From a virus (lineage: Duplodnaviria; Heunggongvirae; Uroviricota; Caudoviricetes), in IMG/VR virus record IMGVR_UViG_3300045988_153230: DNA of 49,189 nt. One strand, given 5' to 3'. The notes under the pieces are model-generated. The model saw only the letters and a list, made by a program, of their open reading frames with translations, searched no databases and was not told the origin of the DNA. The position numbers and the translations under genes are program-made. Shown piece by piece: positions 1 through 49,189 of this stretch; the first letter of the stretch is position 1, and every line of letters begins with the position of its first letter.

Positions 1-45
1 TTCAGCCAGGTTAAAGCCTCATCGCATGAGGACACACGATACTCA

Positions 46-168
46 TCATCGTAGCTCAGGTCCGTAAACCTGTAGCTTTTTCAAATCAGCCAAAACCTTT
101 TCCTGAAGAGCGTCTTCTTGCTCATTTAGCCAGTCGTCAAATCGCTGGCTAAAAAGTACCGTCCACAT
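46..168 (-). pseudogene. Truncated RelE/ParE-family (Gp49/HigB-type) toxin remnant
   Basis: ATG at 168..166 opens a frame MWTVLFSQRFDDWLNEQEDALQEKVLADLKKLQVYGPE whose DNA at 55..109 is identical to 49135..49189 (5' part of the toxin gene at the right edge). After the junction at ~55 the frame stops at 48..46. Positions 1..55 are identical to 48278..48332 (inside the 126-aa gene) but out of frame and without a start. Confidence 0.55.
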
Positions 169-412
169 GTTCAATCCTATAACCTGTAGTTTATATCACT
201 AACTATATAACCTGTGAGTTATAATTTCAAGAAAAACGGGGCTATTTAACATAATGGACGTTATCGGCACCACCGGATCACCGTTCATTGTCGGATCTAA
301 AAAATCCGCTCAAAAGATCATGTTTTCCTGGGCGTTTTCCACCGTTTTTTATGTTGCTTATTTGTTAATGAAATCTCGTTTTCAGTTTCGCCTCATTTTC
401 GACGCGAAAGCC

Positions 413-703
413 CTATTTTTGTGACTTTACTCCTGGCATATGGACTTCCCAGCGACGAATCCCCATAGCTGCGCAAAAATCAGCCACATAATTCAATCCC
501 GCCCATTCGCGGATACCACCACGGGCTTTTTCAATGAAAACGGCAATCCCTTTTTTATTGAGAGCAAAAAGCCGCCAGCTTTTTGTCACTTCGTCCTGGG
601 TAGCCACAACACAAGTGAAAGCTCCCATGCGATACAGGTCCAAGAACTCTTTGCGTGTTTTGCGTACAAGTTCCATAACAAACCTCATATTTGCATGTTT
701 CAA
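413..703 (-). CDS. Hypothetical small protein (likely start at internal Met, ~91 aa)
   Basis: 96-codon ORF overlapping by 4 nt with the upstream ORF 700..999, suggesting a two-gene operon. No family recognised. Confidence 0.4.
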   Translation of the reverse strand: MKHANMRFVMELVRKTRKEFLDLYRMGAFTCVVATQDEVTKSWRLFALNKKGIAVFIEKARGGIREWAGLNYVADFCAAMGIRRWEVHMPGVKSQK

Positions 704-999
704 ACATCTGTTTTGTTATCAATGAAGATTAACCCTAACCCAGCGAAGTAACACAGCAGCGCCCAGGCTGCATACGGAATGCTGGATCTGGATGTGGACT
801 CCTTTAACATCTGCCAATTGCGAACATTGCGACTATCTTTTAAGCCAAGTTTTTTGGCCAACTGCGAGCCGCTCATTCCGGTCAGGCCAATGACTGCCCG
901 AACTTCTCCACATGTAGGAGACTCCCATTCATCCGCTTTTTTTAAACAAGCCGGATTCAACATTTTTAAAACAGTATCTTTATCCATAACCATCTCCAT
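700..999 (-). CDS. Small protein with predicted helix-turn-helix and hydrophobic C-terminus
   Basis: Segment LTGMSGSQLAKKLGLKDSRNVRNWQ resembles an XRE-type HTH; C-terminal stretch IPYAAWALLCYFAGLGLIFI is hydrophobic. Operonic with 413..703. Confidence 0.4.
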   Translation of the reverse strand: MEMVMDKDTVLKMLNPACLKKADEWESPTCGEVRAVIGLTGMSGSQLAKKLGLKDSRNVRNWQMLKESTSRSSIPYAAWALLCYFAGLGLIFIDNKTDV

Positions 1000-1379
1000 T
1001 TATTATATCTACGATGGTAGGAAATCTTTTCCTATGTGGCAATAGAAATTTACTACATTGCGTATAAGACAACTTTTCTATGTCTAATAGGAAATGATGT
1101 TTCTTACGTTTTATCGCGTTCTGATGGCTACTGTGTGCGTATTTATCGACGTTTATTGATAAGGCTCCCCCTTCCTCCTGCAAAGCCCGGCCGTAGGCCT
1201 TATTTCGTCCTTATATAAATTGATTTTGTATAGTTCGAAACGCGCCGTTTCGAAAAGGATGATCAGGCTACTCCATACCTCCGGCAAGTGCCGGAGGAGG
1301 TATATTTGAGCGTAGCGACTCGAACCGGCGCGAGCTTTAGCTCGCTGCAAGGGCGAACATATTCACAGGCAAAGCCTGC

Positions 1380-1630
1380 GTAAGTTAAATAAAGAAAGTT
1401 TTAATAAAAGAAAGTGATTTTGCATTTATTTGTTTAGTGCATCTATTATAAAAAACCATTTGCATATACATATCAAAACTGTGGATAACTTGATTAGTTG
1501 ATACCTGTAAAGGCGATATTTTTGCTGAGTTCAGGTTTAGAGAAAATTAATTTAGCTTGTTTTTTGAACAGCTATTTTTTTGCGACGTAGATAATCCTCC
1601 GGTAAAACCGGATTCATCATTCAGGTGAGT
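1380..1630. other. Putative plasmid origin (oriR-like) downstream of repA
   Basis: ~250 bp AT-rich non-coding stretch immediately 3' of repA with a consensus DnaA box (TGTGGATAA, complement TTATCCACA) at 1480..1488. IncFII-type replicons place ori just downstream of repA. Confidence 0.5.
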
Positions 1631-2478
1631 TAATGTTGGAGTGATTTCCAGGTCTTTCTTAGCCTGTTATAACGCTGCTCAACGAGGGATCGTAAATATG
1701 CAAGGTCAGCACCAGGATACATGCCATCAGCAAATTCCTGGCTAACCTCTCTAGTGATTTGATGACGAAGTTCGGCCTCTCCCTTTTCCTGAACAAGACG
1801 CGCAGCTCTCTCCGCTGCTTTCTGTTTTGCCTTTATCTCTCTGGCCGTCTTCCTCTGACGCCATACATTCTCCATCTGCTCCTGAATAACAATACGCTTA
1901 TAATCAGCCTCCGTTATCGCTTTTTTAAGCCGTTCACTATTCTTCGCATTGAAGTAATTAAGTTTCTGGCTAACCGCACGTCTCCATGCTTGTTCAGTAA
2001 TACCAACGGTTTCCAGCAGTTGATCACGAATCTCTATTTTCGCTGGCCAATACTGTTTATTCACCCGATCCCAGCGACGTTCATAATCAATAAAACCTAA
2101 CGCTTTCAGTTGCGACAACGCCCTTGTACAGCGCGTTATAGACTTGTTCCCAGCTTCGGATACGGTAGACAGGCCGCAAAAATCAGCCAACGCCTCAGCA
2201 CTAGCCAGAACCCGCTTAGAAATGATGTTTACATGGTGCAAAATCGCAGCGATCACAGCATTAATCGCCCGACGACGATGCTCGTTTATCCGGCGCTTCC
2301 GCTCTGACGGTTGATTAACGTAGAACGCAACCTCACACGTAAGATCACGCCCATTAATGCGCTGTAAAGCATCAGATAACACCAGCGGCAGCTTGTGCGT
2401 ATGGTGCTTTGGAGGCTGGAACTCCGGCGACAAATTACAAACGTAAGCTGAACGTAGAGACGGCATTGGTCTATCCAT
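1630..2478 (-). CDS. repA: Plasmid replication initiator, IncFII RepA1-like
   Basis: Conserved core ...RRRAINAVIAAILHHVNI...FCGLSTVSEAGNKSITRCTRALSQLKALGFIDYE... and basic C-terminal region match my recollection of R100/R1 RepA1. ATG at 2478 chosen (MDRPMPSLRSAYV...); the ORF track extends to 2607 with no better start. Confidence 0.75.
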   Translation of the reverse strand: MDRPMPSLRSAYVCNLSPEFQPPKHHTHKLPLVLSDALQRINGRDLTCEVAFYVNQPSERKRRINEHRRRAINAVIAAILHHVNIISKRVLASAEALADFCGLSTVSEAGNKSITRCTRALSQLKALGFIDYERRWDRVNKQYWPAKIEIRDQLLETVGITEQAWRRAVSQKLNYFNAKNSERLKKAITEADYKRIVIQEQMENVWRQRKTAREIKAKQKAAERAARLVQEKGEAELRHQITREVSQEFADGMYPGADLAYLRSLVEQRYNRLRKTWKSLQH

Positions 2479-2522
2479 ATGTTCGCTCTTGCGTCCACGG
2501 AAAACCAACGTATAATGGGAGT

Positions 2523-2598
2523 TGTCGAGGCGCCCATGGTTAGTTGTTGGTTTTCCGTGGATGTCGCAAGAAGCCCGCAGATTTATCTGCGGGCTTTT
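2523..2598 (+). ncRNA. Candidate CopA-like antisense RNA to the repA leader
   Basis: Plus-strand promoter-like TTGCGT-N16-TATAAT (2489..2516) followed ~55 nt later by a perfect hairpin plus T-run (GCCCGCAGATTTATCTGCGGGCTTTTT, 2571..2598), antisense to the region just upstream of the repA start. A 16-bp inverted repeat (2490..2505 / 2545..2560) sits in the same region. Confidence 0.4.
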
Positions 2599-2643
2599 TG
2601 TTTCCATATCTGGTCACTTTCCAACCAGACACCCACAATCATA

Positions 2644-2658
2644 ACCACGTTACGTGGT
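2644..2658. promoter_or_regulatory. Operator-like palindrome ACCACGTTACGTGGT upstream of repA
   Basis: Perfect 7-1-7 palindrome of the same ACCAC-N5-GTGGT type as the sites flanking the CI-like repressor gene. Confidence 0.4.
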
Positions 2659-2788
2659 TTTAAGAGAACTCTACCACAACACTTTCGGTCATGCACGAAG
2701 TCTCTCACTGATCGAACGATAATCCACCAGTAAAAGGATCTAAATTGGATCTCGTTTTGCGAGCATCATACTACTGGCCTAACTCCAG

Positions 2789-3343
2789 TCAATGATTCCC
2801 AGCCGGAAACCTGCGGTAAAGCGTGGATAAGGTAACATCGAAGATAATCGCTATCCGCTTACGTGAAACACCATTCGCAATAAGCCTTCCGATCTGTTCC
2901 CATTGCTCTGGTGCCAGCTTTGAGCGACGTCCTCCTATCCTGCCGTTAGCCCTTGCCACCGCCAATCCTGCACGCGTTCTTTCAATCATATTTTCCCGCT
3001 CCATCTCTGCGACTGCACTCAGCATCGTGTAGGCAAAGCGGCCAATTGAAGTGCTGATTTTTATCCCTTCCGTAATTGAAATAAACTCAATGTCGTTTGA
3101 TAAAAAATGGTTAAGTAAATCAACAAGATGAATCAGAGAACGCCCCATTCGGTCCAGCTTCCAGACAATAACCGTATCGCCCGGTCGTAACACCTTCAGT
3201 AGCTTATCAAGTCCTGGTCGTTTTGATTTAGCACCGGATATTTTATCTTCAAAAATCCGGTCACATCCTGAACTCCTGAGCGCCTCCAGTTGTAATTCCA
3301 AATTCTGGTCAAAAGTTGACACCCTCGCATAACCATATTGCAT
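2789..3343 (-). CDS. Serine DNA invertase, Gin/Pin/Cin/Hin family
   Basis: 184 aa; N-terminal GYARVSTFDQ with catalytic Ser, and C-terminal ...GRIGGRRSKL...VTLSTLYRR HTH, closely resembling Mu Gin/e14 Pin as I recall them. Adjacent to an invertible tail-fibre segment. Confidence 0.9.
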   Translation of the reverse strand: MQYGYARVSTFDQNLELQLEALRSSGCDRIFEDKISGAKSKRPGLDKLLKVLRPGDTVIVWKLDRMGRSLIHLVDLLNHFLSNDIEFISITEGIKISTSIGRFAYTMLSAVAEMERENMIERTRAGLAVARANGRIGGRRSKLAPEQWEQIGRLIANGVSRKRIAIIFDVTLSTLYRRFPAGNH

Positions 3344-3407
3344 ACTTTCTAAACCGCGATTGTTGCTAAAAGCGGGAAAAAATATCGTTCAGACGACACA
3401 GAGGCAA

Positions 3408-3433
3408 TTCGCAAAAACCTCGGTTTACAGGAA
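3408..3433. repeat. gix-like recombination site, left end of invertible segment
   Basis: Reverse complement reads TTCCTGTAAACCGAGGTTTTTGCGAA, matching my recollection of Mu gix (TTCCTGTAAACCGAGGTTTTGGATAA) over its first 20 nt. Inverted relative to the site at 6461..6486. Confidence 0.8.
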
Positions 3434-4420
3434 ACGGTAAACAGGGCTGGTAACGCCGTGCAAAAAAATGGCGATACCTTGTCCGGTGGGCTTACTTTTG
3501 AAAATGACTCAATCCTTGCCTGGATTCGAAATACTGACTGGGCGAAGATTGGATTTAAAAATGATGCTGATGGTGACACTGATTCATACATGTGGTTTGA
3601 AACAGGCGACAACGGCAATGAATATTTCAAATGGAGAAGCAAACAAAGCACCACAACAAAGGACCTGATGAATCTTAAATGGGATGCTTTGTATGTTCTT
3701 GTTAAAGCTCTTTTCAGCAGTGAAGTAAAAATATCGACAGTCAATGCACTGAGGATATTTAATTCATCTTTTGGTGCTATTTTTCGCCGTTCTGAAGAAT
3801 GCCTTCATATCATCCCTACCCGAGAAAATGAGGGGGAAAATGGCGATATAGGGCCACTACGCCCCTTTACGCTTAATCTCAGAACTGGTCGCATAACTAT
3901 GGGGCATGGTCTGGATGTTACAGGAGATATATTTACAAACCGTTTTTTAATTAACAGCAGTACAGGCATGTGGATTAATATGCGTGACCAGAACGTTATT
4001 ATGGGACGTAATGCGGTATCCACTGATGGTGCTCAGGCTTTGCTCCGTCAGGACCATGCCGACCGCAAATTTATGATTGGCGGTCTGGGAAATAAGCAAT
4101 TTGGCATCTACATGATTAATAACTCAAGGACAGCCAATGGTACCGATGGTCAGGCGTACATGGATAATAACGGTAACTGGCTTTGTGGTGCGCAAGTTAT
4201 TCCCGGCAATTATGGCAATTTTGACTCACGCTATGTGAGAGATGTCCGACTTGGCACACGTGTTGTTCAATTGATGGCGCGTGGAGGGCGTTATGAAATA
4301 GCCGGACACGCACTTACCGGATTAAGAATTATTGGTGAAGTTGATGGCGATGATGAAGCTATCTTTAGGCCGATACAAAAATACATCAATGGCACATGGT
4401 ATAACGTCGCACAGGTGTAA
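3408..4420 (+). CDS. Alternative tail-fibre C-terminal segment (Sv'-like), silent in this orientation
   Basis: Frame is open through the gix site and encodes LGLQETVN, the same peptide encoded at the gix site inside the tail-fibre gene (EYLGLQETVN). No own start; the ORF track's start at 3458 is GTG. Followed directly by a Tfa paralog. Confidence 0.7.
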
Positions 4421-4951
4421 ATGATGCAGCATTTAAAAAATATTAAGTCTGGAAATCCTAAAACGAAAGAACAATATCAGCTAACAAAGAATTTTGATGT
4501 TATCTGGTTATGGTCCGAAGACGGTAAAAACTGGTATGAGGAAGTAAATAACTTTCAGGACGACACCATAAAGATTGTATACGACGAAAATAATATTATT
4601 GTTGCCATAACCAAAGATGCCTCAACGCTTAATCCCGAAGGCTTTAGTGTCGTTGAGATTCCAGATATAACAGCCAATCGTCGTGCCGATGATTCAGGGA
4701 AGTGGATGTTTAAGGATGGATCTGTAGTTAAACGGATTTATACGGCAGACGAACAGCAACAACAAGCCGAATCACAAAAGGCCGCATTGCTTTCCGAAGC
4801 TGAATCAGTCATCCAGCCGCTGGAACGCGCTGTCAGGTTGAATATGGCAACAGACGAGGAACGCACACGACTGGAAGCATGGGAACGCTACAGTGTTCTG
4901 GTCAGCCGTGTGGATACGGCAAATCCTGAATGGCCACAAAAGCCTGAATAA
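4421..4951 (+). CDS. Tail fibre assembly protein (Tfa/U'-like), alternative copy
   Basis: 176 aa; N-terminus [25 protein letters not shown]... is paralogous to the convergent ORF 4980..5513. Typical position after a tail-fibre C-terminal segment. Confidence 0.85.
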
Positions 4952-4956
4952 AAATT

Positions 4957-4976
4957 AAGGCCCGCTATCGGGCCTT
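4957..4976. terminator. Bidirectional hairpin between convergent Tfa genes
   Basis: AAGGCCCGCTATCGGGCCTT perfect stem-loop between the two convergent Tfa ORFs. Confidence 0.5.
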
Positions 4977-4979
4977 GTC

Positions 4980-5513
4980 TCATTCCGGTTTTTCTGGAAA
5001 CGTTACTGGCAGGATGGAGGTATCTGTAGATTCGACTTTCTGTGCATATAGCATCCACTCGGTTAATTTCTGTTTATTCTCATCGGAAATGATGCCCAGC
5101 CGTAGCTGTGAGTCCCACAGTTGGGTTTTATCCCTGACAAGTTGCAACAGGCTTTGCTTTTCATTCTCTGCCTGCTGCCTCTGTTCTTCCTCGGTGTAAG
5201 TTCGCTTTATCACTACGCCATCTTTGAACATCCATTTACCCGAAATATCAGCCCGGCGATTTGCTGTAATATCAGGTAATTCAACGACGCTTGCGCCTTC
5301 CGGATTAATTGCTGAAACATCCTTTTCAATACAAATAATAACGCCGTTACGGTCATAGACCATTTTCAATGTGTCTGGCTGGAAATTCTTTTGTTCCTCA
5401 TACCAGTTTTTTCCATCATCTGAATAAAGCCATTTGATGTTAAATTGCTTTGTTAGCTGGTATTGCTCTTTTGTTTTAGGGTTGCCAGCAGTAATGTTTT
5501 TTAAGTGCATCAT
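4980..5513 (-). CDS. Tail fibre assembly protein (Tfa/U-like), expressed copy
   Basis: 177 aa; [24 protein letters not shown]...; immediately downstream of the tail-fibre gene. Confidence 0.85.
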   Translation of the reverse strand: MMHLKNITAGNPKTKEQYQLTKQFNIKWLYSDDGKNWYEEQKNFQPDTLKMVYDRNGVIICIEKDVSAINPEGASVVELPDITANRRADISGKWMFKDGVVIKRTYTEEEQRQQAENEKQSLLQLVRDKTQLWDSQLRLGIISDENKQKLTEWMLYAQKVESTDTSILPVTFPEKPE

Positions 5514-5515
5514 CG

Positions 5516-7834
5516 TTAAATACTCCCCGCGTTATACCACGTCCCATTAATGCAATACTGAATTGGCCTTGCCTGAGTTGTATCAATTAATTCATCACGG
5601 TTTCCGTTAACTGAACCCGTAACGACATAACCTGACCTGTCAGACCAGCCGGGACCATTCCATGTCTGAACAGATGACAGACCGCCCAGGCGAATACCTG
5701 TAATAAACCTTGAGTTACATTCTGCCTGCGTATATGCACCAACATCCCCCGCAGAGGGTTTGCGGGTTGTGGTGTAAAACTCTGACCAGTTAGCTTCAAA
5801 GCCATAACCATCACGCGCTGAACGATAAAAGATACCGCCGTTCTTATAATTCACGCGGAACTGTACAGCAGGGCAACTCCCCGCATTCATATTAAAGTGG
5901 AGGATTAATGTCGATGCACCACTGATATCTGCATCATAAACACCGCTATTCCAGTTCCAGCCAACAGCTTTATCATTTGCAACCCTGCTTCCTGTTTGCC
6001 CTAAAGCAAATGCAGGCTGCTGGTTTTTCGTATTGTAGTCTCTTCGCCAGCCAGGAGCATAAGCATCACCATGATTAATATAAGTGAATTGAGCGTTAGT
6101 GATTCCGCCGCCGCTGGACGTACTCGGAGTAGTAACGCGTATGGTCATTGCGCCGCGAGTGCCAATAACTTCCACCACAGCACCTGCAAGACAAATATTT
6201 CCGCAACCTGTATCTGTAATGACCTTATTATTTGCATAAGCCCATGAGCCTTTGCACATCCAGTAAGGATGGTTAAATGCTCCCTGACTCTCCAGCCACG
6301 AAATAAATTGCGCGGTTGTCCAGACCTGACTATCGCCACCAATATTCAGCCATGGGCTGTATGCGCGGCAGGCACCAATATTTTTGGTGAAGGTATCTTT
6401 TCCTGGAATATCTGCGCCGTTCTGGTTTTTCTGTAATGCGCCAGAAGCCTGATTTACCGTTTCCTGCAAACCGAGGTATTCGATAACGGCAGCAACGGTC
6501 GATTTCGCAAGAATATCCCGCCCGACTTTTGTCAGGGTTGCCAGGCTGGCGACATCATTCCCCGTAAAATACGGAAACTTGTCTGCCGAAGTAGCAAGCC
6601 CGGCCAGCGCCGTCAGGGTGGCATCTTTCGGTTGCTTACCCGCAAGCGCGTTAGTCATGGTGGTCGCAAAATTCGGGTCGTTGCCCAACGCCGCAGCCAG
6701 CTCGTTTAGCGTATTCAGTGCGTCAGGCGACGAGTCCACGAGGGCAGCGATCGCAGCCATAACATAAGCCGTGCTTGCGATCTGAGTATTGTTAGTACCT
6801 TTTGGCGCAGTTGGTGTTGTTGGTGTTCCGGTCAGCGCAGGACTGTTTAAGGGCGCTTTCTTGTTCGTTTCATCCATTACCGCCTTAACAGCTTTTGGTG
6901 TCGCAGCCAGCGTTTCAGACGTGCTGTTAGTGGCACTACTGAGCTGAGTTATTCCCCTTACAGTCAGTGAAGCTACAGGCACATTTGTTATCTGCTCCCA
7001 CGAATGCGTGTGATTGGACGGAGCCTTTCCGGCCGCAAGATCATACGCTGCCTTAACAGCCTTTGGTGTTGCTGCTAGCGTTTCAGACGTGCTGTTGGTG
7101 GCACTACTGAGCTGAACAATCCCTTTTCGCGCTGTGGTAGCGTCCTGTGCGGTGTATTTAGCGTTAGCAAGGTCATATGCTGCCTTAACAGCCTTAGGCG
7201 TCGCAGCAAGCGTTTCAGACGCGCTATTGGTGGCGCTGCTAAGTTGAACAAAGCCTTTTGAGGTTAAAGTTGCATCAGGATGATTACGTGATTGCTCATG
7301 TTTCACAATGGCTTGCTTAAGCCGCTTTGCTGAAACAGCAAGGGAATCATCTGTACCTGCCTCAATTTCTTGTTCATTAGCAAATCTTGCCACCCCAACA
7401 ACAGTTTCGGTCGCGGGAGGATTAATAAACTCAATATCACCAAATGTAATATTTTTAGTATCAAGAGTCTTAATTGCTATATCACTTGATATTAAAGCGA
7501 TAGTAGATGATGCTTTATTTATTATTGCTTGTTCTTGTGAGTATACAGCAAACAACGCCCCCTTATTCGTATACAATCCTATTGTATGGACAACATACTC
7601 ATCTTTACTATCATCCTTCGCTGTTACATGAATTGTATCAGGGGAAACAACTTTGCCACCTATTGTGGTAAGTCGTTTTATTTCGTTTGTTATATTTGTT
7701 TGTGAGGTTGACGTGACATAATATCTACTACCTAAACCAACAGAAACAATCTCAACTTTATTTGTTCCTGTTTTGTTGGCATTAACCAACTCCTGACGCC
7801 CGGCGTCAGTCATCGTAAATAATAATTTACTCAC
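5516..7834 (-). CDS. Tail fibre protein (P2 gpH / Mu S-like), constant N-terminal part plus invertible C-terminal part
   Basis: 772 aa; N-terminus MSKLLFTMTDAGRQEL resembles P2 gpH N-terminus (first codon is GTG). Contains three ~70-bp internal repeats (about 6885..7250) and the gix site at 6461..6486 inside the coding sequence. Confidence 0.85.
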   Translation of the reverse strand: MSKLLFTMTDAGRQELVNANKTGTNKVEIVSVGLGSRYYVTSTSQTNITNEIKRLTTIGGKVVSPDTIHVTAKDDSKDEYVVHTIGLYTNKGALFAVYSQEQAIINKASSTIALISSDIAIKTLDTKNITFGDIEFINPPATETVVGVARFANEQEIEAGTDDSLAVSAKRLKQAIVKHEQSRNHPDATLTSKGFVQLSSATNSASETLAATPKAVKAAYDLANAKYTAQDATTARKGIVQLSSATNSTSETLAATPKAVKAAYDLAAGKAPSNHTHSWEQITNVPVASLTVRGITQLSSATNSTSETLAATPKAVKAVMDETNKKAPLNSPALTGTPTTPTAPKGTNNTQIASTAYVMAAIAALVDSSPDALNTLNELAAALGNDPNFATTMTNALAGKQPKDATLTALAGLATSADKFPYFTGNDVASLATLTKVGRDILAKSTVAAVIEYLGLQETVNQASGALQKNQNGADIPGKDTFTKNIGACRAYSPWLNIGGDSQVWTTAQFISWLESQGAFNHPYWMCKGSWAYANNKVITDTGCGNICLAGAVVEVIGTRGAMTIRVTTPSTSSGGGITNAQFTYINHGDAYAPGWRRDYNTKNQQPAFALGQTGSRVANDKAVGWNWNSGVYDADISGASTLILHFNMNAGSCPAVQFRVNYKNGGIFYRSARDGYGFEANWSEFYTTTRKPSAGDVGAYTQAECNSRFITGIRLGGLSSVQTWNGPGWSDRSGYVVTGSVNGNRDELIDTTQARPIQYCINGTWYNAGSI
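6461..6486. repeat. gix-like recombination site inside tail-fibre gene, right end of invertible segment
   Basis: TTCCTGCAAACCGAGGTATTCGATAA, near-identical core to the site at 3408..3433 in inverted orientation. Confidence 0.8.
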
Positions 7835-7864
7835 GCTTAATTCCTTGAATTAACAAATTGCGAA

Positions 7865-8446
7865 TTAGCACTCGCCAATTAATCGTACATAGGACACAGG
7901 CTGACAAGCACCAACAATACCAACACCACCAGAAACATTGGCAGCTTGCGAAAATGTAAATAATGTTCTTGCCGACTTTGCGCTCTTGATACTTCTTAAC
8001 GTATCTTCCAACATCTCTTTCGAAGGAACGGCACCATCAAAAGAGTTAATCGAAGCAACAATTGAGGCTGTATATGGTTCGCCAGGTGGTGATGTTTCAA
8101 ACCATTCTGTTATATTTACCTCTCCACCCAAGCTATTTACTACATCTTCAACCGCTGCCCTTGTACCCTTTATTCGCTTTGTTCGTATTATTGATTTAAA
8201 AACAGAACGCTTTAACGATACAGGCCAACTATCTCTCCATGTATCAGCATTCCATTGCCAAGCTAAATGATCGAGAACAACTGAGTCCAGGTTATCAACA
8301 ACACTATATATTTCTGTCTTATATATTAAATTGTTAATTGCTTGTAGTTCATCATCGATAGCTTTCGACATAGCTATCACGTTGGGATCTCTAGCTAAGT
8401 TAGGAGGTAAAACATCCAACAAGCTAACATTAAAGATATCAGCCAT
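7865..8446 (-). CDS. Phage tail protein I (P2 gpI-like)
   Basis: 193 aa beginning MADIFNVSLLDVLPPNLARDP..., positioned between baseplate J and the tail fibre as in P2. Confidence 0.7.
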   Translation of the reverse strand: MADIFNVSLLDVLPPNLARDPNVIAMSKAIDDELQAINNLIYKTEIYSVVDNLDSVVLDHLAWQWNADTWRDSWPVSLKRSVFKSIIRTKRIKGTRAAVEDVVNSLGGEVNITEWFETSPPGEPYTASIVASINSFDGAVPSKEMLEDTLRSIKSAKSARTLFTFSQAANVSGGVGIVGACQPVSYVRLIGEC

Positions 8447-9563
8447 CCTCTAACCCCGCATACTGGCAATTTATATTTCTCTCTCTGGCGACCTGCGTCT
8501 CTCCAACCACAGTAAATACAGGACTTGATATTTCTAATCTTTTAGCCCCAGCATTTTTTAAACGTTGAATAATTTCATCTGGATTTATATCTCTTCCCAT
8601 AACCGAACGTTGCCATTGTTTATACTCATCAATAGCTTTCTCAACCTCACTTTGAATTAAAGTTGTTCTGTTTTTGTCCGATGAGTTAATCCAGTATTTA
8701 ATTATTATATCGTATTCAATGCTCTCTGGTTTCTTAACAAGAACTTTATCTGTGAATGGTCGAATATTAGTTGCAGAGAGAACGCTATTTATCTGCTCTA
8801 ATAGTTCATCAGAAGGTATATCTCCGTTCTCTAACAAAGAACGGATTTCTACAGTTCCGGGCGATGGTGTATATACATTCACATCTTTTATATTCTGATT
8901 GGCTGTTCTTGTCCAATATTTATAAGAATCCTCCGGCCCTGCTGTAGACAGTTTTTCCGGCGACAGTTTTATTCTTTCAGCATAATTATCATCTGACTCT
9001 GTATCAGCACCAGAATTAGATGTTGTTAGATTCCTTACGCTGGAAACATACGGCAACGGAGTCACCAACTCGTTTATTTGCCCAGGTAAAAAGCCATTCC
9101 CCGATAAGCCAGGTATAACAGCATATCCTGAGACTGTACCAACTGTTTTCCCAGCTGGTATTTCCAACAAAACATCTGTTTGGAAAATAACACTATTTCC
9201 AGTTGAAATTTGAGTGCCAGCAGGTATTGTATATATCCCCGATAATTTTGTTGACAGCTTAAACTCAAATGTAGTCAAGGCAGATTGAGCTTCCAGCCTA
9301 GGCGTATCCGTCAGATAGCCTATATGGTCGAGATATTCACCCCCACCATATGTAAGAAGGTTTTGTTTTGCAGAAAAATCGATAGCTTTTCTTTGCTGTA
9401 TAATAATCTCACACAATGACAAGATGAATAATCTACGTGGATCAGCAGGTGCTAATGTTTCACCTGTTATACTCTCAAAAGCCCTGATTGAACGAGTTGT
9501 TATATCAGTCGGGTTAGAATCTGCGAAAGTAATATCTGGCAAACCACCACGCGGCAACGTCAT
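8439..9563 (-). CDS. Baseplate protein J-like
   Basis: 374 aa, size and position (between W and I) as for P2 gpJ / T4 gp6-type baseplate wedge proteins. Confidence 0.7.
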   Translation of the reverse strand: MTLPRGGLPDITFADSNPTDITTRSIRAFESITGETLAPADPRRLFILSLCEIIIQQRKAIDFSAKQNLLTYGGGEYLDHIGYLTDTPRLEAQSALTTFEFKLSTKLSGIYTIPAGTQISTGNSVIFQTDVLLEIPAGKTVGTVSGYAVIPGLSGNGFLPGQINELVTPLPYVSSVRNLTTSNSGADTESDDNYAERIKLSPEKLSTAGPEDSYKYWTRTANQNIKDVNVYTPSPGTVEIRSLLENGDIPSDELLEQINSVLSATNIRPFTDKVLVKKPESIEYDIIIKYWINSSDKNRTTLIQSEVEKAIDEYKQWQRSVMGRDINPDEIIQRLKNAGAKRLEISSPVFTVVGETQVARERNINCQYAGLEDG

Positions 9564-9880
9564 TCTCTAACTCCTATCACAAGTTTTGGCCTAATAAAAC
9601 CATCAGAAACGTCCGTTCTTTCAAAAGTAACAGAATGGATAATCGCTCTAGGCTCAAACTCACTAATTTTTTGAATTATTTCTCGTGTTGCTGTAGCAAT
9701 AAAAATTGGACTGGGGCTATCAACAAGACTTGAATTAACTCCTAATTTTCTGGCATATGGTACAGTGCCAATCTGAGTATTAATAATAGTAGAGACATTT
9801 TGCAAAACTTCTTCTACAACTGTTTTGGGCGACCAATCAATCGAGTAAGAAGGTGATGATATGGTAAACGTATTATTCAT
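9560..9880 (-). CDS. Baseplate protein W (GPW/gp25-like)
   Basis: 106 aa, overlapping start/stop with neighbours, position upstream of J. Confidence 0.65.
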   Translation of the reverse strand: MNNTFTISSPSYSIDWSPKTVVEEVLQNVSTIINTQIGTVPYARKLGVNSSLVDSPSPIFIATATREIIQKISEFEPRAIIHSVTFERTDVSDGFIRPKLVIGVRE

Positions 9881-10344
9881 AATAATTTACCTAACGCACT
9901 TCTAGTTTTTGACTCTATATTGCCAGCAATATCAACTAATGCTTCTTTCAGAGAGGTCTGTCCGACTTCCTGTAATTTAATGCCGACGATAATCACTCGC
10001 GGATTCCCAGTTGGACCGAAATAAGTCCATGATTCCTCTATATCTGTAATTATAAAATTACCAAAATACTGAATACCAATTACAACAGGATTTACTTCCT
10101 GAATTGATTGCATTGTCCTAAGTAATGAAAGCGCAGCCAATGGAACAATGCCAAGTGTTGTATCCAACCGCATATTAAAACTAACTTCATCCAGATCTGG
10201 ACCTATATCCTCCAGAACAGGTTTAAGCCCAATAACATCATGGCGCGCTACACGACGCTTTGACGTCCTTTTAAAATTGTTGAACGTATTCACTACTATT
10301 GATGAGGCAACAAAAGGCATTGTACCAAGCATACCCACAATCAT
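9877..10344 (-). CDS. Phage tail protein, gpU-like (tentative)
   Basis: 155 aa; N-terminal MIVGMLGTMPFV... and overall size resemble P2 gpU as I recall it; the Mu gp46 family is an alternative. Confidence 0.45.
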   Translation of the reverse strand: MIVGMLGTMPFVASSIVVNTFNNFKRTSKRRVARHDVIGLKPVLEDIGPDLDEVSFNMRLDTTLGIVPLAALSLLRTMQSIQEVNPVVIGIQYFGNFIITDIEESWTYFGPTGNPRVIIVGIKLQEVGQTSLKEALVDIAGNIESKTRSALGKLL

Positions 10345-10961
10345 GCCTGAGCCTCCGTTGTCGAAGCGTATTCCCCCTGAGCTGTGTGATGGTGGCCTTT
10401 AGATTTAATCCCATCAACATCTATATCACCACCAACAACCTTAACATTCCCAGAAATTGTAGCTGCAACACCTCCAGCAGAAGATCCTTTCATTCCACCT
10501 TTGAAGGTTAGTAATCCTTCAACTGTAGCATTTCCGGTAATGATGGTTTCTGGAGCATCAATAGTTACGGTTCCTGTAGCCTTAACGGTTACATCTCCGA
10601 CAGCATCAACAAGGAGTAAATTAGATTCTCTGTCTATCTCAATACGAGTTCCGTTATTAAATCTAATGACGCGTTTATTAACAGTATTAGATGGCGGCTT
10701 CTGTGTTTCATCATAAAAACTACCAAGAATAAAACCTTGTTGCGGCCCTGCGGGATGAAAGATACACAAAACTTGCTCACCAATATCTGGCATCCAGTAA
10801 TCAGCATTCTTATCTGTATTTTTCACAATAACTGATAACTTTGCCGAAGTGACGTTATCCTGATCATCGAAAGTAACTCTTGCTGTAACATCACCATCAT
10901 CAATATCAGAAACAACGCCAACTCTTATAGTCTGACGTAATAATGTTTCTAAATCATTCAT
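10341..10961 (-). CDS. Baseplate assembly protein V / spike
   Basis: 206 aa with Gly-rich repetitive C-terminus (VTVKATGTVTIDAPETIITGNATVEG...) typical of gpV-type spike proteins. Confidence 0.7.
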   Translation of the reverse strand: MNDLETLLRQTIRVGVVSDIDDGDVTARVTFDDQDNVTSAKLSVIVKNTDKNADYWMPDIGEQVLCIFHPAGPQQGFILGSFYDETQKPPSNTVNKRVIRFNNGTRIEIDRESNLLLVDAVGDVTVKATGTVTIDAPETIITGNATVEGLLTFKGGMKGSSAGGVAATISGNVKVVGGDIDVDGIKSKGHHHTAQGEYASTTEAQA

Positions 10962-10963
10962 AA

Positions 10964-11965
10964 TTAATACCCATTAATTACTCTTCGGACATCAATCGAG
11001 GTGGTATAACCACTAGCCCCAATTGAATGCACAGCTTTCGATATAAGATATTTTCCAGAAAATAAACCGAATCCGTCCAGATTTATAGTTACACCAGCTA
11101 CCAATCTGGTGTCTCCAACCAATACTAAAGATCCGGTATTTTGATATCTATTTTTAAGCCGCAAAGCAGCCTTTGCCTTACGTTTTGCTTCATCTAAATT
11201 AGCTACCAGTTTTCTTATCTTAAGATTCGACCCTTCTTCTACGGATGGATCTACCCAAGTATACGAAAGCGACTTTCTTTTTTTAGGTACGCGATATTTG
11301 CACGTGCAACTTTTATACAAATCTGTAGATTGTGTGCTAAAGCTATATCTGATTATCTCATCAATACCTAACGTAAGCGTAGCGATAGGATCTTTTTGCT
11401 CAAACATCTCTTGAGCAAATATTATTAATTGGCTATCAGTGACCTTTAACGACAACCCTTCATCCTGGCAAAGTCGATGGAGAAATTTTAAATCGCTTTC
11501 CTCCATTTGATCTTCACGCGCATAATATGGATTACTATCACCATCAATAAGAAACAACAGTTCAAGGTTAGCTAATTTAGCTATAGAAGTTGCTATATCT
11601 TTAAGAGTTGTTTTTTCCCATGCATTACTTTTTAAATCACGTCTAATGCCTGATGAAACAGGAACAGAAACAGCAGTTACCTCAACAACAGAAGGTGGTC
11701 CAGAGCAAGTTATGCCATCTACCTGGAATTTCCCGCACTCAAGGACGATTTGATTTATAGGCTTAAAGCTCAAATCAATAAAATCACCCTTTTTAGGTGT
11801 CCAGTCTCCAGACCATTTCCCATCATCATTTTTTAATATAATAGAAATATCATCGACCTGACCATCTTCATTATCTGTATAAGACATTGACAAAACATCA
11901 GGTGACATATGAGCGGTAATATTTACATTCTGATATATAACATCAAAAAGCGTTTTACGTAACAC
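10964..11965 (-). CDS. Tail protein D (Phage_GPD family)
   Basis: 333 aa; ...TLKDIATSIAKLANLELLFLIDGDSNPYYAREDQMEESDLKFLHRLCQDEGLSLKV... fits the gpD late-control/tail protein pattern. Confidence 0.7.
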   Translation of the reverse strand: MLRKTLFDVIYQNVNITAHMSPDVLSMSYTDNEDGQVDDISIILKNDDGKWSGDWTPKKGDFIDLSFKPINQIVLECGKFQVDGITCSGPPSVVEVTAVSVPVSSGIRRDLKSNAWEKTTLKDIATSIAKLANLELLFLIDGDSNPYYAREDQMEESDLKFLHRLCQDEGLSLKVTDSQLIIFAQEMFEQKDPIATLTLGIDEIIRYSFSTQSTDLYKSCTCKYRVPKKRKSLSYTWVDPSVEEGSNLKIRKLVANLDEAKRKAKAALRLKNRYQNTGSLVLVGDTRLVAGVTINLDGFGLFSGKYLISKAVHSIGASGYTTSIDVRRVINGY

Positions 11966-12173
11966 TGTTGCGTCTCCACGGAGGCAAATTGTTTACTGAT
12001 ATTGGCATAACCGGAGCATCAGGAACTTTAAGAATAATTCCCGCAGAAAAAAGCACCGTAAAGCGGTGCTCAGTATTAGCATCAATAAGAAGATAAGACA
12101 GGTACTCATTACCATACAACTTTAACGCGATACTATCCCATGAGTCCCCTTGAACCGTTCTATAATCATCCAA
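11955..12173 (-). CDS. Tail protein X (LysM-like, P2 gpX-like)
   Basis: 72 aa; YRTVQGDSWDSIALKLYGNE...LIDAN...ILKVPD matches the gpX/LysM pattern. Confidence 0.65.
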   Translation of the reverse strand: MDDYRTVQGDSWDSIALKLYGNEYLSYLLIDANTEHRFTVLFSAGIILKVPDAPVMPISVNNLPPWRRNSVT

Positions 12174-14958
12174 AACTTAATCTCCGTTGTTGGAACATAT
12201 GAGCACTCAATTTCTTCTCAAAATCAGAATATCCCGCATCTAATGCTCTTTTAGCTGCCGCCTCAGTTTCCTTTGGTGAACCAGCCGGAAGATTGATTAC
12301 AGGTGAATAGGTTATTCCACCAGTCACAGCGTTAACGTTCTGGCGAGTTCCAGAAGTCCCGGCGGCAGATATCCCGTGAGGTGATAAATTTGATTGCCCG
12401 AACTTGGTTGCTATTGCATTCTGTAAGCTGTTATTCCTGCTAACACCTGATGCCAGAGTAGTCATTATTGCACCCCCTGACTTTGTTAGCTGTGTGAATG
12501 GACCTTTTTTCGCGTCAGAGAACGGTAAATACTCACGTACAGAAGAAAAAACGCCTTTCACTTCATTAATTAAAGCATTTGCTTTTGATTTTATCCCAGT
12601 GATTAACGTCTCAATTATTTTTGCACCTGACTCACTCCAGTTTATTCCAGATAAATAAGCCGTTACAGATTGGAATGCTCTTATAAAGAGTCCAACTGGT
12701 GAAAAACGCATAAAAACAGACACCAGTGTATCTATGATTTTCTTTCCTGTTTCGCTCCAGTTAATGCCAGAAAGGTAATTTGTTGTAAGTTTAAATGCTT
12801 TAATTAAGAACGGAAGCGGAGACATCCATTTAAAAGCACTAATTAATGTACTGTAAATTCTTACTCCTGCCGAACTCCAGTTTATGTTGGAAAGATAATC
12901 CCATGCTTTACCAAACATAGATATAATCCATCCATTGAGATCAAAGTTTAAGATAAAGTTTTTTATAGCTTCAAACGATTTAACTGTATATTCCTTAACA
13001 GAAGGCCAAACTCTGACAGCATAATCTCTGATCTTATCCCAGTTCTGATAGAGCAATATTCCTGCGGCAACCAGCGCAGATATAGCCATCTGAATCCACC
13101 CGAAGGGTGTTAGCTTTGTCGCTACAGATAAAGCCAGCATAGCTACCCTACACGCTATAACCACACTTTTCATGGTTAGAAACGCACCTGCCGCCATCAC
13201 AATCTGAGACACAAAATTGGGGTTGTTAGCTACAAATTCACTAATTTTTGTAATCAGCGGAACCAAAACACTAAGCGCGGCATTCAAAGCAGGTTGCAAG
13301 GCCTGACCAAAACTTAATGATGCATTGCTAGCCTGAATACGTAATTGTTTCAATCGCTCCGCATTGTCTTTCGTTATGTTGGCAAAATCGCGGTCAATAA
13401 CAGCACTTCCAGCACCAAGAGATGTTGCTTTGATTCTCTGGTATTCCTTCCAGTTTTGAATCATCGGACGAACAAAGTTCTGAACCTGCATATCGCCAAA
13501 TAGCTCACCAAGTAACTTCTGATCTCCGTTCTTAGTCATTTTCATGACAGAATGCATTGCAGCTTCGAATGGATTCTTCCCTTTTTTCTGCGCTGTTGTG
13601 ACAATTTTATATAAATCTACACCGAAATTTTTCTTTGCTTTTTTTAGCGTTTCAGGGGAAAGTATTTTCGCCAAAAAGTTGTTCATATTATTAGCAGCCT
13701 CATCCGAAGTTGCAGCACCTTTGCGAGCTATCTGCAAAGCTGCCCCCATCGTCGCGGCGGCTTCTTTACCTCCCATTTTTAATGCCTGGAACTGGGCACC
13801 AAGCACAGGAAGATTTTTGGCCATATCTTTAAATTCAAAGTTTCCCTCTTTCCCTGCCTGAACCAGAATCCCCATTGCAGACTTCATTTGAGATGGATCA
13901 ATCTTCAATGAGTCACTTAATGTAAATGATGCTTTCGAGACATCGAGGATATCAGAGCCAGTAGCTGTAGCTGTTCGCCCAATAGTTAGTAGATTCGCCT
14001 GAGCCTCTTTATAATCCTGCCCAGCAGCGACGAGAAAACCCTGAGCGGCCTGAATATCAGATGCAAACTGGTTGGTAGCCGTTCCGGTAACAAGCATCGC
14101 CTGCCCCATCGCCTGAACTTCTTCCGGCTTCATATCTGCCGTAAGACCAATCATTTTGTTTTCACGATTGAAATTTGCTGCATTGTTAGCAGCAGCAAAT
14201 GCACCAGCCGCTACAGCACCAGTTTGTAATCCTGACCTTACAAGTTGACTCTTTGCCTCACCAAGATGCTCTCGCTTCAATTCACGCTGCCTTTCCAACG
14301 CGCGGTTTAACTCCTCCTGAGCACGTTTTACTGCAAGAACATTTTTCCGTGCTTCAGCCAACGCATTTTTATAGCTGTTAATTTTATCAATACGTTGTTT
14401 TTCTAATGCCCGGTTAAGTTCCTCCTGCTGTTTTTTCACTTGCTGAACATTTGCTCTGGCTAAAGCCAAAGCCGTTCTGTAGCGGTTAACCTGCTCAACG
14501 CTACGGGCCTGAGCCTCACGATTACGATCAATGCTGGCTTTAAGTTCTTTCTCTCTTGAGGCCAAAGCTCTGGCAGATGTATCAGCTCCCTGATAGGCAG
14601 ACTTTAAAGCGGCCAGTTCTTCACGCTGAGAACGTAGTGATGCTCGTAAATTCGATGAATGTGTTTTTGCCTTCTCAAAGTCACGAAGCATCGCTCTGGT
14701 TGGATTGGCCGTGTTTTTTATTTGCTTCTGTAACTCTTCAACGCGAGCGGCAGCTTTATGATATTCGAGGGCAGTCTGTCCAACCTTTACTTTTACAGAT
14801 TGTAGCTTTTGAATTTCCCCATGTTCTTTCGTTAATCCAGCAAGCTCGGCATTTAATTTAGCAACAGCCTGATTAGCTGTAGTAAAACTTTTGGGGAGAG
14901 AGGCGGCAACTTTGCCGCCAATTTCAAAAGCCAGCTTAAAGTTCTTATTGCTGGCCAT
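12166..14958 (-). CDS. Tail tape measure protein
   Basis: 930 aa, Ala/Gln-rich coiled-coil repeats (two near-duplicate ...QQVKKQQEELNRALEKQR... segments) and C-terminal hydrophobic segments, downstream of the E/E' chaperones. Confidence 0.85.
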   Translation of the reverse strand: MASNKNFKLAFEIGGKVAASLPKSFTTANQAVAKLNAELAGLTKEHGEIQKLQSVKVKVGQTALEYHKAAARVEELQKQIKNTANPTRAMLRDFEKAKTHSSNLRASLRSQREELAALKSAYQGADTSARALASREKELKASIDRNREAQARSVEQVNRYRTALALARANVQQVKKQQEELNRALEKQRIDKINSYKNALAEARKNVLAVKRAQEELNRALERQRELKREHLGEAKSQLVRSGLQTGAVAAGAFAAANNAANFNRENKMIGLTADMKPEEVQAMGQAMLVTGTATNQFASDIQAAQGFLVAAGQDYKEAQANLLTIGRTATATGSDILDVSKASFTLSDSLKIDPSQMKSAMGILVQAGKEGNFEFKDMAKNLPVLGAQFQALKMGGKEAAATMGAALQIARKGAATSDEAANNMNNFLAKILSPETLKKAKKNFGVDLYKIVTTAQKKGKNPFEAAMHSVMKMTKNGDQKLLGELFGDMQVQNFVRPMIQNWKEYQRIKATSLGAGSAVIDRDFANITKDNAERLKQLRIQASNASLSFGQALQPALNAALSVLVPLITKISEFVANNPNFVSQIVMAAGAFLTMKSVVIACRVAMLALSVATKLTPFGWIQMAISALVAAGILLYQNWDKIRDYAVRVWPSVKEYTVKSFEAIKNFILNFDLNGWIISMFGKAWDYLSNINWSSAGVRIYSTLISAFKWMSPLPFLIKAFKLTTNYLSGINWSETGKKIIDTLVSVFMRFSPVGLFIRAFQSVTAYLSGINWSESGAKIIETLITGIKSKANALINEVKGVFSSVREYLPFSDAKKGPFTQLTKSGGAIMTTLASGVSRNNSLQNAIATKFGQSNLSPHGISAAGTSGTRQNVNAVTGGITYSPVINLPAGSPKETEAAAKRALDAGYSDFEKKLSAHMFQQRRLSFG

Positions 14959-14963
14959 TAGTA

Positions 14964-15146
14964 TTAATCCTCATTAAACACATCAATCCATGCGACAATT
15001 CGCCTCAACCGAAGCGAAAGCCAGTAGGATATAGGTGTTGATTGAGATGATTGAGATAGAGAACTCGCGGCTCTCATTATTTGCTTATCAATAGGTTTTT
15101 GCTCATCAAAACCTACGAGAGCAAAAAATTCTGTACCTTTTGGCAA
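14964..15146 (-). CDS. Tail assembly chaperone E' extension, reached by -1 frameshift from gpE
   Basis: ORF overlaps the 3' end of gpE in the -1 frame; slippery heptamer TTTTTTG (minus strand, 15128..15122) lies within the overlap, as in P2 E/E'. Confidence 0.65.
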   Translation of the reverse strand: MPKGTEFFALVGFDEQKPIDKQIMRAASSLSQSSQSTPISYWLSLRLRRIVAWIDVFNED

Positions 15147-15394
15147 ACTTTAACAAAGTCTTTCGCTGGCAATCCATTCAGATACTCTATCGGACGGCCA
15201 ATACAGCGAGCAGCCAGAGCAACGTGGACTTTATGATCAAGTGATGTTTGAACTGTAACATGCCCTTGAGATTGCAGTAAGTCCGATACTTCTAAAATAT
15301 CGCTGCCTTTTAGGTTGTCTAAATCAAGGTTGAGTTCAGTCACCGGCTCGAAGTCTTCAAAACGATACTCTTTACTTAATTTAACGGTTTCCAT
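15113..15394 (-). CDS. Tail assembly chaperone gpE-like
   Basis: 93 aa between tail tube and tape measure genes, with a downstream overlapping -1 frame ORF. Confidence 0.7.
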   Translation of the reverse strand: METVKLSKEYRFEDFEPVTELNLDLDNLKGSDILEVSDLLQSQGHVTVQTSLDHKVHVALAARCIGRPIEYLNGLPAKDFVKVCQKVQNFLLS

Positions 15395-15403
15395 TTTGTC
15401 ACC

Positions 15404-15925
15404 TTATAAACCTAAATCATCACGAACGCTTTTTAATATATCTTCACCATCGAAGATACAAATAAAGTTCAATTTATCAATTTCCAGGACTTCTTTTCCA
15501 TCAATAAATAATTTGATATAGAGAACTTCAAATTCATTCTCTGAATCAGTAGCCTTTGCCACCTGTAGCGAACCTAAATCCAGTTTTTTAGGGTTTAGCT
15601 TCATTGAAGCCCGAATGGGAACCGTTTTATATTTCCCTGTTCCGGCATCATAAACCTGCTGGCTACCACGAAAATCTACCTGATGCGATGAGGATAGAAA
15701 TAATTTTGCACCAGCAGAGGTTAGGGTTCGCCATTTAAGAGAGACGGTCATTGGTTTGAAATGCCCCAGCGTTCCGCTCTCAAGCTCTCCAGCAATACCT
15801 GCACCACTAACTGTCTCTGTCATCATCTCGATTGATGGCAGCTTTGCGTCAGCAACACCGATAATACGGTTTCCCTCACCGTATACTGTAAAGTTAATAA
15901 GTCTCTCAGGAATTTGATTGCTCAA
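15404..15925 (-). CDS. Tail tube protein (FII-like)
   Basis: 173 aa directly downstream of the sheath gene. Confidence 0.7.
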   Translation of the reverse strand: MSNQIPERLINFTVYGEGNRIIGVADAKLPSIEMMTETVSGAGIAGELESGTLGHFKPMTVSLKWRTLTSAGAKLFLSSSHQVDFRGSQQVYDAGTGKYKTVPIRASMKLNPKKLDLGSLQVAKATDSENEFEVLYIKLFIDGKEVLEIDKLNFICIFDGEDILKSVRDDLGL

Positions 15926-15941
15926 AGCAACCTCCTATTAT

Positions 15942-17405
15942 TTATTCAGAAAACAAGTTCAGCAGATAATCAGGATTATATTCCATGACGAACTCTATAT
16001 CTCTGGCAGGTGAGAATGGTGTCATTTTTACATGGAATTTAACAATCCCGTCCATCAATGACGTAATCGTGTTTTCAGACTGATCAAAGGTAACAACACC
16101 ACCTGCAATATCCTGATTACCTGTGAGGCCGTTAAGCCAAATATTCGCACTTGTAACAATCGATTCAATTAATCGACGGTTTGCAGGATTGTCTATTTTT
16201 GACCAATGCGAAAGAATTAACGTATTACCCACCCAGTTAAACATACGTCGGCAAACACGAAATGCGTCTTTGGGGTCTGTAGATGTTGGATAAATAGCAT
16301 TACGGTTTCCCCATGATTTCCAACCATCAAAATTAAGGCTTGTTACAATCCCCTGTCCATTTAAGTAGTTTGCCTGGCTAATGTTAAGCCATACTTCACT
16401 GCCATCTTTACGTACAGCACCGTCCATCTGTAGTTTTATATTTGACGGAGAACGTGATGGAATATCACCATACTGACTATCCAGCAAGCATGTTGCGGCC
16501 GCTAAATGGGTTGAGTGATGGTAAATATTGTCACCAAGTTTCACCATCGGCCAGCACACTGTCTGGTTAGCGGCCATGTGATTATTGTTCTGTTTCCATT
16601 CAGGAACAGCCGAGTAATCACTGATAGTAGATTTATCGGTCGGCGCATCCGTTATAGCTTCTGCTTTGAACAATTCACTAATCAGCGCGGCTTTAGCCGC
16701 CATTAGCTGACCAACTTCACTATCAGAACTAAATCCAGGTGCAATCACTTGTCCAGGAACTAACTTGAAGCGGGGATACACATCTGACAGTAACTCAAGC
16801 CCTGTATTGGCTTTAGTGTTGGAATCCACACCACCGATAATGTCATTTTTAGTTACGGCACCGGGATCAAGATGTGTATAACTAACCTTAAGAGTAGCGT
16901 CTTTTTCGGTAATTTTTCCTCCGCTAATAGCTGTAATGACCGTATAGCCATTATCATCCAGCGCCAGCACATAATCGGTATCAACCGTTAACCCAGGCGA
17001 ATCACCATCTGCTTTTTTCACAACAACAGATTTATATAAGACACCATCGTTAGAGAGCGTACCTTTCCCGCCAGAAAGTTTTACTAACTCATCAGTAACG
17101 TCTTTCTTATGCTTTGCTGGATCAAGCACATTGATAAATACAACTGGCGCAACACCATATATTCCAAATGCGACTTTAATTACTTCGCTTAAAGTATATT
17201 TCTCGAAGTTTGTGCTATATCCTATTTTAGATACGGCCTCTGCGTATGTATAAGCAATGATAGGTTTATTTACCGCTGAGGCTGGATCTTCTAACTGATT
17301 AACAGGAGCCGTACCAAATGCGACAATCAACCCAGCACTAACTTGCACTGGAGGAGTTATAGATGTAGCCAGCTCAGATATATAAATACCGTGGCGATAT
17401 CCCAT
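15942..17405 (-). CDS. Contractile tail sheath protein (FI-like)
   Basis: 487 aa, size and position upstream of the tube gene. Confidence 0.75.
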   Translation of the reverse strand: MGYRHGIYISELATSITPPVQVSAGLIVAFGTAPVNQLEDPASAVNKPIIAYTYAEAVSKIGYSTNFEKYTLSEVIKVAFGIYGVAPVVFINVLDPAKHKKDVTDELVKLSGGKGTLSNDGVLYKSVVVKKADGDSPGLTVDTDYVLALDDNGYTVITAISGGKITEKDATLKVSYTHLDPGAVTKNDIIGGVDSNTKANTGLELLSDVYPRFKLVPGQVIAPGFSSDSEVGQLMAAKAALISELFKAEAITDAPTDKSTISDYSAVPEWKQNNNHMAANQTVCWPMVKLGDNIYHHSTHLAAATCLLDSQYGDIPSRSPSNIKLQMDGAVRKDGSEVWLNISQANYLNGQGIVTSLNFDGWKSWGNRNAIYPTSTDPKDAFRVCRRMFNWVGNTLILSHWSKIDNPANRRLIESIVTSANIWLNGLTGNQDIAGGVVTFDQSENTITSLMDGIVKFHVKMTPFSPARDIEFVMEYNPDYLLNLFSE

Positions 17406-17695
17406 TATTTAATCTCCATGATAGAAGAAGAAACTCTAGAGTACATTACATACTCGACACTGGTTTTATCAGAAAGTCTTTTCTCTGCATCTGCAAAATC
17501 ACTGGTTGCCACAAACAAACACTTTGCACCAGGAATATGTGATATTAATTTTTTACACTCTGGAGATAAGCCATTCTTAAATAGTTTATGCTTCAAAATT
17601 GAGAGTTGAGGGATTGTTGGTCCTATATATACAAATGTTTGAGCAACATCTTCCTTCTTTTCTATATCTTCTTTACTACTTTTCTTATTAGCCAT
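17405..17695 (-). CDS. Hypothetical protein between head and tail modules
   Basis: 96-codon ORF with start/stop overlap to neighbours. Confidence 0.4.
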   Translation of the reverse strand: MANKKSSKEDIEKKEDVAQTFVYIGPTIPQLSILKHKLFKNGLSPECKKLISHIPGAKCLFVATSDFADAEKRLSDKTSVEYVMYSRVSSSIMEIK

Positions 17696-18181
17696 TTAGA
17701 TAAACTCCTGAGACTGAATATTCTGAGGCTTTAATACTAGCCACGTTCCAGTTGCTTCCGTTATCCAATATGGATACGGTTGATCATCAAACATTCGCCA
17801 TCTGATATCGCCCTGAAAAAGAAATTTCTCTTCAAGTAAAGGCTTCTCCTGAAAATGAAACATCATCCTTTCAAGAAGAGCCATTACCCATTCATATCCA
17901 GTATGGTCCTCACAAAAACCACCTAGAAGAAACTTAACCTTAACTTCATCCGTTTCAGGCTGCATTCCTCCTTCCGTGGGCCTGATAATCACATGAGGAA
18001 ATTCTGGCGGTTTATCTGGAGATGGTTGTGATTTAGGAGGCAAGTACCCTTTAAATATTGTTGGAACAAACAATTTAATATCGCTGTCTGTTTCATCATA
18101 AGGAGGCCCCTGCACTAATAAATCATGGAAAACCTCATGTTCCAACCGATTTTTTATTGCATCTATCAAAAGATTAATCAA
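17696..18181 (-). CDS. Probable head-tail connector / tail completion protein
   Basis: 161 aa, position between capsid and sheath genes; no family recognised. Confidence 0.4.
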   Translation of the reverse strand: MINLLIDAIKNRLEHEVFHDLLVQGPPYDETDSDIKLFVPTIFKGYLPPKSQPSPDKPPEFPHVIIRPTEGGMQPETDEVKVKFLLGGFCEDHTGYEWVMALLERMMFHFQEKPLLEEKFLFQGDIRWRMFDDQPYPYWITEATGTWLVLKPQNIQSQEFI

Positions 18182-18522
18182 ATCGGCATTCCTCTGTTAG
18201 TATTAACAGTGAGAGTTATTTCCAATACACCAACATTATCTGATACTTCATCAACAATATAATTTTTACCGTTGATTTTCATTGACTGGTCTTTGACTGG
18301 GAGAACAGGAAAATCTTTTCTTGAAACAAATAATATTATTTGCCCCTGATTTATTCCCTCTGCAAACTCAGCATATGAGCGTTTATTCCGCTCATGAATA
18401 AGGTCTGTATCAATAACGGCAAGGATATCCTTGCCGTCTATGTTATATGTATCGGCAAACTCTTTTTCATTGAGGAATATTGCAGAAATATCTTGCGCTA
18501 TAACCTCTTTGAAGGAGTTCAT
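18178..18522 (-). CDS. Probable head-tail joining protein
   Basis: 114 aa, position equivalent to lambda FII. Confidence 0.4.
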   Translation of the reverse strand: MNSFKEVIAQDISAIFLNEKEFADTYNIDGKDILAVIDTDLIHERNKRSYAEFAEGINQGQIILFVSRKDFPVLPVKDQSMKINGKNYIVDEVSDNVGVLEITLTVNTNRGMPI

Positions 18523-18914
18523 TACTTCTTATTACCTTTTTTTTGCGTTGATTTTTTCGCATTACTGGTATCAGAAGTAGCTACAGATTCAGATGAATCA
18601 TCAGCAACCGTTTCCTCATTGCCGCCATCATCCTCAAACTCAACCTCGAATACACAGCTACCCGCCTCCGTTCGCGTAATCAACCCCGCGTCCACAGCAT
18701 CATTAACAGCAGATGCGTATCCATGCTCAAAAGCTAACTTAGCAGCATCATAGCCCCCGGCCGATGCCAAATCCCCATCCTCTTCGGTGGCAATAGCATG
18801 TCCTGACGCAATCAGTTCAGCAATTCTGGAGTTATCCATTAGCCCATTAAGCAAACGGCCCGCTTTTAGCGAGCCGTGGCTTATCGTATCAATATTTTTA
18901 ATCAGTCTGGCCAT
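18522..18914 (-). CDS. Probable head completion/packaging accessory protein with acidic C-terminus
   Basis: 130 aa immediately downstream of the major capsid gene; C-terminal acidic tract EVEFEDDGGNEETVADDSSE. Confidence 0.35.
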   Translation of the reverse strand: MARLIKNIDTISHGSLKAGRLLNGLMDNSRIAELIASGHAIATEEDGDLASAGGYDAAKLAFEHGYASAVNDAVDAGLITRTEAGSCVFEVEFEDDGGNEETVADDSSESVATSDTSNAKKSTQKKGNKK

Positions 18915-19958
18915 TTAAACCACCTTAGCCACCAGATAGGCATCAGCCACACCTGGATTAGGCAGTGGAGATGACTTCATGGCAACATAACGGCCAGCCG
19001 GCTTACGAGTTACCCAGGTGTCTGGAACTCGTGGCGACTCAACAATCGTTAGAGTCTTTTCGGCGTCATCTACAAGCTCTACAGCACCATACAGCATCGT
19101 TCCTCGACCAGGAGAGCCAAAGAGGATCTTATCTTCCGGTACTAATGGTTCTGGTTTTCCTGTTTTATCATTGCGAATAAGTTCGTCGTAACCATAAAAA
19201 TCGACACCTTCAAGATTGCCATAATGAGTTACGCCTTCTTCTAACTCCTTAGGCTCAATATACCCAAGCTCTTTTCGGCGATTATCAAGATATTTAGTTA
19301 CTGCTTCATTTTTAACGAAGGCATCAACAACTTTTGCGCCCATTACGGCAACACGAGGTGTAAAACCTGAAGTTAGTGATACCCGACGTTTCCAGTTGCG
19401 AACATTGACCAACGGATCTGATTTTGCTGCACTCCATAAATCATCACCTGTCAGTTCAAGATATGGTTTATCTCCTTCCTCTTCAGGCCAAAAATAAACT
19501 GTGTCATCCACTCCTTCACCAACAATATCAACCTGCCCCGTAAACAAGACTTGTGCACACATCCATTCTTCACGGCGGTTAACCATTTCATCAAGCTCAA
19601 GCAAATCTTTACCTAATTGCGCGGCGGCTCGTTCTGCTGGCGATTTTGCGTTGTAAATATTCTCACCCGGAAGCCTGTTTAAAAGCAGCTCGGCTGTTGT
19701 TACCAAATCAGGTGCAACAAGTGGTGGCTCCAGAGTTCTCGTTACAAAGCCGCGTCGCTCAACGGTTTTTGAGCCAAAACCTTTACCAACAAACGGAGCC
19801 ATAGTACGGCCACCGCGAACAAAATCCAGATCAACTTTCTTTGTATTAAAGGTCTGAATACCAGGAAAAAAAGTACGAAGAAGAAAACGACGAGCCTTGA
19901 AATTCTGAATAACAGGCTCAAGCATTGTACGTCGTTCAAAAATATCAATATTCGGCAT
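18915..19958 (-). CDS. Major capsid protein, lambda gpE family
   Basis: 347 aa; N-terminal ...RRFLLRTFFPGIQTFNTKKVDLDF... resembles lambda gpE N-terminus as I recall it; gene order as in lambda. Confidence 0.75.
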   Translation of the reverse strand: MPNIDIFERRTMLEPVIQNFKARRFLLRTFFPGIQTFNTKKVDLDFVRGGRTMAPFVGKGFGSKTVERRGFVTRTLEPPLVAPDLVTTAELLLNRLPGENIYNAKSPAERAAAQLGKDLLELDEMVNRREEWMCAQVLFTGQVDIVGEGVDDTVYFWPEEEGDKPYLELTGDDLWSAAKSDPLVNVRNWKRRVSLTSGFTPRVAVMGAKVVDAFVKNEAVTKYLDNRRKELGYIEPKELEEGVTHYGNLEGVDFYGYDELIRNDKTGKPEPLVPEDKILFGSPGRGTMLYGAVELVDDAEKTLTIVESPRVPDTWVTRKPAGRYVAMKSSPLPNPGVADAYLVAKVV

Positions 19959-19978
19959 AAAAATACGACCTCTTTATA

Positions 19979-20362
19979 TTATGCAGATGGATTTTGTTGT
20001 GCGGTATTAAGGAATATCCCAACCTTCCGGCAAGCCAGATATACATCGGCAATCTTTGCTGATTCAGGAAGGATAACCGCATGTGCATTGAACATTCCGG
20101 TCAGCCATGCTGTTCCAACTTGCGCTGAATCAGTCGCATCAATACTATGTTGAGCGATACAATACGGTTCTTTTGCCACCCCCTCACCAGAGAGATTTAT
20201 TGGTGCCACAGTGACAACATTTGTTGTCTGATCAATACTGACAAAAGCAAGCAACTCACCTCGATTTACTTTACCGCTGGCAAGTTTAATACTTGTTGTA
20301 ATTGCTGGCATACCACCAGAAATAATCAGATTATCTGGTTCAAATGAAAAAGACTCTCGCAT
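19979..20362 (-). CDS. Head decoration protein (gpD-like)
   Basis: 127 aa immediately upstream of the capsid gene, as lambda D. Confidence 0.55.
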   Translation of the reverse strand: MRESFSFEPDNLIISGGMPAITTSIKLASGKVNRGELLAFVSIDQTTNVVTVAPINLSGEGVAKEPYCIAQHSIDATDSAQVGTAWLTGMFNAHAVILPESAKIADVYLACRKVGIFLNTAQQNPSA

Positions 20363-20371
20363 AAACTCACC

Positions 20372-21460
20372 TTAATTTTTATCGCGGTTTTTAAATACTG
20401 ACCCAATAACATTTTTTACTACTTCAGCTTGCTTATCGCCGTTGTTTTCTGGTTGATTAACATCAACTGAATCATTCACCTCATTTGCGTCTTCTTGCCG
20501 TTGATTAAGAAAGTTTTTATTACGCGCTCGCTCTGCATTCATAATTTCCAAAGCAAGTTCAGCCGCAGAAATTCCCGTTTTAAATTTTGCATTCTTAACC
20601 AAGTCGTCATGACCTGGAATTACGCTATTCTCGATTGTTTCAATGCGCTCGCGTTCTGATTTAACGCCCTCGTCTTTACCAGCATTAAAAACCTGATTGT
20701 ATAATTCTGGATGTTTATTTTTTAATTCATCAAGAGTCACAACATCGTCCTCATTTTGTTCATTTAATTCAGTAGATAATTCATTTTTATTTTGTGGCAA
20801 CTTTGCGAGCGAATCAGGTAATTTTGAAAACCTTGATGCTTCAAAAGTTATTCCATTGAGCGAAAGCATCCCTTCCTTTATAGAAGCGGATAAGCGCATT
20901 GGTTTTTCAACTTCGTCAGCAAATCCAAGCTCTACAGCCTCTTCTGCATTTAGCCATGTTTCCTGATCCATTAGTTCAATTAATTTATCCTCAGAAAGCC
21001 CTGTTTTCTCCTTATATGCAGATAAAATACTATCTCGTATCTTATCCATCATCTCAGCAATATCACGTAGTTCATCCGCATCACCAGCAGCAAATGTCCA
21101 CGGATTATGGATCATCATCATAGCATTAGATGGGATAACAACTTTATCACCTGCCATTGCAATAATGGTTGCAGCCGATGCAGCAATACCATCAATATAA
21201 ACAGTAATATTAGCCTTATGACGTTTTAATGAAGAAAGAATAGCTTGAGCAGTAAAAACAGAACCACCATAACTATTAATTTTTACGTTGATAGCATTTG
21301 ATGATATATCCTTTAATTTATTAACTATGTCAGAAGAAGAAACCTCATCAAATTCGCCAATATATCCGTAGATTAAAAGTTCAGCCGGAGAGTCATCTTC
21401 ACCCGTGCTATTTTTTATTTCCCACCAATTAGGCATCATCTGTCTCCATATTTTGTTCAT
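20372..21460 (-). CDS. Prohead protease/scaffold, ClpP/S49-like
   Basis: 362 aa; ...IYGYIGEF...INSYGGSVFTAQAI...ITVYIDGIAASAATIIAMAG...MMIHNP... fits the ClpP-fold serine protease pattern; C-terminal half charged/coiled like a scaffold. Confidence 0.75.
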   Translation of the reverse strand: MNKIWRQMMPNWWEIKNSTGEDDSPAELLIYGYIGEFDEVSSSDIVNKLKDISSNAINVKINSYGGSVFTAQAILSSLKRHKANITVYIDGIAASAATIIAMAGDKVVIPSNAMMMIHNPWTFAAGDADELRDIAEMMDKIRDSILSAYKEKTGLSEDKLIELMDQETWLNAEEAVELGFADEVEKPMRLSASIKEGMLSLNGITFEASRFSKLPDSLAKLPQNKNELSTELNEQNEDDVVTLDELKNKHPELYNQVFNAGKDEGVKSERERIETIENSVIPGHDDLVKNAKFKTGISAAELALEIMNAERARNKNFLNQRQEDANEVNDSVDVNQPENNGDKQAEVVKNVIGSVFKNRDKN

Positions 21461-23003
21461 TTACCTCAGAAACAGGAGGCGTAATCAGCCCCAACTCACG
21501 GCGAGCATTCTCTTCTCTGCCACAAATTTGTGCGGTTTCTTCCCAGTTAAGACCTGACATTTCAGCCGCTTCCTTTTCACGGGTAGAGAATGTTTCCTCA
21601 ACACGCAGTTTTGCAGCTTTGACTTCTTTAAGGGGATCTAATTGGCCTTGTGATGGGCCATACCATTGAGCGCCACTCCATGCAGCGCGATATTCAGGCC
21701 CATAAAAAAAACCAGGGGCAATAACACGACCTTTAGCAACGGCTTCGGCCAACCATTCCTCATAGATCGGTTGGCAAAATGACTGAACCATCCAGTCACG
21801 TCGCATACGGAACATTTTCCAGGCTTCAAGTAATGCGGCCCTGCTTGCGCTATAACTTGCTGTAAAATGCTTTACCAAGAGTTCGTAAGGGAGTTCTAAA
21901 GCAGCCCCAATTTGACGGCATATGGCGACAACAAAACCATCAAATGCCGTATTTGGTCGCCCGGGATTTGCTGTATCTATCGACTCACCTTCACCCAAAC
22001 TTACTATGGAGCCATTCCCCATTTCTTGGGTGTTATCATCATGGTTATCGATCTGCTCGTACTGAGGGATACCCGATTCACCGACTGGTCCATCAGGAGC
22101 GTCTGTTTTAATAAAGACAGTAAACATCCCTGACACAACCGCAGCAACCAATTCAGCATCGGTGTATCGTCCTAACTGCTTCAATGCTTCAATTACAGGA
22201 GCAAGGACAGGAACGCCACGGCGTTGCCCAGGCCTTTCAAAATCCTGCATGACATGCAGAATATTTCTTCTTCCTGTTTTACTCCCATATGCGGGAATAC
22301 GTTCCCACTTGCGGGTTACAAAACCAGAAGTCCCGGCTGGGTGATGTTTTGCAACCCAGTACGCCACAGGCTCGCTAAATTCACCAACCTCTACGCCACC
22401 GTAAAGATTTGGTATAAAACGATCCTCTGGATTGCAAACACGATCACCTTCAATTAAATAGACGCACAAATCATATATAACACCCTTACGCTTAATAACT
22501 GGTAGCGCAGCAAATATATCGCCAGATGTTAAAGCAGATATTTGAACCAATGATTGCAATTGTCCAAAAGTACACATTCTTGATGCATCACAATTTGGAG
22601 AATCAGCCCATAATCTAAACTCACGCTCAACATGCTTTTCCCATGCTCGCGCTTCTTCCTGCGTCATCCCCAAGAAATCGGCATCAATGTTCGCATTTAG
22701 TTTTAAACCGGAACCAACAACGTTTGTCCTGATAGTTTTTATTGCGCCAACCGATAGCGGGTTTCCCATGAAGAGATCACGAGAACGCTCACGCAATTTA
22801 TCTATATTTTTAACTATATCATCATCAGGAGAACCAGCTTTACTAAACCAACCCATTAATGATTTTTTATGAGTGCTTGCACCATGACGTGAATATCCAA
22901 GGTTATTAATACCTTCAAGTGCTTCTAACCGTTTTCTTGCCAAAGCTCGATTTAATGCCCTCTGAGGTGAAAACGGCGCAATAACTCGATCAAGAATATT
23001 CAT
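21429..23003 (-). CDS. Portal protein
   Basis: 524 aa between terminase/gpW and protease, as lambda B. Confidence 0.75.
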   Translation of the reverse strand: MNILDRVIAPFSPQRALNRALARKRLEALEGINNLGYSRHGASTHKKSLMGWFSKAGSPDDDIVKNIDKLRERSRDLFMGNPLSVGAIKTIRTNVVGSGLKLNANIDADFLGMTQEEARAWEKHVEREFRLWADSPNCDASRMCTFGQLQSLVQISALTSGDIFAALPVIKRKGVIYDLCVYLIEGDRVCNPEDRFIPNLYGGVEVGEFSEPVAYWVAKHHPAGTSGFVTRKWERIPAYGSKTGRRNILHVMQDFERPGQRRGVPVLAPVIEALKQLGRYTDAELVAAVVSGMFTVFIKTDAPDGPVGESGIPQYEQIDNHDDNTQEMGNGSIVSLGEGESIDTANPGRPNTAFDGFVVAICRQIGAALELPYELLVKHFTASYSASRAALLEAWKMFRMRRDWMVQSFCQPIYEEWLAEAVAKGRVIAPGFFYGPEYRAAWSGAQWYGPSQGQLDPLKEVKAAKLRVEETFSTREKEAAEMSGLNWEETAQICGREENARRELGLITPPVSEVNEQNMETDDA

Positions 23004-23239
23004 AAATCTCTTATCACCACTCGTTTAATTCGTGGGCCTCGGCGTATACCTGCTGATAATCTTTCTACTTCATTACGCCAGTAATCCATCTCTTTTCTGA
23101 CTTCTGATAAATCCGCACGTGTTAACTGCCGCGTACCAAATTTATATGACTGACCGCCAATAGCAATAGCGCGATATGCTTCCCGCCAGACAGATAACAT
23201 CTCTCTGGCTTCACTCAGAGAAAATGCTTCATTGTTCAT
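23000..23239 (-). CDS. Head-to-tail joining protein gpW-like
   Basis: 79 aa between large terminase and portal; ends ...RRGPRIKRVVIRDL, resembling lambda gpW. Confidence 0.5.
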   Translation of the reverse strand: MNNEAFSLSEAREMLSVWREAYRAIAIGGQSYKFGTRQLTRADLSEVRKEMDYWRNEVERLSAGIRRGPRIKRVVIRDL

Positions 23240-23250
23240 TTATATTTCCT

Positions 23251-25107
23251 CTATATGGTTACGCCTTTACTTATAACTCTACGGCGTCTTCTACGTATAC
23301 CTGACGAGTTCTGCACATACACATTACCTCGCATTTCCTGTTCGGCAAGCCAGTTAAAATTAGGGTTCAGAATTTCCATCGCGGCAGTTGCATAGTTACG
23401 GCAATCAAGAGGCTCGTTACGCTCGTAGACTTTCACCCATTTTTCTTTTGTCTGCCCATTTTTATATTCAAATATTTTTTTCTCTGATAATAATCCTTTA
23501 AAGTATTCGGTATCATATCCTCTGTCAGAATCTAATGGGAAATGCATATAACCAGGACCAGGATCATGTAGTTTAATTCTTGCCATGATGGTCCCTTTAC
23601 CATCATCAACCCCCAAATTAAACAACATAGCACCCACACGGTTATTATTACTTGGCTTTCCTATAAATGGTAAACCTACCCCACCACGCCCCCTGATAGA
23701 GTATATTCGCCTTGATTCTCTCGGCTTAGTAAAGCGATATACCTCTGTCGTAAAATGCCCACCAGAGTCAATACAAACGGAAGAAATCTGTAATTTTCGA
23801 CCGTCACGGAATGACCAGCTACGGAGTAAGTATTCATCAAGTTGTTTCCAGACAACATCTTGTGCGGGATCACCTGGGAATATTTTATATTCTATCCCCC
23901 ATGACTCCTTACCTTTTCCCCAACCGACCAATTCACAAACTAAATACGTGTCCTGTACGTCAACACCAGCACTTAACAATAAAACATCATCTGGTAAAAA
24001 CTCTTCAAACCTTATTCTGCGTTGCAACAAGTATTCAGGATCGATATCGTCTTTAGCATCCTCTTTCCATGGCTCACCCAGCTTAAGGTTAATAAACTCC
24101 ATTAATCCATTTTTATCGCGGTTTCTGGTTGCTTCCGTAAATTCTTCAACCAGCTCTGACAATGCAACCCACGGGGAGTAAAGACTGTTAATATGAAAAC
24201 CAACAATACCTTTAACTCCAGTATGTTCAGCTATCCATACCCCCTTCGCCAGCCAATCAACGTCTGGTTTACCAGATCCGCGCATAATCCCGCCGCACTC
24301 ACAGCACTCATATCTGGCCGTTTCCGGTAACGCCTCACCTGAATCGCTCTTATCCCATCTGACTTGCGACCATTTCATCACCTGCATGGTGCCACAACAT
24401 GGGCAAGGAACATGGTAGTAACGCTGATCGGAGAGCTTAAACCACTTGTGGATTTTGCTCGTTTCCTCCAAAACAGGAGTAGAAACAAAAACTTTCTTAC
24501 GATTATGAAAGTTGGTAGTACGCTGAATACCTAGTTTTAGTGGGTCGCCCTCCTGCGTCACACCGTAACGATCAATCTCATCAGCTAACAGTATTCGAAT
24601 TGGCCTGGATGCAAGACCTGCTGGGGAATTAGCACCAACAAGTGCTATATATCCACCAGCGTAATGCTTCATACGTATAGTCGTGCTGGACTTTTTGGCT
24701 GCACCGCGCCCCTCTTTCCCTTCATGCAGCTTGTGTTTCAAACCAGGGGAATATTTGAACGTCGGATCAATACGCTCTTTTGAAAAAGCCTCAGCCGCCT
24801 CTACCGTTGGATAAATCATCAACTGAGGAGATGGCTCCTGATCTGCAAAGTAACCCATAACATTTAGCTGTAATTCGGATTTACCAATTTGCGAGCTACA
24901 TTGCATCACTACTGTTTCTGTATCAGCGTCACCAATAACATCCATTGGTTCACGCAAATATGGCACTCGGCTTGTACGCCACGGCCCTGGTTCTGGAGAC
25001 GTTCCCGGCGCTACATGACGATACTTATCAGCCCATTCGGAAACAGTTAGCCGTGATTTAGGGCGAAGCGCACGGAAAAAAGCGGTGCTCCATACTGTTT
25101 CGCCCAT
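23251..25107 (-). CDS. Terminase large subunit, lambda GpA family
   Basis: 618 aa; Walker A-like QCSSQIGKSE and overall size match GpA-type terminases. Confidence 0.85.
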   Translation of the reverse strand: MGETVWSTAFFRALRPKSRLTVSEWADKYRHVAPGTSPEPGPWRTSRVPYLREPMDVIGDADTETVVMQCSSQIGKSELQLNVMGYFADQEPSPQLMIYPTVEAAEAFSKERIDPTFKYSPGLKHKLHEGKEGRGAAKKSSTTIRMKHYAGGYIALVGANSPAGLASRPIRILLADEIDRYGVTQEGDPLKLGIQRTTNFHNRKKVFVSTPVLEETSKIHKWFKLSDQRYYHVPCPCCGTMQVMKWSQVRWDKSDSGEALPETARYECCECGGIMRGSGKPDVDWLAKGVWIAEHTGVKGIVGFHINSLYSPWVALSELVEEFTEATRNRDKNGLMEFINLKLGEPWKEDAKDDIDPEYLLQRRIRFEEFLPDDVLLLSAGVDVQDTYLVCELVGWGKGKESWGIEYKIFPGDPAQDVVWKQLDEYLLRSWSFRDGRKLQISSVCIDSGGHFTTEVYRFTKPRESRRIYSIRGRGGVGLPFIGKPSNNNRVGAMLFNLGVDDGKGTIMARIKLHDPGPGYMHFPLDSDRGYDTEYFKGLLSEKKIFEYKNGQTKEKWVKVYERNEPLDCRNYATAAMEILNPNFNWLAEQEMRGNVYVQNSSGIRRRRRRVISKGVTI

Positions 25108-25112
25108 GAGGT

Positions 25113-25664
25113 TTATTCTTCCTGCTTAATAAATCGGGATTCCTGGAGCGCCTGAAGCGCAAAATTAATCTCGTCTTCAATAATGCGTTCGATCTCCCTG
25201 GCTGTTTTGCCTTCACAACGGGGAGCTGCTCTTGGAGCAATACTAAATAAGCGGCTACGCAATTCATTAGCTGCCAGAAATGCATCATCCCTGACCGCAT
25301 CTTTAGCGATGAGAGAGCCTTCCTTTTCTTCAAATTCAAGGCGTTTCAGCTTTGCCTGATAAATTTTTTCTGCGGTCTTAGCCTTGTTGAATTGCACCGC
25401 AACACCGGAAGTACCACCAGCTAATCCGGCATCATCAGCGGGTAACTCTGGTTGTTCCGAAGATATCCCATGCCCTCTTTTTCCATTTTCAGCAGATACC
25501 TCACGACCAACCTGTCGGCTCGCTTCATAAGCCGCACTGGCTTTATCAAAATCCAGCTTGCCGCTTTTCAGCACTGGAATGCGACCGGAACGACAGAGCT
25601 TCGTAACCATTGCCGGAGAAATACCTTTCCGGCGGGCAAACTCTGACTTACTGACGATGGCCAT
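25113..25664 (-). CDS. Terminase small subunit
   Basis: 183 aa from ATG at 25664 (MAIVSKSEFARRKGISPAMVTKL..., N-terminal HTH), directly upstream of the large subunit; 1-nt stop/start overlap with the upstream gene. Confidence 0.65.
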   Translation of the reverse strand: MAIVSKSEFARRKGISPAMVTKLCRSGRIPVLKSGKLDFDKASAAYEASRQVGREVSAENGKRGHGISSEQPELPADDAGLAGGTSGVAVQFNKAKTAEKIYQAKLKRLEFEEKEGSLIAKDAVRDDAFLAANELRSRLFSIAPRAAPRCEGKTAREIERIIEDEINFALQALQESRFIKQEE

Positions 25665-26254
25665 TACTTGCAACCATTAGCAAGATACTGCACAAATCCC
25701 TCATGCGTTTCATGCGCGTCGTGGTACTGACGATAAACATCCAGCAACAATGCAATTTCCATATCCGTCGCGGGAATACGTTCTTTATCAATAGCCAGGT
25801 ACTTAATTTGAACAACAGGGGAAGAATTATCGTCTTCTTCCTGCGGCTGTTCATCGCTTAACATTTCGTCAAGCTCTGCATCATTAAACCCAAGCAGATC
25901 AATATCAAAATCATCATCCATTAACTCTTTGACTTCTTCGGCCAGAAGCTGCATATCCCAGCCAGCATTTAAGGCCAGCTTGTTATCTGCAATCCTGTAA
26001 GCCTTCTTCTGTTTTTCAGAAAGGTTACTCAACCGAATCGCCGGAACTTTATCCATTTCCAGAATTTCGGCTGCTGCAAGCCGACCATGCCCCGCAATCA
26101 GTTCATTCTTTTCATCGATCAGCACAGGATTAGTGAACCCGAACTCACGGATACTGTTCACCAACTGTTCAACCTGCTCATCTGAATGAGTCCGTGAATT
26201 TTTGGCGTATCTGAGCAGCTTACCGACTGGTAAATATTCGATTTTTAGAGCCAT
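25664..26254 (-). CDS. ParB/Srx-like nuclease-domain protein, paralog 1
   Basis: 196 aa; ...KNSRTHSDEQVEQLVNSIREFGFTNPVLIDEKNELIAGHGRLAAA... ParB N-terminal domain motif; paralogous to 28921..29544. Confidence 0.7.
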   Translation of the reverse strand: MALKIEYLPVGKLLRYAKNSRTHSDEQVEQLVNSIREFGFTNPVLIDEKNELIAGHGRLAAAEILEMDKVPAIRLSNLSEKQKKAYRIADNKLALNAGWDMQLLAEEVKELMDDDFDIDLLGFNDAELDEMLSDEQPQEEDDNSSPVVQIKYLAIDKERIPATDMEIALLLDVYRQYHDAHETHEGFVQYLANGCK

Positions 26255-26811
26255 TTTTTAACCGCCATAACACAACAGGTTAAAGAAAACCGTTTAACTT
26301 ATTGATACTAAAAGAGAAAAATGACGATCTTTTTACTCATAAAAAATCACACAAAACAGCATAATTATCTGATTTTATTAAGTTTTTATAAGTAAAAAGG
26401 ATCTTGAGATGGTTTTTTGGTTAAAAGATTGGATGTATTTGCATGATTTATAACGATTTTTATCAGAACAACATCACATTGGTTAAAGATCTGCGCGTAT
26501 CTTGATGATCTAAAAGAAAATTTTCTACTTTCTTTTTACCAGCACAAATACAGCAAAAAATCACGTTTTCCCGATATTTTTCAATGAGATGAGTAAATTT
26601 CTTTTACCGCAACTTTTAACCTAACTTTTTTCACGTTTAGCTAGCCGAACATCGGGGTTCGAATGACCCGCATCCAACGCTTTTGGCCAGAAGGACCCAA
26701 TTCTGCCGGACGATGAAACGATGCTCGTACTCCCCCACAGACAGCCAGCGAGCGACGCTACAGAACACAGTGAATACACTCTGCATAACAACACCATCAA
26801 CCACACGATGA

Positions 26812-27531
26812 TTAACGAGAGAAGGTCTTAGAAAGAATGTCATCAATAGCCTTTGTGACTTCATCAGCAAACGCATCCTCACCAGCACGCAGCGCCACGC
26901 CATGCCAATCAAGACGCTGCGAATAGTTAGGTTGCTGGATAAACGTAAGGATCAACGTAGGACGCCGCCCAACGCGCTGCCAGACGCCTGGTTGAAGCGG
27001 GTTACTTGTACCAGGTCGAACAACAAAAAACTCCGTAGGCTTGCCCTGACGGCGATTTTGATGCGCATCTCGCTGAACTCTTAGGCCAGATAAGACCTGC
27101 TGTAATTGCCCCCGCGAAATATTCCCGTATTTGTCCAGCTTTGCGCCGGGACCAGGAGCAAGCTGCCAGCCGTTAGGCAAATATCCACCAGCCCTTAGCG
27201 CCCCTTCTGAGCGTTTGTACTGTCGTTGGCCACCTTCGATTTGCGGAGTCAACGTTACAGGGGCTGGCGTTCCTCCCCATTCACGAGCATACACAATGGC
27301 TGTAGGATCACTCTTCTTTGCGGCCAAAACGTAAGTAGAGTTCTGAATCCACGGCGTGGGCCTGTCAAATACCCGATTAATTTCATTCTTAATCGCAGCC
27401 TGAGAAGCCTTTGCCGTTCTGGTTGCCGCAAGCGCCATTGCGAACGGCAATTCGCGTTCTTCAAGGCGCTGGAGTTGTCGTTGAATATCCTGAGAAGAAA
27501 AATCCATCTTTATCTCAATTCTGTCAGCCAC
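26812..27531 (-). CDS. Hypothetical protein inside the ParB-domain cluster
   Basis: 239 aa; GTG start at 27531 preceded by AGGGGG. No family recognised. Confidence 0.5.
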   Translation of the reverse strand: MADRIEIKMDFSSQDIQRQLQRLEERELPFAMALAATRTAKASQAAIKNEINRVFDRPTPWIQNSTYVLAAKKSDPTAIVYAREWGGTPAPVTLTPQIEGGQRQYKRSEGALRAGGYLPNGWQLAPGPGAKLDKYGNISRGQLQQVLSGLRVQRDAHQNRRQGKPTEFFVVRPGTSNPLQPGVWQRVGRRPTLILTFIQQPNYSQRLDWHGVALRAGEDAFADEVTKAIDDILSKTFSR

Positions 27532-27547
27532 CAGCGCCCCCTACAGA

Positions 27548-28921
27548 CTACTTAATCAACGGCCGGAAAGCCGCCAGCACATCATCAGATCGTCCGATTG
27601 TTGAACCACCAGGCAACGGCAACTCAAACTCAAAACGAACAGCTTTCTCCAGACTCGCCCAACTAAGGGAATCATCGTTAATGACGTGCAAATACCAGCT
27701 CTTACAGTTGAATATTGACCGCTTAATCCTGAAACCATGTACACGACACAACTGCTTCACTTCCTCATCAGAGTGAAACTTCTGGTAAAACCAGTGCCCC
27801 TTCCGGTACAACGCGGTAAAACCGTTATGATCAATAAAATAAAGCCGGCTTTTGGAACTCGCCGCCTGTGTTTGCTTCAGGACTGTTTCCAGCTCTCCAC
27901 GGCTACGACCAGAAAAGAATATTGACCCACCAGCTTTACACAGGCCTTTCAGAACCGTCAGAACGGACCATTCAGCCTCGACACTATCGACCGAGTTCAA
28001 AACGCTATCGCAAATCACGTAGTCGTAACGCCCTCGCGTTTTTAAGTCATCCACCAGCGTATCAATCATCCGGTTTGTTGCGGTCCTATCCAGAGTGTTT
28101 CCAGCGCCCTTACGGCGGAAAAGCTCGAGATCATGCAGGTTATATCCCTTTGCCCTGAGCATTCGCGCGTAGTCTCCCTGCCCCGAACCAAAATCAATTC
28201 CTCTTGGCGTCTTGGCAATGATCGGGAGGATCAACGACTCATACAGATTTGATTTCAGGCTGCCACCATTACGCAACCGCATAAGCTGCGCATACGTCTG
28301 GATGTATGTTGTTTTCTCCAGATGAGAATACTCAAATACACCATAAGTTTTATTCAGATAACTTTGGTATTTTTCCTTCTCAACATCAGGGATCACAAAC
28401 ACCGTTAGCGGTGTGCGCGTCATCTTCGCTGCTAATGCATACTGAGCACAATGAATAACCTCACCAGACTGAGTAGCAACACAACCACCCCACGGACCAT
28501 ACTTGATAACCAGTTCCGCTATGTTCTTTCGAACATATGCCATTTTCGCGCGCATATTGCCTGAGATCTGGCTTGCCGATACCTGAACAAAACCATGCTT
28601 ATCTTCCAGACCGGACACCCTGCAACGCTCATCTCCGCTATCAAAATCCGTTCCGTTATGCAGTTGGTTAAACCGTACTTCGTCGTATACCGTCGTTTCA
28701 CAGGGCAACACATACACCGCAGCACGCGTTATTCCCAACTTACGTAGCGCCTTCGTCCTTTGGTGTCCCGCCACCAGCAAATCGCCGCGCACTATCAATG
28801 GCTTCACAAGCCCCAGCTCCCTGACGCTTTCCGCCAGCCTCGCAAGATCATCCTCACCGATAAAACGCGGGTTATATTCCGCGCCGCGTAGGTGCGTTAT
28901 GTCGTAATTCAGGTGAAGCAT
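27548..28921 (-). CDS. ParB-like domain fused to class I SAM-dependent methyltransferase
   Basis: N-terminal ...LGLVKPLIVRGDLLVAGHQRTKALRKLG... (ParB/Srx motif); C-terminal Rossmann MTase motifs GIDFGSGQGDYARML (motif I), acidic LHDLE, YDYVICDSVLNSV, LKGLCKAGGSIFFSG. No DPPY/NPPY motif, so not a canonical amino-MTase. ATG at 28921 overlaps the stop of the upstream ParB gene. Confidence 0.7.
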   Translation of the reverse strand: MLHLNYDITHLRGAEYNPRFIGEDDLARLAESVRELGLVKPLIVRGDLLVAGHQRTKALRKLGITRAAVYVLPCETTVYDEVRFNQLHNGTDFDSGDERCRVSGLEDKHGFVQVSASQISGNMRAKMAYVRKNIAELVIKYGPWGGCVATQSGEVIHCAQYALAAKMTRTPLTVFVIPDVEKEKYQSYLNKTYGVFEYSHLEKTTYIQTYAQLMRLRNGGSLKSNLYESLILPIIAKTPRGIDFGSGQGDYARMLRAKGYNLHDLELFRRKGAGNTLDRTATNRMIDTLVDDLKTRGRYDYVICDSVLNSVDSVEAEWSVLTVLKGLCKAGGSIFFSGRSRGELETVLKQTQAASSKSRLYFIDHNGFTALYRKGHWFYQKFHSDEEVKQLCRVHGFRIKRSIFNCKSWYLHVINDDSLSWASLEKAVRFEFELPLPGGSTIGRSDDVLAAFRPLIK

Positions 28922-29544
28922 CAGCACACCTCCCCAGCCAGCAATGCGGATACAAATCCGATATAGCTGCCATTATCATCAACATAACGAGACACCGCGC
29001 AGTCAAAACGATCCGCTTCCTCATCCGTTGCCGGGATTTTATGACCTCCAAATGACAGGTACTGAACTTTTACGCCTGATTTGGCCTCATCCTTCTCAAA
29101 TGGGATATCCATACCCTCTGTGTCATCGTAGACCGCCGCACTCAATAAGTTATCCAGTTCGCGCTGAGTAAAACCAATTGAGTCCAGAGCAAAATCATCG
29201 GCCGCAAGATCTGCAAGTTCCGCGCTTAACAACTCTTCATCCCAACCAGCATTCAGCGGAATACGGTTGTCGGCCAGACGATATGCCTTCTTCTGATTCT
29301 CCGTTAGCCCTTCCAGAACAATGCAGGGAACGTCATCCATCCCCAACTGAGTGGCCGCAGCAATTCGACCATGACCAGCAATTACAACGTTGTTCTCGTC
29401 TATCAGGATCGGATTAGTCCATCCGTACTCCTGTATGCTGGCAACAATCTGATCTACCTGCTCCACGGAGTGTGTGCGAGCGTTCTTTTCATAACCAATC
29501 AACACAGAAAGTGGTAAAGAAACCACATTAAGATGTTTTGTCAT
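28921..29544 (-). CDS. ParB/Srx-like nuclease-domain protein, paralog 2
   Basis: 207 aa; ...KNARTHSVEQVDQIVASIQEYGWTNPILIDENNVVIAGHGRIAAA...; clear paralog of 25664..26254. Confidence 0.7.
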   Translation of the reverse strand: MTKHLNVVSLPLSVLIGYEKNARTHSVEQVDQIVASIQEYGWTNPILIDENNVVIAGHGRIAAATQLGMDDVPCIVLEGLTENQKKAYRLADNRIPLNAGWDEELLSAELADLAADDFALDSIGFTQRELDNLLSAAVYDDTEGMDIPFEKDEAKSGVKVQYLSFGGHKIPATDEEADRFDCAVSRYVDDNGSYIGFVSALLAGEVC

Positions 29545-29789
29545 GCCGTTTATCCGCTAAAATCCCCTCGCTTGTGCAAGCAAGTGGGCCTCGGTTTGTA
29601 TCCACGGCACCCTGTGGGTATGAATGACTGTCGTCAGGTCGCAACTGACGGCGGTCGCCCACCTTCCAGTAATAAAAAAGCCACCAGCATTAACTCCACA
29701 GCGAGCTGGAGTTAATGAGGCAGCTTTGGTTTGCGCATTATCGCAGCCCCTGATAGGCACAAGAGCTGCTGTAATGCGTTACGCAGGGA

Positions 29790-30107
29790 TCAAACGGATG
29801 CGGCCGTTTCGTCGTCTTCAAGTACCGCGCCTTCTGGCAAATCAACACAGGCAAAAACAGGGCAGCCAGGATAACGATCATCTTCCATCGCAATCAGCAT
29901 CGACTCACCGAACCACTCTGTGGTAGCACGACCATCAGCCGCCTGATAGTGAATCAGATACTGGTTTTCGCCATTTGCATACTGAGCACGGGCTTGAACT
30001 TCTCCCCACTCTTCACTGATACGCATTGTTACCAGTTGGGATAATTCAAACTTAAACGGAACAGACTCTGCACCAATGGCAATCGGTTTATCTTCTTTCT
30101 TTTCCAT
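29790..30107 (-). CDS. Hypothetical protein
   Basis: 105 aa from ATG at 30107 (MEKKEDKPIAIG...) with AGGTGA RBS. Confidence 0.5.
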   Translation of the reverse strand: MEKKEDKPIAIGAESVPFKFELSQLVTMRISEEWGEVQARAQYANGENQYLIHYQAADGRATTEWFGESMLIAMEDDRYPGCPVFACVDLPEGAVLEDDETAASV

Positions 30108-30156
30108 AACATCACCTGAAAATAAAAAGCCCCGCGACACCGCGAGGCTGTAAGAG

Positions 30157-30309
30157 TTACTTTCGATATAAATCAAGGCGCATTTGCTCCCGCTTAAGCC
30201 GAAAAGCTCTCTGCGCCACTAAGATGCGCCACAGGACACCAGCAACAACCACCAGCGAGAAACAAAACCACACGGCCATAATCACCAGAAAAATGCCAAG
30301 ACCATTCAT
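30157..30309 (-). CDS. Small hydrophobic protein (50 aa)
   Basis: ATG at 30309 giving MNGLGIFLVIMAVWFCFSLVVVAGVLWRILVAQRAF...; below the ORF-track size cut-off; followed by a hairpin plus T-run on the minus strand (~30124..30150). Confidence 0.35.
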   Translation of the reverse strand: MNGLGIFLVIMAVWFCFSLVVVAGVLWRILVAQRAFRLKREQMRLDLYRK

Positions 30310-30512
30310 GAAACTATCCATTTTCCAATGAATACCTCCAGTAATATCAAGAGATACGCCATACCAATTGCGTTTCCTATCGATATAGCCAAGACAAACC
30401 TCAAAGATAACGAGGTGTCTTTCGCTTTTCTCCAGACGTAAGCGCCAGCCAGAAATACCAACAAATCTCTTATTGGAAGCGGTAACCAGAACAAATCACC
30501 AGACAAATCCAC
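30306..30512 (-). CDS. Small membrane protein
   Basis: 68 aa with two hydrophobic segments, tightly packed between neighbours. Confidence 0.45.
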   Translation of the reverse strand: MDLSGDLFWLPLPIRDLLVFLAGAYVWRKAKDTSLSLRFVLAISIGNAIGMAYLLILLEVFIGKWIVS

Positions 30513-30514
30513 GG

Positions 30515-30970
30515 TTATATCCTTCCATTAATTTTTATCGGATGACCAGATAGCCTTACGCAGTTGAGCTGTAAAGCTCCGGTATCAACTAACTGATCAA
30601 CTAACATGATTAGAGCTTCATATTCAGACTGATAGCTAACCTGACGCATTCGACCGCCGTTGTTCTCCAGAATGTCGGCCACCTTTGCAGCCAACTCGCT
30701 TAGACAGGAGAACTTATTCCCATATATCGTTTTATACTCGCGCTTCTGGCATTCTTCGGCTTGCGGCTGGTTATCGAAAGCTATCAGCGACCGATGGCTA
30801 TCAAGGAAGTCCACAATCTCATTCAGGCACTCTTTAGCTGCCTCATCGTGACTTTTTCCGTATGCTTCATGGAGGACTTTCATCCTCATCATTGCTCCAT
30901 CACATATAGTCGAAAGCGCATAAAGCACATCACTAACCGCCATTTCTTTTTTGGTGCTTGTCGAAGGCAT
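30515..30970 (-). CDS. Hypothetical protein
   Basis: 151-codon ORF in operon context; no family recognised. Confidence 0.5.
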   Translation of the reverse strand: MPSTSTKKEMAVSDVLYALSTICDGAMMRMKVLHEAYGKSHDEAAKECLNEIVDFLDSHRSLIAFDNQPQAEECQKREYKTIYGNKFSCLSELAAKVADILENNGGRMRQVSYQSEYEALIMLVDQLVDTGALQLNCVRLSGHPIKINGRI

Positions 30971-31044
30971 CCCATGTTCTCCTTTGTCTGGATGTAAAAA
31001 AGCCCCGGCAATTGCCGAGGCTTGTTGTTCGTTATCGTTACGGT

Positions 31045-31266
31045 TTAATGCTCGCGTCGTCCGGCGACAACTTCGGATTTGAATTTCAGGTCGCCCAGCA
31101 AGAATTGCAGTTTAAGCATCTTTGCCGCCGTGTAGTTCCCTGATTCCACAACCTCTTTCATGAGGTCATAAACGGCCGCTACATCATCAGCCAGGAACTC
31201 TTTGCGTTGCTGCTCAGTCGCACGTTTGAAGGAAATACGCATTACTTTACGGTCTTGTTCTTTCAT
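31045..31266 (-). CDS. Hypothetical small protein, first gene after promoter/leader cassette copy 1
   Basis: 73 aa; ATG at 31266 with GGAGA RBS supplied by the conserved cassette. Confidence 0.55.
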   Translation of the reverse strand: MKEQDRKVMRISFKRATEQQRKEFLADDVAAVYDLMKEVVESGNYTAAKMLKLQFLLGDLKFKSEVVAGRREH

Positions 31267-31383
31267 CGGGTTATCTCCGGTTTAACCAGGGCGGGTATCG
31301 CTCGGTTTCGGGTATAACCTTAGGAAATTTTTTCCCACCTGTAAAGCACTTTTTATATAAATCTATAATTATATAATTCTATA
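31267..31383 (-). promoter_or_regulatory. Conserved ~115 bp promoter/leader cassette, copy 1
   Basis: Near-identical to 38340..38452 and 48439..48555; contains AT-rich palindromes (TATAATTATATAATT) and the RBS (GGAGATAACCCG-ATG on minus strand) of the downstream gene. Confidence 0.6.
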
Positions 31384-31966
31384 CCACTTGCCAGAGAGCA
31401 TCATGCAACTGGATACCTCCATTGCACTGGTTGCCCCAGCCATGCCAGCCATCAGGTAAATCACCGCGAGCAAACAGCTCAATACGAGGAACATCGCCTA
31501 ACAGCTTTACCAGCTTGTCACGGACCACATCAGGCTTCCGAGAATGCTCCAGACGAGGCGATGTAAACGACTGAATGATCCCCGCATCAAGACGGGTCGG
31601 CAGTTTGCCTTTTACCGCAAACAAGCAATCTTCACTGTTTGCACGAGTCATATGCCCCATCCCCATCACCAGCTTATCTGGTTGTCGGCTACCACATTTG
31701 TTCCATGTGAAGCCCTTCATGGTCATCAGCCTGAATCCCCATGCTTTCACCACCAGCAACGCTTCTTCTGGCTGAGTCGGAACCCACCACATGGCCAACA
31801 AACACGATTCAGGATTAGCAAGCTGCCAGACAGGAATACGAGCAATATCCTCAGCTTTCATCGTTGGATACTTAAAACCAGCGCCACGATTCCCATCCTT
31901 ACACTTGTCTTTGTATTCCCAGGGGGGATCTGCATAAATCAGATTAAACAATGCAATTGCCTCCAT
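31379..31966 (-). CDS. DNA N6-adenine methyltransferase, MT-A70 family
   Basis: 195 aa; N-terminal LIYADPPWEY motif (DPPW) typical of MT-A70/phage Dam-like methylases. Confidence 0.8.
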   Translation of the reverse strand: MEAIALFNLIYADPPWEYKDKCKDGNRGAGFKYPTMKAEDIARIPVWQLANPESCLLAMWWVPTQPEEALLVVKAWGFRLMTMKGFTWNKCGSRQPDKLVMGMGHMTRANSEDCLFAVKGKLPTRLDAGIIQSFTSPRLEHSRKPDVVRDKLVKLLGDVPRIELFARGDLPDGWHGWGNQCNGGIQLHDALWQVV

Positions 31967-32274
31967 GTTAGTTGTGTCTCCGGCGCTTATCTCCGGCAGT
32001 CATAACGCTGGCCAGCTCTACAGCAAACACAACGAAAAGGGCACTAACCAGACTGATTAATGCCCTTGCCTGTTGTGTGCCGGATATCGCCCGACAACGC
32101 TGTTTTGGTAACACGGCTACAGTTCCGCGCCGCTCCAGCTTTTACCCCTTTGCGGATAACAGGCCCTGCCTGTAACTTAGCCCCACGTTCGCCCGAAATG
32201 CGCACCAGGCACGCATAAAGATGAGCACGAAGGAAGTAACTCCACCGCGCTTATCTTTATGTGTGAGAGTGAAT

Positions 32275-32350
32275 TGGTGGCCCCTACCGGATTTGAACCG
32301 ATGACCGTGCGATTATGAGTCGCCAGCTCTAACCACTGAGCTAAGGGGCC
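32275..32350 (-). tRNA. tRNA with CAU anticodon (Ile2/Met type, ileX-like)
   Basis: Minus-strand sequence GGCCCCTTAGCTCAGTGGTTAGAGCTGGCGACTCATAATCGCACGGTCATCGGTTCAAATCCGGTAGGGGCCACCA folds by eye into acceptor, D, anticodon (loop CTCATAA) and T arms with encoded CCA; the 5' half matches E. coli ileX as I recall it. Confidence 0.85.
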
Positions 32351-32519
32351 ATATTTGATCTGTTTGTCTGGTGTGGCGCCGCGCACGAAAATCCCAGCCA
32401 ATAAATTCAGGATTTTTGGGCGCGGCGGCATATCAGACAAACATGGTTGATGCGTGCGCTCATGAGAAAAGCGCATAGAATGTTGTAACTATATATTTAT
32501 ATAATTATAGAAATATATA

Positions 32520-32729
32520 TTACTTGGGGCAGTTGATTTCCCATGCCCTGTTATGAGCCAGAATATCTTTCTTTGTCTGGCGGTCCATAACATCGATATC
32601 GTGATCAGTCAGGTAGATGGGCTTTACCCAATCACAGGCGGTATCAACCACCACCGGGACGCTTCCACGACTCCCGCAGCTCGCGATCAACATCGTCATC
32701 AGCCATATGGTTAACACTCTGCTGTACAT
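32520..32729 (-). CDS. Rz1-like outer-membrane lipoprotein (o-spanin)
   Basis: 69 aa; signal plus lipobox-like LIASC; overlaps the 3' part of the Rz-like ORF in another frame. Confidence 0.6.
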   Translation of the reverse strand: MYSRVLTIWLMTMLIASCGSRGSVPVVVDTACDWVKPIYLTDHDIDVMDRQTKKDILAHNRAWEINCPK

Positions 32730-32922
32730 TCCCCACCTCTTTTGTCACTTCTATACGCCGCTCCGCAGTGGCTTTTACGGCGGCTGCTTTCTCATTAATG
32801 CGCTGCTTTTCAGCTTCATCTTCGGCCTTTTCTCGCCCCTTCATACGACCAAAACCAAACGCGCCGAATGCAACCAATATAATTGTGCCAATAAATGACA
32901 AAACGGCCTTCAAACCAGTCAT
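32644..32922 (-). CDS. Rz-like i-spanin
   Basis: 92 aa; N-terminal transmembrane segment then charged coiled-coil; ATGA overlap with the endolysin stop. Confidence 0.6.
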   Translation of the reverse strand: MTGLKAVLSFIGTIILVAFGAFGFGRMKGREKAEDEAEKQRINEKAAAVKATAERRIEVTKEVGNVQQSVNHMADDDVDRELRESWKRPGGG

Positions 32923-33461
32923 ACCACCACTCGCTCTTTCATCCAGCCGTAGACAAACGACTCATTCGCCTCGCGCTTCTCCGCCAACTCCAGATAGCGT
33001 TCGCCCTGCGTACAGTTCAGCGACGTCAGCATCACCCGTTCGCCGTCTTTTCCCCGATTCCCAAGATAAGCACGCAGCGCATTAATGGTACGTGGACCGA
33101 TTCGTCCATCTGCATCCAAATCGGGATACAGCTTCCCACGCAGATTGAACACATTCAGCCAGCGTTGAAGCATTTTGGACGCCACTGTTGGCCCCATATT
33201 CACACCGGTATCACACAGCTCTGCGGCAATATCAGAGGATAATGCGGCCACCTGATCAAAGCGTGGTCCGTACCAGTAATCAGCCTCAAGGATTTCTAGT
33301 GCCTGTTCGCGGGTTAAATCGCGCATATCGCCACGGTATCCATGAGCACGGGCAGTGTTCTGAGTAATGCCCCACTTTGTTGGGCCTCCCTTGTCGTCAG
33401 GGTGATCCACATAGCCGCCCTCTTTTCCAAGAATGCTGTTAAAAATCTCATCTTTGGTCAT
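32919..33461 (-). CDS. Endolysin, GH108-type lysozyme with peptidoglycan-binding domain
   Basis: 180 aa; N-terminal ILGKEGGYVDHPDDKGGPTKWGIT motif characteristic of GH108 family endolysins. Confidence 0.8.
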   Translation of the reverse strand: MTKDEIFNSILGKEGGYVDHPDDKGGPTKWGITQNTARAHGYRGDMRDLTREQALEILEADYWYGPRFDQVAALSSDIAAELCDTGVNMGPTVASKMLQRWLNVFNLRGKLYPDLDADGRIGPRTINALRAYLGNRGKDGERVMLTSLNCTQGERYLELAEKREANESFVYGWMKERVVV

Positions 33462-33744
33462 GATTAAATCCTAATGCGTCAACTATCCGCGCCAGATTGC
33501 CCCTGAAATACAGAACAACGATGCAGATAATCAGATTTCCAATAACCACCAGCCAGTGGGATTCTTGATAAAGACCGAACACATAACGGAAGGGAACATT
33601 GGCGTATACAATGACGTAGATATAAGCCAGAAAGGAAACAAATGGACGATGCCTGGAGTCTTTCCGTCGATAAAGCATCAGCGCCATTACTATTACTGTG
33701 CAAAGCACCGCATTAATCAGTGCTGACGGGTCACTGCTTACCAT
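33448..33744 (-). CDS. Membrane protein, probable holin/antiholin
   Basis: ~98 aa from ATG at 33744 (strong GGAGGGGG RBS) with three hydrophobic segments; immediately upstream of the endolysin. Confidence 0.55.
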   Translation of the reverse strand: MVSSDPSALINAVLCTVIVMALMLYRRKDSRHRPFVSFLAYIYVIVYANVPFRYVFGLYQESHWLVVIGNLIICIVVLYFRGNLARIVDALGFNHDQR

Positions 33745-34126
33745 TTGAACCCCCTCCACGTAAGCGGGAAAGCATTCCAAAGATGCTACCGAGATCCTGG
33801 CTGTTTACGAACGTGAGGATTTTAATGGTCAATGCAGCCACAATAACCGCACCAAGCGCATCCAGAGGACGATCGTTGTAGCTGGTCCATTTGGCAAGAA
33901 ATGAGCCAACTAACGGCGCTCCAATCACTCCAACAATGAACGATGTAAAGAAATAGCCAATCAGCTTGAGACGGCTAATATTCACCGCTGTAGCAACATA
34001 GAAAACAGCGCCAGCAAATGCCCCGAATACAACGCCGTAATCAATACCAGTTGCAATACCAAAAACGCTGGCACCCATCAGGCCACCAGCAGCAACGGCC
34101 GTACCGGAAATTGGTTCTGCTGACAT
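33731..34126 (-). CDS. Putative holin
   Basis: 132 aa from ATG at 34126 (GAGGA RBS), multiple Gly/Ala-rich transmembrane segments; first gene of the lysis cassette. Confidence 0.6.
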   Translation of the reverse strand: MSAEPISGTAVAAGGLMGASVFGIATGIDYGVVFGAFAGAVFYVATAVNISRLKLIGYFFTSFIVGVIGAPLVGSFLAKWTSYNDRPLDALGAVIVAALTIKILTFVNSQDLGSIFGMLSRLRGGGSNGKQ

Positions 34127-34139
34127 TGAAATCCTCGTT

Positions 34140-34169
34140 AAAAAAAAGCCCCGCCGAAAAAGGCAGGGC
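34140..34169 (-). terminator. Rho-independent terminator just upstream of the holin gene
   Basis: Minus strand GCCCTGCC-TTTTTC-GGCGGGGC followed by T8, ending ~15 nt before the holin RBS. Confidence 0.55.
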
Positions 34170-34503
34170 TTCATAAAGCAACAAATTACGCGGTAATCGC
34201 TTAACGCAGTTTTACTACGTTAAATGAAACACTACACCCAGTTACCACCTAAAACAAGGTTTTCCCACAAAAAAACCTTCATATCGTGGTTAATTGATCG
34301 ATAAAAAAGCAATGTTCAACTTTTTACCAACCGAACATCCCGACCAGGACTTCCATAATATTCGCCGATATGCCACTGCTTAAGTTGAGTAATCTTCTCC
34401 AACATAACTCCCATAGAGTCCAGTTTCTGCCATGTTTTCGGTTGTATGTGCTTCATTACCCGCTCTGAATATCTGAATACTGCTCGTAGCCTCGCTAAAT
34501 TGC

Positions 34504-35361
34504 TCACTTGTCGCCTCCTTTACGAATCTGTTCCGCCCATTCCCCAAGAGATTTCTCCGCATATTCACCGGACAGGCCATCAATCGGGTGCGGTTCATTA
34601 GCCAACTCTTCTTTCGCTGACAAAATCATGCGTGTAACGTCGAAAACTTCAGCCAAAGGCTTATTGATAAATCCGTGATTGAACGCAGCAGCAAGACGGC
34701 TGGCGGTATAGTTAATCCCCTCGTTGCGTGCTTCCGCACGTACTTCAGCAAGGAAAGCATCGGTGGCTGGGGTTTCGACATTAGGTCGAAGCTCATAATC
34801 ACAAACTCTTTCAATCCATGGTGATACTCTGTCGCATTTCCTCTTCTTGCGTTCACCGACCTTGGTTGCCTGCTGAATAATTACCCCCCAGCAAATGCTT
34901 TCGACCTCTTCGCTCCATCCATCGCAAGCATCGCCTCTATAGTCGTCAATTGCAGCCTCAGCAGCAGCGATAGCCTCCTCAGCAGTTTTGTGACACTCGA
35001 AACTAAATTCAGAGCCATATGAGAAATACATAGCCCCGGCCTTAAGCCCCGCATTCTCCGCCGCCAGCGCCGCACGACAGGCCTCCAGTTCAGCAATACG
35101 CTTGTTTTGGGCTTCCCGCTCATCCAGTAGTGCCAAAGCAACCTTTGGGTTGAACGCGGCAACATAACGAGCGTTGTTCTCTGCATTTTTCTGTCCATCA
35201 AAGCCGGTCCATTTGATAACGTCTTCACATCGTTCATCACCGGGCGTGTGCACCGCATAAGTACCAGTATCCGTCGAAATAAATGCGACCCATTCGTCTG
35301 GTGTTGCCTGTTTTGCTATCTCACGCAGCGCCTGATAATTAATTGCTGTGCTGTTAGTCAT
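34504..35361 (-). CDS. Ead/Ea22-like protein
   Basis: 286 aa from ATG at 35361 (GGAG RBS); Ala-rich coiled region (...ELEACRAALAAENAGLKAG...) and overall pattern resemble lambdoid Ea22-like proteins as I recall them. Confidence 0.55.
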   Translation of the reverse strand: MTNSTAINYQALREIAKQATPDEWVAFISTDTGTYAVHTPGDERCEDVIKWTGFDGQKNAENNARYVAAFNPKVALALLDEREAQNKRIAELEACRAALAAENAGLKAGAMYFSYGSEFSFECHKTAEEAIAAAEAAIDDYRGDACDGWSEEVESICWGVIIQQATKVGERKKRKCDRVSPWIERVCDYELRPNVETPATDAFLAEVRAEARNEGINYTASRLAAAFNHGFINKPLAEVFDVTRMILSAKEELANEPHPIDGLSGEYAEKSLGEWAEQIRKGGDK

Positions 35362-35695
35362 TCCAAGACTCCAGCTCTGTTTCAATTTCTTTATCGATCT
35401 CATCGTTTGTGGCTTCTTCATCCAGATGGTCACGAGCCTCTTTACGATACTTTTCTCTATGCGCTTCATACCAGTTAGAAAACTCCGGCGACCAGCCTGT
35501 GTCCTTGCCGTCGTAGTCAAACTTGGCATTTTTCTCAGCCATGCTTTCAACCATGTTTTCAGCCGTAATAAGCCCCAATTCACGCATCCCACGCAAAAAA
35601 CTTTTACGCATGTGAGGGCTAACTTTCGAATCACAAACAGGCTTAAATTTGACTTCCCAACGGCGAATACAACGTGCATTAAGTGATTTGTTCAT
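35354..35695 (-). CDS. Hypothetical protein
   Basis: 113 aa, acidic C-terminus; operon context. Confidence 0.5.
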   Translation of the reverse strand: MNKSLNARCIRRWEVKFKPVCDSKVSPHMRKSFLRGMRELGLITAENMVESMAEKNAKFDYDGKDTGWSPEFSNWYEAHREKYRKEARDHLDEEATNDEIDKEIETELESWND

Positions 35696-35697
35696 AG

Positions 35698-36294
35698 TTA
35701 TGCTTCCTGAATACGCTTAAACTCAATTACCCATACCCACGGGTTAGATAGCCAGTTCTCTTGCCCGTAAATACCGCGCCAGATATCACCAAAGCCAACG
35801 CGATAAACAGCTTCCGGCGGTGTAATCTTGTACGTCGCCGGAGATGCGCCTTCCGCTTTAGCATCTGCCTCGCTCATGTCATGCAGCCGTTCCACACGCA
35901 CGTCGGTTATTTCCAACAGAATACGGCTGGCCCAACGTGGCATGTGAATTGATGGGGTCCAACCCTCAGCTGGCTTGCTACTATCTGAGTAATCAGCCTT
36001 GTAATCACACAGTTCAGAAGCCAGAGAGACACCATCTTTGATTTCCTGAATGACATCGTTATCCAGCCAAAAAGCGTTGAATGTTTCACGTACCCATATG
36101 CGATCACCAACGTTACCGAACGGACATAAACCATGTTTCGGTGCATCCATAACATGGGTACAGACACCATTGCGTTTCTTTGTCGGTTTACTGATAACCA
36201 GGCAGTTATCCGCCCCGACATTTTTTACAGGTCGGCGAGTCTGCGTTTTCCTTCCTTCGAGGATGGCCCGGACCATCTCATCGTTAAAAATCAT
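35698..36294 (-). CDS. Conserved phage protein (N-terminal MIFNDEMVRAILEGRKTQTRRP motif)
   Basis: ~198 aa from ATG at 36294; the N-terminal motif recurs in lambdoid prophages but I cannot name the family. Confidence 0.5.
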   Translation of the reverse strand: MIFNDEMVRAILEGRKTQTRRPVKNVGADNCLVISKPTKKRNGVCTHVMDAPKHGLCPFGNVGDRIWVRETFNAFWLDNDVIQEIKDGVSLASELCDYKADYSDSSKPAEGWTPSIHMPRWASRILLEITDVRVERLHDMSEADAKAEGASPATYKITPPEAVYRVGFGDIWRGIYGQENWLSNPWVWVIEFKRIQEA

Positions 36295-36550
36295 GCCGCG
36301 CTCTTTCACTCTCCCTCCCACGTTTTCAGACTTTCACCACAAAACGGGCAAAATGAAACTCGAATCGGTGATTTAGAAAACTCACCGGAACGCAACATCA
36401 CCAAATCAGGTCCACGGGTTAAACTCTCATTCCAGATTTTGTATAGCAGTAAGCCTTTTCTTACTGAGCATTCAGCATCACGCTCAAGAGACTTTGCCAA
36501 TGCAGCACACGGCTCTATTCGATTGCCATTAATTCGACAATTTGATCCAC

Positions 36551-36916
36551 TCACTTCAACTCCTCCCGACGACGTTCCTGAAGCTCTAGCATTGCGGCTC
36601 GGAAATCCTGCCACCACTCCTCATCTGCAACGGGGGTGTTCCGCTCCAGCACCTTGTCCGCATCTGCGATCAGATTTGCCAGACTCTTGTCTGAAATCTT
36701 CGTTACCGGAGTCGTTGGTTGCTCAACCTGCCCGATAGGTTTTATCGTGCTCAAAAGGAGGCGACGGCTGGAAAGTGGCGACCCACAACGGCGCCCATCT
36801 TCCTTGCGATATGTTTCTTTCGGACCAACACACCAAGTTGTCGGCGTTTCGCGTAACTTCACTTTTTTCTCACCATCAATGGTGATGATTATTCCGGTAT
36901 GGGTTTTGATGCTCAT
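36551..36916 (-). CDS. Hypothetical protein
   Basis: 121 aa, ATGA overlap with the upstream gene. Confidence 0.45.
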   Translation of the reverse strand: MSIKTHTGIIITIDGEKKVKLRETPTTWCVGPKETYRKEDGRRCGSPLSSRRLLLSTIKPIGQVEQPTTPVTKISDKSLANLIADADKVLERNTPVADEEWWQDFRAAMLELQERRREELK

Positions 36917-37194
36917 GCCACAGCCCCTCTCAACGGCTTAACTTTGGCTAATAAGGCGTTAAACAACATGGAGTTAGAATTCATGCCAAATGGCAATTCC
37001 GGTTTAGCGGAGTAGTACAGGCAACCATTTATTTTCCTGGTTGTTATCTGTCCTTCGGCAACCATGCTTCTCAGTCTGCAACGCATAGAGTTCTGCGACA
37101 CACCAATGTGCTCCGCGATTACGTCCACTTTTGAACATGGGTGATCGGTCAGGAAATTAATCACATCTTGGGGGTTAATAATTTTGCGTTTCAT
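36913..37194 (-). CDS. Winged-helix DNA-binding protein, FaeA-like
   Basis: 93 aa from ATG at 37194 (AAGGA RBS): ...VINFLTDHPCSKVDVIAEHIGVSQNSMRCRLRSMVAEGQITTRK...; AT-rich palindrome motif immediately upstream. Confidence 0.5.
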   Translation of the reverse strand: MKRKIINPQDVINFLTDHPCSKVDVIAEHIGVSQNSMRCRLRSMVAEGQITTRKINGCLYYSAKPELPFGMNSNSMLFNALLAKVKPLRGAVA

Positions 37195-37271
37195 TGTCGA
37201 GGCGTCCTTATACATTTATATAAATATATAATTCTATATACAGCGGGAGACATCCCGCCGTATGCTTACTG

Positions 37272-38339
37272 TCAGGCTTTCAATAGCGATTCTTTCAGAT
37301 ATCGGGCATCAGCCAGGGCGTTTGGAGTAATCTTGCGAACCCATGCATTACGGGTTGGACTCCACTTAAAGGCGCGTGATTTAAGCAGCGAACGAATGTT
37401 TGCCTCTGGTTTGCCAGGGAAATAAAACAGGATGCGGTTATCCTCTGGATCTATCTCCATAGAAAAGCCGTCGTATTCTTCGCGCTGTGCTCCTGTTACA
37501 GACTTGACCGATTCAAGCTCCTTAATACGGCTCTGTAGTCGTTTGATTTCGGCGTTATTGTTGCTCAGTGCGTATGAAGGGAATCCGATGCGCCCACAGA
37601 AATCTCCGGCCAGTAACTCTTTGGCTTCGCTTTCTGTAAACCTGAGATCGATTAATGCAGAAAGCTGCTGTAATTGGTCTTTTTTGTATTTGCGAATGGC
37701 CTTATTTGCGGCCTTCATTTTGACGTGTGACTTCATGCAGCCTTGCAGCTTACGAAGCAACTTAAATAGCGCATCAGGATCATCAGACGAAATTCCATTA
37801 CGACCAACACCTGCGGCTTTGCTCTCGTAGTGTGATGCTTTACTTTCGCATTCAACAAACGCTTTTCTGAATAACGCATCAGCTTTAGACAAACGGCGGC
37901 GATGGCCTTTCGCGCTATAATGGTCAACTAAAATCGGCTGGCCTAACGGGATCACATCCAACAGGTCATGCGCTCGCTTATGCGCTACCGCTCCTTCTTT
38001 TCTGGCTTTTTCTGCACGAGCAATATATCGGGCAAGACGCGCGTTCTGGCGTTCCTGATAGGTATTTACGTAATCATCTCCGCGCTGCTGCTGTTCAAGC
38101 CATGCTTTGCGCAGCTCTTCTGTTACGTCCACCAGCTCCGCAGGGATACAACCTGTTTGGGCTTCATAAGAGTAACCATCCTCATAGATGCGCCCATCGT
38201 CTTCAACAAAGAAAAAGGTTTCGTGCTCATCGCTTTTGACCATACGACCATTAACATGGCGTAATAGGTAGCCAGTATCAGTGCTTAACAGGCTGTTAGG
38301 GTTGTTGATCCAGTCAGAAATAATTACTTGTTTATTCAT
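37272..38339 (-). CDS. DUF3560-like phage protein
   Basis: 355 aa with C-terminal ...RAFKWSPTRNAWVRK...; first gene after cassette copy 2. Confidence 0.5.
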   Translation of the reverse strand: MNKQVIISDWINNPNSLLSTDTGYLLRHVNGRMVKSDEHETFFFVEDDGRIYEDGYSYEAQTGCIPAELVDVTEELRKAWLEQQQRGDDYVNTYQERQNARLARYIARAEKARKEGAVAHKRAHDLLDVIPLGQPILVDHYSAKGHRRRLSKADALFRKAFVECESKASHYESKAAGVGRNGISSDDPDALFKLLRKLQGCMKSHVKMKAANKAIRKYKKDQLQQLSALIDLRFTESEAKELLAGDFCGRIGFPSYALSNNNAEIKRLQSRIKELESVKSVTGAQREEYDGFSMEIDPEDNRILFYFPGKPEANIRSLLKSRAFKWSPTRNAWVRKITPNALADARYLKESLLKA

Positions 38340-38452
38340 CAGATTTCTCCGGTTTAACCAGGGCGGGTATCGCTCGGTTTCGGGTATAACCTTAGGAAAT
38401 TTTTTCCCACCTGTAAAGCACTTTTTATATAAATCTATAATTATATATTTAT
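38340..38452 (-). promoter_or_regulatory. Conserved ~115 bp promoter/leader cassette, copy 2, in late-promoter position downstream of Q
   Basis: Near-identical to copies at 31267..31383 and 48439..48555; lies directly 3' of the Q-like gene, where lambdoid phages place P_R'/qut. Confidence 0.6.
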
Positions 38453-38508
38453 ATATTTTCGATGTTCCCGATGTCTACACACCATCAAAACAGCTCAAAA
38501 TGACACTT

Positions 38509-38886
38509 TCACTCTCTTCGCTTTTTCAAATAGTCGACAACATACGCCCTGGCTTTTGCCAGCTTCCGGCGATACTGTCTGAGACTAAGAGAAAGGGCGT
38601 GGGCTTTATCAATATGCGGTGCATTTATGTCGAGGCCCCGAATCTCCCACGCCCCGTATTCAATTCGGACAACCAGCGCCGCAGTCTCATCAACTACCGT
38701 GAGGGCCGTCACCGCTCCCTCGATACTGGTTTCCAGTGAGTCATTTGGTGCGCCGCCCCCTCCGGTAAACTGGCAACGCGTAACCATCATCATTTCTAAC
38801 ATCGACGCGAAACCGCTACGGGCGTTGCAGCCATTGCGCACCCACAGCGCCCATAGCTCAAACAAGCTATCCAGATCGCGTCTCAC
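38509..38886 (-). CDS. Antitermination protein Q-like (Phage_antitermQ-type)
   Basis: 125 aa; ...LFELWALWVRNG...FTGGGGAPNDSLETSIEGAVTALTVVDETAALVVRIEY...LSLRQYRRKLAKARAYV... fits the small Q-family pattern. Confidence 0.6.
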   Translation of the reverse strand: MRRDLDSLFELWALWVRNGCNARSGFASMLEMMMVTRCQFTGGGGAPNDSLETSIEGAVTALTVVDETAALVVRIEYGAWEIRGLDINAPHIDKAHALSLSLRQYRRKLAKARAYVVDYLKKRRE

Positions 38887-38889
38887 TGT

Positions 38890-39222
38890 TCAGATCTCCC
38901 GTATCGTGACGGGATAAAGCGCCTCTACCTGCTTTTTCTTCATGATGTAGACGTCTGTTCGCACACCTTTAGTGTCGACACAATCAATCGTCCCATCGTC
39001 ATAAAACACCATGAAATCAAGTTTATAAACGACACCACCTGGCAGATGAAAAGGCACCTGCATAAGAAACGTCACAACGCGGCCAGCTTTTCTCAGTAGC
39101 TTCAGTTCGCAGTAGTAATCAGCCTCTTTTTTGCTATCAAAAGCGATATCATCGACAACCGTTTTTTTATTGCCGTATTTGCTTTTCCTGGTCGCTGGTT
39201 TGCGAAAGCCGGTATATCTCAT
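38890..39222 (-). CDS. DUF1064-like phage protein
   Basis: 110 aa; ...KSKYGNKKTVVDDIAFDSKKEADYYCELKLL... pattern. Confidence 0.5.
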   Translation of the reverse strand: MRYTGFRKPATRKSKYGNKKTVVDDIAFDSKKEADYYCELKLLRKAGRVVTFLMQVPFHLPGGVVYKLDFMVFYDDGTIDCVDTKGVRTDVYIMKKKQVEALYPVTIREI

Positions 39223-39623
39223 TTGGTATCCCCTGGTACTTCACCAAGACTAAGATCAAACCCAATTTCGTCTTTAACTGACTGCGGCAACAGCTCCCAC
39301 GTCTGCGCACACAAAAATTCATCGGTGCCATAACGCTCAACAAAGCGAGCACAATTACTCAGGGGAGGGTGACGAACGGCAATATGCGGAGGCACGCGCC
39401 CACCACCAGGCACAACACCGCGATGATGTGGTGCGCACAACCCAAAGCTATGGAAGTGGCAATTCTCATCAACGCTGCCGTAATCAGGATCGTGATGTAG
39501 CTCCGTCCACAGCTCTGGATTCTCAATTTCACGGCCATCAATAATGCAAGCTATGCAACCCACGTGAGTGAGCACCGCTTGTATATAAAGTTTCTCTTTC
39601 TTCGTTGGCGTACGTCCGTTCAT
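39219..39623 (-). CDS. Hypothetical protein, Cys/His-rich
   Basis: 134 aa with ...HVGCIACIIDGRE...HHDPDYGS...CHFHSFGLCAPHH...; possible metal-binding/HNH-like fold, unverified. Confidence 0.45.
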   Translation of the reverse strand: MNGRTPTKKEKLYIQAVLTHVGCIACIIDGREIENPELWTELHHDPDYGSVDENCHFHSFGLCAPHHRGVVPGGGRVPPHIAVRHPPLSNCARFVERYGTDEFLCAQTWELLPQSVKDEIGFDLSLGEVPGDTK

Positions 39624-39856
39624 CAGCGCCCCTTACCATTGATAAAGAGGTTGAACTCGTTGATTAACTGGACATACATGCTTCTGGCCGCATAGTTCTT
39701 TGCCAGCTCTTTACGGGATGAGATCCCGCAAAACTCACGCAGAATCACAGAGGCCTCAGAACTGTTTGAAACGTTCTTCCCTGTTTTACTGGTCAGAAAG
39801 CGCCAGAATTGGGGATTCTGGCAATGCATCGCAGCACCGCGAACATAACTACTCAT
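39623..39856 (-). CDS. Hypothetical small protein
   Basis: 77-codon ORF with start/stop overlaps in the early operon. Confidence 0.45.
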   Translation of the reverse strand: MSSYVRGAAMHCQNPQFWRFLTSKTGKNVSNSSEASVILREFCGISSRKELAKNYAARSMYVQLINEFNLFINGKGR

Positions 39857-40368
39857 TGATGGCCCCCGTCATTTCTGGTGCTTTTCACCGTGCGGCTTCT
39901 TAAAAACCTGCCATCACGAACAACAGACACTTCTCGTTTACCCAACCTCATTTCACGGCGGTAACATTCAGAAAATGCCTCGTCCGGCATCATATAAATG
40001 CGACGCTTCGCCTCCGTATCCAGAAGGGAACGGCTTGGGGTTACATATAAAAACGACTCATCAATAGGGACAAAACCACGAGCAAGAATTGCTGGCAGAA
40101 TGCCAGGAAGAACGCAGAAAACAGCTCCACGATGCAGCAACATCTGGTACTCCATGACCTCCGTTATCCCCGTGACGACTGTTACGGTGTCACGTCTGTT
40201 ACGGCTGGCAACCAGTCGCTGCACACGTCCAATTTTCTGATCTACAGATAGATGTTTGCTATCGTTATCAATATGATCGATAACAAATCCTTTAATCGTT
40301 TGATCAAGGTAGTGCACCACCTGCGATTGAATCTGGTGATTATCACCAAAGAAGGCCAGAATCATCAT
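39853..40368 (-). CDS. Hypothetical protein
   Basis: 171-codon ORF, ATGA overlaps on both sides. Confidence 0.45.
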   Translation of the reverse strand: MMILAFFGDNHQIQSQVVHYLDQTIKGFVIDHIDNDSKHLSVDQKIGRVQRLVASRNRRDTVTVVTGITEVMEYQMLLHRGAVFCVLPGILPAILARGFVPIDESFLYVTPSRSLLDTEAKRRIYMMPDEAFSECYRREMRLGKREVSVVRDGRFLRSRTVKSTRNDGGHQ

Positions 40369-40859
40369 TCCTCAAGCCTCCCAAGTGCTGAACGCCGGGC
40401 GTTGCTAATCTCCTTATGAATCAGCTCGATATCGCTGGAATCTTTATTCTTAAGCTCCAGCACGGCAATCGCATCACGAACCTCTGAAACGGTTACGTGT
40501 GAGTGTTTCCAGCGAGCAATGAATCGCGGACCGCGTAGATTGCAACGCTCCGCAGGCATCCCCAGCTCAGAGAAAACCGCTTTCAGCCTTGATAAGCAGT
40601 TAACAGGGAGATTCCCTTTGATCTTGTTCTGCCGAACCGATGTGCCATCGCTACGCTGGCGCTGACGTTCGGCAAAATCTGCCGCCCATTGCTGGACGTT
40701 AATCCGGCCTTCCGAATACGCCACCAGCAGCGTCAGGTTATCCGCACGAGGGAATCTCTCGAAGCGATACCAGGCACCAATCAGTGATGACGTAAAGCCA
40801 AACTTTCTGGCAACACCAATTTGGCCTCCATTTTCGTCAACCCACTCCTGAAAGGTCAT
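40365..40859 (-). CDS. Putative Cro/CII-like regulator with N-terminal HTH
   Basis: 164 aa; GQIGVARKFGFTSSLIGAWYR resembles an HTH; first gene of the operon divergent from the CI-like repressor. Confidence 0.45.
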   Translation of the reverse strand: MTFQEWVDENGGQIGVARKFGFTSSLIGAWYRFERFPRADNLTLLVAYSEGRINVQQWAADFAERQRQRSDGTSVRQNKIKGNLPVNCLSRLKAVFSELGMPAERCNLRGPRFIARWKHSHVTVSEVRDAIAVLELKNKDSSDIELIHKEISNARRSALGRLEE

Positions 40860-40878
40860 TTAACGAACTCCAATTAAA

Positions 40879-40996
40879 ACCACGATATGTGGTATTAAAA
40901 CCACATATCGTGAGTTTTTCAATGGGCGAAACAAAAAATAACCTTCTATTTGTGGTCCACCTCTCGTCTTACCATGTGAAAACCACTAAATGTGGT
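40879..40996. promoter_or_regulatory. Divergent promoter/operator region with three ACCAC-N5-GTGGT-type sites
   Basis: ACCACGATATGTGGT (40879..40893), ACCACATATCGTGAG (40900..40914, forming a 12-bp inverted repeat with the first), ACCACTAAATGTGGT (40982..40996), between the divergent early operon and the repressor gene. Confidence 0.55.
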
Positions 40997-41033
40997 AATG
41001 TATAAATAACCCACCATTCACGATTGATGAGAC

Positions 41034-41690
41034 ATGAAAAGCAACGACGAGAACATCAAGAAAGAAATAGGTCTGCGCATTCAGACTCTACGGAAACAAT
41101 CCGGCATGACTGCCGGAGATCTCCAGCAAGTCACTGGAATAGGCTTAAGCACCTTGCAGAACTATGAGGCCGGATTAAGACAACCATCTATACCTGCCAT
41201 CAAGAAAATTGCGCACGCCCTGAAAGCATCAGCGCCTTATATCGCGTGCTTAACAGATAACCCGTTCCCACCCCAGAATACTAACGCTCCTGTTATTCCT
41301 GGGCTTGTAGCTATAAAAAATGACATAGCATCGCACGCCGGAGAAAAGCCAGTGCTGGCGATAGAACAGGAGATTCTACGAAGCAAGAACATCAACCCAT
41401 CGTCTCTGTCAGTTCTCCAGAGCAACGATGAGTTAATGTCACCAACAATATCCCCAGGCTCCCAAGTCCTGATTGATACAGACGATACAGAGATTCATGA
41501 GGGGATCTATGCCCTTGAAGACAGAAATGGCCTGGTTGTTTTGAGGCACTGTAGAGTCATACCGGGTGACAATGCTGTTATGCTGTCAACCGAAAGGGAT
41601 GCTGAAATGAACACTAAGCATCTGAATAACGAGGAATTTAAGCGTTATAAAGTTCTTGGCCGCGTAGTTAGTGTTGTCAACTGGTTATGA
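41034..41690 (+). CDS. CI-like repressor, HTH plus S24 (LexA-like) peptidase domain
   Basis: 218 aa; N-terminal HTH (...IGLRIQTLRKQSGMTAGDLQQVTGIGLSTLQNYEAG...), C-terminal S24-like (...MSPTISPGSQVLID...FKRYKVLGRVV...). Followed by a hairpin (GCACGGCGAAAGCCGTGC). Confidence 0.8.
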   Translation: MKSNDENIKKEIGLRIQTLRKQSGMTAGDLQQVTGIGLSTLQNYEAGLRQPSIPAIKKIAHALKASAPYIACLTDNPFPPQNTNAPVIPGLVAIKNDIASHAGEKPVLAIEQEILRSKNINPSSLSVLQSNDELMSPTISPGSQVLIDTDDTEIHEGIYALEDRNGLVVLRHCRVIPGDNAVMLSTERDAEMNTKHLNNEEFKRYKVLGRVVSVVNWL

Positions 41691-41732
41691 TACACAGCAC
41701 GGCGAAAGCCGTGCATTTCTACGCTCAAAAAA

Positions 41733-41747
41733 ACCACGCTTTGTGGT
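41733..41747. promoter_or_regulatory. Operator-like palindrome ACCACGCTTTGTGGT
   Basis: Same ACCAC-N5-GTGGT architecture, upstream of ORF 41783..42157 and the par genes. Confidence 0.45.
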
Positions 41748-41782
41748 TTTGACAACATGTGAAAGTATAAAAGAGGCTACGC

Positions 41783-42157
41783 ATGGAATTACATACAGCC
41801 AATAAAAACGAAACTCTGATCACTGCTGGAATCGAAATCCAAGCGTTGAACATAGCGATTGAGTGTATGTTATGCCAAATCATTGATAATGAGAAAGATA
41901 TCGACTGGATAGAATCTATCCTTCATCTGGCATCAGAACAAAAAGTCTGCCTCAAAACGGCCTTACAATACGATGTGCCAGCGGTATCGAAGCTGTGCCA
42001 GCCATTGATGGCATATAACAGGGCTATTATTTCTGTATGCCTCATGATTCTTGATGAAAACACCCCTCTTAGCGACCGCTCAGAAGCTGCTCTAACCCTC
42101 TCACGTAAACAGCGACAGCTAGCAAATCAACTGATATCAACGATAGCTGACCTCTGA
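41783..42157 (+). CDS. Hypothetical protein
   Basis: 124 aa, followed by hairpin AGCGGGCTAACGCCCGCT (42162..42181). Confidence 0.5.
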   Translation: MELHTANKNETLITAGIEIQALNIAIECMLCQIIDNEKDIDWIESILHLASEQKVCLKTALQYDVPAVSKLCQPLMAYNRAIISVCLMILDENTPLSDRSEAALTLSRKQRQLANQLISTIADL

Positions 42158-42195
42158 CTGCAAGCGGGCTAACGCCCGCTTATATGATTATAGAT

Positions 42196-42284
42196 TTATA
42201 TAATTATATAAAACGCTTTTCATCCGCCAAAAAGTTGGTTATGCTTACCTCGTTCTATAAATATAGATTTATAGAATTATATAA
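42196..42284. repeat. AT-rich palindromic repeats upstream of parA (candidate centromere/operator)
   Basis: Perfect 16-bp palindrome TTATATAATTATATAA (42196..42211) and variant TTATAGAATTATATAA (42269..42284), plus ATAGATTTATA direct repeats; a further copy sits between parA and the RHH gene (42962..42974). Confidence 0.5.
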
Positions 42285-42307
42285 CCAAACACATGGAGTC
42301 TCGACAA

Positions 42308-42961
42308 ATGACTATCTCTGTAGGTATTTTCAACGGAAAAGGCGGCGTAACCAAATCAACAATTGCCCGTGCTTTAGCAGTTGCTTATGCAAAGGCTGGC
42401 TGGAATGTATGCCTGATCGATATGGATGTGCTTAACGGAACGGTAACGCGTTGGGTACAACGCAGAATGGCCAACAATATCGAACCAGCAATCGCGGCGC
42501 AGCCGTGCGGCACACCATCACAAGTCCAGAAAATCATCGAATCAGAAATATACGACCTGGTTATCGTCGATGGCGGTGCCTACGCATCTGAATCAGTACC
42601 GAAGCTCTCTGAATTTCTGGATATGGTTATTTTGCCAACCAGATTCTCTACCGATGACCTGGAAACCACCGTTAACACAGCTCACGGCATCGTTAAAAAG
42701 GGTGTACCAATCAAGAAAATTTGCATGGTGTTTTCCGGCGCGGCTGAAAACGAAGCTGACTATATTGAAGCCCAAGAGTACCTGGCTAATACGCCATACT
42801 TTGTTGTCGATAAGTACATTCCCCACAAGCCAGCTCTGAGCAAAGCTCAGGATAAGGGCTTAAGCCTCATTGAGTGCTCATACGTTGCGCCACGCAAAAA
42901 GGCAGACGACGTTATTCAGGGGATTATCAACCAGCTTGAGGCTCTGACTACTGCCGCGTAA
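42308..42961 (+). CDS. parA: ParA-family partition ATPase (type Ib, ParF-like)
   Basis: ~217 aa from ATG at 42308 (GGAG RBS): MTISVGIFNGKGGVTKSTIA... deviant Walker A near the N-terminus. Confidence 0.8.
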   Translation: MTISVGIFNGKGGVTKSTIARALAVAYAKAGWNVCLIDMDVLNGTVTRWVQRRMANNIEPAIAAQPCGTPSQVQKIIESEIYDLVIVDGGAYASESVPKLSEFLDMVILPTRFSTDDLETTVNTAHGIVKKGVPIKKICMVFSGAAENEADYIEAQEYLANTPYFVVDKYIPHKPALSKAQDKGLSLIECSYVAPRKKADDVIQGIINQLEALTTAA

Positions 42962-43004
42962 TATATAATTATAGTTTTATAGATTTATATAAGAGGGGAT
43001 ACAC

Positions 43005-43253
43005 ATGGCCGCACCATCAAAACCACCAAAGAAGAACAGCAAAGGCGTACCGCCATCGATCGAACAACCGCAGGTTTTCGACCCGACTGAAACGCCAACC
43101 AGAACCAAATCAGGTGGGGCACAAATGGCGTTTAACGTCGACCCTGAATTTAAACGCGAGTACAAAACGTTCGCCAGCTCAATGGATATGTCATTGAAAG
43201 AAGTGCTGACAAAATCTTTTGAGTTACTCAAGGCTCAATACAACCAGAAGTAA
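43005..43253 (+). CDS. Ribbon-helix-helix centromere-binding protein (ParG-like)
   Basis: 82 aa; Pro/Lys-rich flexible N-terminal tail and C-terminal ...MAFNVDPEFKREYKTFASSMDMSLKEVLTKSFELLKAQ... with RHH-like beta-alpha-alpha pattern; directly downstream of parA. Confidence 0.65.
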   Translation: MAAPSKPPKKNSKGVPPSIEQPQVFDPTETPTRTKSGGAQMAFNVDPEFKREYKTFASSMDMSLKEVLTKSFELLKAQYNQK

Positions 43254-43503
43254 GAGAAGGTGACGGCCTCCAGCGCCAACTGTTGGCCGTCGCGACACAA
43301 CAAGGGGAATTTGTTATGTCCGAGCAACAATATACACGGTTACTAAAAACTCGTCTAATAGACCTCAAACGGCTGCAAGCTGGTCGCTTATTTGCCCTGC
43401 TATCCACCAGGCCAGAATGGGTACGTGAAGCAGTTCTGAAAGGCTTAATGCGCTCAAGCGTTTAAATTCAACCATAAAAAAGGCCCCCGAAGGGGCCTAA
43501 TCG

Positions 43504-43626
43504 CTACTTGCTGCTAATGTTTATCGTCACATTCAGAGCGTTATCAGTAATCTTCCAACCCTCCCCATGTGGCGTAAACAAAGCTCCAGTAACAACGATA
43601 AAAATACACATGTAGTATTTTTTCAT
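43504..43626 (-). CDS. Small hydrophobic protein (40 aa), candidate type I toxin-like peptide
   Basis: ATG at 43626: MKKYYMCIFIVVTGALFTPHGEGWKITDNALNVTINISSK; a bidirectional hairpin (GGCCCCTTCGGGGGCC, ~43478..43500) follows on the minus strand. Confidence 0.4.
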   Translation of the reverse strand: MKKYYMCIFIVVTGALFTPHGEGWKITDNALNVTINISSK

Positions 43627-43940
43627 TGTGTGGCCCTTACAGGCCGTTTCACGGCATCCCCACCGACGAAAATGACGCGAGAGCAAGCACGCTGTTTGTG
43701 CCTGCGTGGTACGGCAAGTGGATAATCCTTTCCTGAAAGTCAGTGCCCGGGTGCGAATCGGCGGAAAGGCCCCAAGCCATATTACACGTCATACCCTTCA
43801 TAATGAAGGAATAAAAAACGCTTTTATTACATAAGATTACACGTAAATAAGTTAAAAACCTTCATTTTGCATGAGCTAATGAGCTAAATTTTTTTATATG
43901 AATAGTGGACTATTCACCTCAGTTGGGTAAGAATGTAGTT

Positions 43941-44044
43941 GCTGTTTGTGCTTGCGTGGTTGTATTAGTACAACGACGTTATGCTGAAAGGACCGCGAAT
44001 CCGATCAGCACGAAAGAACCGTCCTCAAAAGGACGGTTTTTTTG
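43941..44044 (+). ncRNA. Candidate small RNA with intrinsic terminator
   Basis: Begins with GCTGTTTGTGCTTGCGTGGT, a 19/20 copy of 43691..43710 (the putative 5' leader region of the small ORF on the other strand), and ends in hairpin CCGTCCTCAAAAGGACGG plus T7 (44019..44044). Confidence 0.35.
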
Positions 44045-44597
44045 TTTCTCCCCCTTCCTTCCCAAATGATTCAAATGTTAATGAGAGTGAATCATTTGAT
44101 ATGTTCGATTTAGCGCCGTTATCGACCCAATTTCTGTATGCTTCATCACAACAGTACCTTACAGCAGTTGGAGTAACAGGGATGCCGCCCCCAAATGAGA
44201 ATCCCATTGAGCTAATGCTAACTCTTTCGAATGGCCTATTTCTCAATGCTTCAAACCCCTTGCTATTAAAGTAACGCAGCATCAGAGGTAAAAGGTTATC
44301 CTCGTCCTGACTGATTGTTCCAGGGAAAAAGTAGTAACCATAACGGTTAAATTCGGGAATAAGATTTTCTACCAATGACATGAAATTCACTGGAGTAATA
44401 TTAAGGGCTGTGAAAGCACCAAAAAGGGCGTCAACTGTTAATACAGACTGCCCGTTCTCTATCTTTGTCCATGCGTTTGGTGTTTTTCCAGCAGCTTGAG
44501 CCAGCACTCCTTGATGCACACCTCTTTCTAGCCTAAGTTCTTTTATGATCATTAGGTGAATTGTTGAAAAACATGAGTTTTTTGACTGTTCAATCAT
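44025..44597 (-). CDS. HTH-domain protein with uncharacterised C-terminal domain
   Basis: 190 aa; N-terminal XRE-like HTH (...IKELRLERGVHQGVLAQAAGKTPNAWTKIENGQSVLTVDALFGAF...); C-terminal ~110 aa unrecognised. Confidence 0.55.
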   Translation of the reverse strand: MIEQSKNSCFSTIHLMIIKELRLERGVHQGVLAQAAGKTPNAWTKIENGQSVLTVDALFGAFTALNITPVNFMSLVENLIPEFNRYGYYFFPGTISQDEDNLLPLMLRYFNSKGFEALRNRPFERVSISSMGFSFGGGIPVTPTAVRYCCDEAYRNWVDNGAKSNISNDSLSLTFESFGKEGGETKKPSF

Positions 44598-45046
44598 TTT
44601 TTATCCCCATACTGAATTTTTTCTTGTTCCCGACTTTAACAAAATTCCACAACTCAGGACTGATTGATTCCCTACAGGAACTATACATTCCCATTTTTAG
44701 CATATCAAGAAAATTAAAAGCCCCGCATTCAAACCCACACTATGTGGTTTAGTCTGTTAAAATCCCTCTGTATTGACATAAATGCGCCATTGGTGGACAC
44801 TTTCCGAGCCGTAGCAAAATCTACGGTCGGGATTGGAACCCCGATAATCATCATGGCGCATACCGCGTTAGCGGTTTTTTTATGCGTAAAGCACTGCTAC
44901 ACCCAAATTATGGTGGGGCGTGCGGGGGAGTCGTAAGACTCGCCGGATTCCATGGTGACCGGTAGTTCCAACCCTGTACGTCTCACCACCCAATGATTGG
45001 AACCAGACGGTGGTGAGTATCCTTAACCTTTAAGGGAACTATCACC

Positions 45047-45238
45047 ATGACAAACTTACCCCATGACTATTACGTCAACCTCGTAAAGATCCTTCTCAAG
45101 AAAGCCTCATACGCCGATAAATTCCGCCTGGCTGAAATCATCGAGCGCGAAGCTATGCGCATCGCCAGCAACGATAACGCTGTTTCTGACGCAAAAATCT
45201 CCCTCGTAACCAAAGTAGTTATGGGAGGTGCAAAATGA
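45047..45238 (+). CDS. Hypothetical small protein upstream of antirepressor
   Basis: 63 aa, ATGA overlap with the downstream gene. Confidence 0.45.
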   Translation: MTNLPHDYYVNLVKILLKKASYADKFRLAEIIEREAMRIASNDNAVSDAKISLVTKVVMGGAK

Positions 45239-46416
45239 AAACGCTTCCGACCGTTAACACCCTACAGCCTATCCTGCATAACCAAATCCCCGTTATCACT
45301 ACTGAACTACTGGCAAAGCTATACGGCACAGACGTTGATAACATCAAAAAAAATTACTCACGTAACGCAAACCGCTTTATTGAAGGAAAGCATTTTTTCA
45401 AAGTGGCTGGCGATGAGTTAAAAACTTTGCGAGTGACTTTAAGTCACTCACAAAATTTGCGACTGGTTTTAAACGAGTCACAAAATGAGGTGCAAATTTC
45501 CCCCAAAACTCGCTCTCTCATCCTCTGGACAGAACGCGGGGCTGCACGTCACGCCAAAATGCTTGAAACTAACCAAGCGTGGGATGTGTTCGAACGGCTG
45601 GAAGACTGCTACTTCAACCAGAACGCGCAAACGGCCGCGACCGTTACCGTCTCGCCAAACAATGCTCGTGAGGTTGTCGATACGCTCAACGCCAAACCGA
45701 TGTTTTACATTAAAGTGTGCAACAACGAGCCACTCACAACCTCAGCCGATGTTGCCCAGGCATTCAGCACCACAAACAATTCCATCGTTATGGCCATCGA
45801 TGCGCTACGCATTCCTCGCACGGCTGCGGCGCGTCACTTCTTTAAAGAGCAACGACCGCTGGAAGGAAGCGACCGCGAAATAACAATCTATCGCATGACA
45901 AAAGACGGATTTACCTTACTCATGGAGAGCATCGACGGTCCAAGCGTGAAAGATATCAAGCTGGCCTACATTGAAGCCTTTAACGCTATCAGCAGCGTGT
46001 TAAAAACACAGTACGAGCGTGATCTGGCTAAACGACTGTACCAGGAAAAAACGATTATCCGCGCGGCAACAGAGCATAATCGGCTATTAACGGAACCGAA
46101 CTACAGGAAGGAACTAATCAAGGAGTTTGACAAGGCAACAGGGAAAACCAAAGCGGCGCTAAATCTGCCAGCAATGACTCAGGAAAATGTGATATCAGCC
46201 TTACTTCTTGATCTGCTCAGAAACGCCAGAGCACTGATCAGCTTTGACGAAAACCTGAATCCTCAGCTCAAGCTACTACCACCGACAGGCAAAGTAGTCG
46301 ACCAGGCAGATCACAACAGCATACTCAGCGTACTGGATGCAAACCTACCAGCCAGGACACTACAGGAACTGATAAAGATATCGGCGGATAAACTGGCCGC
46401 AGGTGCAAAACCATAA
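45235..46416 (+). CDS. Antirepressor-like protein (ORF6N and Rha-like domains)
   Basis: 393 aa; N-terminal ...PVITTELLAKLYGTDVDNIKKNYSRNANRFIEGKHFFKVAGDELKTL... (ORF6N-like) and central ...NAKPMFYIKVCNNEPLTTSADVAQAFSTTNNSIVMAIDAL... (Rha/antirepressor-like). Confidence 0.65.
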   Translation: MKTLPTVNTLQPILHNQIPVITTELLAKLYGTDVDNIKKNYSRNANRFIEGKHFFKVAGDELKTLRVTLSHSQNLRLVLNESQNEVQISPKTRSLILWTERGAARHAKMLETNQAWDVFERLEDCYFNQNAQTAATVTVSPNNAREVVDTLNAKPMFYIKVCNNEPLTTSADVAQAFSTTNNSIVMAIDALRIPRTAAARHFFKEQRPLEGSDREITIYRMTKDGFTLLMESIDGPSVKDIKLAYIEAFNAISSVLKTQYERDLAKRLYQEKTIIRAATEHNRLLTEPNYRKELIKEFDKATGKTKAALNLPAMTQENVISALLLDLLRNARALISFDENLNPQLKLLPPTGKVVDQADHNSILSVLDANLPARTLQELIKISADKLAAGAKP

Positions 46417-46450
46417 AACAAAGCGCCCGATTTGGGCGCTTCTTCAATTC

Positions 46451-47086
46451 TTAATATTTCGGTGTAATCAGTAGCGACACGAGCCCTGATTTGTCACGAG
46501 AAACGTAATACTCGCCTCTCTTAGTCTTAAACTCAGCTTTCTGCGTATCAGATTTAACAATCTGCTCTAACTGCGCGATCACTGTGTCTCTATCACTTGA
46601 TGCATCCAAGACTTCAACAGCTACGGCCATAGAAAGCAAGGAATCAGAGCTAGGCTTAGATACTCGCCATAATAACTCTGAAATCTTCCCATCCTTATCA
46701 ACTCTAGCTCGACCGTTAACAGATGAATTGATGGCAAATTCAACGATGTTGTTACCTTGTTTAACTGACTTAATTCTTATAGTGGAGGTGGATTTTCCTG
46801 ATGTAGCGATACCTTCAAGGTCATCATTATATAGCTGCTTAAACTTATCTACGGTCACGCCATCGAAAGCAGCTCCGGTAGTAGCCGTAGTGCCGGAGTC
46901 TTCTGGAATCAAGGCCACAGCAGCAAGAGTATTAACAACAACAAAAGTAGCAATCCCAAGAAACCCACTCACTAAAACAGCTTTGAACTTACTACCAGAA
47001 GATGGGCCACATTGTTTCCGATATGCACCACGAACTACGAAGAAACACAAAATCAGGCTAATAATAAACGCCACCAGCATCCCCAT
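46451..47086 (-). CDS. Membrane-anchored protein of unknown function (candidate superinfection-exclusion/surface protein)
   Basis: 211 aa; two N-terminal hydrophobic segments then a Ser/Thr-rich soluble domain; poly-C tract in the upstream region (47149..47162). Confidence 0.5.
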   Translation of the reverse strand: MGMLVAFIISLILCFFVVRGAYRKQCGPSSGSKFKAVLVSGFLGIATFVVVNTLAAVALIPEDSGTTATTGAAFDGVTVDKFKQLYNDDLEGIATSGKSTSTIRIKSVKQGNNIVEFAINSSVNGRARVDKDGKISELLWRVSKPSSDSLLSMAVAVEVLDASSDRDTVIAQLEQIVKSDTQKAEFKTKRGEYYVSRDKSGLVSLLITPKY

Positions 47087-47721
47087 AGAAATCTCCTTTT
47101 AGATATAAGGGTAAAGCAATATCGTATTGGATCTTCCTTTAGACACAACCCCCCCTCCCCCCATACAGGGTGCCCTTTACCGGAGTTCCGGCCCCTTCTC
47201 AAAAGCATCAAAAAAAGCTCGAGATCGAGTACCGGAACTCATGCCACCAGATAGCTCCACATCGTTTCCAATGCTTCGCCGCCGTGTGCGCCCTGTGGCC
47301 CACAATCATGCCATTGGTCGTCTGATATACCTTCTTCTGCTCATAGAGCACAGGCGAGTTGTCGCACTCCTGCCTTTCTCAGACTCGACTTAGTTTAGAT
47401 CGCTGTTCCTGGCTTGCGTCAGCACACTTTCCCCTTGTACGCATACCCGCGCGCCACTTCGCCCAAAAACACCGAACCCAACGAAGTGGCAAAGACAACG
47501 ACGCGAGCGTGAGTCTGAAATGGGCACCAGTAAAAAAGGGGTTGCAGGCGCAAAAAGATTTGATTATCTTTAGACGCAAGAAAGCCGCCCCAATCAAGAG
47601 GTGTCTTTTTAAATCCAGCCTACCAAGCAAGATTTAAATTTCAGACTGAAAACCGCCCGGCAAGGCGGTTTTTGTCTTTCTGGCGCTTACATTACACCAC
47701 CATAAAACGATCCGTAAAGGA

Positions 47722-47994
47722 TCATTTGATCCCTTGTTCCAATTCTGACGACACTTTAACCTTTTCCCATACAAGGGTTTGCAGCCTTAACAGAATCGCG
47801 TCTTTATCAAGGTGTGAAAGATCCTTCACCATATCGTCAAACGACAGAACGCGAATGGCCATCTCAATGACCCTCGGCGGCTCCCCCTTCTCATATCGCT
47901 TATATGTAGCCAACGATATCCCAAATTCTTCGGCGGCTCGCTCCTGCGTCCAGTTCATCCCACGACGCCATAATTTCAATTCATAACCCGTCAT
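47722..47994 (-). CDS. XRE-family HTH regulator
   Basis: 90 aa from ATG at 47994 (GAGGAGG RBS): MTGYELKLWRRGMNWTQERAAEEFGISLATYKRYEKG... Confidence 0.6.
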   Translation of the reverse strand: MTGYELKLWRRGMNWTQERAAEEFGISLATYKRYEKGEPPRVIEMAIRVLSFDDMVKDLSHLDKDAILLRLQTLVWEKVKVSSELEQGIK

Positions 47995-48020
47995 AGCATC
48001 CTCCTCGCACAATATTAACA

Positions 48021-48047
48021 CTCGCAAAGTGTCAAAATGACACTTTG
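48021..48047. promoter_or_regulatory. Perfect 12-bp inverted repeat (operator-like) upstream of the HTH regulator gene
   Basis: CGCAAAGTGTCA-AAA-TGACACTTTGCG, ~25 nt upstream of the ATG at 47994. Confidence 0.45.
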
Positions 48048-48057
48048 CGTATTGTGT

Positions 48058-48438
48058 TTACTTAACGAGGAATAAAAATGGTTTATTGTTCGGCGGTGTA
48101 ATCGGGGCTGGCTCGCTTTTGCTCATGCGATCAGTGTACCAGGCCAACTCCTTGTCAAAGTAAGCCTGATTAAAATAGGCCATGAATGTAGTTTCAAATC
48201 CATAACGACCGCTAATACGCAGCATCTGATTGCCGTTCTCTGTTTCCAGATATACCTGGGCACGTTCCTGATTCTCCTTCAGCCAGGTTAAAGCCTCATC
48301 GCATGAGGACACACGATACTCATCATCGTAGCAGTCATCGATGCGGCTTGAGGAAGAACGGCAAATCACGCCAACAGAACCAGCCAGGATAGTTTGAATT
48401 TTAAGGAAAGCGTTTTTGCGGATTTTAATCATGCTCAT
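48058..48438 (-). CDS. Hypothetical protein (126 aa), first gene after cassette copy 3
   Basis: ATG at 48438 with the cassette-supplied RBS; its middle part (48278..48332) is duplicated at window positions 1..55. Confidence 0.55.
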   Translation of the reverse strand: MSMIKIRKNAFLKIQTILAGSVGVICRSSSSRIDDCYDDEYRVSSCDEALTWLKENQERAQVYLETENGNQMLRISGRYGFETTFMAYFNQAYFDKELAWYTDRMSKSEPAPITPPNNKPFLFLVK

Positions 48439-48555
48439 CGGGTTATCTCCGGTTTAACCAGGACGGGTATCGCTCGGTTTCGGGTATAACCTTAGGAAAT
48501 TTTTTCCCACCTGTAAAGCACTTTTTATATAAATATATAATTATATAATTCTATG
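48439..48555 (-). promoter_or_regulatory. Conserved ~115 bp promoter/leader cassette, copy 3
   Basis: Near-identical to copies 1 and 2, including TATATAATTATATAATT palindrome and RBS/start context. Confidence 0.6.
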
Positions 48556-48601
48556 AGCACAAAAAAGCCCCTTTGCAACAGGGGCTTATCATTCGTTCTG
48601 A

Positions 48602-48901
48602 TCAGATGTTAAACGCTATTCGTTTTCCTGTGGGAAGCTCAACATCCAGGCTTAATTTGCCTCCCATAGCTTCAACGTAACGCTTTAATGTCGCCAGCTT
48701 TAAATCATTTCCGCGCTGCTCCAGCTTTGTTACTGCTGGCTGGCTTATACCCATCGCCTCAGCAACCTGTTTTTGTGATAACTGGAGTTCTTCACGCATC
48801 ATCTGCAAGCCGACCTCAAGAATCATCTCATCTGCCATTTCTTTAATTCGCGCCTGGCTTTCCGGTGAACGGCTGGCAATCGCCTCATCTAATGTTCTCA
48901 T
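48602..48901 (-). CDS. HigA-like antitoxin (XRE-family HTH)
   Basis: 99 aa; ...LQLSQKQVAEAMGISQPAVTKLEQRGNDLKLATLKRYVEAMGG...; ATG overlaps the stop of the upstream toxin gene by 1 nt (toxin-first order as in higBA). Confidence 0.7.
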   Translation of the reverse strand: MRTLDEAIASRSPESQARIKEMADEMILEVGLQMMREELQLSQKQVAEAMGISQPAVTKLEQRGNDLKLATLKRYVEAMGGKLSLDVELPTGKRIAFNI

Positions 48902-49189
48902 TACTTGCTCTCCAGTGTGTTCAGATGTGCTGCAAACTCATCCTCAGCTATACGCACCAGTTTTTCATAAAACCGCTTATCGTTACTTTTGTCTCCTGCA
49001 CAAAGAACGATGGCCCGGCGAATCGGATCGAACGCATAAAAGGCTCTTATCGGACGGCCAGAAAACTGAACGCGAAGCTCTTTCATATTTTTGTACCGAG
49101 AACCTTTTACGGTATCGGCATATGGCCTGGGTAACTCAGGTCCGTAAACCTGTAGCTTTTTCAAATCAGCCAAAACCTTTTCCTGAAGA
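48901..49189 (-). CDS. RelE/ParE-superfamily toxin, Gp49/HigB-like; 5' end cut by window edge
   Basis: ...GPELPRPYADTVKGSRYKNMKELRVQFSGRPIRAFYAFDPIRRAIVLCAGDKSNDKRFY... matches the Gp49-like addiction-module killer pattern. The true start lies beyond 49189; the homologous left-end copy suggests the N-terminus MWTVLFSQRFDDWLNEQEDALQEKVL... Confidence 0.75.
   Translation of the reverse strand, partial: LQEKVLADLKKLQVYGPELPRPYADTVKGSRYKNMKELRVQFSGRPIRAFYAFDPIRRAIVLCAGDKSNDKRFYEKLVRIAEDEFAAHLNTLESK

Follow-up and report, generated by a model that had tools for sequence, protein, structure and literature searches.

A locus on a ~49-kb phage-plasmid very probably encodes a timP-timR type I toxin-antitoxin module, judging from the homology of its two RNAs and its peptide. 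The timP-TimR pair (formerly ryfA/ryfB) is an experimentally characterised type I toxin-antitoxin (PMC7667032, PMC11228461, PMC13000454), and the locus is an unannotated, divergent copy of this known system rather than a new type. An earlier note on the window, i.e., the whole stretch of 49,189 nucleotides analysed here, had proposed a candidate type I pair made up of a hydrophobic 40-aa peptide and an sRNA encoded apart from it. The type I reading is supported by a match to the ryfA RNA model, a TimP-family peptide, a TimR-like sRNA, and co-varying pairing between the two RNAs; the pair is not a new candidate system, since the same ryfA, TimP, and TimR homologies place the locus within timPR. 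The toxin transcript spans 43476-43774 and the divergent sRNA unit 43941-44046; they do not overlap, and 166 bp lie between them.

The timP transcript, its leader and its peptide

The minus-strand unit 43774..43476 matches the Rfam model RF00126 (ryfA) from end to end (134.6 bits, E=2.3e-34, model positions 1-296 of 296), exceeding the Rfam gathering threshold of 80 bits. The following minus-strand features are assigned to it:

43476..43774, minus strand: timP (ryfA) toxin mRNA of ~299 nt, by the Rfam ryfA match; 148-nt structured 5′ UTR, 40-aa ORF, and intrinsic terminator
43779..43807, minus strand: putative timP promoter, read by eye from the sequence; -35 TTCATT at 43807..43802, 17-nt spacer, -10 TAATAT at 43784..43779
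43728..43768, minus strand: SL1 of the timP leader (mRNA nt 7-47), from the Rfam structure line; holds site 1
43691..43710, minus strand: predicted TimR-binding site in the timP leader, repeat copy 1, in the 5′ arm and loop of SL2 (mRNA nt 65-84)
43683..43705, minus strand: SL2 hairpin (GCAGGCAC / GUGCUUGC); 8 pairs, 100% paired, one compensatory pair
43649..43680, minus strand: SL3; its loop supplies GUCGGUG (site 3, 43667..43661) as the 3′ strand of the pseudoknot
43632..43645, minus strand: SL4 (GGCCU GUAA GGGCC), 100% paired; loop and 3′ arm hold the Shine-Dalgarno sequence
43504..43626, minus strand: timP ORF, 40 aa plus stop; candidate small hydrophobic inner-membrane toxin homologue
43476..43498, minus strand: timP intrinsic terminator (AGGCCCC UUCG GGGGCCU plus U-run), from the terminator scan, at the 3′ end of the Rfam match

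The predicted transcription start lies at ~43774-43772, and the mRNA has a folding energy of -109 kcal/mol (z=-3.8). The timP promoter is putative, scoring below the threshold of the promoter scan; its -10 element is retained as TAATAT, TAACAT, or TAAAAT across three versions of the spacer that have otherwise diverged.

In Salmonella, translation of timP requires a pseudoknot between SL1 and SL3, and pairing of site 2 with site 4 frees the Shine-Dalgarno sequence (PMC7667032, PMC11228461, PMC13000454); this control is reported to be exerted by a structural switch without mRNA processing (PMC11228461). The corresponding elements can be placed in the window. CACUGAC (43745..43739), which is site 1 and provides the 5′ strand of the pseudoknot, lies within SL1, whose lower stem is 96.7% paired over 10 sequences, and is predicted to form 7 bp with the loop of SL3 (alignment columns 30-36 with 109-115), which are paired in all 10 sequences. 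Two of these pairs are compensatory, with both bases differing between plasmid and chromosomal sequences (CACUGAC/GUCGGUG in the window, CGCUGGC/GCCAGUG in E. coli). The register of the pseudoknot was inferred in this analysis, and its gap-corrected positions agree with the published M2/M2′ mutations G33,C34 / G102,C103 (PMC13000454). Likewise, site 2 (GCCGU, 43715..43711) can form 5 bp with site 4 (ACGGC), which flanks SL4 on its 5′ side; this helix is paired in all 10 sequences and agrees with the published C57-G125 pair after gap correction. The Shine-Dalgarno sequence AAGGG (43638..43634) sits within SL4, 7 nt ahead of the timP AUG. Over the 10 sequences, SL1-SL4 together with the pseudoknot reach 96.8% pairing, as against 39-45% in a control in which the partners were slid. 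For the pairing of site 1 with site 2, for which a register was guessed (columns 33-36 with 60-63), the middle position (35-61) is paired in the two chromosomal sequences and is an A.C mismatch in all eight plasmid sequences.

The ORF (43626..43504) translates to MKKYYMCIFIVVTGALFTPHGEGWKITDNALNVTINISSK. As the earlier note had described, its N-terminal segment is hydrophobic and its tail polar. Hydrophobicity is highest over residues 7-17, with a Kyte-Doolittle mean of 2.73 over these 11 residues, and the maximum of E. coli TimP falls in the same place. The NCBIfam model NF040796 (toxic_TimP) aligns with the peptide over its full length (1-40 of 40; 22.2 bits, E=1.2e-4) and is the only NCBIfam match at E<=10, at a score that misses the model cut-off of 45 bits; a Pfam scan of the 40-aa peptide returned no family. 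BLASTP finds 50% identity (E=4e-14) to the RefSeq-annotated TimP of the Yersinia plasmid pGDT4, and E. coli K-12 TimP is 33% identical to the window peptide (E=1e-6). Residues C7, I8, V12, G14, A15, L16, V33, N36, and K40 are invariant in the TimP alignment. The window AUG aligns with the start of the ORF in the ryfA model; a TTG-initiated extension to 60 aa (start 43686) was dropped because the ATG at 43626 has a Shine-Dalgarno sequence and aligns to that model. A word-prefiltered homologue search with the 40-aa peptide recovered only the identical sequence (three members, in Logan assemblies), the prefilter being too coarse for so short a protein. On these alignments, the 40-aa ORF is a divergent TimP. 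Among the plasmid, Yersinia/Serratia, and E. coli versions the ORF, the Shine-Dalgarno sequence in SL4, and the peptide are all conserved, at 33-50% protein identity and a DNA identity of only ~70%.

The TimR-like RNA and its pairing with the timP leader

On the plus strand, the earlier note had placed a unit of ~100 nt that starts with the second copy of a 20-bp repeat and ends in a terminator. The unit is borne out at ~103-106 nt, ending in a strong hairpin and seven T, with a fold of -46.7 kcal/mol and a z-score of -6.9. Its features are:

43941..44046, plus strand: TimR-like antitoxin sRNA of ~103-106 nt, by fold and homology to TimR/RyfB
43906..43934, plus strand: putative timR promoter, read from the sequence; -35 TGGACT at 43906-43911, spacer, -10 TAAGAAT at 43928-43934
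43941-43960, plus strand: TimR 5′ seed, repeat copy 2
43960-43973, plus strand: TimR small hairpin, from the predicted fold
43982-44010, plus strand: TimR conserved central hairpin, from the consensus structure
44012-44043, plus strand: TimR terminator; stem 44017-44025/44030-44038, run of seven T at 44037-44043

A simple terminator scan did not list the TimR terminator hairpin, probably since its stem can extend into the T-run; it is evident in the repeat and fold analyses. Transcription is predicted to start at ~43941. The timR promoter scores 8 of 12, under the threshold of the promoter scan, and is likewise putative; its TGGAC(T/A) and GGTAAGAAT/GGTAAAAT elements are kept in all relatives while the flanks diverge. 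Rfam holds no TimR model, and the assignment of the unit draws on an alignment of the two E. coli K-12 copies and Citrobacter, with the S. flexneri copies compared by inspection. A core of the form CUGCUG.AAAGG.CCGCGAA...AGCA is common to the TimR copies of E. coli K-12, Shigella, and Citrobacter, and two pairs of the central hairpin differ on both sides, A-U to G-C, in a compensatory manner. On this evidence, the plus-strand unit is homologous to TimR/RyfB. An RNAI identity suggested for the region by a permissive Rfam scan was rejected (28 vs 47 bits; no ColE1-type origin), the likeness being generic to three hairpins and a terminator. When genome and viral contigs were searched with a 16-base TimR core pattern (GCTGN{0,1}AAAGGN{0,1}CCGCGAA), which is too short for such collections, the matches listed were mostly due to chance; the real ones among them are three viral loci and two from Citrobacter and Shigella.

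The repeat that connects the two genes, GCTGTTTGTGCCTGCGTGGT, is exact at 43691-43710 and recurs on the same strand at 43941-43960 with a single mismatch, C to T (19/20), as had been noted; neither strand of the window has a third copy, even when three mismatches are allowed. By chance, 0.01 matches would be expected, and two copies occurred in 0 of 100 shuffles. The first copy lies where the earlier note had located it, in the leader of the minus-strand ORF, which can now be specified as SL2 within the leader of the Rfam ryfA transcript. The complementarity that the note had proposed between the plus-strand RNA and this leader is corroborated by an interaction prediction such as it had called for, which gives an ungapped duplex of 20 bp between TimR nt 1-20 and timP mRNA nt 65-84 (-41.1 kcal/mol). 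All 20 positions pair because the one mismatch between the copies results in a G-U wobble. The predicted site occupies the same leader position as in Salmonella, where the TimR site has been mapped experimentally to SL2 (PMC11228461); the 5′-end complementarity of the sRNA is 18 nt in Salmonella and 17-20 nt here and in the relatives.

Across 12 related plasmids, TimR positions 3 and 5 define three seed haplotypes (U,U / C,C / U,C), each accompanied by the fitting A or G in the timP target of the same locus, and pairing over 17-20 bp persists in every locus. At the level of sequence, seed-target pairing is maintained through compensatory changes in both copies, with the intermolecular covariation amounting to two positions and three haplotypes among close relatives. 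Owing to G-U wobble, window-type TimR could still form 18 bp with either of the other target types, so that specificity among the plasmid variants would be partial. The E. coli K-12 TimR copies give runs of 6-7 bp only with the window timP (-21 to -26 kcal/mol), and these chromosomal copies are not predicted to neutralise the phage-plasmid toxin. All 13 loci have an intact timP ORF, whose variation is confined to conservative substitutions near the N-terminus (positions 2-9), and both the ORF and the body of the sRNA are nearly invariant, whereas the intervening spacer was exchanged on three occasions.

The carrier and the role of the module

The carrier matches ~60 non-mobilizable Escherichia plasmids of 46-52 kb and three isolated Yersinia phages, and is present in 71 of 5426 complete E. 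coli genomes (about 1.3%). Across the timPR locus, the window is 99.3% identical to NZ_CP009073.1, the 48,488-bp plasmid of E. coli ATCC 25922. The pseudolysogenic Yersinia phage HQ103 was set aside as an unrelated 32-kb P2-like phage. The timPR module directly adjoins the partition genes, which include a ParA-type ATPase at 42293-42961, and sits between these genes and an isrK-C4-antirepressor module. The same element also carries a higBA-like pair. None of the ~60 plasmid and three phage records examined annotates the timPR locus, because the peptide scores under the NCBIfam cut-off, which also explains why PGAP leaves the ORF unannotated, and because the RNA genes are not called; for the same reasons, toxin-antitoxin censuses of phage-plasmids miss it.

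Molecular control is the only well worked-out side of timPR (PMC7667032, PMC13000454). For the Salmonella homologue, the toxicity and inner-membrane location of the peptide, its repression by the sRNA, and the difference in stability between mRNA and sRNA are known (PMC7667032), and all functional properties of the window copy are carried over from it. By this analogy, timP would be translated only in a conformation that combines the pseudoknot of SL1 and SL3 with pairing of site 2 to the sequence flanking SL4 on its 5′ side, by which the Shine-Dalgarno sequence is released. TimR bound at SL2 would break the pseudoknot and keep translation off. When production of TimR, which is the shorter-lived of the two RNAs, ceases, TimP would be synthesised, enter the inner membrane, and make it leaky.

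In this genomic context, the likeliest role is post-segregational killing (addiction) that would stabilise the plasmid-prophage. A role in maintenance is proposed from the plasmid-prophage nature of the carrier and from the position of timPR directly beside the ParA partition genes, and it is further pointed to by an intact, co-evolving, host-insulated copy beside par, the infectious Yersinia phage isolates, and the copies near tra on Yersinia and Serratia plasmids. Two observations count against addiction specifically: the higBA-like pair could do the same job, and deletion of timR in Salmonella is reported to cause low-level membrane damage (PMC7667032). That the phage-plasmid timPR is a working addiction module tuned for this job is a tentative proposal, somewhat doubtful as it stands; it would fit a seed insulated from the host chromosomal TimR and a possibly weakened lock between site 1 and site 2, which would shift timP mRNA toward the translatable conformation. 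If the addiction reading is true, this would be the first natural setting giving timPR a clear biological function, and the three seed haplotypes would be natural variants for the study of specificity and incompatibility among related plasmid-prophages.

A different function of the same module, defence against other phages by abortive infection or exclusion, is unlikely, if the most credible of the alternatives. Its route, equally unlikely, would be that infection shuts off host transcription, depletes the labile TimR, and so releases TimP; hok/sok reportedly acts against T4 by such a transcription shut-off. Temperate phages often carry defence cargo near immunity regions, and the locus lies between par and the isrK-C4-antirepressor module, yet the adjacency to ParA and the position of timPR near tra on conjugative plasmids suit maintenance at least as well. 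The different stabilities reported for timP mRNA and TimR suit defence and addiction alike. Work cited in PMC13000454 links type I toxins to abortive infection, but the timPR studies themselves (PMC7667032, PMC11228461, PMC13000454) draw no tie to phage defence. More distant is the notion that the ~300-nt RNA is mainly a regulatory non-coding sRNA acting on host stress and virulence genes, with the small ORF incidental. RyfA of UPEC, APEC, and Shigella is indeed treated as an sRNA with stress resistance, biofilm, and virulence phenotypes in PMC8205139, PMC10664665, and PMC13188913. Such a reading is nevertheless improbable given the conservation of ORF, Shine-Dalgarno sequence, and peptide described above, and given that the pseudoknot and the site 2-4 helix are kept with compensatory changes, which is sensible only if translation matters; the RNA may have a dual function, as regulatory sRNA and toxin mRNA.

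Decay was weighed as well: the locus might be a non-functional timPR remnant from a chromosome or another plasmid, as its peptide below the NCBIfam cut-off, its two weak promoters, and the A.C mismatch between site 1 and site 2 in all plasmid copies (in the guessed register) could indicate. This is very improbable in the face of an ORF that is undamaged in every locus with conservative changes only, of an ORF and sRNA body that stay nearly constant beside a replaced spacer, and of seed-target pairs that are kept by compensatory changes alongside all helices. Scarcely credible, finally, is that the 20-bp copies act as DNA-level sites, whether as a centromere in partition or as an operator of the adjacent ParA/ParG-like genes or the HTH protein. 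They are direct repeats 250 bp apart beside a par operon, but there are two copies only, chromosomal timPR loci without par genes have them at homologous positions, the C/T difference between them is of the kind that RNA pairing tolerates as G-U, and each copy coincides exactly with either the predicted 5′ end of an RNA or a hairpin loop; the centromere/operator reading was rejected on these grounds.

Comparison with known type I systems

The zor-orz, shoB-ohsC, and tisB-istR1 systems are likewise of type I, with an antitoxin sRNA that is encoded apart and divergently and pairs with the leader of the toxin mRNA over ~18-20 nt; they depend on mRNA processing or ribosome standby sites. The likeness to zor-orz and shoB-ohsC drawn in the earlier note is correct for the architecture, which is analogous, but not for the family, which is timPR: no similarity to any of the three systems was found by sequence or model, the Rfam OrzO-P model scoring 16.4 bits against a threshold of 60, over the terminator only. 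The hok/sok pair of plasmid R1, the paradigm of the post-segregational killing proposed for the window copy, is likewise a plasmid-borne type I system, in which the toxin mRNA is stable and the antisense RNA labile. Encoded in cis, Sok overlaps its target with full complementarity and acts via the mok reading frame and 3′ processing, whereas the sRNA gene of the window does not overlap the toxin gene; the two systems have no homology.

The match with timPR of Salmonella and E. coli (ryfA / STnc2070 = ryfB) is far-reaching. Both have a divergent, non-overlapping layout and a toxin mRNA of ~300 nt with a leader of four stem-loops, in which the antitoxin site lies in SL2 and the Shine-Dalgarno sequence in SL4, and in which SL1 and SL3 form the pseudoknot and sites 2 and 4 pair. 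Both encode a ~40-aa (38-41-aa) toxin whose N-terminal segment is hydrophobic and signal-like and whose C-terminus reads ..SSK, and in both the sRNA pairs by its 5′ end and has a central hairpin and a terminator. Several differences exist nonetheless. The chromosomal timPR is located between sseA and sseB and the window copy on a phage-plasmid; E. coli K-12 timPR has another seed sequence, with no predicted cross-pairing, and an unrelated spacer between the promoters; and, in the guessed register, the pairing of site 1 with site 2 that marks the inactive conformation contains an A.C mismatch in the window copy, unlike the two chromosomal sequences.

Plasmid-borne timPR modules of the same layout are found on pGDT4 of Y. 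pseudotuberculosis (NC_011759.1) and Serratia pJSRIV001_1, which BLASTN with the window as query misses because the DNA similarity is too low. At the protein level, the TimP of these Yersiniaceae plasmids is the closest relative found, sharing 50% identity and the motif GGW.I..N...VTIN. The two plasmids are conjugative (IncFII/MOBP or MOBF) and carry timPR near tra, whereas the carrier in the window is non-mobilizable and carries it beside par. Apart from the points concerning its role and annotation, the locus is an ordinary member of the timPR family.

The timP mRNA and its leader

An Rfam scan of the whole window at gathering thresholds assigned a minus-strand stretch to ryfA (RF00126; 134.6 bits, threshold 80; E = 2.3e-34), covering the model from end to end (positions 1-296 of 296). 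Originally annotated as a non-coding RNA, ryfA was recognized in 2020 in Salmonella as the mRNA of TimP, a 38-aa toxic inner-membrane protein that is repressed by the divergently encoded sRNA TimR, formerly STnc2070 and, in Shigella, RyfB1 (PMC7667032). Judged by its sequence, the locus is a divergent, unannotated member of this already known timPR family, carried on a phage-plasmid. Its elements are:

43774..43476, minus strand: timP mRNA (ryfA)
43626..43504, minus strand: timP ORF, 40 aa, MKKYYMCIFIVVTGALFTPHGEGWKITDNALNVTINISSK
43691-43710: repeat copy 1, GCTGTTTGTGCCTGCGTGGT, in the timP leader
43941-43960: repeat copy 2, same strand, one C-to-T difference

Residues 7-17 of the peptide form a hydrophobic core, and a polar tail follows, in line with the hydrophobic helix and polar tail of the earlier note. 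It aligns at 33% identity with TimP of E. coli K-12 (E = 1e-6) and at 50% with the TimP that RefSeq annotates on pGDT4, a conjugative plasmid of Y. pseudotuberculosis (E = 4e-14); nine positions are invariant among five sequences. The NCBIfam TimP model NF040796 aligns with the peptide over its full length, scoring 22 bits (E = 1.2e-4), under the 45-bit cut-off.

Ten timP leaders were aligned, comprising the window, seven distinct plasmid variants, E. coli K-12 and S. flexneri. In this alignment, pairing reaches 96.8% over stem-loops SL1 to SL4 and a 7-bp pseudoknot between SL1 and SL3; sliding the 3′ partners lowers it to 39-45%. The pseudoknot (CACUGAC/GUCGGUG in the window, CGCUGGC/GCCAGUG in E. 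coli) is paired in all ten leaders, with two pairs altered on both sides. Its register was derived from the sequences, and after gap correction it coincides with the published mutations G33/C34 and G102/C103 (PMC13000454). The published pairing between sites 2 and 4 (C57-G125), which frees the Shine-Dalgarno sequence, corresponds here to GCCGU/ACGGC and is likewise paired in 10/10 leaders; the Shine-Dalgarno sequence itself, AAGGG, lies inside SL4, 7 nt 5′ of the AUG. For the inactive site 1-site 2 pairing, a guessed register (alignment columns 33-36/60-63; window 43742..43739/43715..43712) places an A.C mismatch within a 4-bp helix, at its middle position, in 8/8 plasmid-type leaders; this position is paired in both chromosomal leaders (E. 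coli K-12 and S. flexneri). If this register is right, the phage-plasmid timP mRNA may favour the active conformation.

TimR and its pairing with timP

The 20-nt same-strand repeat with one mismatch, on which the earlier note had built its case, was confirmed by pattern search: 0.01 matches are expected by chance, two copies occurred in 0/100 shuffles, and no further copy with up to three mismatches was found on either strand of the 49-kb window. Copy 2 opens a plus-strand unit of about 105 nt (-46.7 kcal/mol, z = -6.9 against shuffled sequence) whose end is marked by a G+C-rich stem of 9 bp and a run of seven T, in keeping with the terminated unit of about 100 nt proposed earlier. The terminator was absent from the output of a simple terminator scan; the likely reason is that pairing can continue from the stem into the T-run. 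Rfam contains no TimR family, and its top match for the sRNA region was a sub-threshold hit to RNAI, which was dismissed as meaningless. The window sRNA has the core CUGCUG.AAAGG.CCGCGAA...AGCA and the terminator in common with the Shigella and Citrobacter copies and with both TimR-like copies found in E. coli K-12. A central hairpin is retained in the consensus fold, and two of its base pairs differ between plasmid and chromosomal sequences by an A-U to G-C exchange. By this homology, the plus-strand RNA is a TimR.

The complementarity foreseen between the second-copy RNA and the timP leader was borne out by interaction prediction: nt 1-20 of TimR form 20 ungapped pairs (-41.1 kcal/mol) with nt 65-84 of the timP mRNA, a stretch covering the loop of SL2 together with its 5′ arm, and the single difference between the repeat copies becomes a G-U wobble. 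In Salmonella, the TimR 5′ region has 18 nt of continuous complementarity to the timP 5′UTR (PMC7667032), and probing located TimR protection to the SL2 loop around G76 (PMC11228461), the same region as the predicted site here.

Across twelve related plasmid loci (82-93% identity), three seed haplotypes occur at TimR positions 3 and 5 (U,U; C,C; U,C), each matched by the complementary A or G in its own target, so that every locus is predicted to retain a gap-free duplex of 17-20 bp beginning at the 5′ end of the sRNA. A selected RNA-RNA helix would be expected to show this pattern, though here the sample is small, its sequences are closely related and just two positions co-vary. Window-type TimR is predicted to pair with the other plasmid target types over 18 bp, and owing to the G-U wobble, seed specificity would be one-directional. 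No cross-talk is predicted with the chromosomal system of E. coli K-12: the K-12 TimR copies form runs of only 6-7 bp on window timP (-21 to -26 kcal/mol), and window TimR a wobble-rich 10-bp run on K-12 timP (-20 kcal/mol).

The comparisons show homology, conserved architecture and a conserved, co-varying pairing; for the mechanism, we infer from the Salmonella work (PMC7667032, PMC11228461, PMC13000454) the following. Translation of timP would be restricted to the pseudoknot-containing conformation, which TimR would bind at SL2, disrupting the pseudoknot and blocking initiation. TimP would insert into the inner membrane and render it leaky, and the timP mRNA would outlive TimR.

Carrier element, neighbours and other copies

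The window is essentially an entire circular element of about 49 kb, 98-99% identical to Yersinia phage vB_YpM_41 over most of its length. The locus occurs in about 60 non-mobilizable Escherichia plasmids of 46-52 kb (PLSDB) and in 71/5426 complete E. coli genomes; none of the carrier records found annotates it. Its immediate upstream neighbours are a ParA-type ATPase gene and two small ORFs; downstream follows an antirepressor module resembling P1 immI (44808-46416):

42293-42961: ParA-type ATPase gene
44025-44597, minus strand: HTH gene (HTH_3/HTH_31), 190 aa, convergent to timR
44808-44881, plus strand: isrK (Rfam, 70 bits), immI-like module
44906-44993, plus strand: C4 antisense RNA (Rfam, 84 bits), immI-like module
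45047-45238, plus strand: 63-aa ORF at the position of icd in the module, without Pfam match
45235-46416, plus strand: ORF6N + Phage_pRha (Rha) protein, 393 aa, immI-like module
48602-49189 and 51-168, minus strand: higB2-like toxin gene and partner, annotated from vB_YpM_41
32278-32350, minus strand: tRNA gene (Rfam, 64.8 bits; tRNA-Met in the near-identical phage record)

Since the higB2-like pair spans the window ends, the window represents a permuted whole circular genome. The stop codon of the HTH gene lies inside the loop of the TimR terminator. This gene is a variable cassette, present in the window and in related plasmid loci L003, L009 and L010 and missing from L004-L008 and L011-L014, where other DNA leads from the terminator into isrK. 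Among related plasmids, three mutually unalignable versions exist of the spacer that separates the timP promoter from that of timR (43775-43905), with just -10/-35-like elements retained; across them, the leader and coding sequence of timP and the body of TimR are almost invariant. Such turnover points to recombination, or to strong selection confined to the RNAs.

Plasmid-borne timPR is already in databases. The conjugative plasmids pGDT4 (NC_011759.1; 2428-2547 and upstream), whose copy RefSeq annotates, and Serratia pJSRIV001_1 (about 2420-2990), whose copy lacks annotation, carry complete modules near tra and phospholipase-D genes; just 3′ of TimR, pGDT4 has an apparent partial second timP leader/TimR-like segment. 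The E. coli K-12 RP437 chromosomal locus has two TimR-like copies (978-1074 and 1299-1400), both left out by RefSeq, which annotates timP. K-12 timP pairs better with the distal copy (19-bp run, -40.4 kcal/mol) than with the adjacent one (11-bp, -32), and in S. flexneri the SL2 sequence fits the adjacent type instead. The literature searched yielded no mention of ryfA together with phage-plasmids, nor the timPR papers searched any of plasmid- or phage-borne copies; such absence is not proof.

Likely role and relation to known systems

The element lives as a plasmid, the locus adjoins par, and its toxin is predicted to be insulated from the K-12 chromosomal antitoxin; on these grounds the most economical role that may be proposed is post-segregational killing, in which cells losing the plasmid-prophage would die. 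The element also carries the higBA-like pair, a second toxin-antitoxin system that may serve maintenance as well, and abortive-infection defence is a live alternative to post-segregational killing.

The type I toxin-antitoxin layout recognized in the earlier note was structurally correct, given the ryfA match, the TimP and TimR homologies and the SL2 pairing. Its comparison with zor-orz and shoB-ohsC holds for the logic of the arrangement and fails for family membership: the locus resembles these systems, and hok/sok, in logic only and belongs to none of them. With timPR it agrees in every sequence feature compared, except for the NCBIfam peptide cut-off and, if the guessed register is right, the site 1-site 2 pairing.

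Follow-up and report, generated by a model that had tools for sequence, protein, structure and literature searches.

A leader RNA of the IsrK type and an antisense RNA of the C4 type precede the antirepressor operon of a phage-plasmid

Introduction

Does the non-coding stretch upstream of the antirepressor operon of this phage-plasmid harbor a new type of RNA control, or one that is already known? The whole stretch of DNA that we analyzed (49,189 nt, hereafter the window) belongs to a myovirus-like phage-plasmid of roughly 49 kb. From the letters alone, three features had previously been picked out between 44597 and 45046, namely a TTGACA −35-like element, a terminator-like hairpin with a T-run, and an inverted repeat, and an antisense/processing-type control had been proposed after the examples of P1 c4 and P22 sar. 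In P1, the 5′ end of C4 is made by RNase P, and the RNA is excised from the operon transcript and acts in trans. The P1/P7 immI locus was reportedly described by Citron and Schuster in 1990 as a c4 antisense RNA followed by icd and ant1/2. The RNA of N15 has been reported to act via transcription termination and not via translation, and sar of P22 is a cis-antisense transcript from the opposite strand that overlaps the ribosome-binding site of ant. P1 C4 blocks ant expression (PMC8198154, PMC12197685), and IsrK has been equated with seqA and C4 with CI RNA under the name “IsrK-C4 immunity system” (PMC3632133).

Here, we report that the stretch upstream of the antirepressor genes holds two already catalogued phage RNAs, a leader RNA that resembles IsrK and an antisense RNA of the C4 type, which most likely hold the antirepressor off. 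Taken together, the three features are the known IsrK–C4 RNA immunity module (P1/P7 c4, N15 immA, P4 seqA–CI, Gifsy-1 IsrK); the locus is a clear new example of this system and not a new type of control.

Results

The operon opens with orf63, a leader ORF of 63 codons from the ORF list (45047..45238, + strand) that occupies the position of icd, the gene for a cell-division inhibitor in P1. Its stop codon overlaps the start of the antirepressor gene ant (45235..46416, + strand, 393 aa) in the sequence ATGA at 45235..45238, and ant is preceded by a Shine–Dalgarno (SD) sequence of its own, GGAGG at 45224..45228. Judging by its matches to Pfam ORF6N (1e-20), Pfam Phage_pRha (1.5e-12), and PHROG anti-repressor families (up to 4.5e-60), the ant product is an antirepressor homologue. 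Compared with a Salmonella plasmid, orf63 displays 22 nucleotide differences, 17 of them at third positions, and five amino acid changes, and it matches phrog_7886, a family of unknown function. We rejected its identification as Icd: BLASTP yielded no alignment to P1-like Icd or N15 gp31, and NF033153 gave no match, while a P1-like control scored 48.4 bits. What orf63 shares with P1 icd is only the position and the overlap with ant.

On the other side of the region lies a divergent gene for an XRE-type helix-turn-helix (HTH) protein (44025..44597, − strand, 190 aa), whose promoter-like site (44708..44680, − strand) overlaps two 18-nt repeats (44655..44692) and points away from the operon. The gene resembled N15 cA and was considered as the repressor of the module. 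Since it is missing from two relatives (L003 and L004) that keep the identical isrK promoter, we treat it as a neighbor that is probably not part of the module.

The first of the two RNAs, 74 nt in length (44808..44881, + strand), matches the Rfam isrK family RF01394 over its full length (model positions 1-77; 70.2 bits against a gathering threshold of 50, E = 4e-13) and also overlaps RF03163 c4-a1b1, although with 38.2 bits this second match stays below the cut-off of 46.7. The isrK-type layout of two 5′ hairpins and an intrinsic terminator is present: hairpin 1 (44808..44827, + strand) is followed by hairpin 2 (44828..44843, + strand), which exposes the box b1 UUGGAAC (44833..44839, + strand) in its loop, and the box a1 UCAUCAUGG (44848..44856, + strand) ends 5 nt 5′ of the stem of the terminator ACCGCGTTAGCGGTTTTTTT. 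The latter is the terminator-like hairpin of the original prediction, which we recovered at exactly the predicted position (44862..44881, + strand); our scan called a stem at 44862..44875 with five pairs, four of them G–C, and the T-run behind it. The IsrK-like RNA has a minimum free energy (MFE) of −23.0 kcal/mol (z = −1.9), and its helices covary among 81 relatives.

The probable promoter of the module (44773..44801, + strand) combines the TTGACA −35 element, which lies at 44773..44778 and thus one nucleotide to the left of its predicted position at 44774..44779, with a 17-nt spacer and a weak −10 element GACACT (44796..44801). The latter ends 6 nt 5′ of G44808, the first base of the isrK match and the putative transcription start. 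Because this −10 element is poor, a consensus promoter scan did not call the site, and we therefore infer the assignment from position and homology: Five family members share an unchanged segment between −35 and +1, the Salmonella plasmid diverging just upstream, and distant relatives as well as N15 carry a TTGAC-type −35 and a TATAnT or TAGAGT −10 element at an equal distance from the isrK start. A candidate operator in the promoter, the 17-mer GCGCCATTGGTGGACAC, was discarded, as a search of the window that allowed up to three mismatches yielded no further copy; nor was a convincing dyad found over the promoter.

Downstream of the terminator, and on the same strand behind the one promoter that it would share with the operon, the segment 44906..44993 (+ strand) matches the C4 family RF01695 across the entire model, with all 87 positions covered (1-87) and a score of 84.3 bits (gathering threshold 45, E = 3e-15). 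The analogy to P1 c4 is thus borne out by a bona fide C4-family RNA upstream of the ant operon. However, the parts had been assigned differently: The short terminated RNA made up of promoter and hairpin is the IsrK-like leader with the decoy or target sites a1 and b1 and not the antisense repressor, whereas the true repressor C4, located 3′ of the terminator, had been missed. The mature C4 is predicted to span ~44911..44988, with ends placed by homology. It comprises a closing stem of 17 bp (44911..44927 with 44972..44988), hairpin 1 (44928..44941), and hairpin 2 (44942..44963), all on the + strand, with the box a′ CCAUGGUGA (44950..44958, + strand) in the loop of hairpin 2 and the box b′ GUUCCAA (44965..44971, + strand) in the junction. 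Its MFE of −43.7 kcal/mol (z = −4.7) was reached by none of 200 shuffled sequences. In the relatives, pairing in the closing stem reaches 99.7%, and 7 of its 17 pairs have been changed on both sides, as have all five pairs of hairpin 1; none of 500 shuffles attained the observed values. Over 81 relatives, the canonical structure is 96.5% paired and contains 24 pairs changed on both sides (0 of 500 shuffles); slid out of register as a control, it drops to about 40%. The ORF list contains no + strand ORF of at least 30 aa that covers 44906..44993, and the frame starting from the ATG at 44910 stops after eight codons.

A search for complementarity between the putative RNA and the operon leader, as proposed with the original prediction, uncovered two duplexes of C4. 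Its box a′ pairs with a2 UCACCAUG (45042..45049, + strand; −12.5 kcal/mol), which includes the AUG of orf63 (45047..45049) and follows a likely SD sequence AAGGGA (45032..45037, + strand), and its box b′ pairs with b2 UUGGAAC (44997..45003, + strand; −8.5 kcal/mol). For the same boxes in the IsrK-like RNA, the energies amount to −12.2 kcal/mol (a) and −8.5 kcal/mol (b). The composite TTGGAAC..TCAYCATG occurs exactly three times in 49 kb, always at this locus, where 0.01-0.02 copies are expected. An additional GGAAC near a2 (45034..45038) can also pair with b′ in the window; we treat it as coincidental because it shows no covariation in the relative YpM_41.

The boxes covary in three places, that is, in C4, in the IsrK sites, and in the leader sites, across 114 unique related loci. 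The complement of b′ is found at the b2 position in 97 of these loci, compared to 3 of 2394 comparisons with other specificity types, and b′ is complementary to b1 in 88 of the 114 versus 1 of 2394. In the correct register (slide +1), b′–b2 pairing amounts to 98.1% and includes 56 double changes; b1 and b′ are paired in 99.1% of the cells with 57 double changes (0 of 500 shuffles). In 81 of the 114 loci, a2 offers a′ a complementary stretch of 7 nt or more, compared to 6% in cross-locus controls, and the loci carry 40 distinct a2 strings; within the family, a′ and a2 co-vary as CCAUGGUGA/UCACCAUG, UCAUGAUGA/UCAUCAUGA, and GUCAUUGUG/CACAAUGAC. The resulting specificity table lists 22 b′ types, 10 of them with matching b1 and b2, and 40 a2 types. 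The same pattern is evident at close range: The window and YpM_41 are identical in the DNA of orf63 but differ in the a and b boxes, which are changed coherently in all three places, and no fewer than four or five specificity types are found within the phage-plasmid family on almost the same background.

We consider the region non-random because of the two Rfam matches above gathering threshold, the threefold occurrence of the composite site, and the strong covariation in relatives. Simple scans do not exceed chance by themselves (seven terminator-like sites in contrast to 3.2 expected), and we therefore used homology and covariation as evidence. These data also bear on the idea of a sar-like cis-antisense transcript or a plain attenuator, in which no RNA would act in trans and the hairpins would merely be terminator and leader structure. 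Such an arrangement would suit a terminator-like hairpin between promoter and operon and matches the proposed analogy to P22. Yet all elements lie on the + strand and communicate via short complementary boxes, the scan detected no promoter-like site on the minus strand of 44880..45100 (the only minus-strand site, at 44708..44680, points away from the operon), each of the two RNAs matches a curated family, and the three-way covariation of short boxes is inexplicable by a local attenuator; we hence regard this explanation as extremely improbable. The core of the original idea, a small antisense RNA of the processed type, was right, since the loops of a C4-family RNA are complementary to the operon leader and the start codon.

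The reading that we hold to be probable is that an IsrK–C4 RNA immunity module controls the orf63–antirepressor operon, with C4 blocking translation of orf63 and ant and IsrK serving as a decoy. All parts would be transcribed from one rightward promoter (−35 at 44773, start at ~44808). Most transcripts would stop at 44862..44881 and yield the 74-nt IsrK-like RNA, while read-through transcripts would run on into the C4 gene and the operon. From these, C4 (~44911..44988) is probably cut out, as P1 C4 is by RNase P, and its exposed boxes a′ and b′ would pair with a2 and b2 on the mRNA, whereby pairing over the start codon of orf63 would bar ribosome entry. Since orf63 ends inside the ant start, and by analogy to icd–ant, the loss of orf63 translation should also stop antirepressor synthesis, and the main repressor of the prophage would consequently stay active. 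The IsrK-like RNA with its second copies of the boxes (b1, a1) is most likely a decoy or anti-antisense RNA that competes for C4, and it may also let C4 affect termination; the ratio of terminated to read-through transcripts together with C4 stability would then set the state. RNA family membership, structures, complementarity within the window, and three-way covariation in relatives are direct observations, from which the transcription start, termination efficiency, C4 processing, and RNA stability are extrapolated, as are the translational block, the orf63–ant coupling, and the decoy role. Two properties of the leader complicate this scheme: ant has a good SD sequence of its own, so that its dependence on orf63 translation is not assured, and a2 and the SD sequence of orf63 are predicted to lie within a local hairpin, so that C4 would need to open this structure first and translation might already be limited by cis folding alone. 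The weak −10 element and the lack of homology between orf63 and Icd likewise speak against the scheme.

Alternatively, C4 might shut off the operon mainly at the level of transcription, as in P4 and N15: Processed C4 would pair with a1 and b1 on the nascent RNA, and with a2 and b2, and would thereby stop RNA polymerase, either at the terminator of IsrK or at some Rho-dependent site. Several observations are in line with this mode. Only 5 nt separate box a1 (44848..44856) from the terminator stem; compensatory variants are visible in a helix across the U-tract and would point to structural selection on the terminator region, although a crude contiguous-pairing test did not separate this helix from controls; and N15 immA, with the same isrK plus C4 layout, is reportedly under the control of a small processed RNA (Ravin et al. 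1999, cited in PMC4488713 and PMC3632133). For P4, the C4-type CI RNA is reported to act on transcription termination by pairing with seqA and seqC (PMC4825925). However, a2 covers the start codon in the window family and the SD sequence in most relatives, a placement that is needed for a translational block and unnecessary for termination, and P1 C4 is described as a blocker of translation (PMC12197685). We thus see termination as a possible but rather doubtful main mode; the two modes are not exclusive.

The third predicted feature, the inverted repeat CTCACCAC/GTGGTGAG, is real but located at 44982..44989 and 45010..45017 instead of ~44965..45010, and it is no free-standing hairpin: Its left arm belongs to the stem that closes C4, as the 3′ strand, and pairs alternatively with a downstream element. 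This putative switch element GGUGGUGAG (45009..45017, + strand) has two mutually exclusive partners. In the first option, it pairs with CUCACCACC (44982..44990) from the closing-stem 3′ strand, and the resulting 9-bp hairpin (44982..44990 with 45009..45017; −16.8 kcal/mol, z = −2.4) carries b2 in its loop; in the second option, it pairs with AUCACC (45041..45046) and encloses the SD sequence. Compensatory variants exist in N15 (GCUACCACC/GGUGGUAGC), in P1-like loci (CCUGCCACC/GGUCGCAGG), and in IMG/VR loci. For the first pairing, at least seven of nine positions are Watson–Crick matches in 113 of 113 loci, a figure for which the types are too similar to separate own from other pairings and the reversed-sequence control is uninformative; because this cross-type test gave no clean separation, we rely on the individual compensatory variants. 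The read-through leader as a whole has two near-isoenergetic conformers (−99.5 and −100.4 kcal/mol), one of which forms an SD/AUG hairpin, and as long as the downstream part has yet to be transcribed, a1b1 and a′b′ are paired in cis in the MFE fold.

The C4 stem, b2, and the ribosome-binding site are thus connected by a conserved chain of mutually exclusive helices. This is the less expected finding of our analysis. Tentatively, the leader could be an attenuator-like switch of four segments, the C4 5′ arm (1), the C4 3′ arm CUCACCACC (2), GGUGGUGAG (3), and AUCACC beside the AUG (4). Pairing 1:2 gives the mature-type C4, pairing 2:3 displays b2 in a hairpin loop, and pairing 3:4 buries the SD sequence; folding or excision of C4 would by itself lock the ribosome site, and capture of the nascent C4 boxes by IsrK would open it. 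If this were true, with IsrK as a dedicated C4 sponge, the module would be a self-contained, all-RNA bistable switch. Concerted changes at three sites re-program its specificity, and this one phage-plasmid family has no fewer than four or five types.

The same folds are compatible with a mode that is limited to activation, in which the C4-like stretch would be a structured leader and never a separate RNA, and the short IsrK-like RNA would open in trans a read-through mRNA that cis folding keeps translationally silent. It follows the experimental model for Gifsy-1, in which IsrK binds Hfq, forms pairs with the downstream region both in cis and in trans, and trans-activates translation of the antirepressor via an upstream ORF, and in which the co-expressed C4-like region was not a simple repressor that IsrK can titrate (PMC4825925). 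Both the SD/AUG hairpin and the early cis pairing of a1b1 with a′b′ would fit. On the other hand, the window lacks a counterpart of orf45, given the early stop in the frame from ATG 44910; the tRNA-like stability and strong structural covariation of C4 are what one typically sees in an RNA that stands alone; even Gifsy-1 yields a processed species that is stable, STnc1160 (PMC4825925); and the covariation of a2 and b2 with a′ and b′ would be needless if IsrK acted alone. We therefore judge pure activation to be unlikely and favor the IsrK–C4 module with C4 as repressor.

Discussion

Our analysis reveals a so far unannotated RNA-based secondary immunity in the ~48-50 kb phage-plasmids of E. coli, Salmonella, and Yersinia, a widespread family that includes a plasmid of the E. 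coli reference strain ATCC 25922. At the module region, the records give only “hypothetical protein”, and some CDS starts (YpM_41, N15 gene 32) have been called inside the C4 RNA. Heteroimmunity types of the P1/P7 kind arise here when three short boxes are exchanged in concert while the DNA around them stays identical, and the specificity types predict which co-resident or superinfecting relatives would induce each other via the antirepressor. Our comparison provides a table of IsrK–C4 specificities that can be used as it stands, and the conserved chain of alternative helices is a testable pointer. The general picture of how such systems work is unchanged by this locus.

Among the known systems, P22 sar resembles the module in that a small RNA limits antirepressor synthesis, yet sar is encoded on the opposite strand, whereas the elements in the window share one strand without a promoter-like site on the minus strand of 44880..45100. 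P4, according to published descriptions (PMC3632133, PMC4825925), is a structural homologue with the order seqA – CI RNA (seqB) – seqC, in which the boxes that a processed RNA pairs with lie on either side of the gene encoding it; its output, however, is premature termination of replication-gene transcription and not the control of an antirepressor.

Gifsy-1 of Salmonella (IsrK – orf45 (STnc1160) – anrP – isrJ; Hershko-Shalev et al. 2016, PMC4825925) likewise has an isrK-family RNA with its own terminator, read-through into the antirepressor mRNA, pairing of the middle of IsrK with a downstream C4-like region, and coupling of antirepressor expression to an upstream ORF; the Gifsy-like Salmonella phage that we examined contains the same boxes. 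In contrast, the C4-like stretch is read as a 45-codon ORF in Gifsy-1, while the window has a separate 63-codon ORF after C4; the antQ link is specific to the lambdoid prophage, and our Rfam search found no isrJ downstream in the window. The Gifsy-1 “helix b-I” is probably equivalent to the a1b1/a′b′ pairing, and our comparison supports the reading of “orf45” as a C4 RNA. We also tried to map the Gifsy-1 mutations G28/G31 and C159/C162 onto b1 and b′; the Gifsy-like phage SW-37 differs in length.

N15 is also a phage-plasmid, and its anti-immunity locus immA is reportedly controlled by a small processed RNA (Ravin, Svarchevsky & Dehò 1999). Its Rfam matches to isrK (62.4 bits) and, immediately behind it, C4 (78.8 bits) precede an operon of a small ORF and an antirepressor, and it contains a1/b1, a′/b′, and a2/b2 together with a GGUGGU switch element in N15-specific, mutually compensating sequences. 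The differences concern the downstream proteins, which are AntA, Icd, and AntB in N15 (PMC4488713), the location of its a2 on the SD sequence, and the replicon: The window has a circular relative with ParA, whereas N15 is a linear plasmid with a protelomerase.

From the immI locus of P1 and P7, the window differs in several respects. The carrier of a1 and b1 fits the isrK model and not c4-a1b1 (38.2 versus 46.7 bits), a2 lies on the start codon and not, as in P1, on the SD sequence, the leader ORF is no Icd homologue, the antirepressor combines ORF6N with Rha, in contrast to the KilAC-domain antirepressor annotated on the P1-like plasmid, and the element itself is an unrelated, myovirus-like phage-plasmid of 49 kb. 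Nevertheless, the antisense RNA belongs to the same family (84.3 bits for RF01695), and the order on one strand is the same, from a1/b1 via C4 with a′/b′ to a2/b2, a small leader ORF, and an overlapping antirepressor gene; the P1-like plasmid that we examined shows c4-a1b1, C4, icd, and ant in this layout. In both systems, short boxes set the specificity and differ between similar phages, as in the heteroimmunity of P1 and P7.

An unannotated IsrK–C4 module precedes the antirepressor operon

The region upstream of the antirepressor operon is a previously unannotated IsrK–C4 (c4-type) antisense immunity system. An Rfam search of the whole window at curated thresholds returned two adjoining same-strand matches within it: isrK (RF01394; 44808..44881; 70.2 bits, cut-off 50), followed by the C4 antisense RNA (RF01695; 44906..44993; 84.3 bits, cut-off 45). 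The original prediction of an antisense or processing-type control was right in kind and wrong in detail: the terminator that it proposed forms the 3′ hairpin of the IsrK-like RNA, and one arm of its inverted repeat belongs to a stem of C4. The hairpin ACCGCGTTAGCGGT with its T-run was placed exactly (44862..44881) and is also called by a terminator scan, which with 7 terminator-like sites against 3.2 expected is by itself not above chance. The predicted TTGACA −35 element exists one base away, at 44773..44778, and is placed as expected for a promoter of the IsrK-like RNA, the −10 element ending 6 nt before the first base of the isrK model; a consensus promoter scan did not call this promoter because its −10 (GACACT) is poor. 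The repeat CTCACCAC/GTGGTGAG is also present, at 44982..44989 and 45010..45017 rather than ~44965..45010, and its CTCACCAC arm provides the 3′ side of the 17-bp stem that closes C4. The predicted folds reach −43.7 kcal/mol (z = −4.7) for C4 and −23.0 kcal/mol (z = −1.9) for the IsrK-like RNA.

A complementarity search between the RNA and the operon leader, as originally suggested, revealed that C4 carries two boxes, a′ (CCAUGGUGA, 44950..44958, loop of hairpin 2) and b′ (GUUCCAA, 44965..44971, in the junction preceding the 3′ arm), which are complementary to a2 (UCACCAUG, 45042..45049, including the AUG of the leader ORF orf63) and b2 (UUGGAAC, 44997..45003) downstream. The IsrK-like RNA holds the same boxes as the target: b1 (44833..44839, loop of its hairpin 2) complements b′, and a1 (UCAUCAUGG, 44848..44856) complements a′ with one G·U. 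Throughout the window, the composite TTGGAAC…TCAYCATG occurs only at the IsrK and leader sites, with its reverse complement in C4 (expectation ~0.01–0.02). A third GGAAC lies immediately 5′ of a2 (45034..45038), so that 45032..45049 complements a′ and b′ of C4 together, leaving just the hairpin 2 CCGG bulged; this match is confined to the b type of the window and does not covary in Yersinia phage vB_YpM_41.

The boxes covary across relatives

Family membership, structure and complementarity of both RNAs are accompanied by covariation in a sample of four family members, a P1-like plasmid, an Stx2a phage, a Klebsiella phage, APSE-2, a Gifsy-like Salmonella phage, N15 and ~200 IMG/VR loci retrieved by patterns drawn from the conserved C4 5′ arm. 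The order isrK (c4-a1b1 in the P1-like plasmid) then C4 recurs in 8 of the 9 loci of one Rfam scan and in N15; the Gifsy-like phage SW-37 yielded C4 and isrJ only, with no isrK at the Rfam threshold. When 81 sequences are aligned, 96.5% of the canonical structure is paired and 24 of its pairs have changed on both sides, a level reached by 0 of 500 shuffles; slid controls are ~40% paired. Over 114 unique loci the boxes show three-way covariation: a complement of the b′ belonging to the same locus stands at a fixed spacing downstream in 97 and upstream in 88, one of another b′ type in 3 of 2394 downstream tests and 1 of 2394 upstream. Pairing amounts to 99.1% for b1–b′ (57 double changes) and 98.1% for b′–b2 in the correct register, the MAFFT alignment having set the window row one column off. 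Downstream complements of a′ spanning 7 nt or more are present in 81 of 114 loci against 6% in cross-locus controls, and a2 takes 40 distinct strings among the 114.

Two annotated coding sequences begin inside C4, namely 1693..1980 of vB_YpM_41 (locus L001; C4 at 1647..1734) and N15 gene 32 (28082..28372 of locus L130; C4 at 28301..28388), and both starts are probably annotated too far upstream; Gifsy-1 'orf45' presents the same ambiguity. An ALIL pseudoknot (RF01497, 120.9 bits; 4049..4165, minus strand, of locus L006) ~2 kb downstream of the module in the Stx2a phage Stx2_131990 presumably marks an IS3-family insertion sequence.

Predicted alternative helices near the ribosome-binding site

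The second arm of the predicted repeat, taken as GGUGGUGAG (45009..45017), has two possible partners. Together with the C4 3′ arm it can form a 9-bp hairpin that presents b2 in the loop (−16.8 kcal/mol); together with AUCACC (45041..45046) it can form one that encloses the Shine–Dalgarno sequence (SD) and directly adjoins the AUG (−16.0 kcal/mol). In the read-through leader, the conformer with folded C4 and the SD hairpin (−99.5 kcal/mol) and the alternative (−100.4 kcal/mol) are nearly isoenergetic, with pair probabilities of ~0.57 and ~0.41. The first pairing is preserved through compensatory changes in several lineages: N15 (GCUACCACC/GGUGGUAGC), P1-like loci (CCUGCCACC/GGUCGCAGG) and IMG/VR loci (CCGCCACC/GGUGGCGG, CCAUCACC/GGUGAUGG, CCACCGCC/GCGGUGG). 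Of 52 distinct leaders, 38 are predicted to form the second; controls with the 12 nt before the AUG shuffled average 1.7 bp. As the segments vary little, statistical support for this chain of helices is moderate, and a literature search of limited reach found no published description. The chain suggests the hypothesis that C4 maturation is structurally coupled to opening of the ribosome site.

A further helix, GCGCAU/AUGCGU (44855..44860 with 44882..44887), flanks the IsrK terminator across the U-tract and could form only in read-through transcripts, because its arms bracket the terminator. Relatives carry compensating versions (GCGAC/GUCGU, GGCG/CGUC, CGCAC/GUGCG), which a crude pairing test did not cleanly separate from controls.

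Operon genes and genomic context

The 63-codon orf63 (45047..45238) overlaps the antirepressor gene ant (45235..46416; 393 aa; own SD at 45224..45228) in ATGA; the product of the latter contains both an ORF6N and a Rha domain and matches anti-repressor families of PHROG. The reading frame orf63 is a real gene: 17 of the 22 differences between it and its Salmonella plasmid copy fall at third codon positions. Its identity with Icd is ruled out: it aligns neither to the P1-like Icd nor to N15 gp31, and the Icd-like NCBIfam model, which hits the P1-like control, does not hit it. Gifsy-1 orf45 has no equivalent here, as an ATG in the C4 5′ arm meets a stop after 8 codons. The divergent XRE-type HTH gene (within 44025..44708, minus strand; 190 aa, C-terminal part without assigned function) probably lies outside the RNA module, because it is absent from two relatives with the same promoter (L003 and the Salmonella plasmid L004). 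Two 18-nt direct repeats CAGGAnnnATnnATTCCC (44655..44672 and 44675..44692), both containing a GGA..TCC dyad, overlap the promoter-like site of this gene (44708..44680) and may form an autoregulatory operator.

The 2.4 kb around the module are 92–100% identical to a family of ~48–52 kb non-mobilisable plasmids from E. coli, E. albertii, Salmonella and Klebsiella and also match Yersinia phages vB_YpM_39, 41 and 44 (circular genomes, ~49 kb). Because its kin include these circular phages and pATCC25922_4, annotated with terminase, portal, capsid, contractile-tail, baseplate, ParA and toxin–antitoxin genes, the window is a myovirus-type phage-plasmid. It also carries a tRNA-Met gene (anticodon CAT; 32275..32350, minus strand) and, at its end, a HigB/HigA-like pair (RelE/ParE toxin and HTH antitoxin; 48602..49173, minus strand). 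The interval from the ParA operon to the HTH gene holds a full-length ryfA-family RNA (RF00126, 134.6 bits; 43476..43774, minus strand), inside which there is a small hydrophobic ORF (within 43504..43686, minus strand). The locus, which resembles an addiction system of type-I toxin/antitoxin style borne by the phage-plasmid, is present in relatives L001–L003 and absent from L004.

Proposed mechanism and relation to known systems

The module has the anatomy of P1 immI. In P1, C4 is derived from the operon's own transcript and pairs via a′/b′ with a2/b2, blocking ribosome binding at the first ORF, and antirepressor synthesis drops along with first-ORF translation (PMC8198154, PMC12197685, citing Citron & Schuster 1990). 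By analogy, we infer that transcription would start at the first base of the IsrK-like RNA, near 44808, and that C4, processed from the operon's own transcript, would pair with a2/b2 and block ribosome binding at orf63; antirepressor synthesis would then fall too, provided that ant, despite its own SD, is translationally coupled. The position of a2 differs: it covers the start codon itself in the window's family, whereas in most relatives it covers the SD. In Gifsy-1, the central part of IsrK base-pairs with the region downstream of it both in cis and in trans, and antirepressor translation rose >100-fold when IsrK was provided in trans (PMC4825925). On the simplest interpretation, IsrK would act as a decoy, competing for C4 itself or for its portion of the precursor. 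Control of termination, of the kind described for P4, may be at work alongside this competition; a1 ends only 5 nt before the terminator stem.

To a specialist, the IsrK–C4 identity of the region is unsurprising. Barquist et al. described an 'IsrK-C4 immunity system', in which IsrK corresponds to seqA and C4 to the CI RNA of P4, and noted similar systems in P1, P7 and N15 (PMC3632133). The worth of the finding lies in the annotation, the candidate helix-switch and the heteroimmunity types within one phage-plasmid family. This family displays at least four or five box combinations, with b of type GAAC or GCGU and a2 of type UCACCAUG, UCAUCAUGA or, in several lengths, CACAAUGA. The window and vB_YpM_41 have identical orf63 DNA and boxes that differ at all three positions, which is the same pattern as in the heteroimmunity of P1 and P7.
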